From a virus (Duplodnaviria; Caudoviricetes): a stretch of 28,774 nucleotides of DNA. The stretch is from IMG/VR virus record IMGVR_UViG_3300025381_000082, positions 1 through 28,774 of that record, one strand, 5' to 3'. The position numbers and the translations under genes were made by a program. Shown piece by piece: positions 1 through 28,774 of this stretch; within the stretch, counting starts at the first letter, position 1; each line of letters opens with the position of its first letter. The notes beneath the pieces are model-generated. The model was not told the origin of the DNA. It saw only the letters and a list, made by a program, of their open reading frames with translations, and did not search any database.

Positions 1-558
1 CATCGATTCTCCTTTGCTATCGATATATCCTTGATAGCTACGAGAATAATTGGCTTTATTAATCCACGCATTACGATCTTTATCATTCTCTTCGAACCAT
101 TTCCTTGAACGACTTTGCGATTTCTTATAATCATTTATATTTTGATGATTTTCTTTATAGAATGGGCTGCTATTTCGACCATGAATTTTTTCTAATGCTG
201 CTGTTGCATTGATTCCATATGCTTTGCTGACAAATTCTATACTGTTTTTGTTTAGTTTCTTACTTTCACAATTGTTTTTTGCAAAACAAAGGAACTGCGC
301 AGTGTGTCTGCGTCTCACTCCAGTTGGTATGATACGACCGTTGTTCACATAATGATTTATACCGATAATATCATAATTAAAATCACCGCACCATGCACAT
401 CTTAATTCATGATGTTTTATATCCCATATCTTAAGATAACTGAATATTGATATATTTTTTCTTGTCAATGTTGCTCGTAACCGAATACTTCTATCATGTT
501 CAGTATTCTTTGATCGAAAACTGATATTCAATTTTTCACATGTAAATTCATATAACAT
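1..558 (-). CDS. Putative free-standing homing endonuclease, N-terminal part, runs off the window edge
   Basis: Not in the ORF track. Open frame from ATG at 558 to position 1 (MLYEFTCEKLNISF...RCAWCGD...NSIEFVSKAYG...SPFYKENH...KKSQSRS...SYQGYIDSKGE). It lies directly after a split-intein N-half and has a TAAATA promoter and an RBS-covering hairpin. The catalytic domain is not visible, so the family is inferred from context. Confidence 0.6.
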   Translation of the reverse strand, partial: MLYEFTCEKLNISFRSKNTEHDRSIRLRATLTRKNISIFSYLKIWDIKHHELRCAWCGDFNYDIIGINHYVNNGRIIPTGVRRRHTAQFLCFAKNNCESKKLNKNSIEFVSKAYGINATAALEKIHGRNSSPFYKENHQNINDYKKSQSRSRKWFEENDKDRNAWINKANYSRSYQGYIDSKGESM

Positions 559-567
559 GGTATTATA

Positions 568-607
568 TCGCCCTCTGTCATTATTGTTTATTTAGTATAG
601 AGGGTGA
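568..607 (-). promoter_or_regulatory. RBS-sequestering hairpin with a TAAATA late-promoter motif in its loop
   Basis: Minus strand TCACCCTCT-atacTAAATAaacaataatgac-AGAGGGCGA (8 of 9 pairs). The 3' arm contains GAGG upstream of ATG 558. Confidence 0.65.
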
Positions 608-610
608 CAA

Positions 611-1132
611 TTATGATAAATTATGCGCTATTAATAAATGAATTTCAGAATCTAGATATTTGGTAGGAATTTTTTCAATAATACCAGAAGAAATATTTAA
701 CACTGAAAATAAATGGTTTTCAGAAATTATACATGTTTGATTGATTATACCATTCGTAAATGATACAGATTTATTAAATTTTTCATCATCAAAGTCATCT
801 ACCCTTACAATTTCAAAAAACGAAGATTCCATGTTAATGATAGATGAGAGTAATTTATGTTGAGTTTTAACAATATCTTTGGCTTTCACCACTTCATACA
901 TATTATTTTCAACATTGAAAACAGGCATTTTGTGATCTGTGCTTATTTTTATAACTTTACCAGTTGATGTTGTTATCGACACACCATCAGTAATTTTTGC
1001 CTGCTTGTTACATATTGGTTTGATCGCGCCTGTGTGCGTTAAAACAAGATCTCCAAGATTTACGTCTTTTACTTTTTTATTGATAAATTCGCCATCTTCG
1101 AAAATTGCGATTTGTGTGTCTTCAGCTATGCA
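611..1132 (-). mobile_element. Split intein N-half (173 aa) inserted at the Toprim EGD|S site
   Basis: Block A CIAEDTQI directly after EGD, KDVNLGDLVLTH, block B KISTDHKMPV, KAKDI. No C-extein follows before the stop. Confidence 0.85.
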
Positions 1133-2428
1133 GTCTCCCTCACAGATTAAAAGTATACACTTGCTACGATCCTTGCCGTTGGCATCTAATAGCTTTGGAA
1201 CCTTATTTCGCATAAGCTTTCGATTTGCCTTAGCAATATCAGCGTCGTCCTTTTTTTGCGTTCGAGAAGCACATCTGGTGTAGATCGCATCTAACCAGAC
1301 TTTGTTATTACGTATTATGGTTTTAAATGTACTTTCATTTTCAAGACTAGTCTTAATGTAACGATCTACTTCGTCGTTAATCAATCGAGTTTTACTCTGG
1401 CTGTCAAAGTTTGGTGCATGCATTGTTGTTGTATTATAAATTAACAATCCTTCTGCAATATCGCTACGGTTGGGTGTTAATCCGCGGCGTTTGCTTTCTC
1501 TTTCCATCGCTTTCAGCATGCCGCCAAAAAATAATCGTTTAAAGGTATCAATATGCTGACCACCATTGAATGCTGGGATATCATTAACAGTACTGTGGAT
1601 GAACTCGCCCTCTGTTCCAAAATTTGGCACTAAGTAATATGTGCTGTTAAATTTCTCCTCTGCAATAGCGATAATAACGGGATCGCATTGTGCAAACATA
1701 GTTTTATCAACGCTTTTGCCAACGATAATTTTTTCATTATTAAAAGTAAAACGTATCTTTGGATGATTAGCTGCAACTTCGAATACTCTCGATTTAACAA
1801 ATGCTAATGGTATTTTAGCCTTAGGAAACACCGTAGCGCTAAGTGTGAACCTAACCTCAGTACCTGATTTCATTGAACTTGAAAATATACGTGGTTCACT
1901 TACATCAAGGTCTGGCATAAGATCAGTCCCTTCTCTAAATGTCTGCTGGAAACGCTTTCCGTCTCTGCGAATATCAATATGAAATTCTTTTGAACAACTG
2001 ACAACAACAGATGCTCCAATACCGTTAGTCCCTCGTACTTCTTCGCGATCGCCAAAATTTCTTCCAGCTCGTGCTTGTGTTAAGGCCATAGTAGCCTTGT
2101 GCATATTTTCATTTTCATCCCAATCAATTGGAATGCCGCGGCCATCGTCAGCTATACTAAATGACAAGGTCTTTGGATCGTATGTTACATCAATCTTACT
2201 GCCGTGGCCGTGACCAATAACTTCATCTAAACTATTGTCAAAAATCTCTCTGAATGCACAGTATGCTGCCGGTGTCCACGACACTTCTTGTGCAGCCAAT
2301 TGTTTGCCATCCCAATTTATTACGGTTTGTGTATGAAGATTTCTACTCCCAAGATACATTTCAGTTCTTAGACGATGATGTTGCACATCGGTAAGTTTAA
2401 TAATTTCATCGTTTTGTTTTTTAACCAT
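611..2428 (-). CDS. DNA topoisomerase II ATPase subunit (GyrB/T4 gp39-like), N-terminal fragment fused to a split-intein N-half
   Basis: GHKL motifs EIFDNSLDE, DDGRGIP and GTNGIGAS; FDSQSK; KLLDAN; Toprim start LICEGD, then intein sequence and a stop. Start placed at ATG 2428 (AGGA RBS) rather than 2515. Confidence 0.92.
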   Translation of the reverse strand: MVKKQNDEIIKLTDVQHHRLRTEMYLGSRNLHTQTVINWDGKQLAAQEVSWTPAAYCAFREIFDNSLDEVIGHGHGSKIDVTYDPKTLSFSIADDGRGIPIDWDENENMHKATMALTQARAGRNFGDREEVRGTNGIGASVVVSCSKEFHIDIRRDGKRFQQTFREGTDLMPDLDVSEPRIFSSSMKSGTEVRFTLSATVFPKAKIPLAFVKSRVFEVAANHPKIRFTFNNEKIIVGKSVDKTMFAQCDPVIIAIAEEKFNSTYYLVPNFGTEGEFIHSTVNDIPAFNGGQHIDTFKRLFFGGMLKAMERESKRRGLTPNRSDIAEGLLIYNTTTMHAPNFDSQSKTRLINDEVDRYIKTSLENESTFKTIIRNNKVWLDAIYTRCASRTQKKDDADIAKANRKLMRNKVPKLLDANGKDRSKCILLICEGDCIAEDTQIAIFEDGEFINKKVKDVNLGDLVLTHTGAIKPICNKQAKITDGVSITTSTGKVIKISTDHKMPVFNVENNMYEVVKAKDIVKTQHKLLSSIINMESSFFEIVRVDDFDDEKFNKSVSFTNGIINQTCIISENHLFSVLNISSGIIEKIPTKYLDSEIHLLIAHNLS

Positions 2429-2459
2429 TGGGATTCCTGAAAGTTCAGTGCAAGTAACA

Positions 2460-2487
2460 AGCATACGCAACTGTGTGTTGAAGTCAA
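2460..2487 (-). promoter_or_regulatory. Possible sigma70-type promoter for the topoisomerase gene
   Basis: TTGACT-16 nt-TATGCT, just downstream of a terminator and about 30 nt upstream of ATG 2428. Confidence 0.4.
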
Positions 2488-2493
2488 TCTCAT

Positions 2494-2523
2494 AAAAAGT
2501 GGAGGATGTTACCACCCTCCACT
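2494..2523 (-). terminator. Intrinsic terminator
   Basis: AGTGGAGG/CCTCCACT stem followed by a T run on the minus strand. Confidence 0.7.
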
Positions 2524-2676
2524 AAAATAGCATTTAAAATTATAATAACATTTATTCTATACCCAGAAGTTCTAACGTAATGATCGTTGACCCTGGTAAT
2601 TATTTACGATTTTTAGTATTAGTTTACCGTAAGTATTTATTATATTTGTATTTTACAGATTACGTTTACTAGTTCA

Positions 2677-2916
2677 TTAAGTTCGTTTACTGACAAAGTC
2701 ATTTAGTTTGTTTGCAAGTTCTGTAATATTGTTACCTGATGGTACAGCAGGGAGCGTGGGATAATCTACAACCGTTTGGTTGTACTCCTGTGCCATAGCA
2801 ATCTCTCGCTTCTGAAAGTAAACATTTTCCAGTGCGTGTCGCTGGCTATTCCAATCTTCCATGAGCAGGTCCTTGCTCATCTTTAATAGCTCTAGTCTAA
2901 TTTCGTATGCGTCCAT
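2677..2916 (-). CDS. Small phage hypothetical protein (79 aa)
   Basis: MDAYEIRLELLKM...LANKLNDFVS; strong AAGGAG RBS before ATG 2916, preceded by an AC-rich tract. Confidence 0.8.
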   Translation of the reverse strand: MDAYEIRLELLKMSKDLLMEDWNSQRHALENVYFQKREIAMAQEYNQTVVDYPTLPAVPSGNNITELANKLNDFVSKRT

Positions 2917-2944
2917 TTTTAGTCTCCTTGTGTGTTTGTGTGTA

Positions 2945-3018
2945 GTGGGCCCACTTCTGTTCCAAGGTAGGACCCGCACCCGCGGAAGCGGTGCTTATGC
3001 AGCCATTTCCATTACCAT
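2945..3018 (-). other. Probable orphaned 3' end of a tmRNA coding piece (tag end plus stem/pseudoknot)
   Basis: ATG GTA ATG GAA ATG GCT GCA TAA (…MEMAA*), then TTCCG…GGGTCCTAC-CTTGGAACAGAA-GTGGGCCC. This mirrors the intact tmRNA 3' end (…LAA* tagTTCCG…CTTGGCAACATAA…). Confidence 0.5.
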
Positions 3019-3108
3019 AAATATACGTGGTAATTTAGATAATTGCAATATCTAAAAACCCAGCTTGGAGTCTGGGCTGTCCCACAACTTATTTACTTGG
3101 AGTTTAGC

Positions 3109-3310
3109 ATGATTTCTCACAAAGTCTATCAACAAGATTATTTTGGATTTGTCTACATCTGGAGAGACTCTATCAGAAACAAATATTATATCGGTAGTCA
3201 TCTTGGCCTGATAACCAACAGCTATATCGGATCAAACAAATGGTTTAAGTCAGCTCTCGAAAGGTAAATCTAAAGGTTGGATGGTAATGTCAAAAAGAAA
3301 GGGCACCTAA
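3109..3310 (+). pseudogene. Internally deleted Seg-like GIY-YIG homing endonuclease
   Basis: GFVYIWRD…KYYIGSH…YIGS motif, stop at 3267 after about 52 aa. An out-of-frame GKSKGW… tail follows. GGAG RBS and a + strand TAAATA at 3018-3023. Confidence 0.75.
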
Positions 3311-3321
3311 ATGCCCTTTCT
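3292..3321 (-). terminator. Intrinsic terminator after the tmRNA
   Basis: AGAAAGGGCA/TGCCCTTTCT stem followed by a T run on the minus strand. Confidence 0.8.
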
Positions 3322-3608
3322 CTCATCTGTTATGTTGCCAAGTAGATGAAACTTCGGAACTATCATGCTGCTAGCAGCATATCTCCATATGCAACGTTGT
3401 CGTTGACATTTATGTTGTGTCTTGCGTTATAGAGGGTCTTTGAAGTTATCTCTTGATCCCAAAGGACTACACCTCTAACGGAGCTCGCGCCCGTAATACC
3501 TACTTCAACCCTTACTACCATCAGTCGATCCTATGTATGCCCCATTGGTGGAGCATTTGGGTACTGCCCCCAAGTCCTGCCTAGCCTATTTGATTGGTAT
3601 CAACAGCA
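3322..3608 (-). ncRNA. ssrA: Circularly permuted (two-piece) tmRNA; outer ends approximate
   Basis: Acceptor piece comes first: GGAC-TTGGG GGCAGTA CCCAA-ATGCTCC-ACCA, ending at 3546. A 2-nt spacer follows, then GGGGCAT…GGATCGAC from 3543. The acceptor stem has a G3-U70 pair. The tag frame 3407-3363 encodes VNDNVAYGDMLLAA*. Confidence 0.9.
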
Positions 3609-3642
3609 TCAAGTTTATTTATTGTTGATAATGAAACAGATG

Positions 3643-3840
3643 TCAAGCATAAGTTTCTGTTTTTTTACCGTGACTGCTGTGTTTTAATTTGTCATTGCCA
3701 TCAAATATTTTGAAATTGTCGCATTCATATGCACTTGCAAATCTAAGTGCATCTTCAAACGATTCAAATGAATGATCAATATATTTAAGTATACCTTTAA
3801 TCCAGTGATGTGTTCTTACTCTATGAAATTCTTCTACCAT
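3643..3840 (-). CDS. Hypothetical protein (65 aa)
   Basis: ORF with GGAG/AGGA RBS, co-oriented with neighbours. Confidence 0.7.
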   Translation of the reverse strand: MVEEFHRVRTHHWIKGILKYIDHSFESFEDALRFASAYECDNFKIFDGNDKLKHSSHGKKTETYA

Positions 3841-3854
3841 GTCCTATCTCCAAA

Positions 3855-4910
3855 TTATTTATCAGTAAAATAATCTAACCATATTTTGCGTGTTTGGTTA
3901 GTGTATGATGTTAACATTAATTGATTGGTTTTTACATTAATGTTTGGGAATCTCCAGGCACGTTTTAACTTGTTAACTATGTCGATACTTTCAACTGGGT
4001 TAGCACAGAACCAGTTAACTGCCCATGGTATTTCTCGACTTCCAACTATTGGAACACCTTGGCTAATATGATCGGCTGCAACTATATTAAAGGTTTCCGA
4101 TATACTGACCTGCATACCGATATCCATAGTAGCACAAATTTCTAAAAACTCGTCTCGAGGTGCCCATGTATGATTGATAAGTTGATGACCGTTGTCAGCA
4201 AGATGTTGAAACATTCCTTTTAGATTGTTAAGTATTGGTTCGCCCTTCATTTCTATACGACCTGCATTTACATGGAATTTTAATTTCCTGCCTATTGTTT
4301 CTGCAAATTGTACGGCACATAATGCTTGTAAAATATGGTTTTTCAGCGGTCGTATAGCACCAAAACAGGAGATATTAACATATTCGTCATCTGGGTTAAA
4401 TGTTTTTGTTTTATATTCTTGAGGATAAAAATTAGGCATGTATATTATTCGATCGTCTGCTTGTGCATTCGACCAACTGCGTAGATGTTGTAGATAAAAT
4501 CTAGTTTCATCCATCATTCTAGGCGCATTTACACCTATTATGATATTTGGAAATCTAGCATAATCGCCTATCCAGTCCATAGCAATACCTTCGCTTGCAA
4601 TAAACGGCATTTCACTATGTAATCTTATTATCCATTTTACATCTGGATGCAATTTAGTTAATACAACAAACTTCTCTGGCACTACCCATAGCGCTTCTAT
4701 AAAAACATGTGTTGGTTTAAATGCACGTACTTCTCGGTCTATGCAGTTGTTATCAATGGCAACAAACATTCGACTTTCAACACCTGCGTCTTGCAGCATT
4801 TGATCAATAAATTTAACGCTGTTGTAAAGTCCTGTGCTCAAACCAACATGCGAGTGCAACGTTTGATTGTAATCAGGTCGTCTTTTAAGAATGAACAGCA
4901 CTCTAGCCAT
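3855..4910 (-). CDS. Putative GT-B fold glycosyltransferase
   Basis: FGAIRPLKN and SISETFNIVAAD…GVPIVGS resemble the GT4-type E-x-F-x-x-x-x-x-E/D…G-x-P-V motif; GAGG RBS. Confidence 0.7.
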   Translation of the reverse strand: MARVLFILKRRPDYNQTLHSHVGLSTGLYNSVKFIDQMLQDAGVESRMFVAIDNNCIDREVRAFKPTHVFIEALWVVPEKFVVLTKLHPDVKWIIRLHSEMPFIASEGIAMDWIGDYARFPNIIIGVNAPRMMDETRFYLQHLRSWSNAQADDRIIYMPNFYPQEYKTKTFNPDDEYVNISCFGAIRPLKNHILQALCAVQFAETIGRKLKFHVNAGRIEMKGEPILNNLKGMFQHLADNGHQLINHTWAPRDEFLEICATMDIGMQVSISETFNIVAADHISQGVPIVGSREIPWAVNWFCANPVESIDIVNKLKRAWRFPNINVKTNQLMLTSYTNQTRKIWLDYFTDK

Positions 4911-4977
4911 AATAACCTCATATAGAAATATATTAGTATTTAACTTATTATTGAAGTTAATTTAGATGTAAGATTTG

Positions 4978-5014
4978 TTAAAAGATAGCTGGTTATTGGC
5001 CAGCTATCTTTTAA
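4978..5014. terminator. Probably bidirectional intrinsic terminator
   Basis: 15-bp inverted repeat TTAAAAGATAGCTGG/CCAGCTATCTTTTAA just after the stop at 5025. Confidence 0.75.
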
Positions 5015-5024
5015 GTTTTGGAGA

Positions 5025-5216
5025 TTACTGTGCTGTTTTTACAGGTGCAGCGGCCTTGGCAGCAGGTGCAGCGGCCTTGGCAGCAGGTGCAGCAGGTGCA
5101 GCGGCCTTGGCAGCAGGTGCACCTGCCACAGAGGTTTCTGCCATTGCTACTACTGGTACAGTTGCAGTAGCGATTAGAAACGTAAATCCAGTAATAACTG
5201 ATACAATCTTATTCAT
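5025..5216 (-). CDS. Small secreted Ala/Pro/Lys-rich peptide
   Basis: Signal-peptide-like MNKIVSVITGFTFLIATATVPVVAMA|E, then PAAKAAA repeats; GGAG RBS; own terminator. Confidence 0.7.
   Translation of the reverse strand: MNKIVSVITGFTFLIATATVPVVAMAETSVAGAPAAKAAAPAAPAAKAAAPAAKAAAPVKTAQ
5042..5121. repeat. 21-bp tandem coding repeat (3 full copies plus partials)
   Basis: CAGGTGCAGCGGCCTTGGCAG at 5042, 5063 and 5093. Confidence 0.95.
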
Positions 5217-5363
5217 TTTAAACTCCATGATAGGAAGGAACTATCTCCTTCGCAATATTATTAAGCGTATATATTATAGCAATAGTCAAGCTGAATTATG
5301 TTTTAATCGTGTATTCTAAGATTTAACATAATTTTTTTTGACATTCATAAAAAGATATTACAA

Positions 5364-5510
5364 TTAGCTAAGGTATATTTGAGCATACTTATATGCCAAA
5401 TCAACATCTATATAATCCACAGGATCGCCAGTAATTGTAAATGATTGACTTCCATAACTAGAAACTTTACAAAAGTTTCTAGTTGTTCCATACCAAAACG
5501 GCAGATGCAT
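5364..5510 (-). CDS. Possible 48-aa hypothetical protein
   Basis: ATG overlaps the upstream stop (TAATG); MHLPFWYGTTRNFCKVSSYGSQ…YAQIYLS*; below the ORF-track cutoff. Confidence 0.4.
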   Translation of the reverse strand: MHLPFWYGTTRNFCKVSSYGSQSFTITGDPVDYIDVDLAYKYAQIYLS

Positions 5511-5845
5511 TATGTAATTAAACCACTTCCTGTACCTGGCATGACAAGGCCTGTGGTTTGAGATACGTAACTTTTCGCCGCATCCTGGTTTGCTTTAACC
5601 ACAACTATAATATGCGATCGGTTAATTGGATAATTGGCAACTGGATCAGCGCCCATCATCCAAAACGGTGCCATTTGTACACCCGGTTGTCCTGTGCGCG
5701 GATCCTGGCTTAAAACCATTAGCAGCGGTTTTGTCACAATAATTTTACTTTCGTTTATTTCAGCCACCTTGGCAATTATTTCGTCGCCATTGCTTAATTT
5801 TATTGCTACAACATCAGTTACGTTAAACGTTTTTTCAATCAACAT
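5510..5845 (-). CDS. Phage hypothetical protein, Sm-like fold suspected
   Basis: VVAIKLSNGDEIIAKV…KPL…MAPF…Y…TTGL pattern; AGGAG RBS. Confidence 0.75.
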   Translation of the reverse strand: MLIEKTFNVTDVVAIKLSNGDEIIAKVAEINESKIIVTKPLLMVLSQDPRTGQPGVQMAPFWMMGADPVANYPINRSHIIVVVKANQDAAKSYVSQTTGLVMPGTGSGLIT

Positions 5846-5923
5846 TTGTATTCTCCTACTGAGAGTAGTTTAGTGCATGTTCAGTATGGTTGCAATATTA
5901 ATAAGATCATAAACAAACGTTTG

Positions 5924-6823
5924 CTATTTTGGTATATTGAAGTTATTACTCTTAATTCCGTGCTGTTTCAATATACCTGTATTGTCAAGGTTTGATGGGA
6001 CAGCCCACCCTCTACGTACTGCAAATACCTTTTCTTCACTCCAATATGTTGCACATACTATGTCTCCTTGATTGCCACCCAGCAGAATCATTCTATTATC
6101 CGGAGCTAGGCCCCATAGAAAAGTCGCATGAGACTTAGATAGAGAGGCACCCTTAAATTGTGGTACAACCATAATATCACCTTGTCTCCATGCAAGTTTA
6201 TCACCTGGATCGATAGCTTGTTTGTAATGTATATAAGCATTGCCAACAGGATTCACTTTATCTCCATTTTTATAATCTAGATTCGCTAATTTCAACATGT
6301 ATGCCTGAAACGTAGCGCACCAGGCAGTATGTCCATCGCTGTTTCTTACTACTGATGCAGACTGACCTGTTGAGTCTAGCATGGCTTTGATATTTGGTGC
6401 AGTTGGGTTGCTCGGCCAGGCATTGTGAAACATACCTTCAGATGCCGCCCGTTTGAGATTTGATAGTAGTACCGTAAGTCCGCCTTGTCCTACCGTAGCA
6501 GGATCAGATACCCAGGATGTAGACTCTGTTTGTGGACCAGTAACCTGGCCAGGCGCCGCGGACGGGTCTGGTACTTGACCTACACTTGTGGTTACTACCG
6601 TACCGTCGGGTCGTACTGTCGTCTGTGGTCCTGCCGTCGCAGAAATTACTGATTGTTGTTGCGCTGTTAATACATAAGGAGGATCTGGTATATTTGGAAT
6701 AGATGTTATTGGACTTAATTGTGGCACTGCAGGCTGCCATAGCGCAGCCTGCACTTGATTAATGTAAACGCTCGGACTGTACCAAACATCTTGTCCGCTA
6801 TAGCTGGGTGGGTTTAAAGGCAT
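5924..6823 (-). CDS. Virion-associated peptidoglycan hydrolase candidate (CHAP/NlpC-like, TIGR02594-type C-terminal domain)
   Basis: AWCATF, GDIMV, SHATF and LLGGNQGD motifs; Pro/Thr-rich N-terminal linker; TAAATA at 6842-6847; GGAGG RBS. Confidence 0.7.
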   Translation of the reverse strand: MPLNPPSYSGQDVWYSPSVYINQVQAALWQPAVPQLSPITSIPNIPDPPYVLTAQQQSVISATAGPQTTVRPDGTVVTTSVGQVPDPSAAPGQVTGPQTESTSWVSDPATVGQGGLTVLLSNLKRAASEGMFHNAWPSNPTAPNIKAMLDSTGQSASVVRNSDGHTAWCATFQAYMLKLANLDYKNGDKVNPVGNAYIHYKQAIDPGDKLAWRQGDIMVVPQFKGASLSKSHATFLWGLAPDNRMILLGGNQGDIVCATYWSEEKVFAVRRGWAVPSNLDNTGILKQHGIKSNNFNIPK

Positions 6824-6851
6824 ATAATGTTTCCTCCCAGATATTTAGTGG

Positions 6852-7115
6852 TTAAATATTATCAAAATACTTTACAAGCTCGATATACCCACCAATATAT
6901 TGGTTGTCTATCCAGATTTGCGGAACTGTTTTGGCAGTTGGAAGCCGTTCGATCAACTGGGATTTTGTTACATATGTCTGATGAGGTAACGGTGTACCTT
7001 CGTTAAAACCGGGACTTACTATAAATTCTTTATAAGATATGCCGTTATCTTTGAGTAATATCTTAGCTTTTGTACAATACTGACAATTGTTTTTTGTGTA
7101 TACTTCTGCTTGCAT
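6852..7115 (-). CDS. nrdC: Glutaredoxin
   Basis: YTKNNCQYC, TVPQIWID, YIGGY. Confidence 0.92.
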   Translation of the reverse strand: MQAEVYTKNNCQYCTKAKILLKDNGISYKEFIVSPGFNEGTPLPHQTYVTKSQLIERLPTAKTVPQIWIDNQYIGGYIELVKYFDNI

Positions 7116-7124
7116 GGTATATTC

Positions 7125-7817
7125 CTAGATTACGTCTAAATGTTTTTTATGTACCAGAGTACCGTTTGCCAACGAATCAATCCATACACTATCCGCCGGC
7201 GGTACAAGACCAGCCTGCTGGTAATGCCATGCCCATCGGGAATGATAGTTTACAGTTGGCTCAGAACAATGTACTCGTTTACAATTACTGTTTATAATAC
7301 TACTCCAGAATTGTCTATCACTCCACAACTTAAAACTAGGGTTGGTCACCCAGTGTGTCATTAAATGTATGGTAGATTTTTTTAGAAATAAACAATTTGT
7401 ATCACAAAATAAGTTGCCATCGCTTTCTATAACATCTGTATATAGAAAGTTACCCTGTGTGCTACAAATATTTCTTGTTGCAGATACAACATCATTTTGT
7501 CCTATAGTTGACACCATAGTTTCTAAATGATTTAACTGATAAGTGTTATCGGCATCTAAGAACGATACTGCATCGTAGCCTCTGCTAAATGCAGATATAG
7601 CTGCAATGGCTCGAGGGGTTGCTCCGGCATCGTCGTGTGCTTGTGGCAAAATTATATGTTCATTGTCTAACCATTTATTGATCATTGGATGAGGATTGCC
7701 ATCAGCCACCATAACATGTACAAAATTGGTATATGTTTGATTTAGTACAGATTTGTGACACCGTGTTAATATACCTGCGTCTTCATTGCGGTACGGAGTT
7801 ATAACTGCTATTTTCAT
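7125..7817 (-). CDS. Glycosyltransferase family 2
   Basis: IAVITPYRNE, SVLNQTY, VADG and FLDAD (DxD); start overlaps the nrdB stop. Confidence 0.85.
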   Translation of the reverse strand: MKIAVITPYRNEDAGILTRCHKSVLNQTYTNFVHVMVADGNPHPMINKWLDNEHIILPQAHDDAGATPRAIAAISAFSRGYDAVSFLDADNTYQLNHLETMVSTIGQNDVVSATRNICSTQGNFLYTDVIESDGNLFCDTNCLFLKKSTIHLMTHWVTNPSFKLWSDRQFWSSIINSNCKRVHCSEPTVNYHSRWAWHYQQAGLVPPADSVWIDSLANGTLVHKKHLDVI

Positions 7818-8914
7818 AAATTAGGGAGCTCATTGTAATTGAGTTCAGTACTAAGGATACCAATTACGTAATTGGTTGATTCAGTTTCCTGTAATGCAGA
7901 TTGTTTTTTGCTAGGATTACTGTGTTTTGTAAACCAAGGTATCGGAGTACTTCTAGGCACATTTGATTGATATCTTATTCCAATTTCCCGTAGAGCAGAA
8001 GACGCTGTATAATCTACGAAATCCTTAAGGATGGTTGCGTTAAGTCCAATCACTGGGCCTTTGCTGAATAAATAATCTGCCCACGCTTTTTCTTCTTGGA
8101 TAACATCAAGATATAATTGATAAACTTCTTGTTCACATTCTAATTTGGCAGCAGCGAATCGAGGATCTTCCTTAACCACCTGATTGATAATATAAGCCGT
8201 CCATTCCTTGTGCAGCAATTCATCCTGTAGAATCAGCCCAATTATATTACCGTTACCTATAAAGATTTTATTTTCTACCATTGCAAGGCTTGTTGCAAAA
8301 CTTACCATAAATCGAAACGCTTCTAATGCATAGCTAGCATTTAATGCTAACCAAATTGCTTTAATATGTTCTCTTTCATCAATTGCTGTTCCAAGTTCTT
8401 TTTGACAATTGATATTGTGCAACGCATCGTAATATCTACCAATACTAGCTGCCATATCAATTATTTCTTGAGTATCATGAATACTATTGAATACAGTCTT
8501 TGGCACATTGTAAATGTTTCGAATAATGTGACTGTAGCTTTTACTGTGCAGATTTGTTTCAAACATGCTCCAGATCATCACTAATGCTTCCAGTTCTGGT
8601 AATGACACCACAGGACTAAACACCTGTACAGGACCTCGGCCTTGCAATGAATCTAACGCAGTTTGCCGTAAAAGATTACTGGTAAAGATGTGCTTGACCG
8701 CATTACTAGCTTCTTTAAAATCGTTAGCATCTCTGCTTAAATTAATCTCTTCAGGGACCCAAAAAAATCCACGTTGTTCCTGCTCATATTTTGCAATTTT
8801 TGGGTATTTGAACTCTTCAAATCTCTGCACTGTAACTGGACCAGCTGGATCTAAAAACATTTTGCGATTTAGATAGTCGGTTTTAGTTGAAAGATTATAC
8901 TGTTCTTTACTCAT
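7814..8914 (-). CDS. nrdB: Ribonucleotide reductase class Ia beta subunit
   Basis: FFWVPEEI, QTALDSLQGR, ETNLHSKSY, EAFRFMVSF, DELLH, QETESTNY. Confidence 0.97.
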   Translation of the reverse strand: MSKEQYNLSTKTDYLNRKMFLDPAGPVTVQRFEEFKYPKIAKYEQEQRGFFWVPEEINLSRDANDFKEASNAVKHIFTSNLLRQTALDSLQGRGPVQVFSPVVSLPELEALVMIWSMFETNLHSKSYSHIIRNIYNVPKTVFNSIHDTQEIIDMAASIGRYYDALHNINCQKELGTAIDEREHIKAIWLALNASYALEAFRFMVSFATSLAMVENKIFIGNGNIIGLILQDELLHKEWTAYIINQVVKEDPRFAAAKLECEQEVYQLYLDVIQEEKAWADYLFSKGPVIGLNATILKDFVDYTASSALREIGIRYQSNVPRSTPIPWFTKHSNPSKKQSALQETESTNYVIGILSTELNYNELPNL

Positions 8915-8988
8915 TTGAAAATTTAACCTCGTCCTTATAATATTGTAGCATAATTCTGTAGCCTATATCGTGGATATCTAGTTATAGT

Positions 8989-9957
8989 TTATAACTTACA
9001 TGATTCGCAATCGTCATCAATATCATAGTCAAGAGCCGCTAGTGGTATTTCAGCAGGGTCGTCTACTTGCTTGCTACCCTGCTTGTCTATAAGCGAATAG
9101 TATAAACTTTTAAGACCCCAAATATGTGCGTTCATTAAATTCTTAGCAATTAACGTAGACGGTATCTTTCGATCTAAAAAGTGTTTAGGCGAATAAAAAG
9201 TGTTTGTACTGATACTTTGATCAACATATGCAGCAAGGACCGCCGATGTTTTCAAATAACCGTCGCAATCTTTTTGTTCCCACATAAGTTGGTATTTGTT
9301 TTTTAGCTTATGGTATTCAGGAACAACTTGTATAAATGATCCAGCTTTAGATTCTTTAACACTTATCAAGCTCATAGGCATTTCGATACCATTTGTACTG
9401 TTAATTACCACGCTTGAACTTTCAACTGGGGCGATAGCCATTAACGTTGCATTGCGAACGCCATGTTCTTTCATGTTAGAACGCAGTGTCTCCCAATCTA
9501 GTTCTGGAGAAAAATCAGCCAGCTCGTTAACACCTGCTGCACGAAGCTCCCAGGGAAATACGCCTTTTCCATAGCGAGTTTTTTCACTATGCAAACAGCT
9601 ACCTCTCTCTTTGGCCAATTCAACAGATGCTTCTGTTAGATAAAAAGCCTGATGCTCAATCCATGTCTTTACATCTTGCAATGCATCTTTTTCACCATAT
9701 TTTAAACCTCTTTTGGCATGCCAGTATGCAAGGTTAGTCACTCCGATGCCAATTGGACGAATCTCATCATTGCTCAACTTGCTTTGAATGCTGAGAAAAT
9801 CTTGATAATCAAGTATATTATTCAAACTTCTTAACAAAATTCTGCATGCACGTCTCATATCTTCTGGGTTTCTAAATGCGCCCCAATTGATAGATCCAAG
9901 TGTGCATAAGGCTATTTTTGGGACTTCGCGTGTGCATTCTTTTTTAATTATTTTCAT
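8989..9957 (-). CDS. nrdA: Ribonucleotide reductase alpha subunit, fragment 3 (C-terminal) with a 14-aa non-RNR head
   Basis: IALCTLGSIN (C462 equivalent), RPIGIG, APVESSS, DQSISTN, KSLYY and the C-terminal CESC. Confidence 0.95.
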   Translation of the reverse strand: MKIIKKECTREVPKIALCTLGSINWGAFRNPEDMRRACRILLRSLNNILDYQDFLSIQSKLSNDEIRPIGIGVTNLAYWHAKRGLKYGEKDALQDVKTWIEHQAFYLTEASVELAKERGSCLHSEKTRYGKGVFPWELRAAGVNELADFSPELDWETLRSNMKEHGVRNATLMAIAPVESSSVVINSTNGIEMPMSLISVKESKAGSFIQVVPEYHKLKNKYQLMWEQKDCDGYLKTSAVLAAYVDQSISTNTFYSPKHFLDRKIPSTLIAKNLMNAHIWGLKSLYYSLIDKQGSKQVDDPAEIPLAALDYDIDDDCESCKL

Positions 9958-9974
9958 TTTTTAATTCCAATTCA

Positions 9975-9991
9975 TATAAATACTATTTATA
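9975..9991. promoter_or_regulatory. Pair of opposed TATAAATA late-promoter motifs
   Basis: TATAAATA-C-TATTTATA palindrome in the 50-nt gap between the HNH gene (+) and nrdA fragment 3 (-). Confidence 0.75.
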
Positions 9992-10007
9992 CAGCATAAG
10001 GTACATA

Positions 10008-11099
10008 ATGTATAAAATCGACACAAATTCCATTTATTGGTCTAGATATACTAAATTTATTAATACCAGACAAACAAGAATCATACCAACAAATTCTATA
10101 GTAGAACTTCATCATATTGTTCCCAAATGTACAGGCGGGCACGATTCTATTTCTAATTTGATCGAACTTACTGTACGGGAACATTTTATTGCACATTGGA
10201 TGCTTTCTAAAGTTGGAATTGATGATGTGTGGTATAAACTTCGTTTTGCTTTTGGTTGTATGAGTGTTTGTAGCAAGTCTAATTCTTATAGAAATTTTCT
10301 CACATCTAGACAATTTGAAATTTCTAAAAAAATCAGAAAAGAAACTTTTAAGATGTGGAATGACCTCAATCCTTCTAAAGCCAAAGGAACATCTTGGTAT
10401 GTCGACGAAGATGGTGTTAGATATAGATGTCATCCAGATTCTCCTAAAATAAAAGAATTTAACTTAAAGATGCAAGCCCCTGGAAAAGGTAAAAAATGGT
10501 ATACAGATGGTAATAAATTTTTTATGTTATTGGAAACTGATCCGGTGATTTTATCATTAAATCTGCAACCTGGGTGCCCAATTAAAGGGGTGGAAAAACA
10601 ATATTCAGTTGAAACTTTGAAAAGTTTATCTAAAGATCGGGCAGAGAGATTTTGGTTCAACGACGGAAGACAATCATATAAACTAAAATTAGACGATGTC
10701 AAAATAAAAGAGTTGGGTCTTTCTGTTGGAAGACTTATATCACCAGACGGCTTAGAACGAATTAAAAGCGGCGCCGCGTGGAAAAGAACTCCCGAAGATA
10801 ATTTGAAAAATTCACTTAGGCAACAATCAAAAATGAGATTCAATGACGGCGTTAGAAATTTCACATTAGATCCAGATGATCCATTAATTTCGCAACTATC
10901 ATTAATCCCAGGTGTCATATTAACAGAGGAAGGTAGGAAAAAAATATCATTATGTGCTAAAAACAAAGATACGTCATACATTGTTGGAAAAAAATGGTTT
11001 AATGACGGCATAAAAAACTACAGATTGTTTGAAGATGAAGGATTAAAAATAGGGTTGGTCATGGGAAAGTTGTCTATCTCTAAACCAAAATGTCTTTAA
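10008..11099 (+). CDS. HNH homing endonuclease (MobE-like), antisense within nrdA
   Basis: ELHHIVPKCTGG…NLIELTVREHFIAH; C-terminal repeats KWYTDG, FWFNDG, MRFNDG and KWFNDG. Confidence 0.92.
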   Translation: MYKIDTNSIYWSRYTKFINTRQTRIIPTNSIVELHHIVPKCTGGHDSISNLIELTVREHFIAHWMLSKVGIDDVWYKLRFAFGCMSVCSKSNSYRNFLTSRQFEISKKIRKETFKMWNDLNPSKAKGTSWYVDEDGVRYRCHPDSPKIKEFNLKMQAPGKGKKWYTDGNKFFMLLETDPVILSLNLQPGCPIKGVEKQYSVETLKSLSKDRAERFWFNDGRQSYKLKLDDVKIKELGLSVGRLISPDGLERIKSGAAWKRTPEDNLKNSLRQQSKMRFNDGVRNFTLDPDDPLISQLSLIPGVILTEEGRKKISLCAKNKDTSYIVGKKWFNDGIKNYRLFEDEGLKIGLVMGKLSISKPKCL

Positions 11100-12114
11100 T
11101 ATCGTCGTCGTCAGTCAATTCTCTTACTTTCTTTTTTTCACCGTTCGATAATAAAACTTTATGTTGTCCGGGTAATGTTATTTCTTGACCATTATCTAAT
11201 GTTAGTTTGAATTCACCTTCATCGTCCAGACTATTGAATGGTTTTGTGGGAAGTACAATTTCTGCACATAAATTACTTTGATAGATGGTGTGAAATTCGG
11301 GATCAAACGGTCCTTGTTTTTGAACGTTATCGATATATAACAGATATATACGTCCAGTATCAGTACGCTCTTTTAATATGCCGCTTTTAAATACCTCTTC
11401 AGCACTCATAGTTTTTGTGCGTAGGTCTTTGCGTTTTTCATATTTTACATACAATTCTTCAAATAATGCGGTATTTTGATAAAATGCTTCGTATAGATCT
11501 GATACTTGATTAGGATCAAAAAATGTAATATTTTCTTGATTTTTAAATCGACGCCAGAATAACGAGTTTAACACTACTCCATAATCCATGTGGCGCACTC
11601 TAGTTTCGTCGGTTCCTTGATTATTCTTTAGAACGATTAGGTCGTCAAATTGGTAATGCCATATAGGATAATAGATAGTTGCACTTGAATTTCTGATACC
11701 GCCTTGGCTGTTATGTGTCAAGACCATCGGTCCTTCGCGGCTAGCAGATGCAAAGAATGTGTGAGTATCTTCTACTGTAATATCAATGTAACTGGGGTCG
11801 TTTTGCTGCTCAAAATCAGCAATTAGCAAACGAGTGAACCCCGTTTCAGTCAGCACGTGATCGTCATTTGTAAGTTCTTTTGGCTTTTTCTGTATGAAAG
11901 CCCCCGAGTCTCTCCATACCATAATAGGATGATTTACAGAGCAGTTTAATACGACACCGTTTTCAAACTCTAACCGAACTTGATCTTTGGTTTTTACATT
12001 AGTATTCCATTTGTCTGTTACTGTTTTAAAAACTACGTCGCCTTGTTTGGTTTTAGTTTTAATTTTCATCCCTGCCTTAAGGTCTTTAATTTGAATCTTT
12101 TTAGTTTTTACCAT
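11080..12114 (-). CDS. nrdA: Ribonucleotide reductase alpha subunit, fragment 2: split-intein C-half, RNR core and a 43-aa Hint-like tail
   Basis: …VLTHN|SQGGIRN, LKNNQG…RVRHMDYGV, ERTDTGRIY, QSNLCAEI (N437/C439/E441 equivalents); RNR similarity ends at DDEGE. Confidence 0.95.
   Translation of the reverse strand: MVKTKKIQIKDLKAGMKIKTKTKQGDVVFKTVTDKWNTNVKTKDQVRLEFENGVVLNCSVNHPIMVWRDSGAFIQKKPKELTNDDHVLTETGFTRLLIADFEQQNDPSYIDITVEDTHTFFASASREGPMVLTHNSQGGIRNSSATIYYPIWHYQFDDLIVLKNNQGTDETRVRHMDYGVVLNSLFWRRFKNQENITFFDPNQVSDLYEAFYQNTALFEELYVKYEKRKDLRTKTMSAEEVFKSGILKERTDTGRIYLLYIDNVQKQGPFDPEFHTIYQSNLCAEIVLPTKPFNSLDDEGEFKLTLDNGQEITLPGQHKVLLSNGEKKKVRELTDDDDIKDILV
11710..12114 (-). mobile_element. Split intein C-half (135 aa), atypical split
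   Basis: IKDLKAGMKI, block B NCSVNHPIMV, block F YIDITVEDTHTFF, block G LTHN followed by Ser+1. Confidence 0.93.
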
Positions 12115-13195
12115 TTTCGTGCTCTTCTCTTGTTAATGTCTCGATATCGTTAAATTTTTTCGATATTCCAAATTGGTCTACATGCAATATAGATTTTCCT
12201 CTAGATGCTCGATAGTAATCATTTAATAGATTTTTAGATTTAAAAAATCTGCCGTCTACTTTATAGAAAACTTTGGTTGTTAGATTAGCATAATTGCAAG
12301 AATTTACCTGATATTCATCTTTACTTATTTTAACAATTTTTCGTTCAACTAGCGAGTATACCACTACATTTCCGGTGTTATGGTGTTTATACAAGACTTT
12401 ATTATAGTTTTCTTTTTCTATTAGTTTCTTCTCGCCGGTGGCCTTGTCTATAACCGAAACTAGCCCAAATGTATTTCCAACATATCTGCCATTTGAGTTA
12501 TTAAACTCGTCCTGCGAAACTGTTACTCGGTTGTTAGTAACTGTATCATATGCTACTACTTTTCCTTTAGTAATACCGACGTATCTAAGATCAGAATTGA
12601 AAGTAGTTTTTGGAATTTTACAAGTTTTTCCAGTAGCTGTATCTAGTGCTAGAACATGATCTTTAAACTCAGTAGTATGTGTAGCAGGATCAAACTCGTT
12701 AACATATATCTTTTTAATTCCGTTTCCGGTCCTGATATTCATCATACCTTTTGAAACGTGTAGATGTTTTCCAGTAGCAAATGCTTCTACAGTTACACGA
12801 TAAGTATTGCCCTTATCATCCTTACACAATACAGATCCTGCTCCGCAGTTTGTGCCTCCGGATGTTAGCGAGTTTATGAAACTAGGATTCTGACCAACTT
12901 GATGTGTTTGATGAAATACTTTTTCTGCCGAAAACGCATCACTTCTAGATTTAAAGTATTCAATTCTGTATTCATATCTCTCCGGAAACTTTTTTAGGTT
13001 TTCTTTAAAATCTACTACAGTTGAGCTAGTAAAATATTTTACCAACAGATCGTGTTTATTACTGCCTTCGACTCCGCGAGAACCTGAATAAAACTTTCCA
13101 GTTTTGGTGTCTTTTAGTGTATAGCAGTAATAGGCCGAGTTTAATAGCATATTAGTTTGTGATCCGTTATATGATTCTTGTAGATAATCTAGCAT
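12101..13195 (-). CDS. Seg-like GIY-YIG homing endonuclease between the intein halves
   Basis: YYCYTLKD…KFYSGSR…YFTSS…AE…FIN; repeated (V/L)x(A)xD…TG…(K/T)(I/V)…F…YVG modules; GGAGGT RBS before ATG 13195. Confidence 0.88.
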   Translation of the reverse strand: MLDYLQESYNGSQTNMLLNSAYYCYTLKDTKTGKFYSGSRGVEGSNKHDLLVKYFTSSTVVDFKENLKKFPERYEYRIEYFKSRSDAFSAEKVFHQTHQVGQNPSFINSLTSGGTNCGAGSVLCKDDKGNTYRVTVEAFATGKHLHVSKGMMNIRTGNGIKKIYVNEFDPATHTTEFKDHVLALDTATGKTCKIPKTTFNSDLRYVGITKGKVVAYDTVTNNRVTVSQDEFNNSNGRYVGNTFGLVSVIDKATGEKKLIEKENYNKVLYKHHNTGNVVVYSLVERKIVKISKDEYQVNSCNYANLTTKVFYKVDGRFFKSKNLLNDYYRASRGKSILHVDQFGISKKFNDIETLTREEHENGKN

Positions 13196-13238
13196 TTCGC
13201 ATACCTCCATTATTATATATGCTTGTATGCGAAAAGCT
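13191..13238 (-). promoter_or_regulatory. Hairpin covering the start codon and RBS edge of the GIY-YIG gene
   Basis: AGC-T-TTTCGCATAC … GTATGCGAAA-T-GCT (13 of 14 pairs); TAAATA at 13241-13246 just upstream. Confidence 0.75.
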
Positions 13239-13239
13239 G

Positions 13240-13299
13240 TTATTTATCTGTAGAATTATCCTCATCTAGGACTTCTACCCAAGTATCGGGTGTGACACA
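13240..13299 (-). mobile_element. Split intein N-half (19 aa)
   Basis: CVTPDTWVEVLDEDNSTDK*, block A only. Confidence 0.9.
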
Positions 13300-14208
13300 G
13301 CACGAACGCAAGTCTCCAAACCACTTTTTAAGGAAAGGTATCATTCCAGTGTGCATAATTTCTCCGCCGCGTATTGGACTGCCTAGCGGTCGTAGTCTTC
13401 CTATCTCCAGACCTATTCCTGCACGTTTACTAGCATATTTGGCCATCATTTCCCCGCTGGCAAAAATACTATCCAAATCGTCATCGCTGCGTATTAGAAC
13501 ACATGAACTAAACTGTTTTGTAGGTGTTCCTAATCCCGCTAATACAGGTGTGGCTAATGTAAACAGCCCATCAGATGCCGAATGATAATATTCTTTAATG
13601 TATTTCATTCGCGCAGTATTAGGTTCTTCTGCATGAAAGACCGTGGCTGCTGCTATCATATATCGTATTTGGGGAGTTTCGAAAATTTCTTTTGTAGCAC
13701 GATTTCTAACCAGATATTTTTCGATTAACTGTTCTATAGCAGCGTAGCCGTATTGCTCATCCTTTTCGTGATCAAGCATATCGTTCATTTTGTTCCAGTC
13801 ATCTTCGCTATACCATTCTAGCAATTCAGCTGTATATAAACCTGAGGCAACATTTCGTTTCACAATAGAATACAGATGCGGTACATTATAGTCTCCGTAT
13901 ACATCTTTCCGTAACATACTCAACCGTTGTTTCCCAGCAACATATTGATAATTGGTATGACCTGTGTCGGTATTAATATCAACGTCAATGAGATCTACTA
14001 TTGCACGCAGCGTGATACCGTCAATTTCGGTAGTAGTTATGCCATCATAAAAATGTGGCTGTGCCTTAATTTCTATCATTGACTGACTAACATCTGCAAT
14101 ATTTTGACATACTTTGGCAATTTGAGCTTGCCATTTTTCTATGTTAAGTAGCTCTCTATGCCCGTCTCGTTTTGTGACGTGTATTACGCCCTGTTTCTGG
14201 GTGGCCAT
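13240..14208 (-). CDS. nrdA: Ribonucleotide reductase alpha subunit, fragment 1 (ATP cone) ending in a 19-aa intein N-half
   Basis: VTKRDG ATP cone, ETPQ, ATPVLAG, QFSSCVLI (C225 equivalent), RAGIG, LRSC|CVTPDT; AGAGGA RBS spacing favours ATG 14208. Confidence 0.96.
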   Translation of the reverse strand: MATQKQGVIHVTKRDGHRELLNIEKWQAQIAKVCQNIADVSQSMIEIKAQPHFYDGITTTEIDGITLRAIVDLIDVDINTDTGHTNYQYVAGKQRLSMLRKDVYGDYNVPHLYSIVKRNVASGLYTAELLEWYSEDDWNKMNDMLDHEKDEQYGYAAIEQLIEKYLVRNRATKEIFETPQIRYMIAAATVFHAEEPNTARMKYIKEYYHSASDGLFTLATPVLAGLGTPTKQFSSCVLIRSDDDLDSIFASGEMMAKYASKRAGIGLEIGRLRPLGSPIRGGEIMHTGMIPFLKKWFGDLRSCCVTPDTWVEVLDEDNSTDK

Positions 14209-14276
14209 GGACATTCCTCTTTGAATATTTGATTAGTTTACTAGGTAATTACTGTTGAGAGCTAGTTATTTAACTG

Positions 14277-14801
14277 TCATAAAATGCCACTGTCATTAGA
14301 TATTATTATGGCAGCACTGCCAATATATTTCTTTTCGACGCTGCTGTGTTTTTTGCCATCGTATGCATAGGTTTGTTGGATATCATAACTCTTTTTAATC
14401 GTATTCGCATCGACAATTTTATTATAGTCTAAATTCAACAACCAGCATGCGTCTACTTCTAAAATAATTTGTTGAATATGACGTTTGCGATCATTTAACA
14501 ACATGAGTTTTAATCTACTTTGATTCCATCGGTTGTCACCGCTTAATAGCAACGTATAAAACATGCCTAGAGATACCGCACTTTCGTCAAACCTATTACT
14601 ATACATTAGATTCCAGGCATCTAACCATGCACTTGGATCATCCCAATCCAAAATTCTACATGACAACGGAGTATGACTCCAAAATTCTGTTACTTGTTGT
14701 AGATGCTCAAAATCTGTTTTTTCGGATGTTAAATTTGATCTTAAATTTTTCCAGTTTTTAAGTAGGTTGTTGGAACCATTAAAACAATCAGAACTATTCA
14801 T
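14277..14801 (-). CDS. Hypothetical protein
   Basis: 174-aa ORF co-oriented with neighbours; no family recognised with confidence. Confidence 0.75.
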   Translation of the reverse strand: MNSSDCFNGSNNLLKNWKNLRSNLTSEKTDFEHLQQVTEFWSHTPLSCRILDWDDPSAWLDAWNLMYSNRFDESAVSLGMFYTLLLSGDNRWNQSRLKLMLLNDRKRHIQQIILEVDACWLLNLDYNKIVDANTIKKSYDIQQTYAYDGKKHSSVEKKYIGSAAIIISNDSGIL

Positions 14802-14830
14802 TTATTTCAAATTTCCGTTATCATTAAATA

Positions 14831-16399
14831 CTATGCTTCTAGCTGTACAAGAGATAGTGTTACGGTAATAGCAGCAGAACCTACACCGTTATTGTAAACC
14901 TTCATTTGTATATTGCTGTTGGGAGAAGACTCACTACTATAGCCAATAACCGCAGGACTAAAATATTGTGTTCCAGACGATGTTGTAATAATTTCAGCAA
15001 TAACACCGCTGCCAGGCAGGGGCGTAGTGTTTATCGGCCTGCTAGCATCTGCAGATTCTGCTGCTAGACTAGAATAAACAGTTACCCAAGCGCCATAAGA
15101 CACGGTAATACTGTATAGTGCATAACCAACATAGCCAACGGCAGTAACATTAGCACTTGCTCCTGCTGCAATGCTTATAGTTGTAACGGTAGAAGTCGTC
15201 CTTGACATTAGGCCGCCTGATCCACCAGCTAAGTTATTTTGTTGAGCATCTACAATTAAGTTTTGTGTGCCGTTGTTAACTATACCTGGAAGATATATAA
15301 ATGTATCCCCTAAGCTGGTATTAAGATTTGTGCCTGTTCCCCAGTATATACTGGGTATATTTGTATTTGGTTGAAATGTATTTCCAATACTGGTTATACC
15401 GGGGCTAGTTGAGCCGTTGCTGACGTAAATGCAATAATTATCAATGGCATAAAATCTACTTTGTATCAAAGATGTATATTCAGGACCATTGTTATTGACC
15501 ACAGGACCAAATTCTATGCCTCGATACACATTATGTATTAAAGTTGTATTAACAGTGGTATATTGAATAGAATCATATGCTTGTATACCGTATGTAAAAT
15601 TTGATATGTCACAAGATAAAACTTCTGCATCAGATGTTAACACGGCTGACCCAATTTTTAATAAAGATATAGCAGTGTCTGTACCAGGAGTTGATCCGCT
15701 TGTATAGCCGCCCACAATATAAGTATTGGTGATGCGTATATGTTCGTATCTAACCAATTGAATAGCAGACATACTTTGTGAATTTGTGCTGATATTAATA
15801 TCAGCTATATGTATTTTATAAGGAGGTGTTGCACCGTTTAATCCTATGTTCGCACCTGTTTGACCAAGGCTGTCAGCAGTCTGCATCATATAAATCATCG
15901 AAGTGCCCGATGCAGCAAGGATTGTAGTACAATTTGCCCCAGCGCCTTTTATGCTGAGATACGGATATAATAATATTGTGCTATTGATCAAATATGTACC
16001 AGCCGGAAAATATAAAGTAACTGCTATATTACCTGAAGTAGGATATCCTTGTAATAGCTGTGCAATAGCTGCGTTAATTGCCGGCGCATCATCTGTTACA
16101 CCATCACCTGTAGCTCCAAAGTCCTTAATACTAGCTATGTCATTAAGTTTTGATTGCAATTTGCGCGGTACGGTGGTTGTTAAATTTGCACCATTAAGAC
16201 TATACACAGTATTAATTAGTTGGTCGTTGGCACTATATTCAGTAAGTATTTCTGTATTACCGCCGTAACCATCACTGTTACCTATGAAAAGTTGTCTGGT
16301 ATCTAAACACCACCCAAGTTCACCTTCTGCTAGTTGTGACGGCAAATCGGTATATAAACCTCTACGATTTTGTATTCTTGAAATTGTTTGGATGGCCAT
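14831..16399 (-). CDS. Tail fiber/tailspike-like protein with a pectate-lyase-type beta-helix
   Basis: N-terminal RIQNRRG…LAEGELGW (Mtd N-terminus-like); SIKDFGATGDGVTDD…YFPAGTY; TAAATA at 16426-16431. Confidence 0.8.
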   Translation of the reverse strand: MAIQTISRIQNRRGLYTDLPSQLAEGELGWCLDTRQLFIGNSDGYGGNTEILTEYSANDQLINTVYSLNGANLTTTVPRKLQSKLNDIASIKDFGATGDGVTDDAPAINAAIAQLLQGYPTSGNIAVTLYFPAGTYLINSTILLYPYLSIKGAGANCTTILAASGTSMIYMMQTADSLGQTGANIGLNGATPPYKIHIADINISTNSQSMSAIQLVRYEHIRITNTYIVGGYTSGSTPGTDTAISLLKIGSAVLTSDAEVLSCDISNFTYGIQAYDSIQYTTVNTTLIHNVYRGIEFGPVVNNNGPEYTSLIQSRFYAIDNYCIYVSNGSTSPGITSIGNTFQPNTNIPSIYWGTGTNLNTSLGDTFIYLPGIVNNGTQNLIVDAQQNNLAGGSGGLMSRTTSTVTTISIAAGASANVTAVGYVGYALYSITVSYGAWVTVYSSLAAESADASRPINTTPLPGSGVIAEIITTSSGTQYFSPAVIGYSSESSPNSNIQMKVYNNGVGSAAITVTLSLVQLEA

Positions 16400-16690
16400 G
16401 GTGTGTTTAGCTCCGGTATGTGTGATATTTACCTAGGATCATATGTTAGTTGACCTATAAAAATATATGCTATAAGTGTAACTTTATGGAAAGATAAAAA
16501 TACGACTGCGGACTGCATCATACCACAGTCGTTCTCAAGTTAAATTGGGCCTTTAGCCAAATGCACTTCAACAAAAGAAGAATTGTCAGATAGCGAAATA
16601 CCCTGTTGTTTTAATTGAGAAATTTTAGACTATTAGATTGATATTACATCTCTAGTTACTGTTAATAAATATCAGCAGCAAGGATGTATT

Positions 16691-17245
16691 ATGAGAATAG
16701 CAGAAATTATTATAGAAACAGCCGGAGTTGGTAAGATTGTCAAGGGCATAAACACCACCATTGATGTACGCCCTGGCGAAATTAAACGACAAGCTGCTAA
16801 GCTAGGTTTATCAGTGCATAGCAATGGCACTCCACCTGTTGCCAATCCCAATGGATCAGATGCTTTGAAAGAAAATATATCTGGACAAGATTTGCTTGAT
16901 ATTTTACATGCTCAACATCACGATGAGCCTGGTCTCAATTTAGATATGGAAGACTGGGTTAAAAAACAACATTGGACATTACGTGAGATATCGCCAGATC
17001 AATTGCTAGATCATTATGGCGACGATCTTCCTTATGAACCGTTTAATCGCGTTATAGACATAGATGATGCTACTGTACAGTTATATGCACGCAAGCTAGC
17101 ATCTGGGCAGAAAATTCAGCCAATAATTATGGGTCCTAATGGCAGCGTGGTAGATGGCAACCATCGTGCAATGGCAGCACGCTTGACTAATAAACCTATA
17201 ATGGCATATGTACCAATTGGTTTAAAAATTTCAAACCAATATTGA
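16691..17245 (+). CDS. ParB/Srx-like domain protein
   Basis: IQPIIM…VVDGNHRAMAA; TAAATA at 16666-16671; AAGGA RBS. Confidence 0.75.
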   Translation: MRIAEIIIETAGVGKIVKGINTTIDVRPGEIKRQAAKLGLSVHSNGTPPVANPNGSDALKENISGQDLLDILHAQHHDEPGLNLDMEDWVKKQHWTLREISPDQLLDHYGDDLPYEPFNRVIDIDDATVQLYARKLASGQKIQPIIMGPNGSVVDGNHRAMAARLTNKPIMAYVPIGLKISNQY

Positions 17246-17306
17246 CATTTATAACTCGTCATATTTTCTAATTGACCTACCAGTGTTTTTATCTGTATCC
17301 TGATGT

Positions 17307-17468
17307 ATGAAATTAATTATATCATACCAAAAATGGGAAAAATTAGATGACGTGCCGCAGTTGACATTAGACTGGGCAAAATTAATAGCAGGAGATATGG
17401 TTAAGATTGAAGAGGTAAACGAGTTGGTAACAACTTATGAAGAATGGCTTTCTCAGTTCAACTCGTAA
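17307..17468 (+). CDS. Possible 53-aa hypothetical protein, possibly leaderless
   Basis: MKLIISYQKWEKLDD…EEWLSQFNS*; TTGACC-18 nt-TATCCT ends 5 nt before the ATG. Confidence 0.45.
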   Translation: MKLIISYQKWEKLDDVPQLTLDWAKLIAGDMVKIEEVNELVTTYEEWLSQFNS

Positions 17469-18139
17469 TATGTAGCAACACGCTGCCACCAAATATTAGT
17501 ATAATATTGAAACTCGTCGCCGCATAAAATCCAACGTTGAGGATGAAAATCTTTAGAACACATTAATATCACCCCTTGTTTGATATTTGTTCCATACACA
17601 CTGTTATGCGCCGCAGCATATGCTACCAACTGCGCTTTATAATCCTCTACACGTTCGTCTGTTTTTGGCTGATTAGTTTGTTTGAAATCTATAATGCTAG
17701 GTATGCCTTGATATACACCAAGCAGGTCTGTGGTGCCTGCGTATAATTCTGGATAATAAAGATTGACTTCTAATCCCCAAGTTTCCTCTAAAAATGGACG
17801 TAAATAATTTTCTAAGATTATTTCTGCCATTTTAGAACTTTGCTTATGATAATAATTTGTGCCTGCCTTTGGATTTTCACCTTTTAAATGCCGTTCTAAA
17901 AAAGAATGCATTAATGTACCTCTAAAAGCAGCTTCTTTTGTAATTTCAGCAGCTTTTTTCTCACCTTTGGCTCTACGCCAGGCTGCTAATGCTTGTTTTG
18001 ATTCTTCTGATTTAGTTCGATCAAGTATTGTTGTAACTGACGGAAGTTTATTTCCTTGCGGGTCAACATACTTTCTCCCAGCAGGTCCACCGTCTTCGCG
18101 TTCAAGCGGCTGATATTGAAATTTTTCTATTAGTATCAT
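17453..18139 (-). CDS. PD-(D/E)XK exonuclease
   Basis: LPSVTTIL, RGTLMH, AGTTD, IIDFKQ, QLVAY. Confidence 0.88.
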   Translation of the reverse strand: MILIEKFQYQPLEREDGGPAGRKYVDPQGNKLPSVTTILDRTKSEESKQALAAWRRAKGEKKAAEITKEAAFRGTLMHSFLERHLKGENPKAGTNYYHKQSSKMAEIILENYLRPFLEETWGLEVNLYYPELYAGTTDLLGVYQGIPSIIDFKQTNQPKTDERVEDYKAQLVAYAAAHNSVYGTNIKQGVILMCSKDFHPQRWILCGDEFQYYTNIWWQRVATYYELN

Positions 18140-18172
18140 GCTTGTATTATTAGCTGAATATTCATCAAATAC

Positions 18173-18676
18173 CTATATTGTCTGCCCTAATTTGTTTAGC
18201 CTGGCTCTTTCTAATATATGCAGGTCGTCAATAAAGCCATCTTTGATGTATATGCTACCAGATATAATTTTACTTCTAATGTCGTTGGTAACCTTTATCA
18301 AATTGTTACTGACAAAAATTCTACCATCATCAAGGAGTGCCCAATACCATCCAGCTTTAGCTTCGAGCAATGTTGATCTGATTGGTATCCAAATATCTTC
18401 TGTTGAAATTAAATAAATTTTACAAGCAGCAGTAAATCCGCCAGAGCTTGGATGACTGGCTTTTGCCATTTTCTCGGCTATTTTTTCAGCCAACGTAGTC
18501 TTCGTTTGTTCTATTCCAAACTGATTTATAAGAAGTAGTCCTCTTATAACATCTGGTTTTTCATTTAGTGCTTGTATTTCTTCCTCAGACATACCTGCTG
18601 ATTTTGCAATAAGTTCCTTAATTCTAGGTTTTTTGCTGGCCAACAATAACGTATCTGGCCCATACATACTTCTCAT
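18173..18676 (-). CDS. Hypothetical protein
   Basis: 167-aa co-oriented ORF. Confidence 0.7.
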   Translation of the reverse strand: MRSMYGPDTLLLASKKPRIKELIAKSAGMSEEEIQALNEKPDVIRGLLLINQFGIEQTKTTLAEKIAEKMAKASHPSSGGFTAACKIYLISTEDIWIPIRSTLLEAKAGWYWALLDDGRIFVSNNLIKVTNDIRSKIISGSIYIKDGFIDDLHILERARLNKLGQTI

Positions 18677-18686
18677 ACTCTACACG

Positions 18687-19370
18687 TCACCACTGTAGAA
18701 CCCAAGTAAATGTATTTCCAGTAGTTGTATTAACAATACGATTAACAATATAACCTAGTGTGGAAAAATAATTAATTACCGCATTCATTTGATTATTGTA
18801 AGGAGGTGATAGCAAAGGATTGCTCATATTTTGTCCTTGCCAAGCTCCGTAATAATCTTGGCTTGGATAATATGCATATATGTATAATGTACCTGTACCG
18901 GTGGTGGTAAGTGGTATAGAAACTGGCCTAGGTGCGGTTGCGTTACCATAGTTGGCTGCAAGCATAATGGTGTTTGTATTAACATATATAACATAATAGT
19001 ATGTGGCAGGTAACAGCGGAGTTGGCAATGATACTGTGCTGCTAACGGTTACAATATCACCTGTATTGAACGGATGATTTGTTATTGTTAACATAGAATC
19101 AGATACTGTCCACGATAACGGAGTAAAAGGTGTACTATATGTCATTAATGTGTTATTTGAAACTTGTGTTGTATACAGACCTTGACTAATTGCTGTGAAT
19201 ACAGCTTTTTGTAAATTGTTAACTTCGCTGTTTATAGCCTCTTCTGCAGGTAGACTGCTGCGAGCTTCGATTGCGTTGGTAAAACTACTTGATGGTGCCG
19301 GCGAAGGATTATATGCATAGTTATAATAAAAACTTGTCCAATAATTGGCGTTGTTCAGTGAGCAAGACAT
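18687..19370 (-). CDS. Putative virion structural protein
   Basis: Thr/Asn/Tyr-rich, few charged residues; NHPFNTGD…PL…TYYYVI…LA beta module typical of tail/baseplate proteins. Confidence 0.65.
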   Translation of the reverse strand: MSCSLNNANYWTSFYYNYAYNPSPAPSSSFTNAIEARSSLPAEEAINSEVNNLQKAVFTAISQGLYTTQVSNNTLMTYSTPFTPLSWTVSDSMLTITNHPFNTGDIVTVSSTVSLPTPLLPATYYYVIYVNTNTIMLAANYGNATAPRPVSIPLTTTGTGTLYIYAYYPSQDYYGAWQGQNMSNPLLSPPYNNQMNAVINYFSTLGYIVNRIVNTTTGNTFTWVLQW

Positions 19371-19410
19371 TGCATCATATCCTTATAATGTATTTTTCTA
19401 TTCAGCCATC

Positions 19411-19776
19411 TCATAGCTCTAACTCGCCAGATTTTACTGCTTTGTCAGCTTCTTTTTCTGCAGTTTTTTCTATCTGCTCATGTTCTTTTTCAGCAGCTTT
19501 ATCACTTAGATGATCCGGAACACTGGTTTTAATTTTAATATGTTCCGGACCGCTGCGTTCTACTACATCAGTGAACGGTGGCTGCGAAAGAACCTGCATT
19601 AAATTATCAGCATTAACATCGTGATTAAGCTTTCTCATATACGCAACCGCCCCGTTGGCTCCTGACATAGGAGCCCAGGGACGATTTTTGTTGCGATATG
19701 TTATAATGAAGTCCATGAGGTCGTTAGTAATGTCTTTAGTGACCTCGCCTTCAAATATGATTTCTTTTATCAGCAC
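19411..19776 (-). CDS. Hypothetical protein, probably virion-associated
   Basis: GTG start; MLIKEIIFE leader. Confidence 0.7.
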   Translation of the reverse strand: MLIKEIIFEGEVTKDITNDLMDFIITYRNKNRPWAPMSGANGAVAYMRKLNHDVNADNLMQVLSQPPFTDVVERSGPEHIKIKTSVPDHLSDKAAEKEHEQIEKTAEKEADKAVKSGELEL

Positions 19777-19779
19777 GCA

Positions 19780-22700
19780 TTAGGCTCCCAATTTCTTAAT
19801 GATTGCTGCATCAAAGGTTTCAGGATCGATCATGCGTAGATTTGAAATCTTACTGTTATTTAGGTCCAACCAATATTTCCGTGTATTGGCATTTTCAAAC
19901 ATTTTCTTAGCCTTACGTCCGCTTTTTGTTTCATAAATGACACCATATGGGGTAGAGCTTTTTAACTTTTTAAGTTCTTTGGCCTTATTAAGCGATTCTA
20001 TATTCTTAATCATACCCATTACGCCTTCTTGCATAATCTGACGAATTACACTTGTTTGCTCTGTGATTTTTCGTTGCGCCAAAATCATCTGTTGACGAAT
20101 AGATTCTCCTTCGAGTCCATATCCAACATGTAACGGATCAGTTGTTTTGCCTTCTGCAATCATATTTTTGAACACAGATTTGTGTGCGGCCATCTCTTTG
20201 GCTAGATTTGCCAATGCTAGTTTGGCTTCTGCAAGCGATGAGACTGCTTCTGCATAGCCTTCATGCTTTGGACCAAATTTTTTCCATGCTGTTGCGTATA
20301 GAACACGTTCCCAGTTTTTACCATAGCGTTTTTTGAAATCTTCTTTTTGACCTTTAATAAAGTCTTCAGCTTTCTCACCGGGAGGAGCTACTTCTGTAAC
20401 TTTGGTCCCAAGTTGATCTTTACGCATAGAAGCTGGCATGTTTTTTTCCAGCTCTTTTCGCATCATATCAGGAGTTACTTGTGTAACGTTAGCCTGACCC
20501 TTCTTTAGCGGAAGTTCATTTTTGGCTTTTATTTCACTAGGTGTTGATGGAGAAATTCTTGTAACAGCTACTTTAGGCTTGCTAGGGAATATTCCTTCGA
20601 CAACAGGCGGTGTATCGTTTATTTTTGTGATAGCGTTCCATTCTTTGTCGGTTCTACTCATAACTTTCTTTTGATCTGCCATTTTCTTTTTGTAACCCGG
20701 CCAATTTTCTGACACCATTATTGCACCGCATTTATTACAGCGCATCTTGCCATCATCTTCCATATATGTGCCAGTGCTACATTCTTTGCAGGTATTTGAT
20801 CCTTCTTTGATTTTGCCCCATTTATCTTTCTGTTTAGCGCGTATAGCGAAATTAATTTGCTTTACTTCTTTTTGTTCAGCTTCGCTGCGTTCTGATTTCT
20901 TCATGAGTTTGGCCTTGCGATCTTCAAGTTCTGCCTTGGTCCAACCTTCCCACTTGCCAATGTCTTTCTTGGCAGTCTTCATCTTGGCATCCCAAGACTC
21001 ATTTACCTTGACCAAATCTTCTGCTGGGGTATAATAGACTTCTGGGTCATTACCAAACTTCACAGGATACTCATTGTCTTCTGGATCTGCAACTACTGTT
21101 CCTACACCCAATTTTTGTGTTTTGTGCTTGACTTGATCACCACGCATGAACCCTTGCATAGTACTTTCTGATACTGCAACACTACCACAGTTATTGCATT
21201 TCATTTTGCCATTTCTGGTTTCCATGTACATGCCTGTTCCGCATTCTTTGCAGGTATTTGATTCTTCTTTAATTGTACCCCAGTGATCCTGTTGTTTAGC
21301 GCGGATAGCAAAGTTCAATTGACGTACTGTTTTTTGTTCGGCCGCTGTACGCTCTTCTTTTTTCATCAAATTAGCCTTTTTAGACTTCAATTCAGCAATT
21401 GTATAACCGTCCCATTTGCCTTTATCTTTTTCAGCTGTGTGCATTTTGGTACCCCAAGCTTCGGCTACTTGCGATTTTTTGGCTCGTCCTAATGCCCCTG
21501 TATCTGCAGGCTCTTCTGCAGCTGGTTCTTCTGCAGCAGGTTCGCTGCCAATTGCTGCCATATCTGCGCTAATATCAGTGTTATCAGGTGGAGCTTCGGT
21601 AGCAGCCTGCTCAATATCAGTTTGCGCAGCAGGGATACCGCCACCTTGCAATGTTGTTACAGCAGTGTCTACGCTATCTTTTGTTTGTGTAGTAGTATCT
21701 AACAAGCTATCAAGCGCCGCTTTGACGGTGTCATTAAATCCCGAAGCAGCATCGGGACCAAACTGGGCTCGCATGCTATCAACTAATGGCATTAGGTCGT
21801 TGACGCTTAGTTTAGCTACATCTTCTGCCATATCTTGAATTTTACCAGATATTGCTTTGGCAGATATAATCAATTGCGCTTTAGCCAACTGTTCATTGTT
21901 TGGATCTTCTTCTTCAGTTAGACGTGTTTCAGCTATCTCTTTACGTTTAGCTTTGCGACCTTCATCAAAGTGGTCGTCCATTGCGTGTTTTTCAAATTGC
22001 ACGTAATCCATGTAATGTTTACTGCTGCTAATACACTCGCTAGCGGTTGTAAGCTTCATAGCTACCCATCCTTCTAGCTTATCTCCCGGTTGTATCAGAT
22101 TGAAAAGTTTTGTGCTGTATTCTACAATCAACATAAGATTTTCTCTAGCAATACTGCCGCTAGTCTCTCCGAGATCCATTTCACCGTCCATATCTTCGGG
22201 CAATTGTTGTGGTTCAAATGTTTTATAGTAATCAAGATAATGAAACACTTTATCTAACATATTTGCAGATTTGGTTAGGCATGCGGCTATCCAAGGTTGT
22301 ATCTCATCATTTGGGTCAACTTGCTTGATCATGCTCATAGCATACTTCGCATTGCGATATAGTTCACTGCGGGCCATGCTTGCTTGATATTCGTAATGAT
22401 GAGCTTGACTAAACGTAGCGTTGCCAGGCATGGCAGGTGTATCAAGTACTTGACCACTTAAAGTGTCACTTTCATTAAGTTGCTCGTGTACGTTATCTAA
22501 TCCGGGCTCAACAGTGTCATTAGTTTCTGCGGTCATTATTTCTAATTCTTCATCAAGGTCTTGGTCTAGATATCCAGATGATTTCATTTTCAGCTGTGCC
22601 AATTTGGCAATTTTCTTCTCATTGTCTGTCAACCCGGTTGGACCAAATGCTGTTCCCATTTTTTCAAGCTTATCGCCTACACGCGAAAAAGCATTAAGGA

Positions 22701-23133
22701 TTGCCAGTTCTTTAGGGTTGGTTTCATGCGTTTTGGTGGCGTAGTTGATCATTGCGCGTCCTAGTGCAGTAACTTTTGCCAATTGATTAGGAGACATTGT
22801 AGTTTGATTACCTTCCACAACTTCTGTTGTTGATTCGCTCATTTTTAATTTGCGACGACGCTTTGGGCCAATTTCTGTGAGCATCATTTTCATTGCTTCT
22901 AAAATCAGCATCGCTTTTGTGTATTGAGGATTTTGTTGATAGCTATTAAAGCTGCTTTCAGACACAATCTTATTTTTCGTTGATTCCCATGCCGACTGGC
23001 ATTCTCTTATAGCCAATTCTGCGGTAGGACTTTCAAGATCTATCTTAATATGTACTCCGTGTACATCTTTCAAAGTTGCTAATACTTGCTGCAATCTTAC
23101 TTGGGATGTAGATTCAAACTGGTTTAAATACAT
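19780..23133 (-). CDS. Large modular head core/internal protein candidate (1117 aa)
   Basis: Internal duplications, two CxxC…CxxC ribbons, many (L/I/V)-x-E sites; TAAATA at 23176-23181; AGGAG RBS. Confidence 0.7.
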   Translation of the reverse strand: MYLNQFESTSQVRLQQVLATLKDVHGVHIKIDLESPTAELAIRECQSAWESTKNKIVSESSFNSYQQNPQYTKAMLILEAMKMMLTEIGPKRRRKLKMSESTTEVVEGNQTTMSPNQLAKVTALGRAMINYATKTHETNPKELAILNAFSRVGDKLEKMGTAFGPTGLTDNEKKIAKLAQLKMKSSGYLDQDLDEELEIMTAETNDTVEPGLDNVHEQLNESDTLSGQVLDTPAMPGNATFSQAHHYEYQASMARSELYRNAKYAMSMIKQVDPNDEIQPWIAACLTKSANMLDKVFHYLDYYKTFEPQQLPEDMDGEMDLGETSGSIARENLMLIVEYSTKLFNLIQPGDKLEGWVAMKLTTASECISSSKHYMDYVQFEKHAMDDHFDEGRKAKRKEIAETRLTEEEDPNNEQLAKAQLIISAKAISGKIQDMAEDVAKLSVNDLMPLVDSMRAQFGPDAASGFNDTVKAALDSLLDTTTQTKDSVDTAVTTLQGGGIPAAQTDIEQAATEAPPDNTDISADMAAIGSEPAAEEPAAEEPADTGALGRAKKSQVAEAWGTKMHTAEKDKGKWDGYTIAELKSKKANLMKKEERTAAEQKTVRQLNFAIRAKQQDHWGTIKEESNTCKECGTGMYMETRNGKMKCNNCGSVAVSESTMQGFMRGDQVKHKTQKLGVGTVVADPEDNEYPVKFGNDPEVYYTPAEDLVKVNESWDAKMKTAKKDIGKWEGWTKAELEDRKAKLMKKSERSEAEQKEVKQINFAIRAKQKDKWGKIKEGSNTCKECSTGTYMEDDGKMRCNKCGAIMVSENWPGYKKKMADQKKVMSRTDKEWNAITKINDTPPVVEGIFPSKPKVAVTRISPSTPSEIKAKNELPLKKGQANVTQVTPDMMRKELEKNMPASMRKDQLGTKVTEVAPPGEKAEDFIKGQKEDFKKRYGKNWERVLYATAWKKFGPKHEGYAEAVSSLAEAKLALANLAKEMAAHKSVFKNMIAEGKTTDPLHVGYGLEGESIRQQMILAQRKITEQTSVIRQIMQEGVMGMIKNIESLNKAKELKKLKSSTPYGVIYETKSGRKAKKMFENANTRKYWLDLNNSKISNLRMIDPETFDAAIIKKLGA

Positions 23134-23202
23134 GTTACTTGATCTCCTGGCCGTGCGGGCTTTCTGCTGTTTGGTTATTTATGTCAATCAGTCTGGAGAA
23201 TA

Positions 23203-23520
23203 CTAGATAGAAAAGGAAGTTCCGCAGCCGCAGGTACTAATTGCATCTGGGATATCTACCACAAAATAAGATCCACTTAAATCGTTCTTGTAGTTGATCA
23301 CCGCCTCTTGTAGAATATCAAGGCTTTCTGGATCTATAACTAATTTACCGTTGCCTAAATCCCATACCGTGTCATCATGTGCAATATTATCAGTTAAATC
23401 CCACACCTTAGAAAAACCTTGACATCCTCCGCTTTGTATAAAAAGTCTTAAATGTTTTCCAGTTTTTTGACAAAGGTCACTTATTTGATCAACCGCAGAT
23501 TTAGTAATTTCAACGGCCAT
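23203..23520 (-). CDS. iscA: A-type Fe-S cluster carrier (IscA/HesB/ErpA family)
   Basis: ITKSA, LRLFIQSGGCQGF, DPES, CGCGTSF. Confidence 0.92.
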   Translation of the reverse strand: MAVEITKSAVDQISDLCQKTGKHLRLFIQSGGCQGFSKVWDLTDNIAHDDTVWDLGNGKLVIDPESLDILQEAVINYKNDLSGSYFVVDIPDAISTCGCGTSFSI

Positions 23521-24169
23521 TGCTAGCCAACATCTTAATGGTCTTTTTGGCAGTCATGCAGCGATCCATGCTTGCTTGTAAACGGCTTTCATAAATGTCA
23601 CGTTTTGATTCATCTTTAACTGTTAGAAGTCTACGCTTATATGTAATGGCATCTACCTTATGGCTAGTATATGCATCATCCTGTTCAAAAAGGGTTCTTA
23701 CTTCTGAGCAGTTAACAAATTTACCAGAATTTAACAGCCGTAGAACTGCTAATGCAGTTTCATAAAGGCTGATGTCATCTGCTATAGTATCGTTTGTTAG
23801 GCTGTTGTATATGCTATAAAATTGTTTACCAGCTATTCTAGATAGATCTTCTTTTACCAGAATTTGATAACGGCCAACTTTTATCCCGTTATGCATTCTT
23901 TCGGTGACAAGTGCTTCGCTTACCGAAGGATTTTGAGCAGACTCGGTAATCATGTCGTCAACTACATGATTACTTAGATTATTCAATTTATTTAAAACTG
24001 ATGCCATAGCATCTACATCTGCTGACGTTACTTGTCCCGGTCCAGCAAGTTCTACAGCATGTGATGACTCTGTAAGTTGAGCCCCTGTAGACATGTATGT
24101 GTCATTTCGACCTTCCATTATATTACGTAAACGTAACATTGCATCTCTTTCTTCAGGTGTTACTGCCAT
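23510..24169 (-). CDS. Hypothetical protein
   Basis: Start placed at ATG 24169 (GGAG RBS); 3' end overlaps the iscA start. Confidence 0.75.
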   Translation of the reverse strand: MAVTPEERDAMLRLRNIMEGRNDTYMSTGAQLTESSHAVELAGPGQVTSADVDAMASVLNKLNNLSNHVVDDMITESAQNPSVSEALVTERMHNGIKVGRYQILVKEDLSRIAGKQFYSIYNSLTNDTIADDISLYETALAVLRLLNSGKFVNCSEVRTLFEQDDAYTSHKVDAITYKRRLLTVKDESKRDIYESRLQASMDRCMTAKKTIKMLASNGR

Positions 24170-24170
24170 T

Positions 24171-24401
24171 TCAGCTCTCCCATAACTCTTCAAGGTCATT
24201 AATTACAAAACACAGCGTACCTTCATGTATAAAGCGGGTCAATAAACCTCGTTTAACTAAATTTCTAGCTAGTTCGCGCTCGCGTTCGTTCAATACTGCT
24301 TTTGGTAATGGTCCAGAGTGACCTCTGACTCTTTCTAGGATAACATTTTCTTCGTTGCTAACCGGCTGTAGCCACCCACCGCCGACTTCTACAAATTTCA
24401 T
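24171..24401 (-). CDS. Hypothetical protein (76 aa)
   Basis: Tightly packed co-oriented ORF; LNERERELARNLVKRGLL helix motif. Confidence 0.75.
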   Translation of the reverse strand: MKFVEVGGGWLQPVSNEENVILERVRGHSGPLPKAVLNERERELARNLVKRGLLTRFIHEGTLCFVINDLEELWES

Positions 24402-24416
24402 ATCTAATGCCTTTGT

Positions 24417-25100
24417 TTATTTTGGCTGGGTCATAGATTTGGCTGCTTGCATAATAGCCGCGCCGAGACCAACTGCTACGTTAATTTTGGTTTCTAGATC
24501 AGGTGCAATCTTACCTTGTAAAAGCCCTATTTGACTTGCTAAACCTGTCATAACCTCACCTATGGTTGCAAGACGCGCTGCATCGGGATTATTACGGTAT
24601 TCACCATTTAAATTTGCTTTGAATAGCTGTTCGAACATATTTGTAGTGTCTGTTTCTAAAATTTCTGCATCTTCTAACACAGGTTCTGTAATAGTTGCTG
24701 TACTAAGGCCTGCCAATTGCATCATTCGATTGATTGGATTAAGTGGTTGCATTCCACCTAAAACGCCTTCGTCTATTTTTGTTAATTTCGATGCTAGTAC
24801 CATTTTTGTGCGTCCTTCAATTATAACTCCTGTGGTTCCACTTGGACCGCGAGGTATTGTGATCTCAACTGGTTGAGATTCATAAATTGCTATTTCACCT
24901 TTTTCCCACAAAACATCTGAAACAGTGGATATTTCATTAAGACGTAGCGGATGCTTAGCGCGCCGCGACCATCTATCTTCTTCAGTATTCCAAAGAACTA
25001 TATCGGTGTTATTTTGTTCTGCTACTATTTTCATTGGTTTCATATCAGTCTCCTGTGGTACAGCCTGTATAGTTGACAGGTAATCTTTGAGATTCTTCAT
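24417..25100 (-). CDS. Hypothetical protein, probably head-associated
   Basis: MKNLKDYL leader, RMMQLAGL motif, AAGGA RBS. Confidence 0.75.
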   Translation of the reverse strand: MKNLKDYLSTIQAVPQETDMKPMKIVAEQNNTDIVLWNTEEDRWSRRAKHPLRLNEISTVSDVLWEKGEIAIYESQPVEITIPRGPSGTTGVIIEGRTKMVLASKLTKIDEGVLGGMQPLNPINRMMQLAGLSTATITEPVLEDAEILETDTTNMFEQLFKANLNGEYRNNPDAARLATIGEVMTGLASQIGLLQGKIAPDLETKINVAVGLGAAIMQAAKSMTQPK

Positions 25101-25255
25101 GATCGATCCTTACTAATTGGAAACATAGGTTTATCGGACTGATCGTTGTCAGTTTCCTGTGATAATGGACGTGTTTGGTATAAAAGATTACCATCTTTAC
25201 GCACGATTACTATTTCAGTAGGACCAGTTTGTTTGAAAATTTGATTTAATAACAT
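25097..25255 (-). CDS. Small hypothetical protein (52 aa)
   Basis: MLLNQIFKQ…SKDRS*; ATGA overlap with the next gene; TAAATA at 25263-25268; below the ORF-track cutoff. Confidence 0.55.
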   Translation of the reverse strand: MLLNQIFKQTGPTEIVIVRKDGNLLYQTRPLSQETDNDQSDKPMFPISKDRS

Positions 25256-25280
25256 GATTTGATATTTATTACATAATCAC

Positions 25281-25307
25281 AAAGAAAGGCGCATTACTGC
25301 GCCTTTC
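25281..25307 (-). terminator. Intrinsic terminator
   Basis: GAAAGGCGCA-GTAA-TGCGCCTTTC followed by TTT. Confidence 0.8.
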
Positions 25308-25335
25308 GGTGTTAATATCTGTTTTAAGGCAAATA

Positions 25336-26121
25336 TTATGGAGTTGGTAGAGCGTTCTGATTTGGAACGTTTGGTGAACCAGCATTTGCTAATGTAGCAA
25401 CAAATGCAACTGTGTTTAGATCTGCATTAGACGGATCAACAATGAAGTTGTTAACGTTGACATTAACAGTCTGATTGCTCAGAGAAGTTAAAGTGCCAAT
25501 TGTTGTTGAACTAAGTAGTTGTTCACTTTGTAGATCGCCAACTGGAACATTAGCTGCTGTGGCGCTGTTAAGAGCATCGAGGAACTGATAACCAGTTTGA
25601 TTGCTATCCCAGTTTGGACTATCTAATGTGCTACCGCTTACATACCAATAACCAGTCTTTTCAGTAATAAACTTAACGTAATATACTGTCTTAGAACTGC
25701 TATAGTTAGATCCAAAATCGTTGCTATAACTGTAGTTTGTAGAAGCATTCAGCTGAGTAGCAGTTAGGTTAATTGCGCTTGGATTGCTGTTAGTAGCATA
25801 GTTTACACTAATTGCAACAGGATTAACATTCTGTGCAAAAAGTTGTTGTAGCAAGTTTAGATTAGCTTGCTTTGTAAAGGCATCCTGATATTGACCAGCT
25901 GTTGTGTAGGTTTGAGGAGTACCTGTTCCATCTACGATGGTAACATTCTGCCAAGTGCTGTAACCTTGCTGTGTATAAAGCAGATTGATTGGGGTATCAA
26001 CGTTGGTTTGGAAGCATGGAACTAATGTAGCAATTGTAAAAAAATCCATACTACCAGTAAGGAAGTTACCGCCTAATGCGCCTCCGTTTACCTTGTTGTA
26101 GCTGCCTGAATTGTAGGCCAT
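25336..26121 (-). CDS. Putative virion structural protein
   Basis: Asn/Thr/Ser-rich; TAAATA at 26162-26167, AAGGAG RBS and own terminator, consistent with a highly expressed late unit. Confidence 0.7.
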   Translation of the reverse strand: MAYNSGSYNKVNGGALGGNFLTGSMDFFTIATLVPCFQTNVDTPINLLYTQQGYSTWQNVTIVDGTGTPQTYTTAGQYQDAFTKQANLNLLQQLFAQNVNPVAISVNYATNSNPSAINLTATQLNASTNYSYSNDFGSNYSSSKTVYYVKFITEKTGYWYVSGSTLDSPNWDSNQTGYQFLDALNSATAANVPVGDLQSEQLLSSTTIGTLTSLSNQTVNVNVNNFIVDPSNADLNTVAFVATLANAGSPNVPNQNALPTP

Positions 26122-26182
26122 TGTTTGTTCTCCTTGTTAAGTGCAAACTCGTTTTGCCAGTTATTTATATCAAAATCTATTT

Positions 26183-28339
26183 TTAAGTCTTTTTACTACG
26201 CTTCTTTTTAGTTTTTGATTTAGGTGGCAGAGTTCCAGCTGGACCAAAAAAGCTTTGCCCTGCCGGCATTCTGCGAATTACAGGCATGAGAGGGCCGCCG
26301 GCTCCTGGTATACTAGCGATACTTCCTGCAGACGTACTCCCACCTGATGCATATTCCATTAATGCGTTAATTTTAGAAATCACTGCATCTTTACTGTGTT
26401 TTCTTTCTCTTACTATTTGTAGCATTTCTGTGATAAGAACTAATTTGTTTTCAATATCTTCTTTTATTTGAGTTTTTGACGCTGCCCTGGCATTACGCTT
26501 TCTAATTGCATCGGGTGTTTGGCTGAGTTGCCCAGCAACTTTGCCTCCAGTGCGTAGTGGAGCCGGAGGTACTGGCGAAGCCTGCCTGATGCTAGAACCT
26601 GCAGGCACTCTTATTTTTGGTTTAGCAACCTGCGCAGCTGGTGCAGTAGATGGTGCAGCAGGTGCAGTAGATGCATCAGGTATTTGAGACATCATTTTCT
26701 TTAGAACAGCTATAGCTCCGGCGTTATCTCCGGCTGCTAGCAGTGGCGTTATAGCAAGATTTGCTTTGTTCAAAACAGCATTGGCATTCTTATCTCCTAA
26801 ATCAACTTTTAATGGTTCTGTTGATAATGGAGTAGTAGATGCTTTTGTTTTCGCTGCCATAGCGTCCTTAGCTGTTGCTGCAATGGCTTTACCGACCTTA
26901 CTGGCTGCTACAGTTTTAGCTCCGGTTTTTATCTTATCAGATACTGTTGGTGTTATAGTTGGTTTAGCTGTTGACAGGCTTTTAGTAGGACGTATCTTCA
27001 TAGTTTTAAATGCAGCTTTAATAATTTTTGGATCAATACCTTGTGCCAATAATATGCGTTCAATTTCTTTGCTATCTGTTGGCTCGTACGCTTTTTTCCA
27101 TGCTGTTGTTAGTTTATCTGCAGTAATTTTATTGGTAAGATTTGCTCCTTTAACTTTGGCATAATCTACAGCTTTATCAGCAGCGTCTTTGGCCGTAGCT
27201 GACAACGCTTGACTTATTCGACTTTTCGCTACAGCACTAGCACCTTTTTTTACAGTGTCCCATAATCCTTCGTTTAGGAATTGAATATTGTTGAACAATA
27301 TTGCTATTTGTGCAGTCTCAAGTATTGTTTTGGAACTATCATAAACTTGTTCATTAGTTTTATATCCGGGTGCTGAGGTAATAGTGTCTCTCTGTTGATT
27401 CATTTGAGCAACCATACGCTTCACACCTTCAATACGTTTAATTTGGTCCGGAGTATACATGTCTTGCGGAACAGGGTGTCCGTCAATTTGAACAGGAAGT
27501 CCGGCCATAAATGTAGCTCTGTGATTTCCCGCAGGCAGTCCCATTTTATCTGCAAAGTTATTCATAGTTGTTGCTTGTGCTCTAAGGGATTCTGATTCTG
27601 AATCTATCATTGAATCGTGCGAAGCTGTATGAATTCCAGTTGGTGTATTGGTTACATGATGTGCTCCGCTACTAAATTGGGTTGGATCTGTAGTAGCTCC
27701 TCGTATAACGGCTGCGCTATGTCCTCTCATAGTGTCAGATGGAGTATGATGCAGAAAGGACTTTAATCCCCCAACGGCGGCTGCTGTAGCGCCAGTCTTC
27801 CCAGCCTGGTACAACGCATCGCGTATGTCTTTTCCTTGAAGCATTTGGTCGACTAGCTTGAATAGCCCTAACCCGGCTGCACCTACCAACCCTGCACCAC
27901 TTAATCCTGTTGCTGCAATTAACGTTGCATATACTGCTTTTTGCATAATTGGATGTTTTTCGGCCAATTCTCTATATTTGGTGATATACCTCATTGCTTT
28001 GGGATTTTGGTCTTTTAATTTATTAGCTGCATTATCATATGCATCAGCAAACCCTTTCATAGGCCCACTATTATAAATTTTTCCTTTTAGATCTTTCCAA
28101 GCTGAATTAAGTTCACTAGCTTTGTCTTTGCCTTTGCCCAGCAGCGTCCTGTTATCACCTGCGTTTGCAGCATTAGTTTCTAGCTCTTGAAATAACTTAA
28201 TTATTTGATCAGGTGTTAACTTTGCCTCTTTAAGACTATAGCCTACACTTTCCCATAATAGAGCATGTTGTATATGTTTGGGCTCTAATCCTTCGTATAA
28301 CGGATTTATATCAATTGTTGTTATAGAATCTAATTTCAT
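26183..28339 (-). CDS. Large Ala/Lys-rich hypothetical protein, probably internal virion protein
   Basis: GGAGG RBS; Gly/Ala hydrophobic stretch ATLIAATGLSGAGLVGAAGLGLF; (L/I)-x-E sites; basic C-terminus. Confidence 0.75.
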   Translation of the reverse strand: MKLDSITTIDINPLYEGLEPKHIQHALLWESVGYSLKEAKLTPDQIIKLFQELETNAANAGDNRTLLGKGKDKASELNSAWKDLKGKIYNSGPMKGFADAYDNAANKLKDQNPKAMRYITKYRELAEKHPIMQKAVYATLIAATGLSGAGLVGAAGLGLFKLVDQMLQGKDIRDALYQAGKTGATAAAVGGLKSFLHHTPSDTMRGHSAAVIRGATTDPTQFSSGAHHVTNTPTGIHTASHDSMIDSESESLRAQATTMNNFADKMGLPAGNHRATFMAGLPVQIDGHPVPQDMYTPDQIKRIEGVKRMVAQMNQQRDTITSAPGYKTNEQVYDSSKTILETAQIAILFNNIQFLNEGLWDTVKKGASAVAKSRISQALSATAKDAADKAVDYAKVKGANLTNKITADKLTTAWKKAYEPTDSKEIERILLAQGIDPKIIKAAFKTMKIRPTKSLSTAKPTITPTVSDKIKTGAKTVAASKVGKAIAATAKDAMAAKTKASTTPLSTEPLKVDLGDKNANAVLNKANLAITPLLAAGDNAGAIAVLKKMMSQIPDASTAPAAPSTAPAAQVAKPKIRVPAGSSIRQASPVPPAPLRTGGKVAGQLSQTPDAIRKRNARAASKTQIKEDIENKLVLITEMLQIVRERKHSKDAVISKINALMEYASGGSTSAGSIASIPGAGGPLMPVIRRMPAGQSFFGPAGTLPPKSKTKKKRSKKT

Positions 28340-28774
28340 AGAGTACCTCCTTTGGCTTCTAGTTGCTGTATCATTGCTAGCAACTGATCCCTTAATTGGG
28401 TTTGTAGAGGTGTCAGCGCTGGACTTGGTGCTGGACTTGGTGCTGGACTTGGTGCCGGACTTGGTGCTGGACTTGGTGGTATAGGAGCCGACCCTGCAGG
28501 TACTCTTAACTTTGGTTTAGGCATGTCTTCGCCGCCAGCAGCTTTTTCTAAATTTTTGATAGCAGCTAATTCCATAATATAGGTTATAACAGCTAACCCA
28601 ACATCGTTGCTTTGTATGTTAGCAGGATCACCACTAATTGGTACTGCCGGTTTCCCCCAAGTTTTTGGATCGGGAAGTGGTAGATTAGCACCTGACAATA
28701 TTTTGTTAACGCTGGCTTTAGTACCTGGATCTAAAATAAGTTTTTTCGCATCAGCTGGTTCAATAGCCAATTGG
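28336..28774 (-). CDS. Hypothetical protein, C-terminal part (start outside the window)
   Basis: Frame open to the window edge; PSPA repeats; ATGA overlap with the next gene. Confidence 0.7.
   Translation of the reverse strand, partial: QLAIEPADAKKLILDPGTKASVNKILSGANLPLPDPKTWGKPAVPISGDPANIQSNDVGLAVITYIMELAAIKNLEKAAGGEDMPKPKLRVPAGSAPIPPSPAPSPAPSPAPSPAPSPALTPLQTQLRDQLLAMIQQLEAKGGTL
28418..28477. repeat. 12-bp tandem coding repeat, 5 copies (PSPA)
   Basis: GCTGGACTTGGT x5, one copy GCCGGACTTGGT. Confidence 0.95.

Follow-up and report, generated by a model that had tools for sequence, protein, structure and literature searches.

In the window, that is, the whole stretch of 28,774 nucleotides analysed here, from an uncultured freshwater phage, the gene nrdA for the alpha subunit of ribonucleotide reductase (RNR) is divided into three ORFs, all on the minus strand, with two further genes between them, one GIY-YIG-like and the other an HNH gene in antisense orientation (Table 1). 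The enzyme is probably rebuilt in two different ways: pieces 1 and 2 would be joined by trans-splicing, and piece 3 would stay a separate chain that is bound non-covalently, helped by a splicing-dead half-intein represented by the tail of piece 2 together with the head of piece 3. The same two mechanisms had been proposed in a sequence-only reading of the locus, and they still appear to be the best-supported readings, as the catalytic residues of an intein are conserved at junction 1 and absent at junction 2. In the literature searched, neither this combination, of which that reading knew no description, nor sequence evidence for intein-derived tails was found.

Table 1. Features of the split nrdA locus and neighbouring genes, in window coordinates
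Feature	Coordinates	Strand	Remarks
nrdA piece 1	13240..14208	-	ATP cone, all-alpha domain, first barrel strands with C225-eq; IntN at its end
IntN, 19 aa	13243..13299	-	Cys1 at start; net charge -5
GIY-YIG-like endonuclease gene, cassette 1	12101..13210	-	free-standing; stop overlaps piece 2 start
nrdA piece 2	11080..12114	-	IntC, then middle extein with C439-eq and E441-eq, then tail
IntC, 135 aa	11710..12114	-	block B SxxH, block F Asp and His, terminal His-Asn, then Ser+1
C-terminal tail of piece 2, 43 aa	11083..11211	-	putative splicing-dead second half of intein N-fragment (half-Hint)
HNH endonuclease gene, cassette 2	10008..11099	+	antisense; Pfam, phrog_655
two TATAAATA motifs	9975..9991	.	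back-to-back, T4-late-promoter-like; one toward HNH gene, one toward piece 3
nrdA piece 3	8989..9957	-	14-aa head, C462-eq, YY pair, CxxC tail
basic head of piece 3, 14 aa	9916..9957	-	kept in 23 aligned heads
nrdB	7814..8914	-	intact, partner small subunit; Pfam PF00268 E 3.6e-42
glutaredoxin	6852..7115	-	Pfam PF00462 E 5.1e-12

Organization of the nrdA locus

The arrangement of three nrdA ORFs around two endonuclease genes, as first read from the sequence, was confirmed by the ORFs themselves and by their consecutive matches to RNR models. Pieces 1, 2 and 3 correspond to positions 1-61, 70-222 and 222-522 of the Pfam model PF02867, and to residues 6-293, 291-461 and 455-744 of E. coli R1. 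Aligned to L059, a relative whose gene is intact, the exteins occupy 46-340, 341-504 and 508-816 and are 82-87% identical to it. Since the first two ranges adjoin at 340/341, junction 1 is exact; junction 2 has one loop residue fewer than L059. Joined end to end, the exteins cover an intact NrdA, as the earlier reading had claimed. All marks of a class Ia NrdA are present, spread over the three ORFs (C225, C439/E441, C462, Y730/Y731, CxxC and the ATP cone), with the codons of C225-eq at 13503, C439-eq at 11268, C462-eq at 9906, YY at 9102 and CxxC at 9009, each on the piece assigned to it in the sequence-only reading. The class Ia partner NrdB is encoded in the same window, and the glutaredoxin is the likely electron donor. 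By these sequence marks, the three pieces together are a predicted class Ia NrdA. The three active-site cysteines were expected on three separate products, which is true of the precursors; after the predicted splicing, C225-eq and C439-eq would lie on one chain.

Of the two interposed genes, the HNH gene was identified as proposed (Pfam E 0.003; phrog_655 E 1e-29). The other has no match in Pfam, PHROG or NCBIfam, and is called GIY-YIG-like from its resemblance to SegE/GIY-YIG clusters by ESM Atlas features (score 0.94). The 3' ends of the HNH gene and piece 2 share an overlap of 20 nt. For piece 1, an alternative upstream ATG exists at 14214; a GAGG motif lies directly against this codon and at a usable distance from the start at 14208. 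The TATAAATA motif, a candidate T4-late-like promoter by sequence resemblance, occurs 5' of piece 3 only where the locus has the antisense HNH cassette; it is not enriched in the window (3 found vs 4.3 expected by chance). A scan of sigma-70 promoters and terminators gave no more than chance level.

A split intein at junction 1

Junction 1 is located at E. coli 292/293, the start of specificity loop 2, which spans E. coli residues 292-301 (PMC4728125). The IntC matches Pfam Intein_splicing (E 1.7e-7) and PT-HINT (E 6.6e-8), and TIGR01443 above its cut-off. All marks of a naturally split intein are found: an N-terminal nucleophile, block B His, block F Asp, His-Asn and a +1 nucleophile. The catalytic residues of IntC (block B His, block F Asp/His, terminal His-Asn and Ser+1) are invariant in 13/13 and 17/17 aligned alleles, and CV(T/R)P starts all 13 distinct IntN sequences of split alleles. 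Also, contiguous IntN-IntC alleles exist in five related loci (L012, L020, L026, L031 and L096). The Hint fold was assessed on the natural contiguous allele of L096, whose IntC is 79% identical to that of the window; its model (pLDDT 79) folds like whole Hint domains, with 50 PDB matches at E<=0.001. Removal of the intein gives back the host sequence exactly (LRSC + SQGG), and empty alleles reading LRSC-SQGG or LKSC-SQGG are present in 46 of 80 loci. The conserved catalytic residues and the contiguous alleles in relatives together make it likely that pieces 1 and 2 are joined by protein trans-splicing.

The split is of the atypical kind, in which IntN has about 15-25 aa and IntC holds blocks B, F and G (PMC11923092, in the text available): here a 19-aa IntN goes with a 135-aa IntC carrying all three blocks. 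The short IntN and long IntC are shared with known atypically split inteins; the window differs from them in its NrdA host, in the pair Cys1 and Ser+1, and in the coexistence of contiguous and split alleles, and its activity is a prediction. No NrdA case was found among the atypically split inteins in the literature searched. The fractured genes in the available text of Dassa et al. 2009 (PMC2677866) resemble junction 1 in having IntN and IntC on the cut ends, a GIY-YIG-type gene between them, and NrdA among the hosts. However, in their NrdA-1 to NrdA-7 the site lies directly before the thiyl cysteine and the N-parts have 88-105 aa, whereas the site in the window is at the loop 2 start and the N-part has 19 aa. 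Junction 1 as an allele of NrdA-1 to NrdA-7 was thus rejected from its E. coli 292/293 site and 19-aa N-part. A gene pairing a split intein with an intein-less break is not seen in that same portion of the paper.

An intein-like tail and a basic head at junction 2

Splicing residues are missing at junction 2. None of 25 tails starts with C/S/T or holds TxxH, Cys and TxxH are absent throughout the same 25 aligned tails, and HN or N-C/S/T occurs in 0 of 23 heads. Nevertheless, the tail resembles an intein: it matches positions 51-91 of Pfam Intein_splicing (E 0.0076). A profile of the tail, searched against 1.84 billion proteins, gave 69 matches. An intein-start-like motif, defined by a loose pattern, stands 40-80 residues upstream in 43 of these; the remainder are 7 NrdA tails, 7 short fragments, 7 other proteins and 5 without a single domain. 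An intein or Hint Pfam family was found on 42 of the 55 matches scanned. Among 2470 local ORFs, the sole match at E<10 beyond the tail family is an intein-like stretch in the helicase of L031 (E 0.0011). The tail model (pLDDT 82) consists mostly of beta strands; Foldseek ranks the Npu DnaE N-fragment first among its structural matches, a weak one at E 1.0. When the tail and the junction-1 IntC were compared by HH alignment, the probability was 6.6% and the E 0.0056, and no intein emerged when PDB sequences were searched with the profile of the tail. VIA-align with the 43-aa model returned none at Z>=5 among 48,161 chains and none at Z>=2 among 134, a result that is uninformative at such a small fragment size.

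In gp41-1 and Npu DnaE, the second pseudo-C2 unit is formed by the N2 lobe and the IntC start, and the window tail corresponds to the end of IntN, as far as the natural split site. Tail and head together have 57 aa, compared with about 51 aa for the unit in gp41-1 (available text of bioRxiv 10.1101/546465 and PMC11923092). Unlike that unit, the tail is fused to the extein, blocks A, F and G are missing, and the block B Thr is lost; from these missing parts it would be unable to splice. The tail very probably descends from the N-fragment of a split intein, of which it would represent the second lobe. It is under purifying, protein-level selection, with pN/pS values of 0.23 for the tail and 0.25 for the RNR core beside it (24 and 22 sequences). 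This selection, together with the homology of the tail to the latter half of intein N-fragments, points to a splicing-dead half-Hint. No tail extends more than 15 aa further among 37 distinct tails (118 locus entries including duplicates), and a fused form of tail and head was found in 0 of 4 long matches among 19 candidates.

The head has a pN/pS of 0.45 and a net charge of +2 to +5. By eye it resembles the first strand of an intein C-fragment, a statistically weak likeness: its PSSM score exceeds those of 302 of 319 null N-termini, yet 679 of 2000 shuffles of the head score equally high. In the window the tail has a charge of -2 and the head of +3, and there is a fair likelihood that the former docks on the latter.

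Assembly of the enzyme and alternative readings

In the proposed mechanism, the acidic 19-aa IntN would bind the 135-aa IntC, which is basic at its start, and fold with it into a Hint domain; Cys1, block B His, Asn and Ser+1 would then ligate LRSC to SQGG and restore loop 2. This folding and ligation are expected with high confidence, and would yield a chain of about 59 kDa carrying C225-eq and C439-eq. The acidic tail would pair with the basic head, closing the broken beta-hairpin by C462-eq, and the 36.5-kDa piece 3 would complete the barrel, a step that is reasonably likely. After splicing, the mature enzyme would have two chains, as in phage Aeh1.

The Aeh1 locus nrdA-a / mobE / nrdA-b is the nearest known system, in which NrdA is split and active and its tails are required (Crona et al. 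2011, PMC3045599; the split also in Friedrich et al. 2007, as cited there). In the available text on Aeh1, the break likewise falls between the C439-eq and C462-eq strands, the gap holds an HNH gene, both ends bear additional tails that are oppositely charged and lack splicing residues, and the cysteine distribution is that predicted for the mature two-chain enzyme of the window. The break site is thus shared with Aeh1. The tails are not those of Aeh1: they are of unrelated sequence and opposite charge polarity (Aeh1 tail +6, head -9), and the 43-aa tail is very probably an intein remnant. The antisense HNH gene and the second break upstream are further differences. Membership of the window tails in the Aeh1 tail family was rejected, as 204 and 478 of 1000 shuffles score equally high. 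Four related loci (L010, L013, L019 and L049) do have Aeh1-like basic/acidic tails, 2 of 4 of which beat shuffles.

Tail deletion in Aeh1 left the a/b heterodimer intact, but lowered activity by a factor of about 2000 and prevented dimer and holoenzyme from forming (available text of PMC3045599). Because the Aeh1 halves bind without tails, docking may be the wrong role for the tails of the window. Junction 1 would then be spliced as proposed, the chains would bind via the barrel, and the half-intein tail and head would act as Aeh1 tails, shaping the active site or promoting alpha2/alpha2beta2 assembly with no mutual clasp. The identical break site, the length of the head (just 14 aa) and the weak statistics for its intein origin are in keeping with such a role, which is nevertheless unlikely given that the window tails are unrelated to those of Aeh1 and reversed in charge. 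Moreover, a comparable tail accompanies a basic, MK-type head on a family-B polymerase that is likewise split, suggesting that the pair is self-contained and independent of the RNR dimer interface. A PolA-tail protein, P0068, had no match in the viral contigs.

It is improbable that junction 1 splices poorly, the intein only holding or cleaving pieces 1 and 2 in an enzyme of three non-covalent chains. Many naturally split inteins are inefficient (PMC11923092, in the text available), and block B reads SxxH instead of TxxH, with Ser replacing Thr; however, the catalytic positions are invariant even among alleles at 48-52% identity, and a domain of about 150 aa left in place where loop 2 begins should be poorly tolerated.

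Integrity of the locus

Each of the four gene borders is bridged by contigs of runs X3, X4 and X6. The layout is repeated in L001 at 99-100% identity and kept in diverged relatives, so the check for an assembly artefact that the earlier reading had called for confirmed the three-ORF layout as genuine. DNA-contig joints that skip parts of the stretch (sides of 20-45 letters) were rejected as signs of splicing and read as co-occurring relatives. A decaying pseudogene or chimera, with another or the host RNR in use, is very improbable. The window is a mosaic, its genome is 7% complete, and no single listed contig of another run covers the whole stretch; against this stand the bridged borders, the intact catalytic residues, the purifying selection and the occurrence of the layout in diverged lineages. 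Additionally, the complete 372-kb genome of a relative (G001) has a two-piece, tailed form as its sole nrdA, which by proxy suggests that the split gene is essential. Among the genomes compared, those with the three-piece form are partial (26% and 16% complete for the records of L003 and L107).

That a group I intron or ribosomal bypass closes junction 2 (or 1), with tail and head as by-products, is hardly credible: group I introns with endonucleases are frequent in phage RNR genes (PMC3653736, in the text available) and divergent introns can escape Rfam models, but Rfam models match nothing in the window region and nothing in 8 related loci, the tail codons evolve synonymously as in a protein, the HNH gene runs antisense, every piece has a conserved start of its own, and stop/start overlaps, as between the tail stop and head ATG of L096 and L097, leave no room for a group I/II intron at junction 2. 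Across loci, the gap between tail and head ranges from -4 to 1473 nt, with differing gap ORFs.

Spread of the cassettes

The junction states are scattered over the tree, and both breaks are combined in 8 contigs at three places of it. Compared with L002, the window is 98-99% identical over IntC and 71-89% over most extein bins, and the GIY-YIG-like genes are 99% identical. Compared with L009/L086, the final 180 nt of piece 2 are 88-95% identical and most other bins 62-83%. From these sequences, it is well supported that the two breaks represent independent mobile cassettes and that the layout came from stacking both. The combination is a recurrent outcome of two such cassettes entering one gene. 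The catalytic barrel of RNR thus appears to tolerate stacked fragmentation with two protein-level rescues in one gene, and four-piece nrdA forms exist among relatives.

A live split intein and a domesticated dead one may together rebuild one enzyme, the half-Hint being a portable clasp on the flanks of endonuclease cassettes that allows them to cut an essential gene at a nucleophile-free site and that recurs on split phage DNA polymerases; this wider view is favoured by a small measure. In the available text on Aeh1, Crona et al. speculated on an intein origin of the tails, which had no database match (PMC3045599). The locus offers a small system for the question left by that work, the origin and action of assembly tails, since the tail here has a traceable putative ancestor in the charged capture lobe of split inteins. 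If the wider view is true, intein-derived docking modules would form a class of general occurrence, and the 2011 proposal on where such tails come from would gain direct evidence. A natural family of split inteins with a 19-aa IntN, in contiguous and split alleles, would also be useful for protein semisynthesis and intein-splitting studies. Gene callers and RNR marker surveys will score such split genes as pseudogenes.

The three-piece nrdA and its recurrence

As seen in the table below, the nrdA of the window is divided into three ORFs that match consecutive parts of E. coli R1, as the sequence-only reading had stated; its placement of the C225, C439 and C462 equivalents, the tyrosine pair and the CxxC tail on the pieces also agrees with the present analysis. 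An intact nrdB and a glutaredoxin gene lie downstream. Compared with the intact relative L059, the exteins (the RNR parts) tile exactly at junction 1, between pieces 1 and 2, and lack one loop residue at junction 2, between pieces 2 and 3. The second intervening gene is the antisense HNH endonuclease previously recognized between pieces 2 and 3. The first had been called GIY-YIG; it has no match in the HMM libraries and resembles this class by language-model features only, hence the term "GIY-YIG-like".

Features of the window
Feature	Positions	Strand	Remark
nrdA piece 1	13240-14208	-	matches E. coli R1 6-293
nrdA piece 2	11080-12114	-	matches E. coli R1 291-461
nrdA piece 3	8989-9957	-	matches E. 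coli R1 455-744
Topoisomerase II large-subunit ORF	611-2515	-	C-terminal intein N-fragment (Pfam Intein_splicing, E 0.0021)
ORF after topoisomerase II ORF	1-558	-	unassigned, runs off contig
Inverted pair of TATAAATA motifs	9975-9991		perfect; between divergent starts of HNH gene and piece 3

The 28.8-kb virus record, with an estimated completeness of 7% according to the tool used, carries tailed-phage genes (tail, topoisomerase, exonuclease). DNA near-identical to it is contained in freshwater metagenomes, and its relatives are found on contigs of up to 372 kb. The topoisomerase II gene is probably a second fractured gene of the window, with its other half beyond the window.

The three-piece layout is not an assembly artefact, an explanation that the sequence-only reading had considered. 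Bridging of the gene borders was examined in contigs of four sequencing runs, with the two runs flagged as possible sources set aside, and all four borders are bridged, with 0-2 differences, by contigs of X3, X4 and X6, which may be one campaign; none of the listed contigs of the other runs holds the whole stretch in one piece. The same layout occurs in the related contig L001 at 99-100% identity, and in the diverged L003-L007, L107 and L109, whose nrdA parts are 72-88% identical and whose second gap holds a different gene. The exact three-piece plan is present in 8 contigs.

A split intein at junction 1

Pieces 1 and 2 are likely joined by trans-splicing. After LRSC, piece 1 ends in a 19-aa peptide (IntN) whose first residue is Cys, and piece 2 begins with 135 aa (IntC) that match intein models and end in His-Asn directly before SQGG. 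In alignments of 13 and of 17 alleles, every allele has the block B His, the block F Asp and His, the His-Asn and the Ser+1; block B is SxxH. Net charge is -5 for IntN and +8 for the beginning of IntC. In L096 the intein is contiguous; its predicted fold (pLDDT 79) resembles complete Hint domains, with 50 matches at E<=0.001. Of 80 loci, a set biased by the query, 46 are empty at the site, 26 carry the split form and 4 the contiguous one; in the other 4 the site was not seen.

The site corresponds to E. coli 292/293, a region described in the available text of PMC4728125 as the start of specificity loop 2. The fractured NrdA genes of Dassa et al. differ in both position and N-part: the accessible portion of PMC2677866 places them before the thiyl cysteine, with N-parts of 88-105 aa. 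The 19-aa N-part fits the atypically split inteins, with N-fragments of 15-25 aa in the available text of PMC11923092 and PMC10189870.

A break without splicing residues at junction 2

At junction 2, piece 2 extends 43 aa beyond the extein (the tail) and piece 3 starts 14 aa ahead of it (the head). Cys or TxxH was found in 0 of 25 tails, and His-Asn in 0 of 23 heads. RNA splicing is unlikely here; neither the window region nor any of 8 relatives gave a match in the Rfam scan for RNA elements. The gap ranges from -4 to 1473 nt across loci with tail and head retained throughout, and in L096 and L097 the tail stop codon overlaps the head ATG. With synonymous sites near saturation, pN/pS is 0.23 for the tail, 0.25 for the adjacent RNR core and 0.45 for the head. 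The nrdA of Aeromonas phage Aeh1 is broken at the same place, according to the available text of PMC3045599. Because the sole nrdA of G001, a complete 372-kb relative, is a two-piece, tailed form, breaks of this kind are most likely compatible with function.

Two intein models match the window tail: Pfam Intein_splicing at its positions 51-91 (E 0.0076) and TIGR01445 at its end (E 0.0092). A search of 1.84 billion proteins with a profile of 25 tails yielded 69 matches: 43 with an intein-start-like motif upstream (loose pattern), 7 NrdA tails, 7 fragments, 7 others and 5 with no single domain. The Pfam scan covered 55 of these, leaving out 12 very long proteins and 2 without a domain, and an intein or Hint family was present in 42 of the 55; several matches are naturally split N-fragments with the same end point as the tail. 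At the sequence level, these model and profile matches identify the tail as the latter half of an intein N-fragment, with the catalytic first half missing. The AlphaFold model is confident and mostly beta (pLDDT 82); its top Foldseek match, the Npu DnaE N-fragment, is weak (E 1.0), as is the similarity to the junction-1 IntC in an HH comparison. By eye, the head looks like an intein C-fragment's first strand; in the PSSM test it ranked above 302 of 319 null N-termini, yet 679 of 2000 of its own shuffles scored as high.

Identity with the Aeh1 tail was rejected, the similarity not exceeding shuffles and the charge being reversed. An Aeh1-like basic tail with acidic head occurs in 7/80 loci (L010, L011, L013, L019, L049, L050, L053), which also carry the same atypically split intein as the window; compared with Aeh1, 2 of 4 tested tails beat shuffles and 0 of 4 heads.

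Proposed assembly of the large subunit

At the ORF level, three separate chains are translated. Pieces 1 and 2 likely splice into a chain of ~59 kDa with the C225 and C439 equivalents, and piece 3 (36.5 kDa) likely joins non-covalently, bringing the C462 equivalent, tyrosine pair and CxxC tail. As in Aeh1, two chains would make up the mature large subunit.

Split inteins are naturally divided inside the second symmetry unit and begin association electrostatically, as described in the text available of bioRxiv 10.1101/546465 and PMC11923092. Tails are acidic (0 to -5), heads basic (+2 to +5), and tail plus head amount to 57 aa; by predicted pairing, they would rebuild approximately this second symmetry unit. 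The main rival to such a clasp, drawn by analogy, is that the tails may act in dimer and holoenzyme assembly. This is the role shown for the Aeh1 tails by Crona et al. in the available text of PMC3045599, where binding of the two halves was not affected, and where an intein origin was raised as speculation and no database match found.

The three-piece nrdA is real. Fractured nrdA with split inteins, inteins of the atypically split class and two-part NrdA that is not spliced have each been published separately (PMC2677866, PMC11923092, PMC10189870, PMC3045599, as far as their available text extends). In a literature search, which included partial texts such as PMC3653736 and PMC2988022 and had subscription papers largely outside its scope, no three-piece nrdA using both routes was found, in line with the earlier reading's statement that it knew of no such description; nor was an atypically split NrdA intein, or evidence from sequence that assembly tails derive from inteins. 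Supplementary material of Dassa 2009 and Crona 2011, outside this scope, may bear on novelty.

Origin of the breaks and related fragmented genes

The two nrdA breaks behave as separate mobile cassettes. Between the window and L002, which is intact at junction 2, IntC is 98-99% and the last 90 nt of piece 1 97% identical, with most extein bins at 71-89%. Between the window and both L009 and L086, the piece-2 end is 88-95% and the HNH protein 94% identical, with most bins elsewhere at 62-83%; L086 is empty at junction 1. On an extein tree of 49 sequences, with many weak deep nodes and recombining segments mixed, the split-plus-tail state appears in three places: L001 by L002, L003 by L039 (junction 1 empty), and L107.

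In other relatives the split intein occurs together with Aeh1-like tails or a further split intein, giving up to four pieces. The nrdA of L049, L050, L053, L087, L088, L013 and L009 is in at least 4 pieces, and L049 and L087 each have one piece with just ~8 extein residues, flanked by an IntC and another short intein N-part. In L016, L018 and L022-L024, nrdA is in three pieces, with distinct split inteins at the loop-2 and thiyl-cysteine sites. A 98-codon frame of L116 (3836-4129) consists of IntC, a stretch of ~20 extein residues that includes the thiyl cysteine, and a half-Hint tail, a predicted splicing-dead intein fragment; from this arrangement, it is read as the same two-mechanism plan using a different, canonically split intein.

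The inverted TATAAATA pair is retained in L029, L086 and L087; loci that lack the antisense HNH cassette have no such motif upstream of piece 3.

Half-Hint tails on other proteins

A tail of this kind recurs on a family-B polymerase in L137-L144, 8 of 80 loci in a further listing, of which 7 were examined: an ORF interrupts the gene, a half-Hint tail resembling that of nrdA closes the N-piece, and in the 4 loci studied closely a basic MK-type head opens the C-piece. Among the tail-profile matches, P0068, P0028 and P0024 end in half-Hint tails that have no matching intein start upstream; P0068, a putative further case, is a family-A polymerase fragment, and the others are different proteins. 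In L137, L138, L139 and L142 (~4620-4760; 4/4), YxDTDS of the split family-B polymerase is broken just after the head by a Thr codon, a stop and an out-of-frame second Thr codon, which looks like a conserved short ribosomal hop.
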